A stretch of DNA of 64,000 nucleotides from Candidatus Latescibacterota bacterium (GCA_965200315.1 OZ241362.1:2848001-2912000); one strand, 5' to 3'; shown: positions 1 through 64,000, counted from the first letter of the stretch. The notes: generated by a model from the sequence alone, not told the origin. Translations and numbers: made by a program.

Positions 1-357
1 GGGCCGATCTTCGCGCGCCGGTGGTTTCATATTGGCCCGGTCTAGCGAAACCCACAGCTTTTCGTCGCCCCAAATCTCGGCAAAAGCCTGATGCACCTTG
101 GGATATTGCCGATTGTCCCACAGGGCTTGATGCTGGTAGATTTCGACCATTCCCGACTCTGAGATCGGCGAGCACAGGTTGCCGCGGGTATAGGGCTGGT
201 ACTTGTACCAATCCTCTTCGCATTCTGGGTCCATCTCCAGGAATTCCCAGATCGCCGCCACCATCGCGTCTAAGTTCTCCTCGGGCACGGCGTTGTGGAC
301 TACCACATAGCCGTTCTCTTCCCAGAAGACCCGATCTTCTTTGCTCAATACTGGCAT
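1..357 (-). CDS. PhyH-family (phytanoyl-CoA dioxygenase-like) protein, 5' part; runs off window start
   Basis: My own translation from ATG at 357 (GGAGGAG RBS upstream): MPVLSKEDRVFWEENGYVVVHNAVPEENLDA...ALWDNRQYPKVHQAFAEIWG..LWVSLDRANMKPP, a typical PhyH N-terminus. Not in the ORF track because it is open-ended. Confidence 0.8.
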   Translation of the reverse strand, partial: MPVLSKEDRVFWEENGYVVVHNAVPEENLDAMVAAIWEFLEMDPECEEDWYKYQPYTRGNLCSPISESGMVEIYQHQALWDNRQYPKVHQAFAEIWGDEKLWVSLDRANMKPPAREDRP

Positions 358-377
358 AGTCTCTCCTCCAAGTTAGA

Positions 378-1391
378 TTATCCGTACACCATCTGGATCA
401 AGGCCCGAATATACCCAATCGCATACGCCTTCCCGTACAACGGCCCGTACCCATGGGCAAAAGATGGCGTGTGGTCCATCATATACGGTCCATTGAATCC
501 ATTGTCGCGATACACCTCCATCGCTCGCCGCATATCCACCTCCCCCTCGTCCACGAACACCTCGGTGAATCGCGGCAACTGCCCGCGCACATTGCGGAAA
601 TGAACCCACGCGATTTTGCCCTGCGCAGCCATCTCGGCAATCGCATCGTAGATCTTCTCTGGCCCCAGCAGCTCGGTCATGCACCCCTGGCAAAAGAGCA
701 TGCAATTGCTGTCGCTCGGCGCGATCTCGAAGAAGATCTTGCGAAACTGCTCTAGGGTCGAACAAATCTGCGCCACGCCCCCTAGCGGCTCGGGAATTGG
801 CGGGTCGTCCGGGTGCAGGGCCATCCGCACATCCGCCTTTTCGGCTGCCGGGATCGCCGCCGCTAAAAATCGCTCCATCCGCGCCCACATCTGCGCCTCA
901 TCTACCGGAGGCTCGTGCGGTTTGGGCCGGTTTTTAGCAAAAACTGCGTAGTCGAATGTACTGTATTGCACACCGCCCCTGCCCGTATCCGCAGGGGTGC
1001 GAAAGTTGCCCATGGGCTTGAAGTTCCAGCCCACGCAGGGAATGCCGGCTTGGCCCACGCTCTCCAGCATCTTGCACCAGTGGCCGATCTGCTCATCCAG
1101 GTCCTCCTCGGCCAAGGTGATCTCCTCCCAAGCAGGCATGAAGATATTGTTCAGCTTCATGCCGTGCGCCTCCACCTTTTCCCGCGCCTGCGCCAATGCG
1201 TCGGTGCAGTCCTTGCCGGCCTTTATATCCTGCGCCAGCGACGTATTCGCCGAGCCGGTACCGCCTCGACGCCCAGCGGTGGGCACTCCTCCGCGCAACT
1301 CCAGATGGATAGAATCCACCCCGATCGCGCGAAAGAAGCTCAGGTGCTCGTCGTCGAGTTCGCCGATGGAAACTTGGTCTTGGATGTACAT
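378..1391 (-). CDS. uxuA: Mannonate dehydratase (UxuA) family protein
   Basis: Motifs GIPCVGWNF, MALHPDDPP, HFRNVRG, FVDEGEVDM, MMDHTP, AYAIGYIRAL. Start moved to MYIQDQ (1391) because the longer ORF overlaps the upstream gene. Confidence 0.8.
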   Translation of the reverse strand: MYIQDQVSIGELDDEHLSFFRAIGVDSIHLELRGGVPTAGRRGGTGSANTSLAQDIKAGKDCTDALAQAREKVEAHGMKLNNIFMPAWEEITLAEEDLDEQIGHWCKMLESVGQAGIPCVGWNFKPMGNFRTPADTGRGGVQYSTFDYAVFAKNRPKPHEPPVDEAQMWARMERFLAAAIPAAEKADVRMALHPDDPPIPEPLGGVAQICSTLEQFRKIFFEIAPSDSNCMLFCQGCMTELLGPEKIYDAIAEMAAQGKIAWVHFRNVRGQLPRFTEVFVDEGEVDMRRAMEVYRDNGFNGPYMMDHTPSFAHGYGPLYGKAYAIGYIRALIQMVYG

Positions 1392-1452
1392 CAGCCGCTT
1401 TCCTTTTTGACTGCCCACCCGCCGCGCCAATACCGCGCCCAACGCGAGTTTA

Positions 1453-2370
1453 TCATCCGGCGACCGGCCGATCTCGCTGGTTTTGGCCGCCGTAGCGGAA
1501 GCCCGGCACGTTGTCGGCGCAGTACGTACCGCGAAAGAGGGTCTGTCGCATCGGGGGCATCTGCTCGACGAGTTCGGCCGGCGGCGACCATGAGCTCCAG
1601 CGCGAGCCAACGCTATTGTAGAGATTGAATATGCCCACCCGCTCGTTATCGGCATTGGTCCACGGCGAGGTGCTGTGCGCCAGCGCCTCGGTAAAGAACA
1701 ACACGGACCCGGCCGGGCACTCGTATGTTTCCCACACCGCCGAATGAGGGTCCTGAATGGCCGCGGGCGAGGGGTATGCGGCCTTGTGGCTCCCCGTGGC
1801 TAAGAGCGTACCGCCTTGCCGCATTTTGACTGGAGCCAGTTCCCACACCACCCGCGTCAATCCGCTAAAGGACTTGCCGGGAATGCTCTGGTAGTGGTGT
1901 GAATCCACGGCGAAGCGGAAGAAGCCGCTGCCATTGTGCGGGTTGAAAACGCCCTCTCGCTCGGGGGTCGCCGCTGGGTTGCGCAAGTTGCTGCCCTCCA
2001 TCCTAAACCCGTAGCACTCGGCGCTCGACAGCCCTGGGAACGCCAAGAACTCGCTGAGGAAACCCACTACAACCGGATGATCAGTCAGCTTCTCCAGCGG
2101 CCCGGCGACAAAAGAACGCTCGTGTTCCGGCAGCGACTCAGGGTGGTTCTGCACGCGCAAGGCGTACTCGCGCATGGCCTCAATCTCGTCGTCGGCCAAT
2201 ACCCCGGGCACTAAGAGCCAGCCGCGAACATCGAAGAGGTATTTCTGCTCGTCGGTAAGCGCGACGACCGGCTCGCCATCGGCATTTTTTTGCGGCAGAT
2301 CGCCTTCCTCCAACAGCAACGGCTGCCCCAGATTCTTATCCACTACGTACGCTTCGCTCATCTTGTGCAT
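1453..2370 (-). CDS. PhyH-family dioxygenase (HxG-type triad)
   Basis: EQKYLFDVRGWLLVPGVL, PHNG, GSHKA, GSVLFFTEALAHS, and a basic Arg in NERVGIF. Confidence 0.8.
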   Translation of the reverse strand: MHKMSEAYVVDKNLGQPLLLEEGDLPQKNADGEPVVALTDEQKYLFDVRGWLLVPGVLADDEIEAMREYALRVQNHPESLPEHERSFVAGPLEKLTDHPVVVGFLSEFLAFPGLSSAECYGFRMEGSNLRNPAATPEREGVFNPHNGSGFFRFAVDSHHYQSIPGKSFSGLTRVVWELAPVKMRQGGTLLATGSHKAAYPSPAAIQDPHSAVWETYECPAGSVLFFTEALAHSTSPWTNADNERVGIFNLYNSVGSRWSSWSPPAELVEQMPPMRQTLFRGTYCADNVPGFRYGGQNQRDRPVAG

Positions 2371-2478
2371 CCCCTTTTGATTTTATAGCAATCCTGAAAG
2401 ACTTGAACGATTCGAGATGCGGATCGTTTTGTGAATGTTATTCTGCGTCCCTCTGCGTCTATCTATCTGCGGATTATC

Positions 2479-3342
2479 TTACGAACAACGTTGACCGGCT
2501 CGCGGAAACGGCGAGTGCGGCGACTTGTTTTTTCCATCTACTCCGTATTCGTCCGGCGGAAAATTCTGGCACAACGCGCCTTTGCGCACCACCCAATGTA
2601 AATTGCCCCAAGTGCGCGGCGAGCGGTCGGCCAGCGTCGGCGTGGTATAGACGCCAGCGATGCCGATCCGGCTCTGTGGACTCTCATTGACCGGGCTGTA
2701 GTGCCACATGCTGCTGTGCCAGCAGACGACATCGCCTGGGGCTAGCTCAATGTGCTCGACGCCGCGCTCGGCCTTTAGGGCTGCGACCCGTTCCCTCGGC
2801 AATTCGCCGTGAATGCTGTCGGCGTAGAGCACGTGCTCGACGATCTCGGTTTTGTGGCTTCCCGGGATGAACTGTAGGCAGCCGTTGTCGCGCCGCGCTG
2901 GGTCGAGAGCCATCCAGACGTTGAACGGCTCGGTCTCGCCATCGCGCCACAGGCCGTTGTCTTGGTGCCACGGCGTGGCCGCCCCGGTCTTGGCAGGCTT
3001 GACGAAGACGCTGCTGAACTTGAGCAGGATGTCATCGCCCAAGTAATACCGAGCCAGCGGTGCCATCGCCCCAGCGTGCGCCGTGTGCCAGACCAGCGGC
3101 GCGGTGTGGCACCAGCGGTTGAATTTGCGGAAGCGCTGCGCCCGCGCTTCGGGCGTATCGCCCATGGGGTCCATAGGGTCGGCGTCCGTGCGCACGTTCT
3201 CGGGCTCAGGGGTGTACAGGACGTTCTTGATCACCCCGCGCATCTCTGCCGCTTGGTCGGCCGACACAACCCCAGATACCGTGAAAAAGCCCTTTTCCTC
3301 CCAAGATTGGGCTTGGGCTTGGGTAGGTTGCCAGCTTTTCAT
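2479..3342 (-). CDS. PhyH-family dioxygenase
   Basis: TPWHQDNG, DNGCLQFIPGSH, GDVVCWHSSMWHYS..N...SR. Confidence 0.9.
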   Translation of the reverse strand: MKSWQPTQAQAQSWEEKGFFTVSGVVSADQAAEMRGVIKNVLYTPEPENVRTDADPMDPMGDTPEARAQRFRKFNRWCHTAPLVWHTAHAGAMAPLARYYLGDDILLKFSSVFVKPAKTGAATPWHQDNGLWRDGETEPFNVWMALDPARRDNGCLQFIPGSHKTEIVEHVLYADSIHGELPRERVAALKAERGVEHIELAPGDVVCWHSSMWHYSPVNESPQSRIGIAGVYTTPTLADRSPRTWGNLHWVVRKGALCQNFPPDEYGVDGKNKSPHSPFPRAGQRCS

Positions 3343-3354
3343 GCGTCCTCCATC

Positions 3355-4494
3355 TCAGTGCTCTTCAACCACCAGTGAGCCGAATTTCTCCTCGTCCCAC
3401 TCTGCACCCCAACCCGGCCCATCCGGGGGTGCGATGTGCCCTTCTTCAATCAAGGGCGCGTTGAGCAAACCCCAGTGCGCCCCGGTCTGCCGCAGGCTGT
3501 CGGCCGTTGCCCCGAAAAACTCGTAGAAATCCGTGTTGTCGATACAGCAGCCCAAGTGTGCGTGGACCAGCCCATCCAACGCCCCACCGCCATTTAGTTC
3601 GATATTCGCGCCGTGCAGCTCGGCCAGATGCGCCAGCTTCAGCACCTGCGTCGTTCCGTGCCGGGCGTTGCCCCGCAGGCGATCGGTCGCCCCTTGGATC
3701 AACCATTGCGCCGTCAAGTCGATGTCGTGCATCAGCATTTCGGTCCCCATTATCGGAATGGTCAACGCTTGGCACAACTCCTGATATTGATTCATCTTCT
3801 GCTCGTGCATCGGCTCTTCTAACCACACAAAATCCAGCTCCTCCAGCACGCGCCCCACCTCAATGGCCTCGCGCAAGCTGTATGAACACACTGGATCGGT
3901 GATCAAATCGTACTCCGGCCCCACAGCATCCCGCACGGCCCTGTAAATGGGGATATCGGCCTTGCCGCCTTTATACGTGTGAAATTTGTAAGCCCCTATA
4001 CCCATTTCCTTGCCGGTCTCTATAGCCTTGAGATACCCCTCTATATCCGCATCCCCGCCGGTCAGATACGCGGGCAGTCGCGGCCGCACGCGCCCCACCA
4101 ACGCATAGACCGGCAGCCCCGCGGCCTTGCCCAAAATGTCCCACAGACAGTTGTCAAACGCCCCAAACCACCCCGGGGGCTGGTACACCCACCGGGTGCC
4201 CTTCCAAAACTGCTGAAACAGCCCCTCGCGCTCCCAAGGGCTCCGCCCCACCGCGTGATACCGCACGATGTCGGCTTGATAGGGAGTCATCGACGTATCG
4301 CTGCGCCCCACAATCCCCTCGTCCGTATGCACCTCCAAAAAGCTTTGTCGCACCGGGCGCAATTTCTGATCGGGCCTTCCCTTGTGAGTGTATTGTATCC
4401 TCCGCAGCCCCTCTACTCGTGAGATATTATGGCCGACGCTTCCCCTGCGACTTGGGTCTTCCAACACCAGTAATTTCACCTCGGTGATTTTCAT
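3355..4494 (-). CDS. Mandelate racemase/muconate lactonizing enzyme (enolase superfamily) protein
   Basis: MKITEVK start after AAGGA RBS; DNCLWDILGKAAGLPVYALVG, WLEEP, PDGPGWG. The catalytic region is atypical (KFH, TDP). Confidence 0.85.
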   Translation of the reverse strand: MKITEVKLLVLEDPSRRGSVGHNISRVEGLRRIQYTHKGRPDQKLRPVRQSFLEVHTDEGIVGRSDTSMTPYQADIVRYHAVGRSPWEREGLFQQFWKGTRWVYQPPGWFGAFDNCLWDILGKAAGLPVYALVGRVRPRLPAYLTGGDADIEGYLKAIETGKEMGIGAYKFHTYKGGKADIPIYRAVRDAVGPEYDLITDPVCSYSLREAIEVGRVLEELDFVWLEEPMHEQKMNQYQELCQALTIPIMGTEMLMHDIDLTAQWLIQGATDRLRGNARHGTTQVLKLAHLAELHGANIELNGGGALDGLVHAHLGCCIDNTDFYEFFGATADSLRQTGAHWGLLNAPLIEEGHIAPPDGPGWGAEWDEEKFGSLVVEEH

Positions 4495-4573
4495 CTGCGC
4501 TTCCTTTATCTGAAAATTTGAATACCCTATATTTCCGCACTTAGAAACCAACTGTCAATCTCAGGGCCTTGAT

Positions 4574-5707
4574 ATGAAAATCGCTGCCATCGAAACCTTC
4601 GACCTCACCTGCCCGCTTGAGTGCCCCTTTGGCTGGTCCCAAGGCTGGCTCGACCAGCGCAGCACCACGCTCGTCAAAATCACCGCGGACGACGGCCTCG
4701 GCGGCTGGGGCGAAGGCGCGGCTGCCGGTCTCATCGACGGCTTGCTCGCCCCGCTGCTCATCGGCCAAGACCCCATGGACCGCGCCGGGCTGTGGGAGCG
4801 CATGTTCCACGCTCTCTACAACGGCAACAACGCGGTCGGCCTAGCCGGCAGCGCCCTTTCCGCGCTCGACATGGCCCTCTGGGATCTCGCGGGCAAAGCC
4901 ACCGGCCTCCCGGTCTGTGCGCTCCTCGGAGGCAAGGTGCGCGATAAAATCGCCGTCTATGCCACCGGCCTCTACTATACTGAAGGCGAGTTTCCCGACC
5001 GCCTGCTCAACGAGGCGCGAGGCTATGTGGCCGCCGGCTTCAAGGGGATGAAGACCAAGGTCGGAGGGCTGTCCATCGCCGAGGATGTCGCGCGCGTCAC
5101 GGCGCTGCGCGATGCCATCGGCCCGGACATTCACCTCATGGTCGATGCCAACGAGGCCTACAACGCCACCACGGCGATTCGCATTGGCCAGAAGCTGGCC
5201 GAGCTGGACCTAATGTGGTTTGAAGAGCCGGTCAATGCCCAAGACCTAGACGCCTATCTGGAGGTCAAAGCCGCGCTGCCCATGGCCATTGCCGGCGGCG
5301 AAAACCTGCGCACCCGTTACGAATTCAAGCCCTACCTGACGCGCCGCGCCTACGATATTGTCCAGCCCGACATCATGCACTGCGGCGGCATCACCGAAAT
5401 GCAGCGCATCTGCGCCATGGCCAACGCCTGCGGCATTCAGGTCAATCCCCACGTTTGGGGATCGCCCGTTATGATCGCCGCCACCTTGCACCTAGCCGCC
5501 ACCTTGCCGCCCTGCCCGCCAGCGCACAACGCTCAACCCTATATGCAGGAGCCGGTGATGGAATTAGACCGCACGCCGAGTGCCATTCGCCAAGAGCTAT
5601 GCGCGGTGCCGTTTGACCAAGAGGACAGCTTTGTGCGCGTGCCGACCGGGCCGGGATTGGGGATTGAGGTGGATGAAGAGGTGGTCGAGAGGTTAAGGCA
5701 AGGTTAG
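4574..5707 (+). CDS. Mandelate racemase/muconate lactonizing enzyme family protein (acid-sugar dehydratase/cycloisomerase-like)
   Basis: DMALWDLAGK, KTKVG, LMVDAN, WFEEP, AGGEN, QPD, PHVW, PTGPGLG. Confidence 0.9.
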   Translation: MKIAAIETFDLTCPLECPFGWSQGWLDQRSTTLVKITADDGLGGWGEGAAAGLIDGLLAPLLIGQDPMDRAGLWERMFHALYNGNNAVGLAGSALSALDMALWDLAGKATGLPVCALLGGKVRDKIAVYATGLYYTEGEFPDRLLNEARGYVAAGFKGMKTKVGGLSIAEDVARVTALRDAIGPDIHLMVDANEAYNATTAIRIGQKLAELDLMWFEEPVNAQDLDAYLEVKAALPMAIAGGENLRTRYEFKPYLTRRAYDIVQPDIMHCGGITEMQRICAMANACGIQVNPHVWGSPVMIAATLHLAATLPPCPPAHNAQPYMQEPVMELDRTPSAIRQELCAVPFDQEDSFVRVPTGPGLGIEVDEEVVERLRQG

Positions 5708-5815
5708 ATTGAAAAACGTTGGCCACTCGGCAGACTAGAACCCTCAGACCTGGAGCCGCTCAAGGCAGCGTAACGATTCTAGCCTGGGGTTGGGAATGGC
5801 ATCTTCAAGAGCATT

Positions 5816-6745
5816 TTGGCGGCTGTGAGCAACCAGATTGAGCGTCGATCACTAGGCCTAACCCTTGCCTTTACCACCCTGCTGTTGTGGGGTGCCCTGC
5901 CCGTGGTGCTCAAGCTGTTGTTGCAATCGCTGGACCCCTTTACGGTTACTTGGTCCCGCTTCTTGCTCGCGGGGGCCATGCTGGTCCCCGTCATCCACTT
6001 TCGCTACGGCCTTACCTCCCCTTTTCGGATACGCGGCGCAGCCTTGGTGCTAGCGGTGGTTTGCGTCCTCGGCCTTGGCGGCAACTACCTGACGTATCTG
6101 ATGGGTCTGAGCCGTATCTCGCCTAGCTCGGCTCAGATCGTGATGCAGTTTTCGCCAATAATTGTGCTCTTGGGCGGGCTGATCTTCTTCAAAGAACCCT
6201 TTAGCCGTCTGCAGTGGCTCGGCCTCGGCGGGCTGATCGTGGGGATGGGGCTCTTTTTTAATCAGCGCTTCGCCGAACTGCTCTTCGTGTTGGAAAACTA
6301 CGGCATCGGCGTTTGGCTCGTCTTTGCCTCGGCCATTCTCTGGGGGGTTTTCATGTTGGCGCAAAAACCCCTGCTGCGGCACCTGCCCTCAACCTCGATT
6401 ATGGCCTTGGTCTATTGGTTTGGCATGCTGCTCTTCCTGCCCTTGGCCCAACCGAGCCACATATTCGACCTGCCGGCCATCCCCTCCTTGCTCTTGGCCT
6501 GCTCGGTCGTCTTCACCCTCGTCTCCTATCTCAGCTTCGCCGAATCGCTCAAGCGGATGGAGGCCTCGCGCATGGGCGCGCTGGTCTCGCTGACGCCTCT
6601 GGTCACGATGGCCGTGATGGGCCTACTCGCCCTGTTCGACCCCAACCTAGTCCCCATGGAACCCCTCAACAAACCCGCCATCGGCGGTACCTTACTGGTG
6701 GTCGTCGGATCGATGTGTAGCACCCTCGGCAAGAGCGCCTCTTAA
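5816..6745 (+). CDS. EamA/DMT family transporter
   Basis: About 10 hydrophobic segments; LLWG..P, 'SPIIVLLGG..FFKEPFS..QW' EamA signature. Start may be the GTG at 5825. Confidence 0.85.
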   Translation: MAAVSNQIERRSLGLTLAFTTLLLWGALPVVLKLLLQSLDPFTVTWSRFLLAGAMLVPVIHFRYGLTSPFRIRGAALVLAVVCVLGLGGNYLTYLMGLSRISPSSAQIVMQFSPIIVLLGGLIFFKEPFSRLQWLGLGGLIVGMGLFFNQRFAELLFVLENYGIGVWLVFASAILWGVFMLAQKPLLRHLPSTSIMALVYWFGMLLFLPLAQPSHIFDLPAIPSLLLACSVVFTLVSYLSFAESLKRMEASRMGALVSLTPLVTMAVMGLLALFDPNLVPMEPLNKPAIGGTLLVVVGSMCSTLGKSAS

Positions 6746-6760
6746 TGGCAAGGAACACCA

Positions 6761-7336
6761 ATGGACTTTCGCATCGAAGAAGAAAGCCTCGACGGCCTGT
6801 CCGAATACGGCCAAGTGCCCATCGCCCTTGAGGTAAAAAGCCGCTTGCGCGTCGAACTCGTCACCAACGGCCTCGGGGGAATCCGACTGGTCGAAGAACC
6901 CGTCGATCCTCCCTACATCAAAAACTACGACCACTCCGGCGGCCCCGAACGCTGGACTCGGAGAACGTGGGACCTCTCGCGGTGGATTGTGCTCTCCGCA
7001 TACAGGGAACAGGAGCGCATCGGCGGGGCTATTGTCGCCTTTCACGGCGAGGGCTTAGGCTACTGCGAAGGGCGCGAAGACCTCGCTGGCCTCTGGGATA
7101 TCCGCGTGCGATCCGAATATCAAGGACGAGGCGTGGGCCAAGCGCTCTTCCAACGCGCCGAGACCTGCGCCAAGAAGCGGGGCTGCACTCAGTTCAAGAT
7201 CGAAACCCAAAACATCAACGTCCCCGCCTGCCGTTTCTACGCCCGCATGGGTGCCAAACTCGGTCACGTCCATCTCTACGCCTACCGTACCGAGGGCCTA
7301 GACGAGGTGCAACTGACCTGGTACAAGGATCTGTAG
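6761..7336 (+). CDS. GNAT family N-acetyltransferase (streptothricin acetyltransferase-like)
   Basis: DIRVRSEYQGRGVG acetyl-CoA motif; KIETQNINVPACRFY. Confidence 0.85.
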   Translation: MDFRIEEESLDGLSEYGQVPIALEVKSRLRVELVTNGLGGIRLVEEPVDPPYIKNYDHSGGPERWTRRTWDLSRWIVLSAYREQERIGGAIVAFHGEGLGYCEGREDLAGLWDIRVRSEYQGRGVGQALFQRAETCAKKRGCTQFKIETQNINVPACRFYARMGAKLGHVHLYAYRTEGLDEVQLTWYKDL

Positions 7337-7470
7337 CGGCCGCAGACGCTGACGGTCAAAAAGCGCGAGGCGATTTGCTTCCAGTCGCGTTGGGTCTTTT
7401 GCGGCAACCCAAGCCGCGGGCGAAGAATCATTTGAGTACAATTCAGGTTTTATACCGAGGAGAGCCAAGT

Positions 7471-8649
7471 ATGACCGATCTTTTCGATAGAGTGCGCGAA
7501 GACTTCCCGCGAGCGCGGACCATGGCGTACTTCGACAACGCTTCGTCGCATCCGATCAGTGCACACTCGGCCGCGGCCCTGCACCGGTACGTCGATTGGG
7601 TCGCCCACGAGGTGGGGGAGCCGTGGTGGCCGGCTTGGGCACCGCCGCGAGACCAAGCCAAGGCCCTATTTGCCCGGCTCATCAACGCCGAGCCCGGAGA
7701 AATCGCCTTTGCACGCAGCACGGTGGAATCGGAGAGCAACATCCTCAACGGCTTGAGGGATCACCTAGCCGGCGGCAATGTGGTGATGTCTGATCTGAAC
7801 TTCAGCCCCTGCATATCCAGCTACAAGTTTCGCGAGCAGCAAGGTCTTGATGTGCGGATCGTCAAGAGCAGTCTGTCGCCAGTATTGGCGACACATCGCA
7901 ACTGGCAAATCGACATGACCGCCATGGAAGACGCAGTCGACAGCAATACCCGGCTGATTTCGGTGGCATTGGTGTCAAACGTCAACGGGTATGTCGCAGA
8001 TGTCGCGGCGATAAGCAAGCTGGCTCACGACAACGGCGCGTATCTGTATGTCGATATCATGCAGGCCGCGGGCGGCGTTCCCATCGACGTCAAGGCGATG
8101 GGCATCGACTTTGCGGCTTGTTCGACGTTCAAGTGGCTGATGGGCGTCAAGGGGTTTGGGTTTCTGTACGTTCGCTCTGATCTGCAGATCGACGTGCTCA
8201 AACCGTCGCAGCCCACGGGTGGTGTGAGACTCAACTATCCCCCCTGGGTGGAAGAGCCCGATTCGGCCAGTGAGGAGATATCGTTTTCACCCCCCACCGG
8301 AGTCGGTGCCTACGAGGTCAGTTACCCCTCGTACGAAGGAGTCGTGTGCGCCCAAGAGAGCCTGCAGTACATCCTGCGCCTTGGAGTCGATAGAATCCGC
8401 AACCACGCGAGGGACCTGACCGATCGCTTGCAGGAGGAGCTGCCGAAGAGGGGGTACAAATCGATCACGCCGCAGGGGAACGAAAGCCCCATACTCTCCT
8501 TCGTAGCGCCACACCCCGAAGCTGTCTTGGCCAGTTGTAGGAGTGCCAATGTTCATGTGGCGATGCGTTTCGGCAACAAGATGCGCCTCTCGCCCTCGGT
8601 GTACAACAACCACGAAGATATCGATCGCCTCCTCGAAGCCCTGCCTTAG
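7471..8649 (+). CDS. Aminotransferase class V / cysteine desulfurase-like PLP enzyme
   Basis: YFDNAS, YVDIMQAAG, ACSTFKWLMG (PLP Lys), RLSPSVYN. Start MTDLFD after GAGGAG. Carries a 9-aa insertion (see findings). Confidence 0.85.
   Translation: MTDLFDRVREDFPRARTMAYFDNASSHPISAHSAAALHRYVDWVAHEVGEPWWPAWAPPRDQAKALFARLINAEPGEIAFARSTVESESNILNGLRDHLAGGNVVMSDLNFSPCISSYKFREQQGLDVRIVKSSLSPVLATHRNWQIDMTAMEDAVDSNTRLISVALVSNVNGYVADVAAISKLAHDNGAYLYVDIMQAAGGVPIDVKAMGIDFAACSTFKWLMGVKGFGFLYVRSDLQIDVLKPSQPTGGVRLNYPPWVEEPDSASEEISFSPPTGVGAYEVSYPSYEGVVCAQESLQYILRLGVDRIRNHARDLTDRLQEELPKRGYKSITPQGNESPILSFVAPHPEAVLASCRSANVHVAMRFGNKMRLSPSVYNNHEDIDRLLEALP
7867..7893 (+). repeat. 27-nt palindromic repeat, copy A (in frame inside the aminotransferase)
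   Basis: AGCAGTCTGTCGCCAGTATTGGCGACA, an 8-bp stem with a 4-nt loop; related copies at 40461-40487 and 46024-46050. Confidence 0.75.
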
Positions 8650-8790
8650 AAACTGTCGAGTTATTCGGAATACGCTGCGGAAAAGAGCTGATTTCAGCCG
8701 TATAAGCCTCACTTTGCAGGGCCGCCGGGGGGTGCAATCTCCTAAAGTCGCCTGAGATCGTACCGATATTCGTTTTAACTCAACAGCTTC
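8649..8790. mobile_element. MITE (142 bp), IS5-family-like ends
   Basis: TIRs GAAACTGTCGAGTTA / TAACTCAACAGCTTC (13/15 match), flanked by TTA on both sides (8646-8648, 8791-8793). Confidence 0.65.
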
Positions 8791-8854
8791 TTAGAAGCTG
8801 CCTGCTTCACCGCGCCTTTCGGCACGACAAACCCCCGGCGGCCTCTTAGTCCCC

Positions 8855-9736
8855 TCACACCGAATCGGCCACCTCGGCGAGCCCTGAGTAGCCGTTGCTC
8901 GGCTTGGGTCTGCGGGAATGGTGTGAAGGCAGGAGTAGGGCTGCCTGCTGGGGAGCGGTGAGCTCGTCCCAGTAGGACGGCCGCCGGCCGCGCACTCCGC
9001 CGCCGCCCCATGCCATGTGACCGGTATTGTACTTGTAGAGGATGGCGCGGCGCTGGTGGTCGGCATTCCACGGGAGGGTGCCGTGGGTGCAGGCCTCGCT
9101 GAAGATGATGGCGTCGCCGGCTTTGGCGTTTATCTCGGTCACGTATTCCTGATAGTGTTCCCATCTGAGCATCTTGGCCGGGCAGGTCACGTTGGCCTTG
9201 TGGCTGCCGGCAATGACGCTGATGCCGCCGTCGCCGGGCCCTTCATCGGCGAGCAGGTATTCGATGACGCAGAGGCCGGTAAAGATCTTACCCTCGCGGT
9301 AGAAATAGGGTGCGTTGTCGAAGTTGCCGTGCAGCATGCCGCCGGAACATCCCTTGTCCATCGCGATCAAACCCGGACCGTGGTCGAGCCTCCAGCCTTC
9401 CCCGAGGATCGTGTTGAGATGGGGGGTGGTTTTGGGATGCGCCAGCATTTCTCTGAAAGGCTCGCAGAACGGCCGCGGCAATTCCAACAGGCCCTCGCTG
9501 TTGCCGAGGCGCGTCGAAGTGTTTTCGCCCTTCAAAGCAACGGAGTCGCCAAAGTACTCCGGGCTTGGTGTGAGCTCCATTGAATCGATGGCGTCGTTAG
9601 CCAGCTTCAAGTGTTCCTCGCTCAGCACGTCCCGCACGATCAAAAATCCGATCAGGTCGAAGAGGTACTTCTCATCGGCGGACATTTCCGCCGTTTCTGC
9701 GGTGATTGAGCGCGAGGTGTTGGCGTGTTCAATCAT
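8855..9736 (-). CDS. PhyH-family dioxygenase (HGN-type triad)
   Basis: EKYLFDLIGFLIVRDVL, LAHP, RLDH, LHGN, GSHKAN, GDAIIFSEACTHGTLPW...RR. Start MIEHAN after GGAG. Confidence 0.85.
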   Translation of the reverse strand: MIEHANTSRSITAETAEMSADEKYLFDLIGFLIVRDVLSEEHLKLANDAIDSMELTPSPEYFGDSVALKGENTSTRLGNSEGLLELPRPFCEPFREMLAHPKTTPHLNTILGEGWRLDHGPGLIAMDKGCSGGMLHGNFDNAPYFYREGKIFTGLCVIEYLLADEGPGDGGISVIAGSHKANVTCPAKMLRWEHYQEYVTEINAKAGDAIIFSEACTHGTLPWNADHQRRAILYKYNTGHMAWGGGGVRGRRPSYWDELTAPQQAALLLPSHHSRRPKPSNGYSGLAEVADSV

Positions 9737-9833
9737 GGCTGTTCTCCCATAGGATGGAATGGTTGGAACATTGGTTACAGTAGCTTTTATCGACAAAATG
9801 CTCTGAGCATGTACGGTGTGCAAGGCCAATTTC

Positions 9834-9966
9834 CAACTTGGCGCGGGGCGCGGCGGTGTGTATGTTGAGCAAGCTGTGCCGCAACCCAAACCGAAGGCTG
9901 ACTATGGCCAATATCACCTGCGCCCTTTTCATTGGCAACAACGTTACCGCCGGCGGCACGGGATAG
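9834..9966 (+). pseudogene. Degenerate duplicate of the upstream region and 5' end of the SGNH hydrolase gene at 12643
   Basis: Aligns with 12573-12747; encodes MANITCALFIGNNVTAGGTG* versus MANITHALFIGNSFTA...AGGKGE. Confidence 0.8.
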
Positions 9967-9970
9967 CGCT

Positions 9971-10855
9971 ATGCATCCTTGGACCTGCCTTTTGGTACTA
10001 GATTCGTCGCGCAAGATCGTCGCCGGCAGCCAAGACTCCTTAGTCCGTGCCATCCGCCGTGGCGCGGATCTGCGCATCTATACTGAATTTCGCCACAACG
10101 AGCACATCGACGTGCGTTCCCGCAGCGACGAGAAGGTGCGCGAGGTGGCCGAGTTTGCCGTGACGTATCTCGTCGAAGACCGCTGGGCCGCCGGCCTGAT
10201 GAGCCTGCGCCAGCCCGTGTCCTTGCCCAGCGGATTTGGGCCGCGGCCTTCAATGTCGTTTTTCCTCTACAATCAAGACGGCAACCAAGCCCTCGGCCGG
10301 CCCTACCTCGACGGGCAAAAGACCGTGCCCACCCCCGAGGAGGGATCGCACCCCATGCCGAAGTACCACTTGCTCGACAGCCACGATCCAGCGACCAACG
10401 CCCCCAGCCACAACTTCATTTACGACTTTGACATTTATAAATTCTACGTCGCCGACACGTGGGAGGAAGTGTTGCACCACGACGCCCACGGCCGCGTTCT
10501 CGCCGGCTCTATCGACGCCCTCGCCACCACCTTTGGCGACGGCGCGTCCATCAAGGTCGGCATTGGCGGTTTGTGTGCGGACCTGCCCGGAGCGGGGGCG
10601 GACCTAGCCCACGAGGTATTCGTCGAGACCGGCTCGGGCTATTACTATGTCGAGCAGCAGCTCTTTATCGCCGGATCGCATCCGGTTATTCGCGTCCGGC
10701 CGAGTATCCCCATGCGCTATCAGCGCAGGGGCTGGGACTTTGGCTGGCTGGTGCTGCGCACCGACGGGACGGTCGTCTATCGGCAGTGCGACCCCTATTC
10801 GCTCGCCTTTGCCGATGGAACGCGACGCCACCCGATTCGCTGGTTCGCTCGCTAA
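9971..10855 (+). CDS. Hypothetical protein with two internal homologous halves
   Basis: Long ORF with typical codon usage; W..LL.LD....VAGS.DSL..A...GA.L resembles W..VL..D....LAGS.DAL......GA.I. Confidence 0.7.
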   Translation: MHPWTCLLVLDSSRKIVAGSQDSLVRAIRRGADLRIYTEFRHNEHIDVRSRSDEKVREVAEFAVTYLVEDRWAAGLMSLRQPVSLPSGFGPRPSMSFFLYNQDGNQALGRPYLDGQKTVPTPEEGSHPMPKYHLLDSHDPATNAPSHNFIYDFDIYKFYVADTWEEVLHHDAHGRVLAGSIDALATTFGDGASIKVGIGGLCADLPGAGADLAHEVFVETGSGYYYVEQQLFIAGSHPVIRVRPSIPMRYQRRGWDFGWLVLRTDGTVVYRQCDPYSLAFADGTRRHPIRWFAR

Positions 10856-10961
10856 TCCGCTGGTTGGCTCCTCCCTTCAGTCGGAGGGTGAAGCGCTTCT
10901 TTGCACCAACCCTTCAACCGTCCGATTAAAGAGGCCATTCAAATCATCCCAATAAACGCCG

Positions 10962-11720
10962 ATGAACACAGCAGACTACGAATTCTTTCGCCGCAATGGC
11001 TACATTGCTCTAGGCCAACTTTTCTCCGACCAAGACGCCGCCCGTCTGCGCCAGGGCTTTGACGCGGACCGCGCAACTTGGGGCCGCGCCTTTTGGCGGC
11101 CCTTGGAGAGCACTTATCAGACCGTCAACTGCGATCCTCTGATCACTTGGCCCGCAGTCGAAGAAATCATCCGCCACCCGCAAATCCTCGACTCAGTGGA
11201 AACGCTGCTCGGTGCCCCCATCTGTCTCTCTGAAGCCTGCCTGCGCCACATGGCACCCTACGAGGGCGAAGGCTGGCGACGCTGGCATCGCGACCGTCCG
11301 CACTGGCAGCAGCACCCCCTGCGCACCCAGTACATCCACGCCCTCGTCTATTTGGCCGATGTTGACGAGACCACCCACTGCTTCTCCCTCTCGCCCGAAG
11401 CGGCCGACGCGCCCATTTTGGGCCGTGAAGACCAACTCGCCCGCGGCGGTATCGTCGATCTTCACGGCCCGTCCGGCACCGTAGTGCTCTTCAACCTCTC
11501 GGTGCTACACGCGGCGACCATCCGACCGACCCAACGAGACCGCAAAACCGTCCAGCTCTACTACGGACGCCACGACCAACCCCATTTGAGTAACTACACG
11601 ACCCTGCCCGCTCGGCTCTGGCGCGACCACCCCGACCCGGAGGTTCGCGCCTTCTACTCAGTGCTCAATCCCAAATCGCGAGCTTTTGCCGCGGCCTTCG
11701 GTGCTTCTGCACCGGAGTAA
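10962..11720 (+). CDS. PhyH-family dioxygenase
   Basis: FFRRNGY, RWHRDRP, LVYLADV, GTVVLFNLSVLHAA....DR. Confidence 0.85.
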   Translation: MNTADYEFFRRNGYIALGQLFSDQDAARLRQGFDADRATWGRAFWRPLESTYQTVNCDPLITWPAVEEIIRHPQILDSVETLLGAPICLSEACLRHMAPYEGEGWRRWHRDRPHWQQHPLRTQYIHALVYLADVDETTHCFSLSPEAADAPILGREDQLARGGIVDLHGPSGTVVLFNLSVLHAATIRPTQRDRKTVQLYYGRHDQPHLSNYTTLPARLWRDHPDPEVRAFYSVLNPKSRAFAAAFGASAPE

Positions 11721-11725
11721 CGACG

Positions 11726-12520
11726 CTAGGCTTCGTACATCACTGGGCAAATCTGGGGATCGTCCAAATGCGCGGTGTAGTAGCTCTGGTCGCCGGGCAC
11801 CGGCACGGCCCGTTCGTCGCGCAAATGCACGGCCAAGCTCCAGCGCACCGCGTCCGAGACATTGGCGTTGGAGCCGTGGTAGGTCAGGCAGTGGTGGACG
11901 CTAAGCCCGCCCAAGGGCATCAGCGCCGACACTTCCTCCCAAGTCCCGCCCGCCGGCACCGCGATATCCTCGCGCAGCTTGTGCTGATCCTTGTCGAAGA
12001 AATTGCCTTGATCTAAAAAGCCCCAACGGTGCGACCCGCGCACAAAGCGCATCGGCCCCAACTCCTCCTCCACATCGCACAGCGCGATCCACGCTGTAAA
12101 AAGCCCTTCGTCTTGCTGCCACATGCGCCAGTACTGCCGGTCTTGGTGCCAGCCGACGTGCCCGGCGGCCGCCGACCCCGGCGGCTTGATCAGCAACTGG
12201 CTCGCCCACACCTGCACTCGCTGGGCACCCGTTATCTCGGCGACCTTGCGCCCCACTTGTGGACAGGTCACCAATCCATAGAGCCCCGTATCCGACCGAT
12301 GCGGATTGTTGATCTTGCACAACACGCTTGGATCATACTGAGGATGCTCGGTCGGCGGCAGCCCCATATCGAACACGCCATCGCGCACCGCTACCATCCC
12401 CTGCAACGCCTTTTCCAACACATCGTCCGGCGCGACTTGCTCATTTGCGATACAATACCCGTCTCGCTCGTACTGCTCGACAGCTTGTCCCATCTGAAGT
12501 TCTCCAAGAGTAGATTGCAT
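11726..12520 (-). CDS. PhyH-family dioxygenase
   Basis: YERDGY, VGWHQDRQYW, GPMRFVRGSH, HHCLTYHGS..N..R. Start uncertain (12493-12556). Confidence 0.85.
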   Translation of the reverse strand: MQSTLGELQMGQAVEQYERDGYCIANEQVAPDDVLEKALQGMVAVRDGVFDMGLPPTEHPQYDPSVLCKINNPHRSDTGLYGLVTCPQVGRKVAEITGAQRVQVWASQLLIKPPGSAAAGHVGWHQDRQYWRMWQQDEGLFTAWIALCDVEEELGPMRFVRGSHRWGFLDQGNFFDKDQHKLREDIAVPAGGTWEEVSALMPLGGLSVHHCLTYHGSNANVSDAVRWSLAVHLRDERAVPVPGDQSYYTAHLDDPQICPVMYEA

Positions 12521-12642
12521 AAAATCGCCGAGGTCGAAGTCCTGAGTGCCGAACACGAGGCCATTGGGCTAGCAATTTGGCGCGAGGCGAAGCGGTGTTT
12601 ATGTTGAGCAAGATACACCTCAACCCATATTGAGGACTGACT

Positions 12643-13281
12643 ATGGCCAATATCACCCACGCCCTTTTCATTGGCAACAGCTTCACCGCACGCAACGATC
12701 TGCCCGGCCTCTTGGCCCGACTCGTCCACGCCGGCGGCAAGGGCGAGTTGGAATGCGAGCTCATCAGCGGTGGCGGGGCCTCGCTTAGGACCCACTTGAA
12801 CAAGGGCGAGGCGCAAAAGCGCTTGCAGACATCCCGTTGGGATTACGTCGTATTGCAGGAGCAAAGCACTCTGCCGGTCAAAAACCCCAAGCGCACCGGC
12901 GAAAATATCCGCGAGTTCGACGCCATAATTAAGGCGGCACAGGCGCAGACGGTACTCTACATGACTTGGGCGCGGCAAAATGCTCCCGAGACCCAAGCCG
13001 CCTTGAGCGAGACCTACGCCGAAATAGGGCGCGAGATCGGCGCGACCGTCGTGCCCGTGGGCCTAGCTTGGCGCGATTGCTTAGCGGCGCATCCCGATAT
13101 CGTCCTGCACGACAAGGACCAAAGCCATCCCAACCTCGCCGGGTCCTATCTGGCGGCTTGCACATTTTACGCGACGCTCTTTATCGGCCGGTCCGAGTCC
13201 ATTCCCAACATCGACATTGACCTAGACGCCGAAACGATCAACGCCCTCCACCAAGCTGCGCTGGCAGCGGCGCGCACCTAG
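12643..13281 (+). CDS. SGNH/GDSL hydrolase family protein (DUF4886-like)
   Basis: LFIGNSFT..N, WDYVVLQEQS, YMTWAR, DQSHPN.AGSYLAAC. Confidence 0.85.
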   Translation: MANITHALFIGNSFTARNDLPGLLARLVHAGGKGELECELISGGGASLRTHLNKGEAQKRLQTSRWDYVVLQEQSTLPVKNPKRTGENIREFDAIIKAAQAQTVLYMTWARQNAPETQAALSETYAEIGREIGATVVPVGLAWRDCLAAHPDIVLHDKDQSHPNLAGSYLAACTFYATLFIGRSESIPNIDIDLDAETINALHQAALAAART

Positions 13282-13309
13282 CGAGTCGCCGCGTAGAGGA
13301 GTTCGCCCT

Positions 13310-13762
13310 ATGAGTGCATTTGCAAGCGAGTACTACCTGTGGCTCAAAGCCATCCACGTCATCTTCGTCATCGCTTGGATGGTCGGCATGTTCTATCTGC
13401 CGCGCCTCTATGTCTATCACTGCCAAGTTACCCCTAACTCCGAAGCCGACGAGACCTTCAAGGTCATGGAGCGCAAGTTGCTGCGGGTGATTATGAATCC
13501 GGCGATGATCGTTTCTTTTATCACTGGCATCTTGCTCATTCTCGCCACTGGGGCCGGCGCACCCGGCACGGGCTACTGGATGCACATCAAACTGGTGCTA
13601 GTACTCGCCATGGCGGCCCTCCACGGCATGCTCGCCTCCTACCGCAAGGCTTTTGCGCGTGGTGAGAACCAAAAGAGCGAGCGGTTTTTCCGCTGCCTCA
13701 ACGAAGTGCCCACCGTGCTGGTGATCGTCATCGTGCTCTTGGTGGTAGTCAAGTTCGTCTGA
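13310..13762 (+). CDS. hemJ: Protoporphyrinogen oxidase HemJ
   Basis: YLWLKAIHVIFVIAWMVGMFYLPRLYVYH, MERKL...IMNPAM, FR..NEVPT. Confidence 0.92.
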   Translation: MSAFASEYYLWLKAIHVIFVIAWMVGMFYLPRLYVYHCQVTPNSEADETFKVMERKLLRVIMNPAMIVSFITGILLILATGAGAPGTGYWMHIKLVLVLAMAALHGMLASYRKAFARGENQKSERFFRCLNEVPTVLVIVIVLLVVVKFV

Positions 13763-13831
13763 GCTTATTTCCTTATACCATATACCATCGCGGTGCTTTT
13801 ACGCTGCACCCCATTTACTAAGGAGGTATCC

Positions 13832-14809
13832 ATGAAGTCGCTTACTTCGGCGATTCTTGTGCTCGCCTTGTCCCTGCCGTGCTTTTCCCAAACCCGCGAA
13901 CAAGGACCTTGGTGGCCCTCGCAATGGGGAGCCGACGACCAAGCCGGCGCGTCCAACCGCATCACCGCCGAAACCATCCTCAAGGCCGTGCAGCTAGTCA
14001 AGACCGGCCAGATGTACGAGCTAGGCCAGATATACGAGCGCGGCATGCCGCTGTTTGGCGAGCGCACCTATGCGATGTTCATTCCCGGCTCGCCCACCGG
14101 TGGTCCCTTCGGCGAAAACAACATGCTCATGTACCACGACGAGTTCCTCTGCGCTGAGATCGGCCAAGTAGGCACTCAGTTCGACGGACTGTCCCACATT
14201 GGTACGCGCATGAGCATGGCCGATGGCTCGACCCAAGACGTGTTCTACAATGGCGTTACCGCCGATGAGATGGCCGGGGCTTATGGCGTCACCAAGCTGG
14301 GCATTGAACACGTGCGCTCCTTCGTCACCCGTGGCGTACTCATCGACATTGCCGGCTACAAGGGCGTTGAGCACCTCGACCATAGCTATGAGGTCACCGT
14401 CGCCGATATCCGCGGCGCACTCGCAAAGCAGGGGATCGCCGAAAGCAGCATTCAGGAGGGCGACGCCCTGCTTTTCAACTACGGTTGGTCCAAGCTGTGG
14501 AAGGATCCAGAGACCTATAACACCAACCCGCCCGGCATCGGCATGGAGGCGAGCGAGTGGATCATCTCCATGAAACCCTCGATGATCGGCTCGGACCAGT
14601 GGACCACCGAAGTTGTGCCCGGTCCCGATCCCAAGCAGGCTTTCCCGGTCCATCAGGAGCTCATCACCAAGAACGGCATCTTCAACTTGGAAAACATGGT
14701 CTTTGAAGAAGTGTTGGCCGACCAAGTGTACGAGTTCCTCTTTATATTTACGCCGACCCGCTTCAAAGGTGGCACTGGATCGCCGGGGCGGCCGCTCGCC
14801 ATCCGCTGA
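13832..14809 (+). CDS. Secreted cyclase-family (kynurenine formamidase-like) metal-dependent hydrolase
   Basis: Signal peptide after AAGGAGG RBS; WGADDQAGASN, GTQFDGLSH, TRGVLID, ENM, GGTGSPGRPLAI. Confidence 0.85.
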   Translation: MKSLTSAILVLALSLPCFSQTREQGPWWPSQWGADDQAGASNRITAETILKAVQLVKTGQMYELGQIYERGMPLFGERTYAMFIPGSPTGGPFGENNMLMYHDEFLCAEIGQVGTQFDGLSHIGTRMSMADGSTQDVFYNGVTADEMAGAYGVTKLGIEHVRSFVTRGVLIDIAGYKGVEHLDHSYEVTVADIRGALAKQGIAESSIQEGDALLFNYGWSKLWKDPETYNTNPPGIGMEASEWIISMKPSMIGSDQWTTEVVPGPDPKQAFPVHQELITKNGIFNLENMVFEEVLADQVYEFLFIFTPTRFKGGTGSPGRPLAIR

Positions 14810-14821
14810 ACTGAAAATGAA

Positions 14822-14853
14822 GAACCCCGCGTCGAAAAGGCGCGGGGTTTTTA
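14822..14853 (+). terminator. Rho-independent terminator
   Basis: AACCCCGCG-TCGAAAAGG-CGCGGGGTT followed by TTT, just after the cyclase stop codon. Confidence 0.7.
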
Positions 14854-14870
14854 ACTGCCCAAGGCCATCT

Positions 14871-15977
14871 ATGAAAGCATCCCAAGCTCCCACTCCAGCT
14901 AGCCGCCTGCACGATCTATTGCGCCCCGAAGTCCTAGCCGCCTTCGACCGCGATTTTTTTGAACGGGAAGGTTACTGGATCTGGGAGGGCATCTTGACCG
15001 ATGCTGGGCAACAGCACTGGACGGCCAGCCTGCAAAAGCTACAACGGATGAACGACGCCATTGTAGTAGGGACTGACTGGGCCGCCATTGACTACGCGGG
15101 CCGTGGGTTGCCCGAACCGACACCAGAGCAGACGACTCCTGAGTTCCTGTCCGCCTGTTGCGGTGGATCGGAGCAGATGCGCTTTATGTCGCCGGAACTC
15201 CGCGCCTATATGTACGAACACGGGCTTTTCGGACTTGGTTCCGCGCCGGTCGCGGCGGAATTTGAGTGGCAGGGGATGATGCCCGAATACTTTCCGCTTG
15301 CCTACGACGGCTTTATCCTCGACGTCACTACCAGCCATCCGCAGATGATGGAACTCTTCGGTCAGCTCCTCGGTGAGCGCTTCCTGATCGACCACTGCCT
15401 GATGCTCAACCGGCCGGCGGGATCAAGGGGGCGACGCTGGCATGCACACCCATATCGCCAAGGGCAGTACGAGGTCGAAAGCGAAATTGGCGACGGCCAC
15501 GCGCTGACCGCTCAATTCCTAGCGCAGCAATGCGTCCGCACCCTGTGCTATCCCGAAGGGATGGGGATCGGCGATGGGGGCGGTGAGTTGGCCGTTATTC
15601 CCGGTTCCCACCTCTACCGCATTCCCTATCGGTGGAATTCCACGCGGACCGAATACGACGACGAAATGCAGATCGGCTGGATGACGAGCAAAATCCACGC
15701 CTTTACCGGCGAGCCGTTGCGGATTGAGCGCTTGTCGCTGCCGCCGGGCAGCATGGTCTCCTTCGTCCACCACATGCCGCATCACGTCGGCCACCGCGAC
15801 TTGGACGCGCCCACTCGCTGGGGTCTGCTGATGGCCTACCGGACCCCCGACCCCAAAGCTAGCCCGGCCAAGTGGAACGAAGGGACACCCACCCACTGGG
15901 CCGAGCGCGTGGAAGGAGCGGGCAGGCTCACTCCCGCAATGCGCCGGATATTCGAAGGGGACGATCCTTTGGCTTAG
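14871..15977 (+). CDS. PhyH-family-like dioxygenase (HAH triad)
   Basis: FFEREGYWIWEGIL, HPQMM..F..LLG, RWHAH, LAVIPGSH, PGSMVSFVHHMPH......R. Confidence 0.75.
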   Translation: MKASQAPTPASRLHDLLRPEVLAAFDRDFFEREGYWIWEGILTDAGQQHWTASLQKLQRMNDAIVVGTDWAAIDYAGRGLPEPTPEQTTPEFLSACCGGSEQMRFMSPELRAYMYEHGLFGLGSAPVAAEFEWQGMMPEYFPLAYDGFILDVTTSHPQMMELFGQLLGERFLIDHCLMLNRPAGSRGRRWHAHPYRQGQYEVESEIGDGHALTAQFLAQQCVRTLCYPEGMGIGDGGGELAVIPGSHLYRIPYRWNSTRTEYDDEMQIGWMTSKIHAFTGEPLRIERLSLPPGSMVSFVHHMPHHVGHRDLDAPTRWGLLMAYRTPDPKASPAKWNEGTPTHWAERVEGAGRLTPAMRRIFEGDDPLA

Positions 15978-16180
15978 CCTCTGGTTACAGACCGATGCTC
16001 TCCGGCCCCAACCTTGTTCGGCCCAACGTGATCGGGAGTATGTGAACGCAGCAATTCAAGGTGGGTTCAGGGAAAATCGCCGTTCCCGTGCTGCCCCATT
16101 AGTCTGGGTCGGCTAAGACTGGCGTTTAGTACCTATAAGGTCCTATACTATCGCCAATCGCATCCACAAGGAGATACGCC

Positions 16181-18139
16181 ATGACTGGTTCCCTGCTCCT
16201 TGCCGTCGCCCTGTTTGCTTCACCGTTGCTGGCCGATTCCACCGGCGAGTGGCGTTCATACGGCGCGACGACAGCCAGCACCAAATACGCCCCTTTCGAC
16301 CAAATCGACGCCACCAATTTCGCCCAGCTAGAAGTAGCTTGGACCTGGGCTTCGGCCGACCAGCCCATCCTTGACGCCCATCCAGAAATCTGGACCATGG
16401 TCTTTGAGGGCACACCGCTCCAAGTCGGCGACAGACTCTACGTCAGCACCTCGCTCAACCTAGTTGTCGCACTCGACGCTACGAGCGGTAAGACAATCTG
16501 GACCTACGACCCGGGCACCTGGAGGTCGGGTACGCCAGCCAACGTCGGCCTAGTCCATCGCGGCGTCTCCTACTGGGAGGACGGCGACGACCGGCGCATC
16601 CTCTTTGGCACCGGCGATGCCTATCTCATCGCCCTCAACGCCGATACCGGCCAACCTGTCCAGAGCTTTGGCGACGACGGCCGCGTCGATTTGACCAAGG
16701 GCTTGCGCCGGCCAATCGAACGCGAACTCTACGCCGTCACCTCGCCGCCGGTCATCTGCGGCGACATCGCCATTGTCGGCGCGGTGGTTCTCGACGCCTT
16801 TGCCGTTGGTCGTCCGCCCGACGAGACCATGCCCCCAGGCGATGTGCGCGGCTTTGACGTGCGCACTGGTGCCCAAAAGTGGGTCTTTGAGACCATCCCA
16901 CAGGAGGGAGCCTTCGGCAACGAGACTTGGGAAGACGGTTCGTGGGAAAACACTGGCAATACCAATGTCTGGACCCTGATGAGTGCCGATCCCGAACTGG
17001 GCTACGTCTATTTGCCGGTGAGCACCCCGACCAACGACTACTATGGAGGGCACCGCCCCGGCGACAACCTCTTCGCCGAGAGCCTCGTCTGCCTCGACGC
17101 CGCTACGGGTGAGCGCGTCTGGCACTTCCAGATCACCCACCACGGGATGTGGGACTACGATCTGCCGGCAGCGCCCAACCTCGTCGATATCAGCGTCGGA
17201 GGCCGGGAAATCAAAGCCGTGGCCCAAGTTACCAAACAAGGCTTCTGCTTCGTCTTCGACCGCCAAACGGGCGAGCCAATCTGGCCCATCGAGGAAAAAC
17301 CCGTACCGCAATCCGACATTCCCGGCGAAAAGTCTTCGCCCACCCAACCCATCCCCAGCAAGCCAGCTGCTTTCGAGCGCCAGGGCCTGACTGAGGACGA
17401 CCTGATCGACTTTACGCCAACCCTGCGCCAGATGGCCAAGACCATCGCCGCCGACTATAGCTACGGCCCGCTCTACATGGCCCAGACAGTGGAGAGCATG
17501 AATAAGAAGGGGACGATCCTCGTTCCCGGCATTATCGGCGGAGCGAGCTGGGCCGGTGCTGCCGTCGATCCCCACAAAGGCATAATCTACGTTCCCTCCT
17601 ATACGTTCCCGGCCGTGCTGACCCTGACCAAAGCCACCGACCCTAGCGCCCCCTTTCGCTATACCGGCGGGGTAGAGTTTGGTCCCGACGGGCCGCGCGG
17701 CTTGCCTTTGCTCAAGCCACCCTACGGACGGATCACCGCCATTGACCTCAACACCGGCGAGCACCGCTGGCAGGTCCCCGTGGGCGAGGGGCCGCGCGAC
17801 CACCCCAGCCTTGCTCATCTCGACTTGCCGCCCTTGGGCTGGGCACAGCGCAACTTCCCCATCATCACCGAGAGCTTGCTCTTTGCCGCGACTCAGGCGC
17901 AGTGGGACGTGGTCAACAACTCGCCCCGCGGCAACGCCGTCGAGGTCAAAATCAATCCCAATGCGCCCTATCTCTGGGCCTTTGACCCGGACAACGGCGC
18001 GCAGATCGGCAAAGTCGAGCTGCCGCGCAACGCCTCGGGCCAGCCCGTCACCTATATGGCCGGCGGCAAGCAATACATCGCCATCCCCACAGGTGGGGCC
18101 GACCAGCCAGCCGAGTTGGTGGCGCTGAGTCTGCCTTGA
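16181..18139 (+). CDS. PQQ-dependent dehydrogenase (quinoprotein glucose dehydrogenase-like), secreted
   Basis: Signal peptide; PQQ beta-propeller Trp repeats, NVWTLMSADPELGYVYLP, WHFQITHHGMWDYDLPAAP, KPPYGRITAIDL, GKQYIA. Confidence 0.9.
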   Translation: MTGSLLLAVALFASPLLADSTGEWRSYGATTASTKYAPFDQIDATNFAQLEVAWTWASADQPILDAHPEIWTMVFEGTPLQVGDRLYVSTSLNLVVALDATSGKTIWTYDPGTWRSGTPANVGLVHRGVSYWEDGDDRRILFGTGDAYLIALNADTGQPVQSFGDDGRVDLTKGLRRPIERELYAVTSPPVICGDIAIVGAVVLDAFAVGRPPDETMPPGDVRGFDVRTGAQKWVFETIPQEGAFGNETWEDGSWENTGNTNVWTLMSADPELGYVYLPVSTPTNDYYGGHRPGDNLFAESLVCLDAATGERVWHFQITHHGMWDYDLPAAPNLVDISVGGREIKAVAQVTKQGFCFVFDRQTGEPIWPIEEKPVPQSDIPGEKSSPTQPIPSKPAAFERQGLTEDDLIDFTPTLRQMAKTIAADYSYGPLYMAQTVESMNKKGTILVPGIIGGASWAGAAVDPHKGIIYVPSYTFPAVLTLTKATDPSAPFRYTGGVEFGPDGPRGLPLLKPPYGRITAIDLNTGEHRWQVPVGEGPRDHPSLAHLDLPPLGWAQRNFPIITESLLFAATQAQWDVVNNSPRGNAVEVKINPNAPYLWAFDPDNGAQIGKVELPRNASGQPVTYMAGGKQYIAIPTGGADQPAELVALSLP

Positions 18140-18145
18140 TAACGG

Positions 18146-18250
18146 AAGGAGCGTGCGCGTGAATTTCCGCTTCCGTCTCGATGCCTTCCGCTGACCGCCC
18201 TAGAATCCTTCCACCAAGACGGATTCGCCGCCATGCCCTGAGTATTCATT
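18146..18250 (+). pseudogene. Decayed 5' end of a PhyH gene paralogous to 20195
   Basis: RBS then GTG; reads MNFRFRLDA../SADRLESFHQDGFAAMP*VF versus MNSLFRRQAPSAADLDSFHQDGYIFYPDVL. Both share TCCTTCCACCAAGACGG. Confidence 0.6.
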
Positions 18251-18290
18251 CGCCATCTCCGTCGCCGCTTAGTACCCCTCGCTCCCTTCC

Positions 18291-19571
18291 ATGAACTTTT
18301 TCCGCGGCTTCTCGCTCAACACAACCTGCTCCTTTCTGGTCTTTTCTTTGGGCTTTGTGAACTCGGTCCTGCTAGCCGATAAGCTAGGGCCGGAGCACTA
18401 TGGCACCCTAAAGCTATGGACTGCGCTCGTCATGCTGGGCATCCTATTCTTCGGCGAGTGGCTCAGCAAGGGGAACATGTACGTCGTGGGACGCGAGCGA
18501 GAGCGGGAGGCCGCGGTCAACCACACTTTGTTGTATTGCCTCGTCTTAGGTGTCCTCCTGTTGCTGACGGCCCCTTTTAGCTTGGCATTTGCAAAGGTCT
18601 TCGTGCCCAGTATTACCTTGTTCCAATGGGTGTTGGGCGTTTGCGTGATTGCGTTCACCGTGCTACAAAGGGCGGGTTTTTCCGTCTTGTTAGGCGAAGA
18701 TCGGCTCAAGCCCTACGCATTGCTGCCCGTAGTCTTCATCACTATCTATCTCGGCGGCAATCTAGTCCTTTCCCACCTAGGGCAGCTCGAATTGGACCGG
18801 GTGATAGGAGTGTGGGTAGGGGCAGCAGGGATAACGGCCTTGGCAGCTTTTGCCCCATTCTTGTACCGGGAGTTCCGCTTTCGGTGGGGCGGGCGGCACG
18901 CGCTCGGGCAAATGCTGCGCATTGGTTCGCGTGGCGAGGTCTGCTTGGTGCTCATGTTTTTGCTGCTCAAGAGCGACCTCTTTTTGATAGAGCGCTTTTT
19001 GGGCGAGAAGGAGGTCGGCGTGTATGGGGTAGCGACGAACTTTACGGACATGATGCAGCGCGTCGCCAACATTGCCTCGGTCATCCTGCTCGCCAAAATA
19101 GTGCGCGGGCAAGACGATACGCGGCTCTCTTTGGGCGTGGGCCAAGGCATCTTTGTCTTTTCTCTGCTTTCGGCGGTTGTCTTGATCTTCGGCGGACGCC
19201 TGCTGCTGAGCGTTTTCTTTCCCTTGTATCCAGATGCCTACGAGCCGCTTGTTTGGCTGCTGCCCGGCATGTTGTTTTTGGGGTTCGGGGCCGTGTTCAA
19301 CGCCAAGCTAATGGGCGAGGGCTACCCCTCCATGACCCTGTGGGCACCCAGTATCGCTTTGGCGGTCAATGTGGCCCTGAATCTGTTGTTGATCCCCAAG
19401 CTCGGGCTGCGGGGTGCCGCCTTATCTACTTCGCTCGCGTATGCGTTGTGGGGCGTGCTGACGGCCTCTTATTACTTGCGTCTAAACCGGCTGGGCTGGC
19501 AGGCCATTTTCGCGCCGCCCGCGTTTGGGCGAGCGGAAAAGACGACATCGAAGCAACCACCGTCCGCATGA
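18291..19571 (+). CDS. Oligosaccharide flippase / polysaccharide biosynthesis (MATE/Wzx-like) membrane protein
   Basis: About 12 TM segments; LGPEHYG, VGVYGVA, NVALNLLLIPKLGLRGAALSTS. The last codons and stop lie in the adjacent IS5 fragment. Confidence 0.8.
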   Translation: MNFFRGFSLNTTCSFLVFSLGFVNSVLLADKLGPEHYGTLKLWTALVMLGILFFGEWLSKGNMYVVGREREREAAVNHTLLYCLVLGVLLLLTAPFSLAFAKVFVPSITLFQWVLGVCVIAFTVLQRAGFSVLLGEDRLKPYALLPVVFITIYLGGNLVLSHLGQLELDRVIGVWVGAAGITALAAFAPFLYREFRFRWGGRHALGQMLRIGSRGEVCLVLMFLLLKSDLFLIERFLGEKEVGVYGVATNFTDMMQRVANIASVILLAKIVRGQDDTRLSLGVGQGIFVFSLLSAVVLIFGGRLLLSVFFPLYPDAYEPLVWLLPGMLFLGFGAVFNAKLMGEGYPSMTLWAPSIALAVNVALNLLLIPKLGLRGAALSTSLAYALWGVLTASYYLRLNRLGWQAIFAPPAFGRAEKTTSKQPPSA

Positions 19572-20183
19572 AGGAGATACAGTACCTGCTTGAGGCCGTC
19601 GCGAGCATCCACGTCGGCGGCCGTGACCACCCCCTGTCTGAGTAAGCCCAACGTATCCACCAACAGAGGCCGTTTGCGGCCTTTGATCTTTTTGCCGGCG
19701 TCATAACCAAGGGGGTGGCCTTGGGTTGTGGTCTTAATCGTCTGACTGTCGACGAGGCCCGCCGACGGCATCGCAGCCCGTCCGTTCCGGCGGCGCGCCT
19801 GCTGGGTACGCGGAGCCAGCACCGGCGACCAGACCCCTTGCAGGCTCCAGCGACGAAAGTAATCATACACCGTTTGCCACGGCCCAAAACAACCCGGCAA
19901 CCAAGCCCAAGGACACCCCGTCTTGTTCAAATACAAAAGGCCGTTGACGATTTGGCGGCGATCCCGCGGGGGCCGACCCGGACCGTCAAGACGCCAGCGC
20001 GGCACCGGCCGCACCGGTTCGATCCGCCGCCATTGGGCATCGGTTCGATCGGTGGCATATGGCATAGGCGGCGTACTCAGCATACAAGCCTTTCTGTTCA
20101 GATTGTGTGGTGAACACCTGAATAGGGCTCGATGAGTACGCCGGTTCAAATAGCGGCTACATTAAGGGTTTGCAGACGCCTTC
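19555..20183 (-). mobile_element. Truncated IS5-family (IS1031/IS427-like) element with N-terminal transposase part
   Basis: YATDRTDAQW..IEP, RQIVNGLLY..KTGCPW..LP..FGPWQTVYDYFRRW, VDSQTIK, GYDAGKKIKGRKR.LLVDTLG; ends at HADGG, so the DDE C-terminus is missing. Putative left end GAAGGCGTCTGCAAA next to TTA at 20184-20186. Confidence 0.85.
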
Positions 20184-20194
20184 TAAGGACCGCC

Positions 20195-21013
20195 ATGAAC
20201 TCACTATTTCGCCGCCAAGCCCCCTCCGCAGCCGACTTGGACTCCTTCCACCAAGACGGCTACATCTTCTACCCAGACGTACTTAAAGACGAGGCGAGGC
20301 GCAGCCTAACCAACGAAATTCTCGGCCTCGACTCGGTGCGCGGCTACCTCGACGCCTTGGGCGAAAAATCCGCCGCGCCCCAGTCTTACTTCGTCCGCCC
20401 TTGGAATGACCGCGGCCCGTGCGGCGACCGCCTCATCGACGATCCCTTCGTCTCCGCGCTGCTGCAAGCCACCATTGGCCCAAGCTACCACTTCTGCCAC
20501 TCCGCTCTCAACCTCGCTCCGCGCGGCATAGGCCCCATTCCCTTTCACCAAGACCACCACCACTGGAAGCACGAAAACCCCGTCAACCTCGCCGAGCGCG
20601 ACAAGTACTACATTCAAGTTCTCTACTATCCCAATGGCTTCACACTTGGCGACCGCAACCTCAAGGTCATTCCCGGCAGCCACCTCGTCGCCCCGACCAC
20701 AGAGGCCACGCCTGAGCGCATGCTGGCCGGGGCATACGACGCAGAGGCTGGGCGCGAGCTAAAAGAGGTGCGGCTCGCAGTGCCTCCGGGCAGCATGGTC
20801 TATATCGACGCCCGGATTTTCCACGCCGTCGAAGCCAAACCAGCGGACTCTCCCCAGCCCTATCGCATCTTCAACATCGACATCTTTAAAGAAGCCGGGC
20901 CGCCGCATCGCTATACTCAGGAGATTCCGCCCGAGTGGATTGCGCACGCCAGTCCCCAACGCAAAAAACTCTTTCTCCGCGAGCCTTATACGGAGGGATG
21001 CTGGGCGGCCTGA
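20195..21013 (+). CDS. PhyH-family dioxygenase
   Basis: FHQDGY, PFHQDHH, LKVIPGSH, GSMVYIDARIFHAV......R. Start MNSLF after AAGGA. Confidence 0.85.
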   Translation: MNSLFRRQAPSAADLDSFHQDGYIFYPDVLKDEARRSLTNEILGLDSVRGYLDALGEKSAAPQSYFVRPWNDRGPCGDRLIDDPFVSALLQATIGPSYHFCHSALNLAPRGIGPIPFHQDHHHWKHENPVNLAERDKYYIQVLYYPNGFTLGDRNLKVIPGSHLVAPTTEATPERMLAGAYDAEAGRELKEVRLAVPPGSMVYIDARIFHAVEAKPADSPQPYRIFNIDIFKEAGPPHRYTQEIPPEWIAHASPQRKKLFLREPYTEGCWAA

Positions 21014-21121
21014 GCGTTTTCGGCTAGGCATGGCGGCACTCGACTCGAGACCTTACAATACCACCGTCCACTGTCTGCGGCGCACAGAAGCAAGTGCCGT
21101 CTTTGTTAGAGGAGCTTTACC

Positions 21122-22297
21122 ATGAGAGTAGCCGCCATCGCCACCATCTACTATCCCAAGTCCCATGCCGACGTCATTGCCACCAAGTTTATGAAGGGCA
21201 TGTCCACGGACGAGGGTCTGATGCCTCCAGAAGTGGACCTAGTATCCTTGTACATCGACCACGTGCTGGAAAACGATATCGGCGTGGGCTTGGCCCAAGA
21301 GTACGGGGTACCCATCTATCCCAGCATCCGCCGCGCCCTGCACGCTGGTGCCGACCGGCTCAATGTAGATGCGGTGCTGCTCATCGGTGAGCACGGCGAC
21401 TATCCTTGGAACGAGCGGGGCCGCCACATGTACCCGCGCCGCTACTTCTTTGAGCAAATCGCCGGCGTCTTTGCCGAGAGCGGCCGCTCGGTGCCCGTAT
21501 TTTCAGATAAGCATTTCGCCTATGACTTTAGGGACGCTCAGTGGATGTGGGATCGGGCAGAAGAATTGGCTATCCCGCTGATGGCCGGGTCGTCGCTGCC
21601 CTTGGCTTGGCGCTCGCCTTGGCTGGAGCATCCCAAGGAGACGCCCATTGAGGAAGCGCTATCCATCGGCTACGGCGGCATCGAGGCATACGGGTACCAC
21701 GCCTTAGAGACTTTGCAGTGCATGGTCGAGCGGCGCAGCGGCGGCGAGCAGGGGGTGGTGTGGGTGCAGTGCCTCGAAGGGGACGACGTGTGGGGTGCCC
21801 GCGACGAGGGGCTGTGGTCTGGAGAGTTGGCCGAGGCCGCTTGCGCTGCCATTGCCAAAAAGCCGGATGGGCCGATGGAGGAACATGCCAAAGAGCCGGC
21901 CGTTTTTCTCATCGAGCACGGCGACGGATTGCGCACGGCGACGTTGATGCTCAACGGCTATGTCAGCGACTTCGCCTATGCCGCCCGGATAGGAGGGCAG
22001 GTGCAGGCCACGGAGTTCTACCTGCAAAACGGAGGGCCGTTTGCCCATTTCGGCTATCTGTGCCGCAACATCCAGCAGTTTTTCAAAACGGGTCAGGCGC
22101 CGTATCCGCCCGAGCGTACCTTGCTGACGACCGGGGTTATCGACGCGGCGATGAACTCGCGCTACGAAGGGCACCGCCGCGTCGAGACGCCTTACTTAGA
22201 CATCGCCTACCAGTCTTACGACCAGATGCCGCAGCGGCCACTGGGGCCACGCCCCAGCGGTGCCTGCATTGATCCGCAGTCGCCCGACATTCTGTGA
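21122..22297 (+). CDS. Conserved hypothetical oxidoreductase-like protein (Gfo/Idh/MocA-related fold)
   Basis: SHADVI, VDAVLLIGEHGDYP.NE, PVFSDKH, MAGSSLP, YGYHALE.LQCMVERR, PYPPERTLL. Confidence 0.7.
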   Translation: MRVAAIATIYYPKSHADVIATKFMKGMSTDEGLMPPEVDLVSLYIDHVLENDIGVGLAQEYGVPIYPSIRRALHAGADRLNVDAVLLIGEHGDYPWNERGRHMYPRRYFFEQIAGVFAESGRSVPVFSDKHFAYDFRDAQWMWDRAEELAIPLMAGSSLPLAWRSPWLEHPKETPIEEALSIGYGGIEAYGYHALETLQCMVERRSGGEQGVVWVQCLEGDDVWGARDEGLWSGELAEAACAAIAKKPDGPMEEHAKEPAVFLIEHGDGLRTATLMLNGYVSDFAYAARIGGQVQATEFYLQNGGPFAHFGYLCRNIQQFFKTGQAPYPPERTLLTTGVIDAAMNSRYEGHRRVETPYLDIAYQSYDQMPQRPLGPRPSGACIDPQSPDIL

Positions 22298-22307
22298 GGC
22301 AAGCGGT

Positions 22308-22736
22308 TCAACTCTTTTTGTTCAAGAGAAGGGCATCCAGCGAGTAACGCCCGGCTCCGGCCAGAAACAACGTGGCAAAGGGAACGAAATACAACAGAGC
22401 GAACTCTTTTTTCGTCCAAGGGTCGGCTGCGTGGATGATAAAGGCGGCTACCAGCATGGTGACCATGAGCGGCACGGCGGCCCAGCGGGTGGCAAACCCA
22501 AAAATCACCGCTAGAGAGCACAGGAATTCGGCTCCCGTAGCCAAGGCCATGCTCAGCGGCGACCCAATGCCCAACGGGTCCGGGAAGGTGGCGGACTTAT
22601 CAGCAAAGCTCGTCAACTTACCCCAGCCGTGACCGACCAACATCATGCCGCCGACAGCCACTCTCAACAGCAGCAACCCCAACGAGCAACCGACGCCCGT
22701 CTGAGAATGGCTGCACAACACTTTTAACAAGAACAT
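22308..22736 (-). CDS. DoxX family membrane protein
   Basis: LLLRVAVG.MM..HG..K, FPDPLGIG, E.......G..TR.A, GAGRYSLD. Confidence 0.9.
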   Translation of the reverse strand: MFLLKVLCSHSQTGVGCSLGLLLLRVAVGGMMLVGHGWGKLTSFADKSATFPDPLGIGSPLSMALATGAEFLCSLAVIFGFATRWAAVPLMVTMLVAAFIIHAADPWTKKEFALLYFVPFATLFLAGAGRYSLDALLLNKKS

Positions 22737-22802
22737 GTGTTCTCCTTTGGTTTGAAGGTCTTAACCGAATGTTAGGCACGGATTCGTTAGAAGCGCTGCT
22801 AA

Positions 22803-22945
22803 GAAGCTGTCTTAAAATCCCGTCGGGTTGGCTTGCGCGGCTGTTAGGTGGCCTGATCCGCCGGCGTTTTTCGAGGGCGAGACGCCCTCGATCCCAAGCG
22901 CTTGCGCCGCGAGCGAGGGCGAAACCCTAGGTTTAAGAACGCTTC
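22803..22945. mobile_element. MITE-like element (143 bp) with internal REP-like hairpin
   Basis: TIRs GAAGCTGTCTTAAA / TTTAAGAACGCTTC (12/14 match), flanked by TAA/TAG; internal hairpin TCGAGGGCG-AGA-CGCCCTCGA. Confidence 0.55.
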
Positions 22946-23041
22946 TAGGAGGCTCTAACAAAACCCGCTGGGCGATCCTCGGACGCGAGCGTCCCACCCG
23001 TCTAACTCATTCTCGCGCTTCACCCTGTCATCCATCTGGTC

Positions 23042-23356
23042 TCACTTCTTTAGCTCGACGATGATATTCCGCCACGGCCCCGCGCCAGCGTTAAACGCCT
23101 CGTGTACTGCCTCCCCTTCAATCTCGCTGAACCGCACCTCCCCATCCTTCATATCCCTAGCCTCCCCGCGGTTTCCCTCTGCATCGGCCGCCTGCAATCG
23201 GCCATCGCCAATAACTACGTATAGGTAGTCGTGCTCGTGCCGGTGCATGCCCGTGCCCTCGCCCGGTGCTAACCGCAGATCCCAAACCCGCACCCGCGCA
23301 TTCTCAAAGAGCAATTGCGTTCCTACTTCTGGCGAAACGGTTTTGTTTGTTTCCAT
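23042..23356 (-). CDS. Cupin domain protein
   Basis: VGT.LLFENARVRVWDLRLAPGE...HRH..DY, H...N........IVELK. Confidence 0.85.
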   Translation of the reverse strand: METNKTVSPEVGTQLLFENARVRVWDLRLAPGEGTGMHRHEHDYLYVVIGDGRLQAADAEGNRGEARDMKDGEVRFSEIEGEAVHEAFNAGAGPWRNIIVELKK

Positions 23357-23594
23357 AATTCTCCTCCTTTTGCGCCCAAGATATATTTAGGGATCCCTGT
23401 TCACAACCCTACCTGCGTTTGCCGAGGTCACCACAACAAGGGAAGCGCGCTCTGTCGCATCGACAAAAGAAAACAGCATACACTTTGAAAACCATAGATT
23501 CAACATACAAGGGGGCTTTCAGTACATGCCGTCCCGCGCCATCTTCGTCAGAGATGTAGAAAAGGCGAGCGTCGAATCCTATCAGGCTGTCCGC

Positions 23595-24158
23595 ATGAGA
23601 ATAGTCATACCAGCAATTTTTGCGGTCCTCTTTTTGTCGGGTGCCGCCAGCCGTAACATCACACCCGACGCCGAGACTCGGGCTACGATCTGGAATTCCC
23701 ACGAGGGAGAACTTGATTTCTTAGGGGACGGCAAGGTTCCCCAAGATGCCGATGCCCTGCCCTTCACTTGGGCGACCAAAGGGGTCTTGGTATTTGCCTG
23801 GGAGAAACCGCTACGGCTGGAAAAATTGCGAATCTACATCGGCACCATCGGCAACAACTACCAAGTTCGCACCTATCTAGGCGGGCGCTTAGACGAGACC
23901 GGCACTCTGCGTGAACCCGAAGGGGTGCAAACCGCCCTGATCGAAGAGAACGCGCGGGCCGTGGACCAGTGGATCGAGATTTATTTCCCCCCAAACACTA
24001 GAGCCGACAACCTCGAACTATGGACGCTCGGCCCTACCGTCTTCTACGAGGTGGAGATCTACGTGCATAGCCCAGACGCTACCGCAGTCAAGCGGTTGAA
24101 CTGGGGAAAAATCAAGGCAGGCCAAGGATCCCTTTCAATACGGAGCCAAATACCGTAA
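23595..24158 (+). CDS. Secreted hypothetical beta-sandwich protein with C-terminal TAV...WGKIK tail
   Basis: Signal peptide MRIVIPAIFAVLFLSGAA; ends ATAVKRLNWGKIKAG. Confidence 0.7.
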   Translation: MRIVIPAIFAVLFLSGAASRNITPDAETRATIWNSHEGELDFLGDGKVPQDADALPFTWATKGVLVFAWEKPLRLEKLRIYIGTIGNNYQVRTYLGGRLDETGTLREPEGVQTALIEENARAVDQWIEIYFPPNTRADNLELWTLGPTVFYEVEIYVHSPDATAVKRLNWGKIKAGQGSLSIRSQIP

Positions 24159-24234
24159 ATATAACCTTACGGCCACGCGGACATCCGCCGCTTGTACGTG
24201 CGCAGTGCCGACTCCAAATACGGGAGATTTGGTC

Positions 24235-26379
24235 ATGCCCCAAATGACAAAACGCAAATTCGCAAATTTAGCCCTGCTTCTACTGATCGGCACTCTGATC
24301 GGCTGGGACATCTACGCCCACCAAGCGCAGACCTTTTTCGTTGGGACGGCAAGGTCGGCGCAGCAAGCCCAAGAGCCTTTGCAGGTAGAAGGCCTGCCCA
24401 TTCTGCGCCCCGGCACCCTTACCTTGGGCGAGGGCAATCCGACCGTGGCGGTCGCCACTTCAAGCGACCCGGCGCTGGCTGCGTCGGCTGCCCTAAACGC
24501 CTCCTTGAGCTTCGCGCAAGTAGATGCTATCGTCCGCCGCTCCTTGGACCTAGACCAATCGGAGCACTCCATTCGCGCCATCGTCGATCCAAGTGATTGG
24601 GTCGTCGTCAAAGTCAACATCGTGACCAACAAAGGAAATCCCACCTCGGCATACTACCATAATGGCATTGAACATCCCGGCCAGATCACGGATTTGCGAG
24701 TGGTAAAGAGTGTGATTAACTACCTCATCGAGCAGGTGGGACCGCGGCGCATCACCATTGCCGAGGGTGGGGCCGAATCTCCCCGCAAAGGCGAGCCTGG
24801 CTTTCCCTCCAATGCAGAAGAAGACGGCTGGTCCGTACCCTATCCCGAATTCGGCGATCTCTCGTACATCAAGATGCTAAAAGAGTTCGCCTCCCTAGGG
24901 GTCTCCACTGTGGTGGATACCTCTGACCTCAACTACGCCCCCTTTCGTCGTGAGCCGGTTCCGGGTGGTGCCATTCAGCGCTTGGGGGTGACGCGCCTGA
25001 GCTATCCGGGTGCCCAGTTCGGCTTCCATGTGGAGGGCACTGGTAGCTTCCGCAAGGAAGGCTACTTCATGCCCGAACCGATCCTAGACGCCGACAAGGT
25101 AATTTCCATCGCCGCCATGAAGACCACTATCTACGGCACCACCCTAGGCATCAAAAACTACGTCGGCACCCTAGCTTCGGGAGCCTACGGCGATGGCACC
25201 TCCAAGCGCCAACACTATCAGAACAACCCCGAGCACGGCTACGTGGATCTGTTCTCCTACAACCCGGCGGCCTATACAGTCATCGAGGGATTCTGGGGCA
25301 CCGAGGGCGACGGGCCGCAGTGGGGCCATAACGTCCAGCACAACGTGGTGGTGGCCGGCGGCGACCCCCTAGCCACTGAGGCCGTGGCCAACGTAGTCAT
25401 GGGATTCAATCCGCTCGACTTGGAGCATCTCTACCTAGCAGCGGCCAAGGGCTTTGGCACTTTCGATCTAAACCGGATCCAAGTGGAAGGACGCGCCCCC
25501 GATAGTGCGCAGCGCACCTTCGTCAAATCCCGTGGCGGCAGTCGACAGGGCGCGTTCTACGGGCGCGGCATCCGGCGCTGGCTCGTCGCCGGGCCGTTTC
25601 CGAACAGCAGCGATATCGGCTCCGAGCCTCTGCCCAACGAAGCCCAGCTATATCCCCGAGAAGGCGAACCGGCTGGGGATGTGGTGTGGACGCAGGTGGA
25701 ACACCTTGGTTACGCCGCTGAAGTTTTGCCGCTGGGCGACCTCAATGGAAAGGATCAGGACATCGCCAACTACGCCTTCACCTTGGTGCAGGCACCGCAG
25801 GCGCAGGAAGGTTTTCTGTGGCTCGGCTACGGCGACTACGCCAAGGTCTGGCTGAATGGCGATGTGGTCTATGAGAACATCGCCCGACGCAATTTTCGTT
25901 TGGCCGACCAGAAGGTGCCGATCCGTCTAGTACAAGGGGAAAACAGGCTGCTCTTCAAGGTCGGCAACTCAGCCGGGAACACCATGCTGGCCGCACACTT
26001 GGTGGACCAAGACGGGGACCGCCTGCCCGGTATCGAATTCCTGCTGCCGGGCGAGATTCCCACGGCTGTAGAAGAGTCGGCGGGAAGCCAGCCGCTACCG
26101 GAAGCACCGGTGCTGCTGGAAAACTATCCAAATCCATTCAATCCCATCACCCGCATCCGCTTCGCCCTCCCCCAAGCAGGACCTGCTAAGCTGGCTATCT
26201 ACAATGCAGCGGGCCAGTGGATTTGCACCTTAGTGGAAGGAGCCGTCACCTCGGGCTATCACGAGGTGATGTGGGACGCACGCAATGCCTCGGGGTTCAA
26301 TGTGGCCAGCGGAACGTACTTTGCCGTCCTCAAGGCCGGCGATCTCCACAAGGCCCGGCCCATGACCTTGGTTCGTTGA
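24235..26379 (+). CDS. Secreted DUF362-domain protein with beta-sandwich and C-terminal FlgD-Ig/T9SS-like sorting domain
   Basis: VVVKVNIV, TDLRVV..VI, ITIAEG, VISIAAMKT, TLGIKNYVG, G.EGDGP, GDPLATEAV...MGF.P; C-terminal NYPNPFNP.T.I.F, IYNAAGQ, WDARN..G..VASGTYF. Confidence 0.8.
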   Translation: MPQMTKRKFANLALLLLIGTLIGWDIYAHQAQTFFVGTARSAQQAQEPLQVEGLPILRPGTLTLGEGNPTVAVATSSDPALAASAALNASLSFAQVDAIVRRSLDLDQSEHSIRAIVDPSDWVVVKVNIVTNKGNPTSAYYHNGIEHPGQITDLRVVKSVINYLIEQVGPRRITIAEGGAESPRKGEPGFPSNAEEDGWSVPYPEFGDLSYIKMLKEFASLGVSTVVDTSDLNYAPFRREPVPGGAIQRLGVTRLSYPGAQFGFHVEGTGSFRKEGYFMPEPILDADKVISIAAMKTTIYGTTLGIKNYVGTLASGAYGDGTSKRQHYQNNPEHGYVDLFSYNPAAYTVIEGFWGTEGDGPQWGHNVQHNVVVAGGDPLATEAVANVVMGFNPLDLEHLYLAAAKGFGTFDLNRIQVEGRAPDSAQRTFVKSRGGSRQGAFYGRGIRRWLVAGPFPNSSDIGSEPLPNEAQLYPREGEPAGDVVWTQVEHLGYAAEVLPLGDLNGKDQDIANYAFTLVQAPQAQEGFLWLGYGDYAKVWLNGDVVYENIARRNFRLADQKVPIRLVQGENRLLFKVGNSAGNTMLAAHLVDQDGDRLPGIEFLLPGEIPTAVEESAGSQPLPEAPVLLENYPNPFNPITRIRFALPQAGPAKLAIYNAAGQWICTLVEGAVTSGYHEVMWDARNASGFNVASGTYFAVLKAGDLHKARPMTLVR

Positions 26380-26381
26380 GT

Positions 26382-27398
26382 GTGGCGGGGATTCAAACCC
26401 TTTACCACGACCTGACGCATCTGCTCTGGCAGGCCGCTAGCATCGTAGAGCATTATCTGCGGAATACCTACACGCTGCGCGTCTTGGCAAGTTTCTGGGA
26501 TTTGGCGGTCCAACTCTGGTACTTTGTGGTGCTCGGTGCCCTGCTCAGCACCCTAGCTTGGCGCTACTTGCCTAAGGCTCGGCTCCGCCGCACGCTCCAG
26601 CAACGAGTCAACGGCTCCATTGTGGCATCCACCCTGCTGGCCCTGATCTCGCCCCTATGCACCTTTGCCGCTATTCCCGTGGCGGGTCGCCTGATAAATA
26701 TGGGCGTACCAGCCGCACCCTTGGTGGCCTTTGTCGTGGCTTCGCCGCTGATGAATCCCTCCCTGTTCGTGTACACCGCTGGCACCATAAGTATGGAAAT
26801 GGCCATAGCCCGGCTGACAACGGCGGCCAGCGTCGGACTGTTGGCCGGTTTCGCAGCTCAGGCCGCTCTGCGTCGTCTAACTTTCGCCGTCCGCACAGCA
26901 GTCCCCACAGAGTCCTCTATAGCCAAGATGGACGGGCGGTCTGAAGCCAGAATACTGGCACAGCACTTCCACGCCGATCTGCTCTTCATCGCCAAATTTT
27001 TCGGCTTGGGAATCTTCATCGCCGCTTTGGTAAAGACCTTTCTCTCCCAAGAGCTAGTGCTGGCGTTGGTCGGCCCCGGTAGCGTCTGGGCCGTGCCCGT
27101 GGCGGTAGCGCTGGGGGTGCCGCTCTACGCCTGTGGCGGCGGCAGCATTCCCATCGTCGAAAGCATGATGCAGATGGGGATGAGTCCGGGGGCAGCACTG
27201 GGCTTTTTCATTGCCGGCCCGGCCACCAAGTTCTCCACTCTGACCATGCTGGGGGCGGTTTGGGGCCGCCGCATCTTGTTGTTCTACCTCGGTTTGATGT
27301 TGGTCGGGGCCCTGTTCTGGGGGTTTCTCTATCCCTTTGGCGGCGAAGACATCCAAGCCAAGGCAGGCGGGGTCTATGAGAAACTGCTGGGCCAATAA
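26382..27398 (+). CDS. Permease, DUF318/ArsP family
   Basis: SPLCTFAAIPV, AF..ASPLMNP, GVPLYACGGGSIP, GAALGFFIAGPAT. GTG start inferred 2 nt after the upstream stop. Confidence 0.85.
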   Translation: MAGIQTLYHDLTHLLWQAASIVEHYLRNTYTLRVLASFWDLAVQLWYFVVLGALLSTLAWRYLPKARLRRTLQQRVNGSIVASTLLALISPLCTFAAIPVAGRLINMGVPAAPLVAFVVASPLMNPSLFVYTAGTISMEMAIARLTTAASVGLLAGFAAQAALRRLTFAVRTAVPTESSIAKMDGRSEARILAQHFHADLLFIAKFFGLGIFIAALVKTFLSQELVLALVGPGSVWAVPVAVALGVPLYACGGGSIPIVESMMQMGMSPGAALGFFIAGPATKFSTLTMLGAVWGRRILLFYLGLMLVGALFWGFLYPFGGEDIQAKAGGVYEKLLGQ

Positions 27399-27521
27399 AG
27401 GCTACGGACAAACCTCGTCAAAGTCGGCAGCGAGTTCTTCTACGCCGACTAGCCTACCACCCTTGAGACAAGAAGCAAATTGCTTTTTATTTCCGAACCT
27501 GTCTATTAGGAGAATGACGCC

Positions 27522-28382
27522 ATGACGAATCAAATTGACCACACTTTCAAGGCCGCGCCGACCCACGACGAACTGCGCGAAATGGACCGCGACTTGCGCT
27601 TCTACCCCAGCACCGTCGATGACCCCACCACCCTCGCTACCGAACAGATCGCTGCTTTCAACCGAGACGGCTACCTCAAGGGCTTTCGCATTTTCGACGA
27701 GGCTGAGATCGCCGGACACCGGGCCTTTTTTGACGGGCAACTGAGAAAGGTCTTGGCTGCCGGCTATGGCAGCTTCACCCTTAGCTCGGCGCATCTCAAG
27801 TTCGCCAAGGTCTATGACCTCATGCACCACCCCAAGATCCTCGCCTACATCCACGATCTCCTCGGCCCCGAACTAATCGGCCTAGCCTCGCACTACTTCT
27901 GCAAGATGCCCAAGGACGGCACGACCATCTCCTGGCACCAGGACGCCAGCTATTGGCCGCTGACGCCCTCCAAGACGGCGACCGTCTGGCTGGCTATTGA
28001 CGACGCTGACATCGACAATGGTTGTATGCGCTTCGTCGCGGGCTCGCATCTCCACGGCCAACTCGAATTCCGCCCGAGCGACGCCTCGGAAAACAACGTC
28101 CTCAATCAGACGGTAGATGATGTTGAGCGCTACGGTGAGATCGTCGATGTCGAGCTCAAGGCCGGTGAGATATCGATCCACTCCGATCTGCTTTTGCACA
28201 GCTCACACTACAATGAATCGGATCGCCGTCGTTGCGGGCTAACGCTGCGCTACTGCACCCCCGACGTGCGCGCGATCCCCGGCTACGCTTGGGAAAAGGA
28301 AGGCGTGCTGATCAACGCCGCCGATCCTGCTGGCCACTGGGGCAACCCGAGTCGGCCCGAGCGCGACTACGAGGTGGCCTGA
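27522..28382 (+). CDS. PhyH-family dioxygenase
   Basis: FNRDGY, SWHQDASYWPL, DNGCMRFVAGSH, SIHSDLLLHSS..N...RRCG. Confidence 0.92.
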   Translation: MTNQIDHTFKAAPTHDELREMDRDLRFYPSTVDDPTTLATEQIAAFNRDGYLKGFRIFDEAEIAGHRAFFDGQLRKVLAAGYGSFTLSSAHLKFAKVYDLMHHPKILAYIHDLLGPELIGLASHYFCKMPKDGTTISWHQDASYWPLTPSKTATVWLAIDDADIDNGCMRFVAGSHLHGQLEFRPSDASENNVLNQTVDDVERYGEIVDVELKAGEISIHSDLLLHSSHYNESDRRRCGLTLRYCTPDVRAIPGYAWEKEGVLINAADPAGHWGNPSRPERDYEVA

Positions 28383-28400
28383 GCCGCATAGCGCGGATCT
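28242..28400 (+). repeat. Direct repeat copy 1 (3' end of PhyH gene); copy 2 at 29920-30078
   Basis: About 159 bp with 9 mismatches by manual alignment. Confidence 0.9.
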
Positions 28401-28443
28401 TTTGCTACGGCATGAGCAACAACGAATACTCCTTCTGTCCCTA

Positions 28444-28833
28444 TCACTCGTCCGAGGACTGCCATCGGCAGACTTGGAAAGGATCACGATAATGACATTC
28501 GGCTAGTGTCCGACAAGCGGCTGCTACGCGCTTCTTAGCCACCTCTAAGGTATCGGATTCCCAAAAAACCTCGGGGCCATCCAGAAATTCGGGCGTCTGA
28601 TTCAAATCCCAAAAGTCGGCGGGGCCAAAGACTACAGAGTCAAGTATGCGGGGGCAGGAGGAAGGGTTGTCCTCTTGAGCAGCACAAACGGGTACTGCCG
28701 CTTCGTACCACGCCGCGATAGCCTGTTCCCAATTGGCCTGTTGGTTTTGACACGGAACACTTGGGAGCGGACTTTTCGGGTCTGAGCAGGCCCCCCAAAT
28801 ACAACCGACTATTAAAAGAAAAAGGAAACGCAT
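28444..28833 (-). CDS. Hypothetical Cys-rich lipoprotein
   Basis: MRFLFLLIVGCIWGAC lipobox-like signal; several Cys; RBS GGGG; inside an AT-richer insert. Confidence 0.6.
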   Translation of the reverse strand: MRFLFLLIVGCIWGACSDPKSPLPSVPCQNQQANWEQAIAAWYEAAVPVCAAQEDNPSSCPRILDSVVFGPADFWDLNQTPEFLDGPEVFWESDTLEVAKKRVAAACRTLAECHYRDPFQVCRWQSSDE

Positions 28834-28841
28834 ACTACCCC

Positions 28842-29468
28842 CTATGGCTGACTACACGATATGGGTATTTTTTCGTACTTACACACATTCTTTACTTCGT
28901 AGTACTTCTCGTACATGATACTGTTGATTTCATCCAAGTCCTCTACAGTTCTGCGAACGACCCACTTGGGTTTCATGTTCTCCATTCTATTTGAACAACC
29001 CTTTCCGCTGATGATTTTATTATACGTTATTTTTAAGGTACAAGTTCCATATGGTTCCGTTGCCGTCCGGTCCTTACACACTTCACCGTAGCGATCACAG
29101 CTTGAATCGTAAAAGCTATGCCCACTACCTATACAGCGGTGTTTGGCCTCTACGTGATAGTGATAGAGATAATCATCGTCTGGATAGTGAATTACAGGAA
29201 GGACTTGGGGGCTTTCTGGTCTCGGACGGTCATCCTTGGTTAGCGCAATGCGGTATAAGACATCTCGGGAGCCCGTCAGTCGAGTTGCCGAACCACACGA
29301 CTCGGGGCAGCACCCTGTCGCCGCATTTCTTACCGGAGTGGTAGCTTGGTATCCGGGCGGGGCGTTATAGACGCGCGAGCCGTGCCCTTGGACAGGATGG
29401 GCCGCCCAAAGGATAATGGCCAAACATAACACCAGCCATTGATGCAAGGGTCGATTAATAGCTGTCAT
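28842..29468 (-). CDS. Hypothetical secreted Cys-rich protein
   Basis: AGGAG RBS, signal peptide (..LAIILWAAHPVQG), about 10 Cys in the mature part, AT-rich codons. Confidence 0.6.
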   Translation of the reverse strand: MTAINRPLHQWLVLCLAIILWAAHPVQGHGSRVYNAPPGYQATTPVRNAATGCCPESCGSATRLTGSRDVLYRIALTKDDRPRPESPQVLPVIHYPDDDYLYHYHVEAKHRCIGSGHSFYDSSCDRYGEVCKDRTATEPYGTCTLKITYNKIISGKGCSNRMENMKPKWVVRRTVEDLDEINSIMYEKYYEVKNVCKYEKIPISCSQP

Positions 29469-29919
29469 GGTACGTCTCCTTTAGAGAGAATGGTGAAAGA
29501 GTAGCGTCGATTAGAGCCGTACAGACCAAGGCCAATCCGGCACCAAACGAAGGGCGGATAGGCGACCAACGGCTCCCGCTCATCGGCAGCGCCTACGAGA
29601 CTAGGACAGAATATACCGGCCGGAACCGCCATTTTGCTGATCGTTAGCAAAAAACAGTTCTGCCGTAATGCGCTTGTCATTGACGGCTCGTTTGACCAAG
29701 GGCCTTATCAAAGTTCAAATATGACGTAAGTCTACCAAAAAAAAAAACTTAGGTGTCAAGTACTTTTTGCAGTTTTTTTAAAAAAATGCGGACGAAAGAA
29801 TCAGCCCTTCGTCCTCTTTGGGTTTAACCGTTGTTATCGGTAGTTCATTCTCTATACTTTTGCTAGTACAATAGTTAGCAATCATGCAGAGATACCGATA
29901 CTGCGTACCCGGCCGCATT

Positions 29920-30078
29920 ACGCTGCGCTACTGCACCCCCGACGTGCACGCAATCCCCGGCTACGCTTGGGAGAAGGAAGGCGTGCTGATCAACGCCGCC
30001 GACCCGGCTGGCCACTGGGGCAACCCGACCCGGCCCGAGCGCGACTACGAGGTGGCCTGAGCCGCGTAGCGCAGATCT
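29920..30078 (+). repeat. Direct repeat copy 2 (orphan PhyH 3' fragment)
   Basis: Encodes TLRYCTPDVHAIPGYAWEKEGVLINAADPAGHWGNPTRPERDYEVA* with no 5' part. Confidence 0.9.
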
Positions 30079-30179
30079 ACGAGTTTTAACGCGCCTTCAA
30101 GGCGTACAAATTAACGCGCAGGCTAGGCCCGCTACCCGCGCATCTGACGGGTCTGGTCTTTTCTACATAAGAGATGCCC

Positions 30180-31658
30180 ATGGCAAACGACAGACCGCAC
30201 GTTCTCCTGATTACCACCGACCATTGGTCTGCTTCCCTCTTGGGCGAAGCCAACCATTCCGCCATTCTCACCCCCACCCTCGACTCCTTAGCCCGCAACG
30301 GCACCCGCTTCTCCAACGCCTATAGCGAATGCCCGGTCTGCATTCCCGCTCGTCGCACCCTGATGACGGGGACTTCGCCGCGCACCCACGGAGACCGGGT
30401 CTTCAAAACGACCGCCCCCATGCCCGAGCTGCCGACCGTGGCGCAAACCTTCCGCGACGCAGGCTACCAAGCGTATGCCGTTGGCAAGCTCCACGTCTAT
30501 CCCCAGCGCGACCGCATCGGTTTCGACGACGTGCTCCTCGACGAAGAGGGCCGGCCGCACTTGGGAGCGGTTGACGACTACGATCTCTTCTTGGCGGATA
30601 AAGGTCATGCGGGCATGGGGTTTGCCCACGGCATGAGCAACAACGAATACTCCTTTCGCCCTTGGCACTTGCCCGAGGACTGCCATCCCACCTGCTGGGC
30701 GGCTCACCAGATGAGCCGGATGATCAAGCGGCGCAACCCGGCCAAACCCGGCTTCTGGTATCTGTCCTTTCGCCACCCGCACCCACCGCTGGTCCCCTTG
30801 CAGAGCTATCTCGACCTCTACCGCGATATCGAGATCGACGCGCCGCACTGCGGTACTTGGTCGCACGACTTCGACCAATTGCCCTATGCGCTCAAAGTCA
30901 TTCAGGGAGCCAACGTCCACCTCAAGGGGCCGGAGGTCCTGCGCATTCGCCGCGCTTTCTACGCGCTCTGCACCCAGATTGACCACCAGCTTCGCGTGGT
31001 CATCGGCACTTTGCGCGAGGAGGGGCTGCTCGACAATACCATTATTTGCTTCACGGCCGATCACGGCGATATGCTCGGCAACCACGGCTTCTGGGCCAAG
31101 CGCCTCTACTACGAGCAGTCGGCCAACGTGCCGATGATCTTGCTCGGAGGTGGGGACGGACGAGTGCCGCACCACACGGTCGATGACCGCCTCGTCGGCT
31201 GGCAGGATGTCATGCCGACTTTGCTCGACCTAGCGGGCATCGACATCCCCGACACGGTCGAGGGCCTATCCATGGTCGGCGAGGAACGGCGCAGTTATCT
31301 CTACGGCGAATGCGGCGAAGGGACGAATGCCACCCGCATGATCCACGCGGGGCGACACAAGCTGATCTACTATCCAGTCGGCAACCGCGTCCAGCTCTTC
31401 GACCTCGAAAGCGACCCCAGCGAGCTGAACGACCTAACTGGCTCACCCGACCACGCCGCAATCCAAGCCCAGCTTAGCGAGCGCCTCGTCGGCGAACTCT
31501 ACGGCGGCGACAAAGCTTGGGTCAAAGACGATCAACTCGTCGGCTTACCCGACCGGCAATGGGCACCCCATCCCAACCGCAACCTCTCCGGTCAACGCGG
31601 CCTGCACTATCCCACGCTGCCCCAGATCGACGCAGACAAAGTCGTTGGAGCGTCGTGA
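30180..31658 (+). CDS. Sulfatase (Cys-type, arylsulfatase/choline-sulfatase-like)
   Basis: PVCIPARRTLMTG formylglycine motif, GKLH, HPHPP, TADHGDMLG, K..YYE.S..VP. Confidence 0.92.
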   Translation: MANDRPHVLLITTDHWSASLLGEANHSAILTPTLDSLARNGTRFSNAYSECPVCIPARRTLMTGTSPRTHGDRVFKTTAPMPELPTVAQTFRDAGYQAYAVGKLHVYPQRDRIGFDDVLLDEEGRPHLGAVDDYDLFLADKGHAGMGFAHGMSNNEYSFRPWHLPEDCHPTCWAAHQMSRMIKRRNPAKPGFWYLSFRHPHPPLVPLQSYLDLYRDIEIDAPHCGTWSHDFDQLPYALKVIQGANVHLKGPEVLRIRRAFYALCTQIDHQLRVVIGTLREEGLLDNTIICFTADHGDMLGNHGFWAKRLYYEQSANVPMILLGGGDGRVPHHTVDDRLVGWQDVMPTLLDLAGIDIPDTVEGLSMVGEERRSYLYGECGEGTNATRMIHAGRHKLIYYPVGNRVQLFDLESDPSELNDLTGSPDHAAIQAQLSERLVGELYGGDKAWVKDDQLVGLPDRQWAPHPNRNLSGQRGLHYPTLPQIDADKVVGAS

Positions 31659-33107
31659 ACCCTCGTAATTTCCTCTTCATCTTGTCCGACCAGCACCACC
31701 GGCTCGCCAGCGGCTGCTACGGCCATCCGCTAGTGCAGACACCCCATCTCGACTCCTTAGCCGAGCGCGGCACCCGCTTCCAGAACGCCTATACCAACTG
31801 CCCGATCTGCGTCCCTGCTCGCGCGTCCCTTGCCACCGGCCGCTACGTGCATCAGATCGGCTACTGGGACAACGGGCATCCCTACGACGGGACGCCCGTC
31901 TCCTGGCATCAGCACCTGCGCGAACAGGGCTTCTGCTGCGACTCGATCGGCAAGTTGCACTTCAAGGGGCAAGGCGCAGACCACGGATTTAGCGAGGAAA
32001 TCGAGCCGCTGCACGTAGTGGATGGCGTCGGCGATGTACTCGGCTGCATCCGCGATCGCCCGCCCTTGCGCGACAAGCACGGGGAGCTTGGGCGGGCAGG
32101 CGCGGGCGACTCGACTTATTTGCAGTACGACGCCCGCTGCACCGAACACGCCCTGCGCTGGCTCGCCGAGCACCGCGACGATGCCAAGCCTTGGGTGGTC
32201 TTCCTCAATTTCGTCTGCCCGCATCCACCCTATATCGCCCCGCCGGAAATCTACGCCCGCTATCCGCTCGCAGACGTGCCGCTGCCGCCGCAGTGGACGC
32301 CCGACACGTGGCCCGATCATCCGGCATGTAGACTACTTCCGCCGCTTCTTCCGCTTTGACCAAGGGCACCGCGAAGAAACGGTGCGGCGAGTTACAGCCG
32401 CGTACTATGGGACTACGACCTACCTCGACCAGCAGATCGGTCGCGTACTCAGTGCGCTCGACGAGCTGGCCCTGACGGACTCTACCCGTGTGCTCTATAC
32501 CTCCGACCACGGAGAATGTTTGGGAGCCCGCGGCATCTTCGGCAAGTTTACGCTCTACGACGAAGCGGCGGCTGTGCCGATGATTATGGCTGGTCCTGAC
32601 GTGCCGGAGGGAAAAGTGGTGCAGACGCCCGTTTCTTTGGTGGATTGTTTTCCAACCGCTCTCAAGTGCGTTGGGGCTAAACAGATCGACGAAGCCTTGC
32701 CCGGTCGGTCGCTGTGGCAGATCGCGCAAGAGGACGATCAAGAACGCACCGTCTTTAGCGAGTATCACGCGCTGGGCACTGAGCACGGCACCTATATGTT
32801 GCGCCGCAATCGCTACAAGTACAATTACTACGTCGGTGCGCCACCGCAGCTCTTTGACTTGGCAGAGGATCCCGACGAACTAGAACTAAACGACTTGTCG
32901 GGAATGCCAGAGTACCAAGACCTGTTGAGAGATTGCGAGAGAGAATTGCGCACCTTGCTCGACCCGGAAGCGGTTGACGAGCAGGCCCGTGCCAGCCAGC
33001 GGGCGACAGTCGAAGCGGCGGGCGGGACTGCTGCGGTAATTCAACGCGGAGCCTTCGACCACTCACCCACGCCCGGAGAAAAGGCCGCGTTTAGGCCGCA
33101 CAAATGA
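31655..33107 (+). pseudogene. Sulfatase (choline-sulfatase-like) split by a frameshift near 32325
   Basis: 5' part (GTG 31655) has SDQH, PICVPARASLATG, GKLH, PHPP; 3' part in another frame has YTSDHGE, GKFTLYDE, SEYHA, PQLFDL. The frame changes at WPDHPA/VDYFRRFF. Confidence 0.8.
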
Positions 33108-33256
33108 TGCTGAGCAGCACCCGTTTAGCATACTGACTGACGCTACGCAGTCCGCTTCCATAGCGTCGTGCCCTTCGACCGGCTCAGGGCACACCGCCGA
33201 CCAGTGCGGGCTGAGCTTGTCGAAGCCCAAGTTTCTAACGCCACTGCATAACATCA
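33105..33256. repeat. MITE-like unit containing an inverted pair of CCCTTCGAC(A/C)(A/G)GCTCAG REP-like palindromes
   Basis: CCCTTCGACCGGCTCAGGG (33171) and GGGCTGAGCTTGTCGAAGCCC (33208); outer imperfect TIR TGATGCTGAGCAG / CTGCATAACATCA. Confidence 0.5.
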
Positions 33257-33319
33257 GGTACTGATACACAAGGCTGTAGGCCCATTTGCCCGGACGTACT
33301 GTCGGTCTTTTCTTTTTTT

Positions 33320-34621
33320 ATGCCCGACACCTCAAGCAACACGGCAAATCCCAAGCACAGACTTTCTCCCGCAGCTCGTCGCCGCAGCCAGTCGCGGCTG
33401 ATCGGCGTCGCCGTTAGCGGATCAATCAGTAGTGCCCTCCTCACTTCCATCGTCCCCCTCTTTCTCCTCTCGCTCAATGCTTCGCCTTTTCTCATCGGCT
33501 TAGTCGCCACCAGCGAGTATTTACAGAGGATGGGGCGCGTCGTCGGGTTGCAGCTAATGCACCGCACCGGGAAGGCCGGGGTCTTCTTTTGGGGGCGGCT
33601 ATGCTCGTTCCCGGCGGGGCTAGCACTGGCGCTGTTGGCGTTCTACGGCGCGGACGGGGCTTGGGCCGCTTGGATCGGCCTAGCCCTGTTTAGCGCGCGC
33701 GGTCTCGCATACCAAGCTGGCAACACTGCTTGGTGGCCCCTAGTCCAAGACAACACCGCTAGCAGCGGGGTCGGAGCCTTTCTCACGCGCATGCGCCTTC
33801 AGCAGCGCATGCTCGAACTCGTCTTGCCCATCCTGATCGGCTGGTACCTCGGCTCTCAGCCCGTGGCCGGCGACTTCGGTCCGCTCTTTGCCCTAGCGGT
33901 TTTCTCCACCTGCGGTGGCGCCTTCTTGGTACGCTCAGTAGCTGAGCAACCTCTGTCCCCGCCCGGGGAAGGTCTAATTGGCCGCTTGCGCCAAGCCTTA
34001 GCCACGCCCCCGATGCGCACGTACACCCTCTTCATTATGGCCCGCACGGCCGTGCTAGCGGCAACCTTCCCGCTGTGGGTCGTGGCACTCACGGATGGGG
34101 GACTGCCCGTTAGCTACTTCGTCTGGATGACGCCAGTACAAGCCCTCGGCTATGTGGCTGGGCTGCATGGCTGGGGACGGATGGTGGACCGACACGGCAG
34201 CCGGGGACCACTGACCATCACCCTGTTGCTGCAAGCGGCCATGGCACCCGCTTGGCTCTTTCTGCCTACGGGACTCCCGTGGATCGCACTTTGGGCGGGG
34301 GGTGTCTATTTGCTCTGGGGCGCACTGGATGGCGGCTATCAGATGGGGCAATCGCGGGCGATGCTCGACGCCGTTTCCAAAGAGTACCAAGCCGAAGGGT
34401 TCTCCCTTGCAATGTACGCTTCGGCGCTAGGCGGTTTTGTCGGCGGCATCGCGGGGGGGGCGTGTTTTCAATGGTCTGCTGCGTTGGCTGGTTCGCGGGG
34501 ACCGCTTTTTTACTTGTGTGCAGTCCAGCTCGCATTTGCTGCGGCTTGGCTGCTCAGCACTCGGCTGGTTGGCTACCGGGAGCAAACTCCCGTGCGGCGC
34601 TTCTGGCGCTTGTCATCTTAA
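33320..34621 (+). CDS. MFS-type transporter
   Basis: About 12 hydrophobic segments; WGRMVDRHGSR loop motif. Confidence 0.8.
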   Translation: MPDTSSNTANPKHRLSPAARRRSQSRLIGVAVSGSISSALLTSIVPLFLLSLNASPFLIGLVATSEYLQRMGRVVGLQLMHRTGKAGVFFWGRLCSFPAGLALALLAFYGADGAWAAWIGLALFSARGLAYQAGNTAWWPLVQDNTASSGVGAFLTRMRLQQRMLELVLPILIGWYLGSQPVAGDFGPLFALAVFSTCGGAFLVRSVAEQPLSPPGEGLIGRLRQALATPPMRTYTLFIMARTAVLAATFPLWVVALTDGGLPVSYFVWMTPVQALGYVAGLHGWGRMVDRHGSRGPLTITLLLQAAMAPAWLFLPTGLPWIALWAGGVYLLWGALDGGYQMGQSRAMLDAVSKEYQAEGFSLAMYASALGGFVGGIAGGACFQWSAALAGSRGPLFYLCAVQLAFAAAWLLSTRLVGYREQTPVRRFWRLSS

Positions 34622-34669
34622 AGCCTTCGTCTTATGCTGCTAATTTCTGCATTGATTATGATTTCTTAA

Positions 34670-34994
34670 ACGTTTGGTGTGAATAGTTTTTACCATTTCG
34701 CAGTTCGGCGAAAGCCATGGGGGGCTTCCGAGGTTTAGGTTGATACAGATACATATATTGTGGAGGGCGACCTTAGCCGCTAGTCGGGCTTGTATTCCAG
34801 TCAGGTCATGGGCGACCACTTCGCTGCGCGTCAAAATCGGATTTGCAAAAATCATCAACCCATACATATACTGTACTCATAAAGGTGTCTATGTCTAGCA
34901 TCGTCCGTACTCCTTGGCGAAGGGGAACTTATACCACGATGAACAGAACATAGGCACCTTTGCTTATTCTACCATAATAATCCACACCAAACGT
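34670..34994 (-). mobile_element. Internally deleted IS982-family element (325 bp) with intact ends
   Basis: TIRs ACGTTTGGTGTG(A/G)AT, TTAA duplicated on both sides; retains transposase N-terminus MLDIDTFMSTVYVWVDDFCKS and C-terminus HDLTGIQARLAAKVALHNICI. Confidence 0.8.
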
Positions 34995-35013
34995 TTAAGA
35001 TGCCCTCATACGC

Positions 35014-36123
35014 ATGATCCATACCGCAGAAGCACTGGCTGAACTTGTCGAGCGCGCTCTAGACTGCGAGCGCGTTGCCCTAGACACGGAATTCGTTTGG
35101 AACCGCACCTATTATCCCAAGTTGGGGGTGATCCAACTGGCTCTCGCCAGCGACGATTGCTACCTGATCGACCCGGTGGCGATTGCGGATCTTTCGCCTC
35201 TTGGTGCCCTATTAGAGCACGCGGAGGTCGAACTGATTCTCCACGACGCCCAACAGGACTTGGCTATTTTGCGCCGGGCCACGGGAGCTTTTCCGCGCAA
35301 TGTCTTCGACACCCGCTGCGCGGCCGGGCTTGCCAATATGAGCTCTACCTCTTCGCTGGCCGAACTCTTGGAGCAAACCCTCGGCGTGGTCCTCGACAAA
35401 ACCGAGACGCTCACCAATTGGGTCCGCCGCCCGCTCTCGGAGGACCAGTTGGCGTACGCCATTGAGGATGTGCGCTATCTGCACGAGGTGCGCAAGATGT
35501 TGCAGGCTCGCGTCGAAGAAATTGGTCGCAGCACTTGGCTGATCGAGGAAATGGCCGCGTACGACGACCCGCGGCTATACGAGGAGCGAGACCCACGCGA
35601 GCAATTCACGCGGATTAAGGGCACGGGCGGCGCTTCCCGACGCGAGTTGGCCATCCTCCGCGAGTTGGCCGCTTGGCGCGAAGAGGAAGCCCAGCGACGC
35701 GACCGGCCGCGCAATCACGTGTTGCCGGACGAAGTCCTCGTGTTACTGGCCCGGCGCAAACCCCAATCGATGGAGGAACTAGGTCGGCTCCACGCACTCG
35801 GTAAGCGCCGCTCTGACCGCTACCTGCTCGAACCGATCCGCCGTGGCTTGGCCGTCCCCGACGAGGAGTGCCCTCCCCGACCACGACGACCACAGATCAA
35901 AAAAGAGGTCGTCGAATGCAAACTCGCCCGGTCCATGGATTGCTTGCGCCGCCAAAGCGATGCAGCGCAGATTGACGCACCTTTTGTTGCGGCCCGCGCC
36001 GAAGTGCGCAACCTAGTCCTCGACGCGGGTGCTGCCACGCCCGAAGATCATCGCCTCCTGCGCGGGTGGCGGCGCGATTTTATTGGCGAAGCCTTATACG
36101 GCATCGCTACCTGCCCCGAGTGA
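35014..36123 (+). CDS. rnd: Ribonuclease D
   Basis: ALDTEF...TYYP.L..IQ, H...QDL, FDT, TNW..RPLS..QL.YA..DV; HRDC domain WRE..A...DRPR..VL.D. Confidence 0.92.
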   Translation: MIHTAEALAELVERALDCERVALDTEFVWNRTYYPKLGVIQLALASDDCYLIDPVAIADLSPLGALLEHAEVELILHDAQQDLAILRRATGAFPRNVFDTRCAAGLANMSSTSSLAELLEQTLGVVLDKTETLTNWVRRPLSEDQLAYAIEDVRYLHEVRKMLQARVEEIGRSTWLIEEMAAYDDPRLYEERDPREQFTRIKGTGGASRRELAILRELAAWREEEAQRRDRPRNHVLPDEVLVLLARRKPQSMEELGRLHALGKRRSDRYLLEPIRRGLAVPDEECPPRPRRPQIKKEVVECKLARSMDCLRRQSDAAQIDAPFVAARAEVRNLVLDAGAATPEDHRLLRGWRRDFIGEALYGIATCPE

Positions 36124-37717
36124 GCGGGCTGAGCCGCGCCAGATCAGGCAGAGCGGCACTACCAGCACCACCAGCACCGACGAAGATATTAGCCCTCCCG
36201 ATGTACCCAAGGCCAAGGTGTACCAGATGTCGCCCCGGTCTCCTTGCAACAGCAACGGCAAAAAGCCGGCGATCGTCGTCAGCGTGGTAATGAAAATGGG
36301 GCGCAACCGCTGGAAAGCGGCGCGGATAACCGCGTCCTGCACAGACGCTGGCTATGTTCGTAACGCGCTAGAAATGTGATGTACCAGTAAGATGGAATTG
36401 TTCACGGAAATACCCATCAAAAGCAGTAGCGCAGCATATCCACCTTGGTCGAAAGAAGCACCCGACAAGTAAAACCCGGCACCCACCCCGATCAGGGCGA
36501 GCGGCAGGGGCGAGCAACACCATTAGCGGTCGGGTCCAAGACTCAAAGAGCGCCGCCGCGATCATCCAAACTAAGACGACCGAGAGTAGCACTATGAGGG
36601 CCAGTTCTCGTTCTTCCTCTTCACTGAAAACCGACATCATATAACCCCGCGACAGGCTGTATCCGTAGGGTATAGGTGTGTGGTCCATTATATCCTACAC
36701 CACCATTTCGGCGTAGGAAAAATCGCCCAAGATCGTAAACTCGACCTCTTTGATGTAGCGTTGATTTTCCCGCTTGATCTCGGGCCGCACATAGTGCTTT
36801 TGCAAGCGGCTGACATCGCCGATGCGGGCACCCCCTTCCGCCCGTAAGGCTTGATTCAAGCGGCGCAGATCGGTACGGCGGGCCGTCGTATCAGCAACAG
36901 CGGCCATATACTCCCGACGGTCCACGTACAGCTTGGCGACCGGGGCTCCGCCGTCGAGCCGGGTTTGTATCTGATCGGCGACTGCGGCGTGGTCAAGGCC
37001 CAGCGGCGCGGTCTTGGCGTGGTCAATCTGGGCTAGCACCTCGTAACGAGGTGGCCCATAGGCGCGGTCGATGTGAATATCCTTGCTCCGCCGCGATCGG
37101 CGATCCTGCAATCGCTCGGCGATTCCGGTGGCGATTTGGCCTACCTGCCTAAAATTATAGCCCTTTACTTCCAGTCGCCTCGACGCACTCAAGCCACCTC
37201 CTAGTCCTCTCCCCTCTGGTTCTAGGTCCTGACTCCATATACGAAAACCGACGCCGCCGATGTTGTGCCCGTAAGCCGCTAAATTGTCGTATAGCACGTA
37301 GGGCACATTCGACTTTTTGTACTCCTCCTCCATCAACACCTGCACAAGTCCATACCGGCCATGCGTTTGGGTGATAATCCCCTTGATGTACGGGAAAAAC
37401 AAGAGTACCTGCTTTTCAATGCCCTGCAACAGCCCGTCCAATCGGCTGATGTGCGCGTTGTGCGGCATCTCGAGGAAGACGATCAGGGAAAACCCCTCGG
37501 TTATTTCCCGCAAGAGGTGTCCATACGGAGACTCTTCTATGCGGTGGCCGACGTCGCGGAACAGAAAGTAGGTCGCACCACCAAACGCACTAAAAAGCAC
37601 CGGTTTAATCACGCCTAATAGCGGGTTGCCCCACACCGCGTTGTAGAGCCGCGTCCCTCCATCGTAGAGCCGTTCCCAAGCGGAATCTGACCCCTCTTCC
37701 CTCTCAGAGATCAACAC
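36122..37717 (-). pseudogene. Fragmented AcrB/AcrD/AcrF (RND efflux) gene, C-terminal half only
   Basis: Three frames: periplasmic part (EIKRENQRY), AALFESWTRPLMVL, and RLRPIFITTLTTIAGFLPL. The N-terminal half is absent. Confidence 0.8.
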
Positions 37718-38097
37718 CCTACCGGCGAACGTACCCAGCGCCGCGATAGATCGTGAAAGACCAAAAGGTAACGATCTTCCAATAGCATCATGGCCGTTAC
37801 CTGGCTTATACGCAATGCCCCCATATCCTCACGAGAACCGCAACCTATGTCACTATGGCTGTCTGGCAATGGGACGTAATTAGGCTGATGTCGATTATGG
37901 GAATAAATCACCTCCAATACTTCGCTATCAGGGTCAACACGATGCTCCTTAACCACAGGCTGAGGAACAAAAAGGCCAAATTGCCAGGCGACCTTTCCAC
38001 TCTCTGCTTCAAGCTCTTTCACTTTATCGTCGTTTGGTCCCAAGTAATACAAATGGTTCAATGCAGAATTATAGCTTACTTGTGCAAAAAGAGACAT
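37711..38097 (-). CDS. Hypothetical protein or fragment in AT-rich insert
   Basis: 128-aa ORF with no recognised motif. Confidence 0.3.
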   Translation of the reverse strand: MSLFAQVSYNSALNHLYYLGPNDDKVKELEAESGKVAWQFGLFVPQPVVKEHRVDPDSEVLEVIYSHNRHQPNYVPLPDSHSDIGCGSREDMGALRISQVTAMMLLEDRYLLVFHDLSRRWVRSPVGC

Positions 38098-38265
38098 TCG
38101 ACATGTTAGAAAACCTTGCTTTTTTGTAGAAAGAGGGATTGTATATTGTACAGTCCAGCTATCGTCAATGATTCTCTTCTGTAGCTGAAATATATTATTT
38201 AGAATTACAAGGCCCTGCAGGACCTATCTTTCAAGATCGAATTAAACGAATGGGGACACATCACC

Positions 38266-38664
38266 ATGACGCCGGCCTCAAATAAACGCGGCCATATCCA
38301 AGTCCTCATCGCCTTCACCCTGATGCAACAGAAAACAGCGGGGCGCGGCCTGACCGAGTGCTCAATCCAGACCAGCCAAGGCGTCAAAGTCGCCGATGTA
38401 GCTTGGGGTTCAGAGGCATTCTTCGCCCGCCACGAGATGGATACGCCCTATCTCCAAGCGCCGGAACTATGCGTCGAAATCCGCTCACCCTCCAATTCCA
38501 TCGGCGAGATGCTGGCTAAGAAGGATTTGTACTTGGCTCGAGGTGCCCAAGAATTCTGGCTTGTCGACGAAGAAGGTCGCCTGAGCTTTTACTCCTATGG
38601 AGGTGAACAAGAGCAATCGACCCTGTTCGCCGACTTTCCTCCAGCCCTAGCGGTTCCAGAGTAA
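38266..38664 (+). CDS. Uma2 family (PD-(D/E)XK) endonuclease, probably 5'-truncated
   Basis: GVKVADVAW, APELCVEIRSPSN, K..LY..GAQEFWLVD. Homologous-looking codons (LQDLSFKIELNEWGHI) continue upstream to about 38209 with no start codon. Confidence 0.75.
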   Translation: MTPASNKRGHIQVLIAFTLMQQKTAGRGLTECSIQTSQGVKVADVAWGSEAFFARHEMDTPYLQAPELCVEIRSPSNSIGEMLAKKDLYLARGAQEFWLVDEEGRLSFYSYGGEQEQSTLFADFPPALAVPE

Positions 38665-38698
38665 CGCGACTCTCTCCCTCTTTCTCGCAGGCCAACAG

Positions 38699-39943
38699 AT
38701 GCTCAACGTACTGCGTAGCCAATTTATCGAATGGGGCCTCGGCAGAGACCTCAGTGAAGACCTCGCCGCATTGGTCGCCTTGGCCGTGGTGGCCGTCGTC
38801 GCCTTGCTCGCCCACCGTCTGGCCAGAGGCCCACTACTCCGCGGCCTCGCCGCCATCATTCGCCGCACCGATATCCCTTGGGACGACTCCCTAATCGAGT
38901 GCCGGGGCCTGCACCGGCTGGCTCATCTAGTCCCCGGCTTCATCTTCTACTACCTAGCACCAATGGCCTTAGCAGGTCACCCCGTTTCCGTCAAAATCAT
39001 CCAGACCGCGGCGCATATTTATCTGGTGCTCTCCGGCTTACTAGCCGTTGAGGCGTTGATAAATGCGGGCGTCCGCATCTACAACGGCACGAGGGACTCG
39101 CACGAAGTCTCTATCAAGGGGCTGGTGCAGTTTTTCAAGATCATCCTCTTTTTGCTCGGCAGCATCCTCGTCGTCTCGCTCCTAATCGGCCAATCGCCGC
39201 TCTACTTACTCGGCGGCCTGACGGCGATGACCGCGGTCTTGCTTTTAGTCTTCCGCGACTCGATCCTCGGGTTGGTCGCCGGCATCCAGATCTCGGTAAA
39301 TCGCATGGTCGCCTATGGCGACTGGATTGAAATGCCCCAGTACGGAGCCGATGGCGACGTGATCGACATAACGCTGACGACGGTCAAGGTGCAAAATTGG
39401 GATAAGACCATCACGACCATTCCCACGTACGCGCTGATTGGCGAATCGTTCAAAAACTGGCGCGGGATGCAGGATTCGGGCGGGCGGCGGATCAAGCGGG
39501 CGATCTACCTCGACGTCAGCACCATCGCGTTTTGCGACGAGGAAATGCTCGCCCGTTTCGCCAAAATCCAGTACATCACCGCCCACATTGAGCGCAAGAA
39601 GCAAGAGCTAGCCGAATACAACAAGCTCAACCAAGTGGACCTTTCGCATCTGGTAAATGGGCGGCGCATGACCAATATCGGCACCTTCCGCGCATACATA
39701 CAGGCGTATCTAAAGAACCATCCGCAGATCAACCAAGAGATGACCTTCCTCGTGCGCCAGCTAGCGCCGACCTCCAAGGGGCTACCCCTCGAAATCTACG
39801 TCTTTTGCAAGGATATCGTCTGGGCCAACTACGAGGCGATTCAGGCCGACATTTTCGACCACATCTTCGCCATTGTGCCCGCCTTTGATCTGCGAGTTTT
39901 CCAAGAGCCGACCGGGACGGATTTTCAGGCACTTCATACCTAA
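38699..39943 (+). CDS. ybdG: Mechanosensitive channel MscS family (YbdG/MscM-like)
   Basis: LLLVFRDSILGLVAGIQ, GDWIEMPQYGADGDVIDI.LTTVKVQNWDKTITTIPTY, GGRRIKR, NGRRMTNIGTFRAY. Confidence 0.9.
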   Translation: MLNVLRSQFIEWGLGRDLSEDLAALVALAVVAVVALLAHRLARGPLLRGLAAIIRRTDIPWDDSLIECRGLHRLAHLVPGFIFYYLAPMALAGHPVSVKIIQTAAHIYLVLSGLLAVEALINAGVRIYNGTRDSHEVSIKGLVQFFKIILFLLGSILVVSLLIGQSPLYLLGGLTAMTAVLLLVFRDSILGLVAGIQISVNRMVAYGDWIEMPQYGADGDVIDITLTTVKVQNWDKTITTIPTYALIGESFKNWRGMQDSGGRRIKRAIYLDVSTIAFCDEEMLARFAKIQYITAHIERKKQELAEYNKLNQVDLSHLVNGRRMTNIGTFRAYIQAYLKNHPQINQEMTFLVRQLAPTSKGLPLEIYVFCKDIVWANYEAIQADIFDHIFAIVPAFDLRVFQEPTGTDFQALHT

Positions 39944-39982
39944 GAAGCCCGTGTGTAACGTCAAAAATTAAAAGATACCGCT

Positions 39983-40510
39983 ATGTCCACTGAAAACTTG
40001 CTCTACACCACCGTGTCCAGTCCCATCGGCGAGTTGCTCCTAGCCGGCGACTCCACGGGCCTGCGGCACATCCATTTCAAAAGCCGCGACTTTACCCCGC
40101 CTCCGGATTGGCAGGCTGTGGCTGCTCTACCCTACCCGGTCGTCGACCAGCTCGATTCCTATTTCGCCGGTCATCTACACAGCTTCGACCTACCGCTCCA
40201 TCCCCAAGGAACGGCGTTTCAGCGCAAAGTCTGGGCTGCGCTCGCGGAGATTCCCTACGGCGAGACGATCTCCTACTTGGAGCTAGCGCACCGCATCGGC
40301 AACCCGCGCTCGATCCGCGCCGTCGGTTTGGCCAACGGCAGGAATCCCCTGCCGATTGTCGTGCCTTGTCACCGCGTCGTTGGCAGCAACGGCTCACTAG
40401 TCGGCTACGCCGGAGGGCTGCCGATCAAAAGAGCGTTGCTCGCCCTCGAAGGCGCACTTGCGTCGCCAATGCTGGCGACGGGAAGCTCTCCTCAACTCGA
40501 TCTCTTCTAA
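39983..40510 (+). CDS. ogt: Methylated-DNA--protein-cysteine methyltransferase
   Basis: GTAFQRKVW, IPYGET.SY, RAVG.ANG.NP..IVVPCHRV active site, GYAGG. Confidence 0.95.
   Translation: MSTENLLYTTVSSPIGELLLAGDSTGLRHIHFKSRDFTPPPDWQAVAALPYPVVDQLDSYFAGHLHSFDLPLHPQGTAFQRKVWAALAEIPYGETISYLELAHRIGNPRSIRAVGLANGRNPLPIVVPCHRVVGSNGSLVGYAGGLPIKRALLALEGALASPMLATGSSPQLDLF
40461..40487 (-). repeat. 27-nt palindromic repeat, copy C (in frame inside the ogt 3' end)
   Basis: Reverse complement AGCTTCCCGTCGCCAGCATTGGCGACG; the hairpin is identical to copy B. Confidence 0.75.
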
Positions 40511-40523
40511 GGCTGGAGGTTTC

Positions 40524-41633
40524 ATGTCCACGTATCGCATTGCTATCATTGGCACGGGGCGCGTCGGCTATCAGTTCAGTTTCTCCGACCTGCCCGACAA
40601 CCACGCCGCCGCAGTCGCTCAACACCCTTCCTGCGAGTTGGTCGCCGGCGTCAACCGGGGACGCGAAAAGCTCGACGCCTTTGGCGAGCGCTTCGGCGTC
40701 GAGGCGCTCTACCACGACTATCGGCAAATGCTCGACGCGGTCCAGCCCGACATCTGCATCGTCGCCACCCACCCCGAGCTTCACGCCGAAATGGTCACTA
40801 GCTGCGCCCAAGCCGCCTCGACGCGAGCCATCATCTGCGAAAAGCCAATGGCCCTTTCGCTGGAGGAGTGCGACCAGATGATCGCGGCCTGCCAAGCCGA
40901 GGACGTGCTCTTGCAGATCAACCACAACCGCCGCTGGCATTCCGAGTGGGTTCTCGCCAAAACGCTCCTCGACGCAGGAGCTATCGGCGAGCTCAATCAC
41001 ATCTATTGCTATATGGACGGGGGCAAGCCGGCCCCCTCGTGGCGCAGCGAGAACGAAGGCCCCTTACTGCACGACTTTACCCACTATTTCGACCTGATGG
41101 ATCTCTACGCCGGCGAGGTGGAGTGGCTGTGCGGCATGGCTGAGCAGCGCATGCGCCCGTGGGCTGTCGAGGATTTTTCAGCCGCTATGCTCAAGTTCAA
41201 AGGGGGGGGCACCGGGCTGATCTGCGGTGCCGAGCTAACGCAGTACAACGACAACGCCTTTGAACTGCGCGGCTCGACCGGCCTGATTCGCATGGACCTC
41301 GAGCAGGTCCGCCTCTTTCAGTCCAAGGTCGCGCTGTCTGAGCCCGACAGCGGCTTTGAGTGGAGCAGCCTCGAAGAAGTCGAAGTTGAACGGCCGGCCC
41401 CGGTCTCTACGTACGTCGCAGCACTTTCTGAGTTGATCGACGCTTTGGAAGGACGCGGCACCTTGCGCAGCGATGGCGCGGTGGGCCGCCGCTCGTTGGA
41501 AATGGTTATGGCCATCTATCAGTCGCAGCTAGAGGGCAACGGCCCCGTTCACTTCCCCATCTCGCTCGCCGAATCCGGCGTCGCGGCACTGCGTCGGGCG
41601 GGGAATTTTGAGGAGCGACCACAGCGCAATTAG
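40524..41633 (+). CDS. Gfo/Idh/MocA family oxidoreductase
   Basis: IAIIGTGRVG, ICEKPMA, NHNRR, HDFTHYFD; GGAGG RBS. Confidence 0.9.
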   Translation: MSTYRIAIIGTGRVGYQFSFSDLPDNHAAAVAQHPSCELVAGVNRGREKLDAFGERFGVEALYHDYRQMLDAVQPDICIVATHPELHAEMVTSCAQAASTRAIICEKPMALSLEECDQMIAACQAEDVLLQINHNRRWHSEWVLAKTLLDAGAIGELNHIYCYMDGGKPAPSWRSENEGPLLHDFTHYFDLMDLYAGEVEWLCGMAEQRMRPWAVEDFSAAMLKFKGGGTGLICGAELTQYNDNAFELRGSTGLIRMDLEQVRLFQSKVALSEPDSGFEWSSLEEVEVERPAPVSTYVAALSELIDALEGRGTLRSDGAVGRRSLEMVMAIYQSQLEGNGPVHFPISLAESGVAALRRAGNFEERPQRN

Positions 41634-41641
41634 GAACGGAC

Positions 41642-42649
41642 ATGGCCAAAGACAAAACGCGACCCAAAGACAAAAGTCGCACCCGCAAAAAACTCCGTGT
41701 CGCCTTCATCGGCGCTGGTGGTCGCGCCCTGATGGTCCACTACCCTTCACTGCGCGACATTCCCGAGGCCCAACTAGTCGCCGTCGCCGAACTCGACGAA
41801 CAGCGCCTGCACAAAACCTGTGACCTCTACGACATCAAAGGCCGCTACAGCGCCTACCGCCAAATGCTCGAGTGCGAAAGACCCGACGCGGTTTACGCCA
41901 TCATGCCACCGCACCACCTTTTCGACATCTGCGCCACCGTTATTGAACACGGCTGCCATCTCATCATCGAAAAACCCGCCGCCGTTACCACTGAGCAAAT
42001 TCGCCAACTCGCCGCTTTAGCCCGCCGCCACAAAGTCCTGACCGGCGTCGCCTTTCAACGCCGTTTTGCCCCCGTCATTCGCCGCGGCAAAGCGCTGTGC
42101 GAAAAACGCGGTATTGTGCATACTGCCCACGCCAGCTTCTACAAAAACTGGGTCGGCGGCACTCCCTACTATCGCGGAGCTTTGGACATGCTTACCTGCG
42201 ACGGCATCCACGCCGTCGACACCCTGCGCTACCTGTGCGGCGGTGAAGTCGAATCCGTCGCCAGCGACTCGCGTCGCCTCCACGCCGACCACTGGAATGT
42301 CCACCTAGCCCTAGTCCGTTTCAGCAGCGGGGCCACCGGACTCTTGCTCAACAACTTCATGGCTGGCCGACGGATATTCAGCGTCGAGGTCCATTCTCCC
42401 GGCATCTCCTTCTTCGGCGATCCTGAAGAAGGCGGCCAGCTCTACGCCGACAACAAAACCGAGCCCATAGACGAATTGGACCCTACCATCTTGGCCGGCA
42501 GCGCAGAGGACTATCGAGCCTTCGGCCCCTACGATATCAACCGCCACTTCGTGGACTGCATGTTAAAGGGAAAAGACCCTGAGACGAATTTCGACGACGC
42601 GACCAAGACCATGGAATTGGTCGACGCAGTCTACAATTCGCAAATTTGA
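41642..42649 (+). CDS. Gfo/Idh/MocA family oxidoreductase
   Basis: VAFIGAGG, IEKP, FQRRF, DGIHAVD. Confidence 0.9.
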   Translation: MAKDKTRPKDKSRTRKKLRVAFIGAGGRALMVHYPSLRDIPEAQLVAVAELDEQRLHKTCDLYDIKGRYSAYRQMLECERPDAVYAIMPPHHLFDICATVIEHGCHLIIEKPAAVTTEQIRQLAALARRHKVLTGVAFQRRFAPVIRRGKALCEKRGIVHTAHASFYKNWVGGTPYYRGALDMLTCDGIHAVDTLRYLCGGEVESVASDSRRLHADHWNVHLALVRFSSGATGLLLNNFMAGRRIFSVEVHSPGISFFGDPEEGGQLYADNKTEPIDELDPTILAGSAEDYRAFGPYDINRHFVDCMLKGKDPETNFDDATKTMELVDAVYNSQI

Positions 42650-42691
42650 TCAGCACTGTCCGCGTTAATCAACGCTCTTAAAGGCAAGTCG

Positions 42692-43096
42692 TCACTCGGC
42701 GACGCATCGCCCATCCCTATACGCCAAAACCGGCTCGTTGGGCACTGAGCACTCCGAAATATACCCATAGCGCTCATTCATCTCAGCTTCAAAGGCGTTA
42801 TACGCTGTTAGCTGCTCGGCTGGTGCTGTAGAATCGGTGGACGAGGCGGAGTAAATTACAAACTCCCAAGGACCGCCGCAGGGCTTGGAGCCCAAGCCCG
42901 AGTAGCGACAGTCCTCAATTGACGATCCCACAGCATCGCCGACGAGCGCGTCGATTTCCCGCCGCATCTCCGCTAGCTGTGCCCGGTCGCCTTCCTCGGT
43001 TTGCTGGCCGTCAGTGGCATCTCCTGCGACAGGACCCGAGCCGCCACAAGCAAGGAGGGAAACGGCGATCAATGCTGCCGCAACCAAGTATCGCAT
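42692..43096 (-). CDS. Hypothetical lipoprotein
   Basis: MRYLVAAALIAVSLLAC lipobox; conserved-looking GSKPCGGP..Y..YS and S.C motifs. Confidence 0.75.
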   Translation of the reverse strand: MRYLVAAALIAVSLLACGGSGPVAGDATDGQQTEEGDRAQLAEMRREIDALVGDAVGSSIEDCRYSGLGSKPCGGPWEFVIYSASSTDSTAPAEQLTAYNAFEAEMNERYGYISECSVPNEPVLAYRDGRCVAE

Positions 43097-43129
43097 GGTC
43101 TTCCTCTCCGTTAAAACTGTGCAGGGCAC

Positions 43130-44095
43130 CTAACTTGCGGAACGGTTCCCCCACCGCGTCGCGATAACTGCATCCATGAAAATCTGCCCTAGGTGAAACA
43201 CAATACAAGGTATTGCTATCAATCCCTTCTGTTCGGGCGACACCACTGAATCCGGCAAAAATGCCAGCACGGTCATCGCCACCGGCAAGGTCTTCTGGCT
43301 CGCCATCAGCACGACGGCCTTGCGCCCCGCCGCTTCGAGCTGTAAAAGCGCGCAAGCACCGCCGTTGAGCAGCAGGTAGAGCGCGTGGATTGCCAATCCA
43401 GAAACCACCAGAATCAACAAGCTCGCAGGTTCTATCTGGGCTAGCCGCCCGGAAGACTCGCTGAATTTCATCCACGGAATCGAGATCAGCGCCGCGTTGC
43501 TGGCCAAAGTCAGCCGCGAGCGCTGGGCATCGATCCAATCGACGGCGAAGCGCCGCAGATACTTGCCGACGCCCAAGGGCAGCAAGATCGAAAGACAAAG
43601 TTTGGCGAACAGCTCGCTAGCCGAAAACTCGACTTGGCCTAGGGAACTCAGCAGATGCGCCAACACGAAGGGCACCGTGAAGATGCCGGCGATATTGGTC
43701 AGCACTGTCAAAAGCAGGGCGAGCGCTACGTTGCCTCGGGCCTGCGCCGTCAGTGCCACGCCCGAGGTCAGGGTCGTCGGCATGCAGCAGAACAGGGCCA
43801 GACCGAATTGGAAGGCGGGCTCCATCGGGAGTTGGAATGCAATCGCCGCACCGAGAAAAGGCGTGACGAAGAGAATCGAAACACATCCCCAAGACGTCGC
43901 CTTCCACGCGGCGAGGGCGGCGTGGACTTCGTCGGTCTTTAGCATCAGCCCCGAAAGAAAAAAAATAAAGCTGACGGCGATGTACTGAGTGGGCAACTCG
44001 GCCATGTACCTGCCCGGCGTCGGGAAGAAGGAGCCGACCACGGCCGCGATTACTAGACCGATGGGAAGGAATTGTCGCAGTAGGAAACCTAGCAT
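43130..44095 (-). CDS. Bile acid:sodium symporter family (SBF-like) transporter
   Basis: FLPIGL, IFFLSGL.L, MPTTLTSGVALT..A.GN, SQKTLPVA, H..Q..D. Confidence 0.85.
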   Translation of the reverse strand: MLGFLLRQFLPIGLVIAAVVGSFFPTPGRYMAELPTQYIAVSFIFFLSGLMLKTDEVHAALAAWKATSWGCVSILFVTPFLGAAIAFQLPMEPAFQFGLALFCCMPTTLTSGVALTAQARGNVALALLLTVLTNIAGIFTVPFVLAHLLSSLGQVEFSASELFAKLCLSILLPLGVGKYLRRFAVDWIDAQRSRLTLASNAALISIPWMKFSESSGRLAQIEPASLLILVVSGLAIHALYLLLNGGACALLQLEAAGRKAVVLMASQKTLPVAMTVLAFLPDSVVSPEQKGLIAIPCIVFHLGQIFMDAVIATRWGNRSAS

Positions 44096-44107
44096 GATTT
44101 TCGTTGT

Positions 44108-44137
44108 AAAAAAGGGCCGGACGATGTCGTCCGACCC
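44108..44137 (-). terminator. Intrinsic terminator 12 nt upstream of the symporter start (possible attenuator platform)
   Basis: Minus strand GGGTCGGACGA-CA-TCGTCCGGCCC-TTTTTT. Confidence 0.75.
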
Positions 44138-44221
44138 AATCCGAGCAGCTTGGCGATCTGGCCCTTACTCACTTGCTGCTAGCGCAACTGTGGGGAAGCC
44201 GTAGATGTCCTCGCAGAAGTT

Positions 44222-44707
44222 TCACGCTTCCACGTCGCTATTGCTATACTCTAGGGCACCTTCGCGGAACATCTGGAGAAATCCGTTGGCCGCCGGTTCT
44301 TCCGAAAACAACACGCGCAAAAAACGCACCAACCGCATCCGCGCTTCCGTGCTGATTAGGTGCTCAACCTTACAGGCGTCGATCATTGCGTCGTCCTCGT
44401 CCATGCCGAGGGCGTCTCTGAGGAACCGCTGCACGACCAAGCGCGTTTCCTCAACCTCCTGCACTACTTTCAAGCCCTGTTCGGTAAGTTCGAGAAAGCG
44501 GTTGAGGTCCTCTTGCACATAGCCGCGTTCCTTGAGGTGCTTCATGGCCGTCGAGACGCTGCCTTTGGTGATGCTCAGGTGCTTGGCAATATCCGAGACG
44601 CGGGCGTAGCCATGCACCTCGCGCAACTCGTGGATCGCCATCAGGTGATGCGCGGCACTGTGGCTTAGTTCGTTTTCTTCGTAGGCTCTCCAGACCTCCT
44701 CAAACAT
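44222..44707 (-). CDS. DtxR/MntR family metal-dependent transcriptional regulator
   Basis: HHLMAIHEL, ARVSDIA..L.ITKGSVS, LTEQG, FL...LG, A..DACKVEH.IS. The frame stays open past TGA to 44165. Confidence 0.9.
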   Translation of the reverse strand: MFEEVWRAYEENELSHSAAHHLMAIHELREVHGYARVSDIAKHLSITKGSVSTAMKHLKERGYVQEDLNRFLELTEQGLKVVQEVEETRLVVQRFLRDALGMDEDDAMIDACKVEHLISTEARMRLVRFLRVLFSEEPAANGFLQMFREGALEYSNSDVEA

Positions 44708-44755
44708 GCGTTCCGCCTTTCTGCCTCCGCTTAAGTCGCAGGGCCTCGTATTGAG

Positions 44756-45754
44756 TCATTGGCCGAGCTTTTGTAGCAAATCCACACAGCGATTGGAGTA
44801 GCCCCATTCGTTGTCGTACCATCCGAGGATCTTGACCATATTTCCTCCGAGAACATTCGTCGATAGCGCGTCGAAAACACACGAGTGCGGGTTGCCTACG
44901 ATGTCGGCCAAGACCAAAGGCTCCTCAGAGTACTCGAGGATGCCAGCCAGCGAGTTGGCAGCAGCAGCTTTGAACGCCGCGTTGATTTCTCCGGCATCCG
45001 CTTTGCTTTTGAGTTCAGCCGTAAGGTCGGTCAGCGAACCGTCGGGGGTTGGTACGCGGATGGCCAAGCCATCGAGCTTGCCGTCGAGCTCGGGTAGCAC
45101 CTTACCTACCGCGGCCGCGGCTCCCGTAGTTGTGGGCACCATCGATGCCGCGGCCGAGCGCGCCCGCCGCATGTCGCTGTGCGGAGCATCGAGCAGGCGT
45201 TGGTCGCCGGTGTACGAGTGGATCGTATTCATCATGCCTTTGACGACGCCGAATTTTTCGTGTAGGACTTTGACCATGGGGGCTAAACAGTTGGTCGTAC
45301 ACGAAGCATTGGAAATGATCGCATGATCGGCTTGGATGGCGTCGTCGTTGACGCCCATTACCACGGTAACGTCTTCGCCTTTGGCCGGAGCAGAAATGAC
45401 GACTTTGTTGGCCCCAGCGTCGATATGGGCACGAGCCTTGCTAGCCTCGGTGAAAAATCCCGTTGACTCCAGCACCACTTCGACCCCCAAATCGCCCCAA
45501 GAAAGGTTGGCCGGGGCGCGCTCGGCCAAGATGCGAATCGCTTGGCCATTGACGATCAAGTCGTCGCCAGCAACCTCTATCTCGCCGGCGAAGCGGCCAT
45601 GGGTGGAATCGTATTTGAGCAGATGGGCAAGTGTGTGGGCGTCGGTTAGATCGTTGATGGCTTTGATCTCGATGCCACCTTGCTCGACAGCCGCCCTGAA
45701 CACCAAGCGACCGATTCGACCAAAGCCATTAATAGCGACAGGTAATCCTCCCAT
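44756..45754 (-). CDS. gap: Glyceraldehyde-3-phosphate dehydrogenase, type I
   Basis: [41 protein letters not shown]. Confidence 0.97.
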
Positions 45755-45850
45755 TTTCCGGTGTATTCCTTCCTGTAAATAGCAGTAGATATGGGGATCT
45801 GAGAAAAGTCAACCGCTCATCCTTGCGGGCGATACGACTATCCATTAGCA

Positions 45851-46228
45851 TCCGCCTGTAGCAATCCACAGAGTTTGCTACAGGCAGACACAACCTCTAT
45901 CTTTCTGTTTGCATTGCGATTCAGATGGGATCAGGCAACAAGCACGGGATCAGCAGGACATCCTGCCTCCGCTTTAGCGGGACATGCTTTTGTTCTTCGG
46001 TAAGACCTTCGTAGTACCCCATCAGCGGTCCGTCGCCAGCATTGGCGACGCAAAGAGAGTGCCAAAGCGGAAGAAGCTGGTCTGAAAGTCCCATACCGGA
46101 CGCTAAGCAATGCGATAATTAAGCAATAGATGTAGGGCAGTACATCTTCGGTGAAAGACCGTAAAAGCCCAAGTGAGTGGTTAAGAAGCCATTTGAAGCC
46201 CCAAGGCTTTAGGCTTGGGAGCTGTCAC
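45851..46228 (+). mobile_element. Non-coding IS200/IS605-like relic (PATE/MITE) with TnpB-type right end
   Basis: Right-end-like hairpin GAAGCCCCAAGGC-TTTA-GGCTTGGGAG followed by CTGTCAC; other hairpins GCCTGTAGCAA..TTGCTACAGGC and CCGC-TTTA-GCGG; no ORF. The left boundary is uncertain. Confidence 0.55.
46024..46050 (+). repeat. 27-nt palindromic repeat, copy B
   Basis: AGCGGTCCGTCGCCAGCATTGGCGACG; differs from copy A by 4 transitions, including a compensatory stem pair. Confidence 0.75.
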
Positions 46229-46403
46229 ATTACACAGTTGCGGAAAGCGTGCAAGGCGGGCAAATCGGACTTGATTCTCAATTTTTGTTTTGCAGAAACC
46301 TAATGAATAAACTCAACCTCAGCAAGAGCACTACCGCTGTTCAAAAGGCGCGCTGGCGAGCTAGGCTGAAGGACGGGACGGACGATCAAAGAACAGAGAA
46401 GCG

Positions 46404-47816
46404 ATGCGCGAGGAAGGCATAGCCTTGGAAAAAACGCTGCTGCACATCGATGAGCAGCAGCGGGCTTATATCGAACAACTGAAATCCTTTATTCGCATCC
46501 CCAGCGTCAGTGCGGGTGCCGATGATGACACAAACGATAGCCTCGCCCAAGCGGCCGATTTCCTCGTTGGCCAATTCGACCAAATGGGGTTTGAGGTCGA
46601 GAAGATCCAAGTAAGGGCCGCTACCAACCCCTTAGTCGTCGCCCGCAGCCCCGCGTTCTCGCCGCACCAACCCACCGTCTTGATCTATGGCCACTACGAT
46701 GTACAAGGAGTGGACAATCCGCGTGCGGCTTGGGAGGTAGATCCCTTTGCCGCCGAGGAGCGGGACGGCTTCCTCATCGCCCGGGGGGCTAGCGACAATA
46801 AAGGCCCCTGCTTCGCGCATCTGAAGGCGGCCGAAGTCGTCTTAGCCAATGGGAATCAGCTTCCGTTCAATCTGGTCTTCCTGATCGAAGGCGAAGAGGA
46901 ATGCGGCAGCACTGCGTTGAGCCAGTTTGTGGCCGAGGGCGGGCTTGACGAATTTGCCCCGGTGCTCTGTACGGTAATCTCCGATACCAGCATGTACGGG
47001 CCAAACCAGCCCTCGCTAACTGTGGGCCTGCGCGGCATTGTCTATACCGAGGTCGAGGTTTTTGGGCCGGCGCAGGATGTGCATTCCGGCCTTTTCGGCG
47101 GCATTGTCCACAATCCCAATCAACTTCTCGTCAACGCTTTGTCCGGCCTCATTGACGCCGAAGGGCGCATTGCTGTGCCCGGTTTCTACGACGAAGTGCA
47201 GCCGCTTTCGGCCCGCGAAAAGAGCCTCTACGCTGCCCTCGCGGTTGATGAGGAGGCCTATTGCCGCACCTTGGGCGTAACCTCGCTGACGGGAGAGCAG
47301 GAGTACCCCATTCTCGAAAGGCGCTGGACTCGTCCCACGCTCGACATCAACCTCCTCAGCGGCGGCAGTCCGCGCACCGTCATTCCGGCTGTAGCCCGAG
47401 CTGCTGTCTCTTGCCGACTAGTGCCCGACCAGACTCCCGAGCACATCCAAGCTGCCCTCGAAGGACACATTCGCGCTCGGCTGCCCGCAAGCACCCGCGT
47501 CGAGTTCAAAAACCAACATTGCTCACCGGCTTACTTCTTGGACTTAGACCACCCACTAGTCGAACCTGCACTCGAGGCGATACGCAAGGGATTCGGGGTC
47601 GAGCCGGTGTTTACCCGCGAGGGCGGCTCCATCCCCATCGTCGTCGATTTTGCCGCTGCGACAGGGGCACCGGTCCTGCTCATCGGCCTAGGGCAAATCA
47701 CCGACAATTGGCACGGCCCCAACGAGCGCTTTTCCATGCGCGACTTTCACCGCGGCATCCGCACTTCGGCCGCCCTCTTCTGCGAGTTGGCTCGATCAGC
47801 TCAGCGCACAGCCTAG
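46404..47816 (+). CDS. M20 family dipeptidase/metallopeptidase
   Basis: YGHYDVQ, ARGASDNKG, EGEEE.GS, SDT, GLRG, HSG.FGG, GGSIP, H.PNE. Confidence 0.92.
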   Translation: MREEGIALEKTLLHIDEQQRAYIEQLKSFIRIPSVSAGADDDTNDSLAQAADFLVGQFDQMGFEVEKIQVRAATNPLVVARSPAFSPHQPTVLIYGHYDVQGVDNPRAAWEVDPFAAEERDGFLIARGASDNKGPCFAHLKAAEVVLANGNQLPFNLVFLIEGEEECGSTALSQFVAEGGLDEFAPVLCTVISDTSMYGPNQPSLTVGLRGIVYTEVEVFGPAQDVHSGLFGGIVHNPNQLLVNALSGLIDAEGRIAVPGFYDEVQPLSAREKSLYAALAVDEEAYCRTLGVTSLTGEQEYPILERRWTRPTLDINLLSGGSPRTVIPAVARAAVSCRLVPDQTPEHIQAALEGHIRARLPASTRVEFKNQHCSPAYFLDLDHPLVEPALEAIRKGFGVEPVFTREGGSIPIVVDFAAATGAPVLLIGLGQITDNWHGPNERFSMRDFHRGIRTSAALFCELARSAQRTA

Positions 47817-47849
47817 CCCCACCACTCTGCACAAGGCAAGGAGCCATCT

Positions 47850-48665
47850 GTGTCTCTCTCCCGCGCCCAAATAACCCACTTCAAAAACCACGGCTACACT
47901 GCGGTTCCCGATTTTTTTGACTCCCGCGAAGTCCGAGCCATACAAGCCGAAGTCGAGCGCTTCAAACGCGAGGGTTTGGTCCGCAATGTCGCCACCGAGG
48001 GCGACGGCGAGACCCCCTCCACCACCAAGGTCAACCTACAGCTGATTCCCCTGTACGACAAAAGCGATCTCATCCGCGCCCTGCCCTTTGACGAAAAAGT
48101 CACCGCCGCTGTCTCACAACTCATCGGCACGCCCTTCATCCTGCATCTCGATCAGATGTTTCTCAAGCCGGCTGGGCACGGCATTGGCACGGATTGGCAC
48201 CAAGACAACGCCTATTTCAAAATAGGCGATCCCTTAAAAGGCACTGCCATGTGGGTTGCCGTTCACGACGCAACCATCGAAAATGGCACCATCCACGTCG
48301 TGCATGACTCCTTCAAGGAGGAATACCCGCACGACCGCGATCCTTACTCCGATCACCACATCCACTGCCAAGTACCCGAGGAGCGCACCGTGCCCATTGA
48401 GCTAAAGGCCGGTGGCGTCGCCTTCTTTTGCTACGGCACCGCCCACTCTACCAAGGAAAATACCACCAATCGCGAGCGCGCCGGACTTGCCTTCCACTTC
48501 CTGCACACCACCTGCGTCGATCGCGCTAATCTCATTGGCGAACGACGCGGCCAGCCCATCTTGGTGGGGCCGGAAGCCACGGGCGGCCAAGCCGAATACG
48601 GCGTACGCGTCGCTGGGACTTGGGAACGGGAAGTCGAACGAGCCCTCGAGGGAGCAACCAACTAA
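47850..48665 (+). CDS. PhyH-family dioxygenase
   Basis: FKNHGY, DQMFLKP, DWHQDNAYF, ENGT, T.HST..N...R. Confidence 0.88.
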   Translation: MSLSRAQITHFKNHGYTAVPDFFDSREVRAIQAEVERFKREGLVRNVATEGDGETPSTTKVNLQLIPLYDKSDLIRALPFDEKVTAAVSQLIGTPFILHLDQMFLKPAGHGIGTDWHQDNAYFKIGDPLKGTAMWVAVHDATIENGTIHVVHDSFKEEYPHDRDPYSDHHIHCQVPEERTVPIELKAGGVAFFCYGTAHSTKENTTNRERAGLAFHFLHTTCVDRANLIGERRGQPILVGPEATGGQAEYGVRVAGTWEREVERALEGATN

Positions 48666-49723
48666 TGCCGCACATCAAACCCGACGACCTGCGCCAGATC
48701 GGCTACCAGCTTTTCGAGACGGCCGGCTGCCCTCCCTCCAGCGCCCGCGCCGTGACCGACCACTTAGTCGAGTCCTCTCTCTACGGGCACGACTCGCACG
48801 GCAGCTTGCGCCTCTACGAATACATCCAACAGATCCAAGACGGCATCTTTGATCCCAAGGGCCAGCCTTCTATTGTCAGCGAAAAACCCTGCACCGTGGT
48901 CGTCGATGGCGGCGGGACCATGGGCCAGATCGGCGGGACGTTCGCTACCCAGCTAGCCATCGACAAGGCCGCCCAGTACGGGGTCGCTACCGCTACTCTG
49001 CGCAACTGCGGGCACGTTGGCCGGGTGGGAGCCTATCCGCTACAGGTCGCCCGCCAAGGGATGATTGGATTAGCCTTTTGCAACGCCGGGCACCTCGGGC
49101 GCCAGATCGCTCCTTACGGTGGGATTGACGGCAAGCTCAGCACCAACCCCATATCCTGCGCCGCGCCTCGGCGCAATGCCGACCCGCTCTTGGTGGATAT
49201 GACCACCTCGGTCTGCGCCGAGGGCAAAGTCCGCGTCGCCTATAACCGCGGAGACCAACTACCCGAGGGCCGAATCATCGACCACGATGGCAACCCCTCC
49301 ACCGACCCGCAGGCATTTGTCGGCGACCCGCCTGGCGCGATCCTGCCTTTCGGCGGCCCGGTGGCCTATAAGGGGTACTGCCTGAGTATGATAGTAGAGA
49401 TCCTAGGCGGGGCCCTCAGCGGTCAGGGCTGTGCCAACGGCGAGACCGTCATGCAGAGCAATGGGCTACACCTGACAGTGTACAACATCGAGCACTTCGT
49501 CGAAATGGACTACTACTTCGACGAACTTGAAAGCCTCATCCGCCACGTATCCACCAGCCGCGTCGATCCGCACATCGGCGAGATACTGCTGCCCGGCGAC
49601 CCCGAATACCGCACGGGACGCCAGCGCCAAGAAGAGGGCATTCCCATTGACGACACGACTTGGGGCCACATAGTCGAGGCCGCACACAGCCTCGGGCTAG
49701 ACCCTCAGACTTGGCCGCAATGA
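48665..49723 (+). CDS. Ldh_2 family oxidoreductase (malate/L-lactate/ureidoglycolate dehydrogenase-like)
   Basis: GHDSHG, VDGG...GQ, H.GR.G.Y, STNP, DMTTS..AEGK, YKG..L, LLPGDPE. The start overlaps the upstream stop (TAATG). Confidence 0.88.
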   Translation: MPHIKPDDLRQIGYQLFETAGCPPSSARAVTDHLVESSLYGHDSHGSLRLYEYIQQIQDGIFDPKGQPSIVSEKPCTVVVDGGGTMGQIGGTFATQLAIDKAAQYGVATATLRNCGHVGRVGAYPLQVARQGMIGLAFCNAGHLGRQIAPYGGIDGKLSTNPISCAAPRRNADPLLVDMTTSVCAEGKVRVAYNRGDQLPEGRIIDHDGNPSTDPQAFVGDPPGAILPFGGPVAYKGYCLSMIVEILGGALSGQGCANGETVMQSNGLHLTVYNIEHFVEMDYYFDELESLIRHVSTSRVDPHIGEILLPGDPEYRTGRQRQEEGIPIDDTTWGHIVEAAHSLGLDPQTWPQ

Positions 49724-51684
49724 TGACGGCACCTCGGGAGGGGGACCGACAGCAGGCGCGGGACCTGCCGGGGATCCCTCTGCGGGGCATCCTCATCGGG
49801 GCGGTGCTGGCTCTGGTGCTCAACATCTGCGATACCTACGCGACCAATGCGATCCAAGGTTCCTACCTGACCCTCAACTTCAGCACCCCGGCCGCCCTCT
49901 TCTTATTTTTTTTCCTCGTCTTAGCCAGTGCTGCGGTCGGGCTCCTCCACCGATGGCTGGCGCTGACCCGGGCGGAACTGATCACCATCTACATCATGCT
50001 GGTGGTGGCCTGCTGCATCCCCGGCATGGGCTTCACCCAGTTTATGATCCCCTGCCTCCTTGGGTCGACTTACTACGCCACGCCCGAGAACAACTGGAAT
50101 TCTCTCTACAATCAATACATCCCCCAGTGGATGATCCCGCGCGGCGATAATGTGGCCCGCTACTTCTTTGAGGGGCTGCCCGAAGGAATCTCGATCCCAT
50201 GGGGTGCTTGGGTCGTGCCACTGAGCCTGTGGTTCGGCTTCTTTCTCGCCCTCGCCTTCGCGATGATCTGCGCGATGGTCATTATGCGCAAACAGTGGGT
50301 CGACAACGAGAAGCTCAGCTACGCGCTGGTGCAAGTGCCGATGGAGATGATGCGGCAGGAGGGCAGCGGCACCGTGGGCCGCTCGTTCTTCACCAACAAG
50401 ACCATGTGGCTGGGCTTTGCCGTCTCCTTCCTGCTGTTGAGCGTCAACGGCATGCACTCCTACTTCCCAGAATTTCCCCGCTTCGAGCGCACCGTGGGTG
50501 TGCCCCTGTTCGGCAACACTTGGCTCAGCTTCTGGTTCAGCCCGCCTTGGACCGGGTTCTTCTATTTTGTCAACCTCGACATCTCGGCCTCGATATGGGT
50601 TTTCTACGTCCTCGTCAGGCTACAGCGGGGCATCTTCAACACGCTCGGCGTACAGAGCACGCAGCGGATCGACTTCTACTCCGAAGATCCCTTCCTAGCC
50701 CACCAAGGTCTCGGGGCGATGATCGCCTTCGTCGTCGTCGGGCTGTGGGTGGCGCGCCGACACCTGCGCGATGTGGTGGTGAAGGCCGTCGTCGGGCTGC
50801 GGGCGATCGATGACAACGGCGAGATCCTCTCCTACCGGCTGGCGTTTTTCGGGCTGCTCGCCGGCCTGCTAACCGTCGCCATCTGGCTGTCGACGATCGG
50901 CCTGACCTTCCCAGTGGCGCTGCTGTTCGTCTTTGGTGCCATGATCCTGTTCATGGCGCTGACGCGGGTGGTCGCCGAAGGCGGCATCCCGGCCATGCGT
51001 CCGCCCCTGATGACCTCGACCTTCGTAATCTCCGCGGTCGGCACCTCCTCCATCGGCACCCAAGGCTTGGTGGCGCTCGGCTTCTCCTATGGCTGGCACG
51101 CCGAGGTCCGCTCCTTTGTGATGGCCTCGGTCGCCAACGGGCTGAAGATGAGCGAAATGATCCGCGGCCAGAAGCGCCGGCTGTTCTGGGCTATTGTCTT
51201 GGCCATCTTGGTCAGCCTAGCGGGTTCCTCCTACGTTACCCTAGTCATGGCGTACGAGCACGGCGGCATCAACCTCAATCCCCTGTTCTTCTCCTGGCAG
51301 TCCACCCACTTCGGACCCATGGACATGACCCCGCGCATCGCCGCCGAACCCGAAGGCCCGCGCTGGGACGCCTATCAGTTCATGGGCATCGGGGCGGGCG
51401 TGATGGCAGCGCTCATGTGGGCGCGCCACCATTTTCTGTGGTGGCCCCTCAACCCGCTCGGGTTCACGATCGCCGCCAATTGGAAGACGGGCCACATCTT
51501 CTGCAGCGCCCTGCTGGCCTGGTTTCTGAAGCTGGTGATCCTGCGCTACGGTGGTGTGCGCCTCTACCGCAACCTGCGGCCCTTCTTCTTGGGCCTGATC
51601 CTAGGCGAAATCGTCGGGGCGGGGGTATTCTTGGTGATCGACTACGCCACCGGCACCACGGGCAGCTTCCTGACCCAGATATGA
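49720..51684 (+). CDS. Large polytopic membrane protein, DUF6785/DUF6784-like putative transporter
   Basis: About 16 TM segments; RKQW...EKL.Y.L.Q.P, TRVVAEGG, WWPLNPLGF, RYGG..LY...RPFFLGLILGE. Confidence 0.75.
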   Translation: MMTAPREGDRQQARDLPGIPLRGILIGAVLALVLNICDTYATNAIQGSYLTLNFSTPAALFLFFFLVLASAAVGLLHRWLALTRAELITIYIMLVVACCIPGMGFTQFMIPCLLGSTYYATPENNWNSLYNQYIPQWMIPRGDNVARYFFEGLPEGISIPWGAWVVPLSLWFGFFLALAFAMICAMVIMRKQWVDNEKLSYALVQVPMEMMRQEGSGTVGRSFFTNKTMWLGFAVSFLLLSVNGMHSYFPEFPRFERTVGVPLFGNTWLSFWFSPPWTGFFYFVNLDISASIWVFYVLVRLQRGIFNTLGVQSTQRIDFYSEDPFLAHQGLGAMIAFVVVGLWVARRHLRDVVVKAVVGLRAIDDNGEILSYRLAFFGLLAGLLTVAIWLSTIGLTFPVALLFVFGAMILFMALTRVVAEGGIPAMRPPLMTSTFVISAVGTSSIGTQGLVALGFSYGWHAEVRSFVMASVANGLKMSEMIRGQKRRLFWAIVLAILVSLAGSSYVTLVMAYEHGGINLNPLFFSWQSTHFGPMDMTPRIAAEPEGPRWDAYQFMGIGAGVMAALMWARHHFLWWPLNPLGFTIAANWKTGHIFCSALLAWFLKLVILRYGGVRLYRNLRPFFLGLILGEIVGAGVFLVIDYATGTTGSFLTQI

Positions 51685-51838
51685 AGGGGTCGAGCCTCGG
51701 CCAAGCAGCGCAGGGCGACCAAGAACAGGACGATGGGAAGCGCCCCACGGCGTTTTGCCTGTGGGAGATATTGAGCTATGGTTGCCGCCGGCGCAGATGG
51801 TCGGCAGGGTGGCCCGCAATACAGAAAGGGAACTGAAG

Positions 51839-53278
51839 ATGGCCAAGGAGAAGAGAGCGACGACGAAGAGAAAGACCGCTATCAGCGCCTCGGCAGGCGT
51901 CATCGAGCTGGGCGACAGGCGCGAACTGTTCGTCGACGACTACCTGATCGAGCGGCTGCGCGGCGTCGAGCTGCGCCTGAACAAGCCGGTGCCGCGGAAC
52001 GTGGCGATCGACCACGACGCGCCGTGGGAGGGCAACACCAGCGCCTACCACACAGTGTTCAAGGACGGCAAGCTGTTCCGCGCTTACTACCGCGGCTCAC
52101 ACTACGACCCGTCAGGCAACCTCTACCGGCCGGTCGTGTGCTACGCCGAAAGCCGCGACGGTATCGAGTGGTACCGGCCGGAACTGGGCTTGGTCAACTA
52201 CCAAGGCTCAACGCGCAACAACATCGTCTGGGACGGCATCGGCGCGCACAACTTCGCTCCCTTTCGCGACTTTAACCCCGACTGCCGGGAGGGGGAGGAG
52301 TACAAGGCTCTGGGCAGCGCACTCGCACGCACGGCTGACGAGCAGGCCCTCTACGCCTTCAAGTCTTCGGACGGCGTGCATTGGAGCCTGCTGGCGGAGA
52401 AGCCGGTGATCACCGTGGGTGCCTTCGACTCGCTCAACCTCGCCTTCTACGACCCGCGGCGCGGCTGCTACGTCGACTACCACCGCGACTCCATCTACCC
52501 CGGCGGGGAGCGCGTGCGCAACATCATGACCTGCACCTCGAAGGACTTCCGCCGCTGGACGAAGCCGCAGTGGCTCGACTTCGGCGACGCGCCCCTCGAG
52601 CACCTCTACACAAACGCGGTGACCTCCTACCACCGGGCCCCGCACATCTACATGGGCTTCCCCAAGCGCTTCGTGCCGGATCGCAGAATGCCCGGCAACA
52701 CCGCCCGCGGCGTGTCGGACGCCGTGTACATGACCAGCCGCGACGGCCTGCACTTCAAGCGCTGGAGCGAGGCTTTCGTGCGACCCGGGCTGCAGCCGGA
52801 ACGCTGGGAGAACCGCAACAACATGACGGCCTCGGGCATTCTGGAGACGGCCAACGACCTGCCGACGGCACCGAAGGAGTTGTCGATCTTCACCACCGAG
52901 GGTTACTACCGCGGCGAGGCCTGCCGACTGCGGCGCTTCACCCTGCGCTTGGACGGCTTCGTGTCCGCCAACGCGCCGCTGAAGGGGGGCGAGCTGATCA
53001 CGCGGCCCTTCACCTTCGCCGGCGGTGCCCTGAGCCTGAATACGAGCACCTCCGCCGCTGGCTCAGTGCGCGTCGAGATCCAAGACGGCGACGGCAAGGC
53101 GCTGAAGGGGTACACCCTGCGCGACTGCGACGAGATCTACGGCGACTACCTAGACCGTATGGTCACCTGGAAGGGCCAAGCCGACGTCCGCGGACTGGCC
53201 GGCAAGCCAGTGCGCCTGCGCTTCGCCCTCAGCGACGCCGACCTGTACAGCCTGCAGTTCACGCCGCTGCCTGTCTGA
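51839..53278 (+). CDS. Five-bladed beta-propeller glycoside hydrolase-like protein (GH32/43-related)
   Basis: RELFVDDYLI, PWEG, YAESRDGIEW.RP, S.DG.HW, SRDG..F.R Asp-box-like repeats, LRLDGFVS, C-terminal sandwich. Confidence 0.7.
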   Translation: MAKEKRATTKRKTAISASAGVIELGDRRELFVDDYLIERLRGVELRLNKPVPRNVAIDHDAPWEGNTSAYHTVFKDGKLFRAYYRGSHYDPSGNLYRPVVCYAESRDGIEWYRPELGLVNYQGSTRNNIVWDGIGAHNFAPFRDFNPDCREGEEYKALGSALARTADEQALYAFKSSDGVHWSLLAEKPVITVGAFDSLNLAFYDPRRGCYVDYHRDSIYPGGERVRNIMTCTSKDFRRWTKPQWLDFGDAPLEHLYTNAVTSYHRAPHIYMGFPKRFVPDRRMPGNTARGVSDAVYMTSRDGLHFKRWSEAFVRPGLQPERWENRNNMTASGILETANDLPTAPKELSIFTTEGYYRGEACRLRRFTLRLDGFVSANAPLKGGELITRPFTFAGGALSLNTSTSAAGSVRVEIQDGDGKALKGYTLRDCDEIYGDYLDRMVTWKGQADVRGLAGKPVRLRFALSDADLYSLQFTPLPV

Positions 53279-53352
53279 GAGAGGGACAACCTAATGCCCC
53301 AACATGATGCCGTGGGCGTTCAGAACTCTCTAGCGGAAATTTTCTTTTAAAT

Positions 53353-55068
53353 TCAAGGATAGTGATAACCTTCATTGTTGATATTAAATGGCCATATCTT
53401 CAACATAAGTCTGAGTCGAATAAGGGCACCTTTATCCAGTTCTCCTATATCTAGTTTCCTTTTTAACGATGGATCATCAAAATCCAATCTTTTACTCGCC
53501 GTCAAAAACCCTTCTTTAAAAATGATGTGGGTCAGGTGGCTTGCGATTAAATAATATCCTTCATTTGAAGGATGCAGGTGTTCAACAATCATTGGTTTGC
53601 CAATTACATTTTTGGGATCGTAATCTTGGAATGTAGTTTCAAGATCTGCTAATATGATGTCTGCTTCCTTGGCAACATTTTTTATGGTTTCGTTTACCTC
53701 TGACGGGGCTCTGATCGGTAAAATATCCAAGTCTCTTGCTCTTGTGAAGGATCGTTTGGCTTTATCTTGATATCCCCGAGCAAGGTAAACATGACCCAGA
53801 TCAAAATGAGTTTGGGCGTGATCTGGGAAAAGTTCAATTGCTGTTTGGTAGATACGTTCCGCCTCTTCCAGATGATTTTGTTCAAATGCAGCCTTACCAT
53901 TCTTTAATAACTGTTGCCATTGGGTAAGATCGAGGGAAGGAGGCGGTGGTTCTGAATCAAATGGGCGCCAATCTCGAAGATTGGAAACAATTGTCCCTAA
54001 AATCACAGGGATTTGATGGCGCTTTGCAGTAGAGATAATCTCGTGGAGATTTCCCCTGAAATTCTCAATAGCTTGCTCTCGTAGAATTTGTTCTCGCAGT
54101 TTGGCCTCGTCCTTCATCATCTGCTTGACCTTAGCTCTTGTGGGTTCGGTGCCATGGGCCATAGCATTGCGAAGCTCACGAAGGTTTTTGTATGAATTCG
54201 ACATTCTCCCCTTCGCCTTCTCATATTCATCCTTTGCGTCTTGGCGATCCGCGTACCGTGCGGGATCTCCTCCACGCTGGGAGACGAGATAGGTCACAAA
54301 GGCTTCTTGTGCGTAAATCGTGGCTCGGAGATAGTCGCGCCTTTTTAGGTAATCCTCGGCGAGTTGGCTCTGCCGGCGCTGTGGAGTCTTTTTGTGACTC
54401 CAAGCCAATCGGTCTTGAAGAGTTAACTGAAACAGGCGAGCGACCCCAGTGAAGGGGTCAGATTTAAGGGCATCGTCGATACTCTTGATCTTTTCTTTGG
54501 CAAGAGATTCTTGAGAGGTTCGTTCAAAAAAGGCAGCCTTGTGCATGGGAGCCGCCAAACTAAGGTTCGCATTTGGCAGCAACTCCGTAAAAACTCCGTA
54601 GTCGCCGGTATGTTCAAACTGACTCAAGGATCGGACCCAGTCGAACAGGTGCAACAGTCCCTTCAGATCATACACCGTTCCGGTCTTGGTGTCTGGGTCG
54701 TAAAAGCCATACCAGAGTGCTTGCAACGTAATGTTCTGAACGGCTTGGAGATAAACTCCCGCCACCATCGCAATCATGGGCAAATGGCGAAAGGCGTGAG
54801 AAACGTCCAAGGAAAGCTCGGCGACGTCCTTGGTTGCCTTCGCCATAGTGTGCAGAACGTCGATTCCTAGGTTAACCACTTCTACCGTTTTATCCACGTT
54901 GGAACGTTTTAATAATTCGTGAAGCAGCTTGGGAAACGGCCCTCTTGTCGTCGATCCCCCAAGACAAAAGATGCGAAAATCCTTTTCGGATTTCTGCTGT
55001 TTCATGCTTATCTTGGGAATTAGATTTTTAAGCATTGGATTATTAATTGAATAATATTTTCGGTACAA
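53353..55068 (-). CDS. Chimeric ORF: SGNH-hydrolase/TPR protein carrying an in-frame Csx1/TM1812-type CARF-HEPN segment
   Basis: SGNH RIFCLGGSTT and EVVNLG; insert with LDVSHAFRHLP and LRNAMAHG; then SNLRDW.PF, a TPR pair, RARDLD....RA, EHLHP...GY. Confidence 0.7.
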   Translation of the reverse strand: MYRKYYSINNPMLKNLIPKISMKQQKSEKDFRIFCLGGSTTRGPFPKLLHELLKRSNVDKTVEVVNLGIDVLHTMAKATKDVAELSLDVSHAFRHLPMIAMVAGVYLQAVQNITLQALWYGFYDPDTKTGTVYDLKGLLHLFDWVRSLSQFEHTGDYGVFTELLPNANLSLAAPMHKAAFFERTSQESLAKEKIKSIDDALKSDPFTGVARLFQLTLQDRLAWSHKKTPQRRQSQLAEDYLKRRDYLRATIYAQEAFVTYLVSQRGGDPARYADRQDAKDEYEKAKGRMSNSYKNLRELRNAMAHGTEPTRAKVKQMMKDEAKLREQILREQAIENFRGNLHEIISTAKRHQIPVILGTIVSNLRDWRPFDSEPPPPSLDLTQWQQLLKNGKAAFEQNHLEEAERIYQTAIELFPDHAQTHFDLGHVYLARGYQDKAKRSFTRARDLDILPIRAPSEVNETIKNVAKEADIILADLETTFQDYDPKNVIGKPMIVEHLHPSNEGYYLIASHLTHIIFKEGFLTASKRLDFDDPSLKRKLDIGELDKGALIRLRLMLKIWPFNINNEGYHYP

Positions 55069-55127
55069 CTCCTGATTAAGTTGGTAAGAGGCTGACAGTC
55101 GGACGAACGGATGAGAGACTGATTGCA

Positions 55128-55865
55128 GGCAACGGGGAGAACACGACTAACTACGTGCTCTTCACCTTGGAACGGGACTATCCGGGTCTTGGCAGGCTGA
55201 AGATCTACGAGAACTTCAGAATCGCGAAAGACGACATTGAGAACGATCTTCGCCAGTGGAACGAGTTCGAGAGGCGTAACGTTCCAACCGTCGATCCCCT
55301 AGCGGCTCAGGACACGTGGATAAACTCTACGTTCATGAGCTTCAAGTACACCAAGATCGAGGATGTGAATTTCGTGAGTAAGTTCAAATACGATCGCTGG
55401 CACCAGAACGAACGACAGCCCGATCTGCGCGAGGACTATACCTTCTTCGGTCTCATCAACAAGGTGGACCTCGAGCGCAAGATCGCCTATGTCGATCTCA
55501 TGCCGAGAGTAAAGAACGAGCTCAGGCTGGAGGCCCCGGCGCTCAAGTCTGATCCCAAGCGCAGGGAAGACACGCTGCAACTCTCCCTGCTGGCGCGATG
55601 GCCGCTGTTTTCTTCTTCCACCATGCAGGCCGGTGTGGAGTACACGATCTTCAACCAACTCCGCAAATCGGAGACCGCGGTCAAGGAGGGACTGCTCGAC
55701 GATTTTACCGAGATCGTCGGAGCGATACAGTTCTCGAACGTCACCAACTACCTAGGTTACCGGCTGTTGACGAACATGGGTATGAGATTGACCAGAAGAT
55801 CGCTAGATGACGAGACCGAGACGGGCAGTGTGTCCTTTGCCACGGTGTACGCCGGTCTAGATTAG
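55128..55865 (+). pseudogene. C-terminal fragment of a large outer-membrane/secreted hypothetical protein
   Basis: Beta-strand-rich ORF ending SFATVYAGLD; no signal peptide or RBS; frame begins at a junction near 55128. Confidence 0.5.
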
Positions 55866-55897
55866 GGCATAGACGCGAGCTTGAGCGGAGGTACGCG

Positions 55898-57571
55898 ATG
55901 TACGCTTTTTTTCTTTTTTACGGAGCACCAGTGGCGAAAGCAGGCAGCCTAGCGCTCCTTTTAATTTGCACAGGCTGCGGACCGCAGGATGAAAATCCCA
56001 CGGTCGCGGAGGTTGGAGAGCGAACGATCACTGTACAAGACGTGCGGGATTTCCTCGCCAAACTGCCCGAGCACACCAAGGACGAAGAAGCCGGGAAGGA
56101 GCCGTTGAGGTACCATCTACAGACCATGATCGACATGGAACTGCTGCTGATGGAAGCCCGAAGCGAGGGCCTCGAGAAGAGTTCCCCCTACCTGACTAGG
56201 GTGATCCAGATCAGGAAGGCGAAGCTCGTCAGTGAGTACGAGCGAAGGACGATCGACGCAACGGTAGAAGACGGTGAAGTAGAAGAGTACATAGACCGGG
56301 AGGGGCTCGACCGCGCGATCAGACTGGGCGACATCCTAGTCGCCGACCGCGAGACGGCAGAGAAGGCCGCGAGGGAGATCGAGGGAGGGGCGAGCTTTGC
56401 GGACGTCGCGAGGAAGCGGTCAATGCACAAAGAGACCGCGGCCCGGGGCGGGGACACAGGTCGGTTCACCACTAGGTACGAGATGATTCCCAGCCTCGCC
56501 GACAAGCTGTTCGGGCTCGCGGTAGGCTCGGTGTCGGAGCCAATTCAAATCGGCGGCCGATACGTCGTCTTCAAGATCCTCGATGAAACGACCGCTCAGT
56601 TCAATCCGCGGCAGCGGATGAAAATCGCGGAGGAACTCAAACGAAAGAAGCACGGAATCGCGAAGGCCGAGTTGGTGACGAAATTGAGGGACCAATACCG
56701 CCTCGAGCCGGTCCGAGATGGCATAGCCGCTGCCGTCGAGGCGCTGCGCCCCGGTGCGGCGAACGACGGCCACGACTCATCTGCGATTGTACTCTACCAG
56801 TACGACGGCGGAGAGATCACAGCTACCGACCTCATCGGCGCGGCCAAAATCCGCAAGGGCAATGTCTTGGAGACACTCCGCGACGCCGAGCAGGTGGTCT
56901 ACTTCGTCGAGCAGTACATCATTCCGGACGTGATGATTCAGGAGGCGGCTGTGCGCCAAGGTATCGATCGCGAAGAGGCGGTGGCCCGATGGCTCGAAGA
57001 GCAGGGAAAGCAGCTATTGGTAAGGGTCCTCAGATCCAAAGTGTTAAAGGAGAGAGTGACTATCACGGAAGACGACCTGCGTCAGTACTACGAGGCCAAC
57101 GCCGAGAGATTCCTGCATCCCGAACAGACTGAGGTCCAGGAGCTCCTCGTAAAAACAGAAATAGAAGCACTGCGGTTGAAAGGGATGATCGAGGACGGTG
57201 CCGCTTTGGGCTACTTGGCGAAGAGACATTCGCTTCGATCGCTCGAGGTGCGCGATGACGAGGGTCGATTCCACGTGCATCGTTACGAATCGCCCCAGTT
57301 CGGCGGTTTCGTGGAAGCTGCGGTTGAGGCCGAAATCGGCGAGCTCACGGGACCAGTCAAGGTGCAGGAGGGCTACTCCATCTTCAAGGTGCTCTCCCGG
57401 GAACGCAAGCGCGAGACCTTCGCCGAAGCTGAGATGAGGGTCCGATCGCAGTTCAGACGCCAGAGACACCGGGACACGTTCAACGAGTACATGGAGGAAC
57501 TGTACAACCGCTACGAGTCAGAGGTGTCAATTCACGAGGACAGGCTTGCGGCGGCGTTTGCCGTGCGGTAG
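55898..57571 (+). CDS. PpiC/parvulin-type peptidyl-prolyl isomerase lipoprotein (two rotamase domains)
   Basis: GGAGG RBS; lipobox-like CTGC; F.DVA...S......GGD.G, G.VSEPI; second domain GELTGPV....GYSIFKV. Confidence 0.82.
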   Translation: MYAFFLFYGAPVAKAGSLALLLICTGCGPQDENPTVAEVGERTITVQDVRDFLAKLPEHTKDEEAGKEPLRYHLQTMIDMELLLMEARSEGLEKSSPYLTRVIQIRKAKLVSEYERRTIDATVEDGEVEEYIDREGLDRAIRLGDILVADRETAEKAAREIEGGASFADVARKRSMHKETAARGGDTGRFTTRYEMIPSLADKLFGLAVGSVSEPIQIGGRYVVFKILDETTAQFNPRQRMKIAEELKRKKHGIAKAELVTKLRDQYRLEPVRDGIAAAVEALRPGAANDGHDSSAIVLYQYDGGEITATDLIGAAKIRKGNVLETLRDAEQVVYFVEQYIIPDVMIQEAAVRQGIDREEAVARWLEEQGKQLLVRVLRSKVLKERVTITEDDLRQYYEANAERFLHPEQTEVQELLVKTEIEALRLKGMIEDGAALGYLAKRHSLRSLEVRDDEGRFHVHRYESPQFGGFVEAAVEAEIGELTGPVKVQEGYSIFKVLSRERKRETFAEAEMRVRSQFRRQRHRDTFNEYMEELYNRYESEVSIHEDRLAAAFAVR

Positions 57572-57750
57572 TGGTCCTGTGTCGTTACTGGCTCTGCGGA
57601 ACGATTACGCTGCCCTCGCGAATTACTGTTTAGTTTGCCGCCGTAGCGGTGTTCTCGGTAGGTAGCATAGCCGCGGATGTTGAATGGGTTGAGTGGGACA
57701 GAGATGCCAGAAAACACCGTTCACCCTCTAGAATCCATCGAGGTCTAACT

Positions 57751-59385
57751 ATGAGCATCGACACCTACACAGTGAACCATTGGAACGAGGCGACGCACGT
57801 TCACGAGCCATCGATCCTTACCATAGAGCAGGACTTCACCTTCGACGCGCTCGGGTTCGTCGTGCTGCCGCGACTCCTCAGCCAAGCCGAGCTGTCCGCG
57901 TACCGCGACAGCGGCGATGGGCCGGGCGATCTCTGTAGCGAGGCCGGCTCCGTTGGACGCTACGTGCGCGAGCTGTGCGGCGATGGCTTTCGCCAAGACG
58001 GCCCTGCAAGGTACGTCTCTGCCGCCTCAGGAGGGAACGACGAAGCCTCGCTGCCACTAAAAGGCGGGGTGCATACGCTGGACCGGGCGTACATCAACCT
58101 AGCGGGGTGGAATGGCTGCAACGCCGACGGAACTCAGCTCCAGCGGGCCGGCGGTGCTTGGGAAGAGGTCCGCATCCGGCAGTGCCAAGGGCTGGTAGTG
58201 GCCATCGCCCTCACGGACTCCACAGAAGGCAAGTGCCCGCTGGTGGTCGTGCCCTCCTCTCACAAGAGCGGGCTGCCTGCCCCACCGCTTCCATCCTCCA
58301 GCAGCTTCGCCGAGCGCCCGGCGCTGGCGGCGGGCGATGTGCTGCTGTGCGCCGCCAGTACGCTACACGGGGTCTGTCCGCAGGGTGATGGGGGCGAGCT
58401 ACTCGTGGTAAATTTCATCTCGCGCACGGCTCGGCCACAACATCCACCTGACCAGCAGGACAAGCAGCCCCTACCCGCATGGGCGGAAGGGCTGGGCGAG
58501 GCCGAGCAAACCGTGCTGGCGGGCGGCGACTCTCGGTGCCTGCTCCTATCGGACGGTGCTACCACCTCGCTCATCTCCGCCGCCGATGCCGACGCGGCGC
58601 AGCGGGCCTCCTCTGCCCTCGAGTTTGAACGCAGAGATGATCATGCCGAGCGCTGGGCGTTTGACACCCAAGGCTTCCTGTTGGTCGAGGGCGTCATGGA
58701 CGATGATTGGGTCGATGCGGCCGTGGCGGGCATCGAGGCCAACCTCGACCGCCTGGTGTACCGGGGCACAGGCGACAACAAGCTCGACGGGGACGTGACG
58801 CTTGCCGACATCCCTAAAGCACCGACGATTTCGGGCACAGGTCGGCCGGACCTGAAGGACTTGTTTCAGCTACCGGCGCCGCACAATGCGCCTTTCCTCA
58901 AAATGCTGGCGCATCCGGCCGTCATCCAGCGCCTGAACTGGATGATTGGACCAGGGTACAGGGTGACTCAGAACACGGCCCTGTGCCACGTCAAAGGCTC
59001 GAGCGGACAGATGCTGCACTCGGGGAACGCCAACCCGACCTGCATCGGCAAGCACTACGAGATGGTAAACGGGCGCGTACATACGAGGTCGGGCATCAAC
59101 GTCGCTTGGCAGCTCACCGACGTCGGGCCCGACGATGGCGGATTTGTCGTAGTGCCGGGCAGTCACAAATCGTGCTACCCCTTGCCGCATTCGGTGCGGG
59201 TCTGCAACGAGCGCACGCCGATCCGCCACATTCCAATGCGTCGTGGGTCTGTTCTCTTCTTTTTGGGAGGGACGGTCTGTCACGGGGCGTACCGCTGGGA
59301 GGCTGAGGCACCGCGGCGGACAGCACTCTTCACGTACGGGCACGACGGCCGGCGTCCTTTTGCATGGCCCTCGAGCAAACTGTGA
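57751..59385 (+). CDS. Tandem two-domain PhyH-family protein
   Basis: Domain 1 FDALGFVVL..VVVPSSHKS..LHG; domain 2 FDTQGFLLV..LAHP..LHSG..GFVVVPGSHKS..CHGA..RR. Confidence 0.75.
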   Translation: MSIDTYTVNHWNEATHVHEPSILTIEQDFTFDALGFVVLPRLLSQAELSAYRDSGDGPGDLCSEAGSVGRYVRELCGDGFRQDGPARYVSAASGGNDEASLPLKGGVHTLDRAYINLAGWNGCNADGTQLQRAGGAWEEVRIRQCQGLVVAIALTDSTEGKCPLVVVPSSHKSGLPAPPLPSSSSFAERPALAAGDVLLCAASTLHGVCPQGDGGELLVVNFISRTARPQHPPDQQDKQPLPAWAEGLGEAEQTVLAGGDSRCLLLSDGATTSLISAADADAAQRASSALEFERRDDHAERWAFDTQGFLLVEGVMDDDWVDAAVAGIEANLDRLVYRGTGDNKLDGDVTLADIPKAPTISGTGRPDLKDLFQLPAPHNAPFLKMLAHPAVIQRLNWMIGPGYRVTQNTALCHVKGSSGQMLHSGNANPTCIGKHYEMVNGRVHTRSGINVAWQLTDVGPDDGGFVVVPGSHKSCYPLPHSVRVCNERTPIRHIPMRRGSVLFFLGGTVCHGAYRWEAEAPRRTALFTYGHDGRRPFAWPSSKL

Positions 59386-59414
59386 CCTCCTCGCACCCAA
59401 TGCCCGCGGCCTTG

Positions 59415-61700
59415 ATGAAATCCAAACATCTGCGTGGTGCCGTGCTGGCACTCGCTGCGGCTGCGCCGCTCAATGCCGAGGAATTGCGCTTCGACAACGC
59501 CGCCCAGTGGCGCCGGTGGCCCCTACCCTTAGGGATAGTCGAACTGACGCCCCAAGGGGTCGTCCGCCCTTTGTCGGTTCGCAAAAACATCAATGCCGCA
59601 CTCGATGCCCTAGACCATGGCGGGTCCATCCGCGGCGTCGGGTCCAACCGCGCCACCGCGGCCCTAATTTTCGACGGCGACCCCGCAACCGGCTGGCAGC
59701 CCGCCTCGGGAGACTTGGAAGAGACGGGCTGGATCGAGGTGGATCTGGGCCGCGGCGTCCCGGCCAGCCGCGTCTCCCTAATTTTCGACAGCGCGGCACC
59801 CCCTTTTGAGATTTTCAACCTGCTGCTGTCCACAGGGGAACAGTTCGTCGACCACGCCAGAATCCCGGTCCCCGGCACCCTGACCTACCGCATCGCCGAG
59901 CGCTTCGGCGCAAACAGCACCCACCGCGTCGACTTTGCCATTCCCGCCATACCCCCGACGCCGATCCAGTTCGCGCGTCTCGAAGCGCTCAAGGCCGCGC
60001 CCGATGCGCGGCTGGTCGAAATCGAAGTGGAAGCCCTAGGAGACAACCTGATCTCGGGCTTGCGCGAGCGAGGTGGGCCGTCGAGATCATCATCGGCACC
60101 AGCCGCACAGATTTTGAAGCCGCGACGCTGACCAATGCCCTGCGGCTGATCGACGGCCAAATCAACACCTACTGGCGCAACGGCCGAGTCCCGCGCGCCG
60201 AAGACGATGTCTGGGCCTGGATCATGCTGGAGCTAGGTGCCGTCTACTGGGTCGACGAGGTGCACCACATCGGCCATATCGATCGCGGGCGGCATTTCAA
60301 TATGAACTTCCACGAGATGATGACCTCGGATGGCTCGCTGGCCGCGGACGGCTCGCTGCGCTGGACCAAGCACTTTTCCGGCGTCCTGCCGCCGACTATC
60401 CGCCGCCAAGGCATGGTTGCGCACCGTTTCGCTCCCATCCCCACGCGCTTCGGGCGCATCCTCTTCAAGACCTGGGACGCCCAGTGTACCACCGCATCCG
60501 GCACTGGCGCGCCCGGTTGCCACTCCAGTGGCCACACTGCGGAGATCATGGTCTTCAGCGAGGGTTTTCCGTGCGAGGTGCGCTTCGATTCCCCCATCCT
60601 CGATCTCGGAGGCCGGAAGAATGTCAACGCCCTCCGCTGGGCCGCCGATGTGCCTTCCGGCACCCGGCTCGAACTGCGCAGCCGCTCGGGCGACGAACTG
60701 GAGCAGAATTTTACCTTCTACGACAAGAATCTCAAAGAAGTCACCGAAAAGAGGTGGGATAAGCTCATTCCCTCTTTCCGCGGCTCCATCGATACTACCA
60801 CTGCGCCCGGCGGCGACTGGAATCCCTGGAGCAATATCTACGCGGCCTCCGGCCAGACCTTCCACTCGCCCTCGCTCAGGTGCTTCGTCCAGCTCGACGT
60901 GCGTCTGGTGAGCTACTCTCCTCTGCGGGCACCCTCCCTAGACTGGGTGAGCCTCGACTTCGCCGATCCCATCGCCGAACGCGTCAGCGCCGAGGTCTAT
61001 CCCTTCCAAGTCGAGCCGGGCACCATGGTGACCTTTTCCTACTGGCTGCGCGCCCCTGCTACTCGCGAAGGCTTTGACGGGCTGGCCCTAGAGGCATCCA
61101 CGCCCCTGCGCTTTGTCGACATCAGCCTCAATGGCGCACCCATCAAGGTCCAAGCGCGAGAGGACAGCGCCGGCTTCCGTTTGCAGTTCCCCCGCCGGGT
61201 GCAGAGCGGCGAACTGGTGGAGATGCGATTTGAGGCCGCCGCTTTCCTGCAGGCCACGCGTTTTGACCTCTTTCTCGAAGACAGCCGGCTGGGCCCGGAT
61301 GTGCGCCAGCGGGTCGAACCGGGGGACGCCAACCCACAGGTCGAAAGCAGTACCAATATCGTCGAGTTGACCTTGGATCGCGCCCTCTTCGCCCATCTCT
61401 CCGTGTACCCCAGAGTGCTCACACCCAATGGCGACGGCATAGGCGACCACCTCTTCATCAGCCTGAACCTGATCAACGTGCTGGAGCACAGACCGCTGAA
61501 ACTGGAGCTTTTCGACCTAGCCGGCCAGCCGGGTGCGCCAGACCTCGGGACAAGCGCTGGCCGGTGCCCAGGAACTGGTCTGGGACGGGCGAGACCAATC
61601 GGGCGACCTAGTGCCGCCCGGCCACTACTTTCTACGGCTCAAAGTGGAAAGCGACGCCCGCAGCCAGAGCGTCAGCCGAATGGTGTCGATCGTCTATTGA
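59415..61700 (+). pseudogene. Large secreted discoidin-like/FlgD-Ig protein with two frameshifts (about 60078 and 61528)
   Basis: Signal peptide; FDGDPATGW..IEVDLG; LELG..YWVD; VLTPNGDG..D; third frame WDGRDQSG.LVPPG.Y...MVSIVY*. Confidence 0.7.
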
Positions 61701-61760
61701 AATCCCGGCGGGACGTTGGATCGTTGGATCGGTTTCGTTTCCATACGCGCCAGGCCGCCG

Positions 61761-63473
61761 TTACTGGCTCTGCTCAACTATTCCGCTTCCCTCGCGAATC
61801 ACCAAGACCCTGTTGGGGGACAGAGCTGCAAAGCTCTCGACCCGACCGCTCGGCCAGAATACCTCTAGCTGATCTACAGTAGTGCATTCGCCCAAGCCGA
61901 AGTGGGCTCTCAAGTCGTTCTGGGATAGATAGCTCGAACCGCTCCGCACCTCATTGACCTGCATCACGTCCCCGCAGCGGAGTTTTACCCGAGCGCCGAT
62001 GCCGTCCCTGTTGCTGTCGGTGCCTTCCGTCTGGACTATCAGATAGTTGTTTCGATCACCTCCGTCGTTGCGCAGCAGCGTCGGGAGAGCGTTGAGCTCC
62101 AAGACGAATATGTCGAGGTCACCATCGGAATCGTAATCCCCGAAAGAAGCGCCTCTGCTTACCTTCTCGATCTGCAGTCCCGCGCCCGAGGTAAGGGACA
62201 CCTCGGCAAAGGTGCCATCCCCCCTATTCTCGAACAGTTGGTTTGTCTGGGCATAGCTGACTCCCAAGTTCGCCCTGTCGACCTGCGGATAGACATGGCC
62301 GTTGGCGACGAAAAGATCCTTGTCGCCGTCGTTGTCGTAGTCGAAAAACTCGGTGCCCCAAGCGAGGAACTGGAAGCTCTCCAACCCCACTCCCGCATCG
62401 AAAGTGAGGTCCGAGAAAAACCGCCCTTTGTCGTTGTGATACAGGGTGTTTGTCTCTTCCCAGAAGTTGGTGACCAGTATGTCCAGATACGCGTCGTTGT
62501 CGTAGTCCCCGAAGGCGATGCCCATGCATCCCTGTGGCTGGCCGCCCTCGCCGTATGCCGCGCCCTTCATCCAAGCCACGTCGGCAAAGGTCCCGTCGCC
62601 CCTGTTCTCGTAGAGATAGTTGGGGCCCGTATCGTTGGCCACGTAAATATCCGAATCGCCGTCATTGTCGTAGTCCCCCGCAACTACACCGAGTCCGTAC
62701 AGCATATCGCGATCCACAAGACCGGCGGCGGCAGTCGCATCGGAAAAGACGCCCTCGCCCTCGTTGCGGTAGAATACGTCCGCCTCCCCCCGCATCCCTT
62801 GAGGTCCGAAATGGACCGTCAACTCCCGCCACTCGTGCCTCCTGTCGGGAGTGGTTTCCATGAAATGATCGAAATCGACGTAGTTCGCCACATACAGGTC
62901 GAGATCGCCATCGCGGTCGGAGTCGAAGAAAGCACATCCGGTGCTGAATGACTCATCGCCGAAGACTCCGGCGCGCTGCGCGACATCGGCAAAGGCCCCA
63001 TCTCCCCGATTTTTGTACAGCGCGTTGCTGCCGTAGTTGGTCACATAGATGTCTGCATCCCCGTCGTTGTCGTAATCGGCCACGGCGCAGCCCATTCCCC
63101 AACCGGTGTCCCCGAGACCCGATTCTTCTGTGGCGTTCAAAAACGTCGTGCCCTCGTTGCGGTAGAGGGCATTGCGCGGACGATCCCGGCCGGGAAATCC
63201 CCCCACTCTCGACCCGTTCAGCACATACAGATCCAGATCCCCGTCCCGGTCGTAGTCGAAGAAGGCCGACCCCCCTATGAAGGCATCGACCACGTACTGC
63301 TGTTCGCCATCACCGGAGACGTTCATCAAGCTGACGCCGACCTCGGCCGCGACATCGACAAACTGCACGCGGGTGCCGAGCACGAGCCCGGCGGCGGCCT
63401 GCAAGGGGCTACAGAAGGAGATCGAGATGAGAAAATGGAGCCCGGAGGTATAGAGACGAGATCCGCGAGCCAT
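61761..63473 (-). CDS. CRTAC1-like FG-GAP/VCBS repeat protein with ASPIC/UnbV C-terminal domain
   Basis: Signal peptide; repeated DYDNDGD.D; NRDGIGARV, GSSYLSQ...HFGLG, WPSG. Confidence 0.92.
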   Translation of the reverse strand: MARGSRLYTSGLHFLISISFCSPLQAAAGLVLGTRVQFVDVAAEVGVSLMNVSGDGEQQYVVDAFIGGSAFFDYDRDGDLDLYVLNGSRVGGFPGRDRPRNALYRNEGTTFLNATEESGLGDTGWGMGCAVADYDNDGDADIYVTNYGSNALYKNRGDGAFADVAQRAGVFGDESFSTGCAFFDSDRDGDLDLYVANYVDFDHFMETTPDRRHEWRELTVHFGPQGMRGEADVFYRNEGEGVFSDATAAAGLVDRDMLYGLGVVAGDYDNDGDSDIYVANDTGPNYLYENRGDGTFADVAWMKGAAYGEGGQPQGCMGIAFGDYDNDAYLDILVTNFWEETNTLYHNDKGRFFSDLTFDAGVGLESFQFLAWGTEFFDYDNDGDKDLFVANGHVYPQVDRANLGVSYAQTNQLFENRGDGTFAEVSLTSGAGLQIEKVSRGASFGDYDSDGDLDIFVLELNALPTLLRNDGGDRNNYLIVQTEGTDSNRDGIGARVKLRCGDVMQVNEVRSGSSYLSQNDLRAHFGLGECTTVDQLEVFWPSGRVESFAALSPNRVLVIREGSGIVEQSQ

Positions 63474-63484
63474 CCGGTGTCAAC

Positions 63485-64000
63485 TCATGGTCCGTTCTCG
63501 TCTGCCGGCTCTAGGCGGCGAGCGATCTCGAACTGCTCATCTGCTTCGTGATACCTGCCCGTTTTCAGGTAGGCGTCGCCGAGACGGCGATGGTATTCGG
63601 CATTGGCGGGGTCGAGAGCGATGGCGAGCTTGTACTCGTTGATGGCGCTGATGTCCCGTCCCTGTCTGGAATACTGCACGGCGAGGTCGAAGTGAAACTG
63701 CGGATTGTCGGGGACCAAGGCGACGCTGCGTTCGAGTTCGGCGATGTTGCCTTCGCGCTGCTGCCGGAATATCTGCATCTCCCTCTCGCCCTCTTCGCGA
63801 TTCCCTTGCTTGAAATAGGCGTTGGCGAGACCGAAATGTGCTTCTGTGTTGAAGTAGTCGAGTCCGATGGCCTTCTCATACTCCGCGATCGCCTCTTCGG
63901 TCCTTCCGGTCTGGGCATACACAGCTCCTAGGGCGTAGTGGAAGAGCGCGTTGTCCGGCTCGCGCTCAATTGCCTGCCTGTACTGGTCGACAGCCTCCTC
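63485..64000 (-). CDS. TPR repeat protein, 3' part; runs off window end
   Basis: Repeated A...Y..AI.L.P....H..LG motifs; the frame is open to the window edge. Confidence 0.85.
   Translation of the reverse strand, partial: EEAVDQYRQAIEREPDNALFHYALGAVYAQTGRTEEAIAEYEKAIGLDYFNTEAHFGLANAYFKQGNREEGEREMQIFRQQREGNIAELERSVALVPDNPQFHFDLAVQYSRQGRDISAINEYKLAIALDPANAEYHRRLGDAYLKTGRYHEADEQFEIARRLEPADENGP

Follow-up and report, generated by a model that had tools for sequence, protein, structure and literature searches.

A segregating chimeric open reading frame of csx1 and SGNH-TPR parts in a sponge-associated Candidatus Latescibacterota bacterium: most likely a pseudogene left by illegitimate recombination

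The window analysed here is a stretch of 64,000 nt from the genome of a Candidatus Latescibacterota bacterium (GCA_965200315.1, OZ241362.1:2848001-2912000). The genome itself, designated G000 below, is a single contig of 5.36 Mb with 59% GC, and is 94.7% complete by marker count. On the minus strand of the window is an ORF in which a piece of a csx1 gene lies between two parts of an SGNH-TPR gene; the public gene call for it is P0001, with 560 aa. The features referred to in the text are as follows.

53353..55068 (-): chimeric ORF, 571 codons from TTG or 560 from ATG at 55035; SGNH 5' remnant, then csx1 fragment, then SGNH-TPR 3' part
53353..54085 (-): native SGNH-TPR 3' part, fusion aa 329-571, with TPR repeats and SGNH block V (EHLHP)
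54086..54863 (-): csx1 copy, 778 nt, parent aa 129-385 of 397; last third of CARF with a DxTHG-type motif, helical linker, and HEPN with RNAMAH
54864..55088 (-): SGNH-TPR 5' remnant, approximately codons 57-139 of the 477-aa orthologue, with SGNH block I (GGSTT)
54085/54086: junction A, csx1 end to SGNH 3' part; 0 nt microhomology
54863/54864: junction B, SGNH 5' remnant to csx1; 1 nt microhomology, a shared T
55088/55089 (no strand): junction C, the deletion junction, SGNH 5' remnant to the interior of a 902-aa gene; blunt, 0 nt microhomology, ~8.2 kb lost relative to seven congeners
55089..55865 (+): C-terminal remnant of the 902-aa gene, cut by the ~8.2-kb deletion; the listed ORF is 55155-55865
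L001:9958-18213 (G000:C1:3003958-3012213), outside the window: complete type III-B cmr operon

Family searches assign fusion residues 1-69 and 329-571 to an SGNH/GDSL-TPR protein and residues 69-328 to a Csx1-type CARF-HEPN protein. In the middle section, TIGR02221 (cas_TM1812) matches aa 60-164 with an E value of 1.5e-23, and only positions 111-217 of the 218 in the model are covered; the DxTHG motif model TIGR02549 matches aa 86-110 (E 6e-8, 32.5 bits vs. a cut-off of 21); and the PADLOC CARF_HEPN model PDLC01825 matches aa 69-328 at positions 120-373 of 382 (E 7.9e-83). The HEPN R-x4-H motif, RNAMAH, is intact, and R357, N358, and H362 (parent numbering) are invariant in 38/38 aligned homologues. 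In the SGNH-TPR sections, TPR are found at aa 391-447, and Lipase_GDSL matches aa 455-512 with the C-terminal end of the model only (positions 149-208 of 208); Lipase_GDSL_2 reaches 20.9 bits, under its cut-off of 32.9.

An earlier, sequence-only reading of this DNA had described a Csx1-type CARF-HEPN segment with an RxxxxH motif, fused in frame into an AT-richer SGNH-TPR protein whose GGSTT and EHLHP blocks remain on both sides, with the first part of the CARF domain and the N-terminal anchor of the host protein missing. This description is borne out by the matches above and on the remaining points: both internal junctions (A and B) are in frame; the SGNH parts have 37-44% GC, the insert ~51%, and the flanks 60-68%; the Csx1 profile matches start mid-model; and, in an alignment with seven intact homologues of 476-494 aa, the fusion keeps both blocks and is without some 80 N-terminal amino acids, including the hydrophobic anchor. 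The window was also said to hold neither cas genes nor an array, and none of its 53 other long ORFs matches a Cas model at E<=1e-5, nor is there a CRISPR array within it. The PADLOC scan gave two further matches in the window, neither with partner defence genes nearby: one to a DndA/SspA-like protein, probably a cysteine desulfurase (6967-8649, +), and one to the C-terminal part of a BrxH-like helicase model (35014-36123, +).

For the SGNH portion, we take block I to carry the Ser, block II the Gly, block III the Asn, and block V the Asp/His. Of the four blocks that an SGNH protein requires, I (GGSTT) and V (EHLHP) are present; where the csx1 piece sits in the fusion, the homologues have ~100 residues including MGHNE, and with the replacement of this stretch blocks II and III are gone. 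The flanks of the fusion show 74-87% protein identity to the SGNH-TPR homologues and are in syntenic position, placing the gene at the site of this orthologue group without the full-length, membrane-anchored 476-494-aa form. The fusion is thus like the SGNH/GDSL-TPR proteins of the genus in its synteny, its blocks I and V, and its TPR repeats, and unlike them in having neither blocks II and III, nor the N-terminal anchor, nor the native start.

A DNA search covering 30 relatives, of which 18 belong to the genus, recovers the locus as it would have been before the csx1 piece arrived. In six of the 30 (G013, G012, G010, G014, G008, and G007), the left flank and the SGNH 3' part (53353..54085) are contiguous, at 87-91% identity; 297 unmatched nt follow, and then a 227-229-nt SGNH 5' block, 93-96% identical to 54864..55088, the remnant in which native start and membrane anchor are absent. 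The right flank (88-93% identity) is reached after 7.9-8.9 kb in seven of the 30, these six and G006. The csx1 piece is matched by none of the 30. At the corresponding site the G013 gene is intact, with 477 aa, full Lipase_GDSL_2 and TPR matches, and a GC content of 38-48% (L010:3240-4673). The SGNH-TPR gene thus has 37-48% GC, vs. ~59% for genomes of the genus, and occupies the same site in at least six congeners. Since the intact G013 gene is low in GC as well, this composition is an old trait of the SGNH-TPR gene in the genus, and the gene a resident, compositionally odd one rather than a fresh import.

The junctions were set by base-level comparison. At the insert, 301 nt of the SGNH-TPR gene, including catalytic blocks II and III, are exchanged for the 778 nt of csx1; with a net gain of 477 nt (159 codons), the reading frame remains open. 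The chance of its staying open is about 1 in 9. Microhomology had been claimed for junction A from the peptides LREQI and LREQA, but these correspond to two adjacent imperfect 12-mers (10/12 alike), both of which are retained, and the crossover overlap is 0 nt. The ~8.2-kb deletion starts 225 nt from the insert. It took the SGNH-TPR start with the first ~60-70 codons, the anchor, and the upstream region, as well as whole genes of 160, 333, 939, and 608 aa, two of which have CHU_C/FlgD_ig ends, and ~640 codons of the 902-aa gene. The genome retains paralogues of the deleted genes at 1.733-1.743 Mb, with 61-74% identity, and has intact paralogues of the 902-aa gene elsewhere.

The insert itself has a close counterpart 101 kb away on the same strand: window positions 54086-54863 are 98.7% identical to G000:C1:3003998-3004769 over 778/772 nt, with five substitutions and one 6-nt in-frame insertion in the insert. 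The counterpart is the 3' two-thirds of a 397-aa csx1 gene, referred to here as the parent, whose product matches TIGR02221 over its full length (E 2.9e-46, model 2-217 of 218). The parent closes the type III-B operon listed above (cmr1, cas10/cmr2, cmr3, cmr4, cmr5, cmr6, csx16, csx1). The term “orphan” applied to the segment by the sequence-only reading is therefore apt within the window, where the fusion is not beside a type III cas10 locus, and wrong for the genome, in which the suggested search for cas10 leads to this operon; it is the parent copy and not the chimera that belongs to it. No CRISPR array was found near the cmr operon within the 20 kb examined. The operon has 52-62% GC, and, outside G000, a close csx1 occurs in 1/30 genomes of the genus; the operon may be an island acquired recently, using arrays located elsewhere.

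An AlphaFold (AF2) model of the parent Csx1 has a pLDDT of 91.7, and a fold search with it matches Csx1-Crn2 (8y6z, E 1e-11), which is the structurally closest solved relative, Sulfolobus islandicus Csx1 (6qzt), and several Csm6 structures; a sequence search of the parent against solved structures gave nothing relevant (best E 0.8). Like the Csx1/Csm6-type CARF-HEPN RNases (TIGR02221/TM1812; 8y6z, 6qzt), the insert has DxTHG-type and R-x4-H motifs, and it has 95-97% protein identity to the family member in its own genome. Unlike them, it is without the first ~128 residues and the last 12, is embedded in another gene, and has no cas gene in the window.

The fragment could conceivably have come by transformation or transfer from another strain's csx1 allele, instead of being copied from the resident gene. 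The 6-nt insertion that distinguishes it is also carried by a 10.6-kb parent-locus contig from one public sequencing run (X5, see below), so this indel is polymorphic in the parent csx1 too, and csx1 alleles of this kind circulate. However, the X5 indel would fit gene conversion or ordinary polymorphism equally well. Among 31 genomes of the genus, matches to the parent Csx1 at E<=1e-10 are confined to four, the two close copies are in G000 only, and the nearest orthologue (in G033) is 67% identical at the protein level. An origin in another strain seems rather improbable against this background, and the resulting chimera would be the same either way. The substitutions include one at parent position 179, where at least 90% of 38 homologues have Tyr; the insert also has Tyr and the resident csx1 has His, so the insert is not simply a decaying copy. 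Both states are present in population contigs at this residue (the site equivalent to G000:C1:3004711).

Could the chimera have been made by an assembler joining csx1 reads to SGNH-TPR reads, as one of the alternatives in the sequence-only reading would have it? Three GC regimes within 2 kb and an insert that repeats another locus might raise this suspicion. However, the copy differs from the parent by the substitutions and indel described above, and a 2.2-kb stretch over the locus is present, with large shares of its words, in runs of two studies. Contigs from four runs were compared; these are built from 31-letter words, and show that the junction words exist rather than proving a single molecule with all three. 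In X3, a sponge metagenome from the second study, the flanks have a depth of 156-163, and 59-60-nt contigs centred on the junctions have depths of 79.5 (A), 89.3 (B), and 80.5 (C). Ancestral forms are present in the same run: a joint of 54085 to 54863 at depth 48, and, past 55088, an 8.3-kb contig into unlike sequence at depth 60.3. In X1, which is probably the source run, a 19-kb contig passes junction A into the insert, a 255-nt contig runs from the insert to 55088, and junction C has a depth of 18 vs. 4.2 for the undeleted form. Loose contig ends at 54086 and 54863 correspond to the flanks of the parent csx1, and in X5 one loose end at 54085 is intact SGNH sequence. In X3 the rearranged allele thus makes up approximately half of the depth at the locus, and in X1 four fifths of it, or nearly all at the junction words. 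The equal junction depths in X3 suggest that the insert and the ~8-kb deletion are on one molecule; the minor undeleted form in X1, in contigs of 31-letter words, cannot be phased with the insert. With all three junctions covered by contigs from two studies, an assembly artefact is hardly credible: the chimera is a true DNA allele, and coexists with the ancestral one.

This allele was seen nowhere beyond its own lineage. A protein search gave 575 matches at E<=0.001 among 8000 scored candidates; among the 120 proteins listed, coverage of the query exceeds 56% for the window's own protein only, the others being SGNH-TPR proteins of 366-573 aa (up to 87% identity) or Csx1 proteins of ~390-400 aa. 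A 40-nt word across junction A has no matches in either metagenome_contigs or genome_contigs. The search for the same fusion in other genomes, one of the checks proposed earlier, was accordingly negative in the protein listing, in both contig collections, and in the 31 genus genomes.

Chimeric pseudogenes and complex structural variants are products of illegitimate recombination, by filler-DNA capture or serial template switching. The present locus resembles such variants, as they are generally known, in its blunt or 1-nt joints, its templated, distant, same-strand insert, the adjoining deletion, and the coexistence of the ancestral allele, which is found both in relatives and in the same population; the coding region is truncated, and the junctions are homology-free. 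It is unlike them in that both internal joints keep the frame, leaving a long ORF with a complete nuclease domain, and in that Ku was not found. Of the two origins offered by the sequence-only reading, a recombination chimera is the one that agrees with a near-identical copy of the genome's own csx1, an intact gene in congeners, and junctions of this type.

The ancestral locus carried a low-GC, membrane-anchored 477-aa SGNH-TPR gene of the kind still intact in congeners. Two changes lead from it to the present one: the mid-gene exchange of 301 nt for the 778-nt copy of the resident csx1, and the deletion beginning 225 nt from it, which took the start of the gene, its upstream region, and four and a half neighbour genes. 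Three homology-free joints within 1 kb and a templated insert would be consistent with a single complex repair or a brief series of repairs. Since the joints are blunt or 1 nt, the route may have been either end joining that captured filler DNA or a series of template switches at a stalled fork, which are not distinguishable here. Ku-dependent (classical) NHEJ was considered for the blunt joints and is ruled against: Ku (PF02735) was not found in the one-contig, 94.7% complete genome, so a Ku-independent route is more likely, and a scar of classical NHEJ in particular is argued against. CRISPR self-targeting was considered as a cause of the breaks and rejected. When 410 spacers from six arrays were compared to the loci, including the undeleted DNA of relatives (L001-L012), the longest match was 20 nt with two mismatches, or 15 nt when exact, and no E value was below 0.002.

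At the protein level, the first question is what the truncated Csx1 fragment could still do. The ~128 parent residues missing from its start include CARF strands β1-β3 (residues 3-9, 51-56, and 112-117 of the parent model, all preceding residue 129, where the insert begins) and the first (N-terminal) ligand-binding motif. The fusion has the DxTHG motif and the HEPN R-x4-6-H motif, and does not have the complete, Rossmann-like CARF domain for cyclic oligoadenylate (cOA). In Csx1-Crn2, according to its authors (PMC11317161), cA4 in the CARF domain draws two R-x4-6-H motifs together, and the CARF-deleted protein has almost no RNase activity at 10x concentration; by analogy, a constitutively active toxin would not be expected here. 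Because SGNH blocks II and III, the anchor, and CARF β1-β3 with the first ligand-binding motif are missing, the product, if made, would be expected to act neither as an esterase nor as an RNase gated by cOA.

The structure prediction suggested earlier was run for the fusion as well as the parent. For the fusion, the AF2 model has a pLDDT of 72.3 and a pTM of 0.48; pLDDT is <50 at both junctions and over block V, and ~75-91 in the helical (HTH)/HEPN part. The alignment behind this model (A3) mixes two families, and its low pTM is weak evidence of misfolding. A consensus scan for sigma70-like sites gave three in 2.7 kb vs. 2.4 expected, with none lying upstream of the ORF on the strand that encodes it. 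Two RNA-labelled libraries have contigs over parts of the locus, with little or no cover of the 5' remnant; one of them (X6, record 24) includes a contig over junction A with a depth of 8.9. Contigs of up to 123 kb occur in these libraries, however, so DNA is present in them.

Taking these results together, the ORF is, with a probability of roughly 80%, a recent, lineage-specific, polymorphic scar that illegitimate recombination left in a sponge-associated bacterium, and most likely a chimeric pseudogene, with the ancestral allele still segregating beside it. Several observations count against a pseudogene: the open frame of 571 codons with its in-frame junctions and complete HEPN domain, the Tyr kept by the insert at parent position 179, the junction A contig from an RNA-labelled library (which also holds DNA), by which the locus may be transcribed, and the depth of the allele in X3 and X1, too high for a strongly deleterious variant and compatible with a favoured one.

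The same observations might instead point to an expressed, functional gene, either a cOA-free, TPR-tethered HEPN RNase or a CARF-less Csx1 partner modulating the type III-B system; in the second form, it would pair with the resident Csx1 via the retained HTH/HEPN dimer surfaces. In favour of this are the open frame, the intact HEPN motif, the fair confidence with which the helical/HEPN region is predicted, and the high frequency of the allele in two studies; there are also three perfectly self-matching spacers in the genome, and with these a means of damping collateral RNase activity could be useful. However, the deletion took the native start, anchor, and upstream region, nothing promoter-like was found upstream, the CARF core is missing, the SGNH fold is without blocks II and III, and the fusion is found in this lineage only. 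The CARF-deleted Csx1-Crn2 is reported to be nearly inactive rather than constitutively active, and the RNA-labelled libraries contain DNA. A functional gene is on balance unlikely. The more specific proposal of the sequence-only reading, a new TPR-gated HEPN defence architecture uncoupled from type III CRISPR, is not supported, in view of the uniqueness of the fusion, the loss of start, anchor, upstream region, and ~128 CARF residues, and the presence of a type III-B system in the genome.

One version of a functional product can be put more concretely, although it is very unlikely. A fortuitous promoter might allow a CARF-less HTH-HEPN protein on a TPR scaffold to be made, which could pair with the resident Csx1 and damp or re-target the collateral RNA cleavage of the type III-B system. 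If so, such a chimera could be tolerated or favoured given the self-matching spacers, which would explain an allele at half or more of the population, and it would represent a newborn regulator of cOA signalling, still polymorphic. More generally, expression of the ORF would make it an instance of gene birth, with part of a defence gene as the raw material.

As a chimeric pseudogene, the reading preferred here, the locus serves mainly as a warning: what looks like a striking “new domain architecture”, intact nuclease motif included, can turn out to be a repair scar, the proof in this case coming from the genome's own paralogue, the intact gene of congeners, and population contigs. It would also be a clear case from nature, within a symbiont population of uncultured type, of a complex rearrangement that still segregates alongside its ancestral allele, with a templated insert from 101 kb away, two deletions, and blunt joints in a genome in which Ku was not found.

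The six CRISPR arrays of this genome have 12, 7, 246, 109, 27, and 17 repeats. The self-matching spacers are all in the 246-repeat array (G000:C1:129154-147659), and match the chromosome perfectly over 36-38 nt at G000:C1:477096-477133, 4657264-4657299, and 213121-213157. The genes concerned are ordinary-looking ones: a 282-aa gene with a weak iolE-like match, an iron-type alcohol dehydrogenase, and a TonB-dependent receptor. Adjoining the same array is a second CRISPR-associated cluster with Cas1 (L016, G000:C1:118001-130000), which includes a CRISPR-associated primase-polymerase of 643 aa with a TPR region at its N terminus, a protein of 581 aa that matches the TM1812 CARF model at positions 100-218 only, and an ORF of 178 aa whose match to Cas10/Csm1 is limited to the first ~146 positions of the model.
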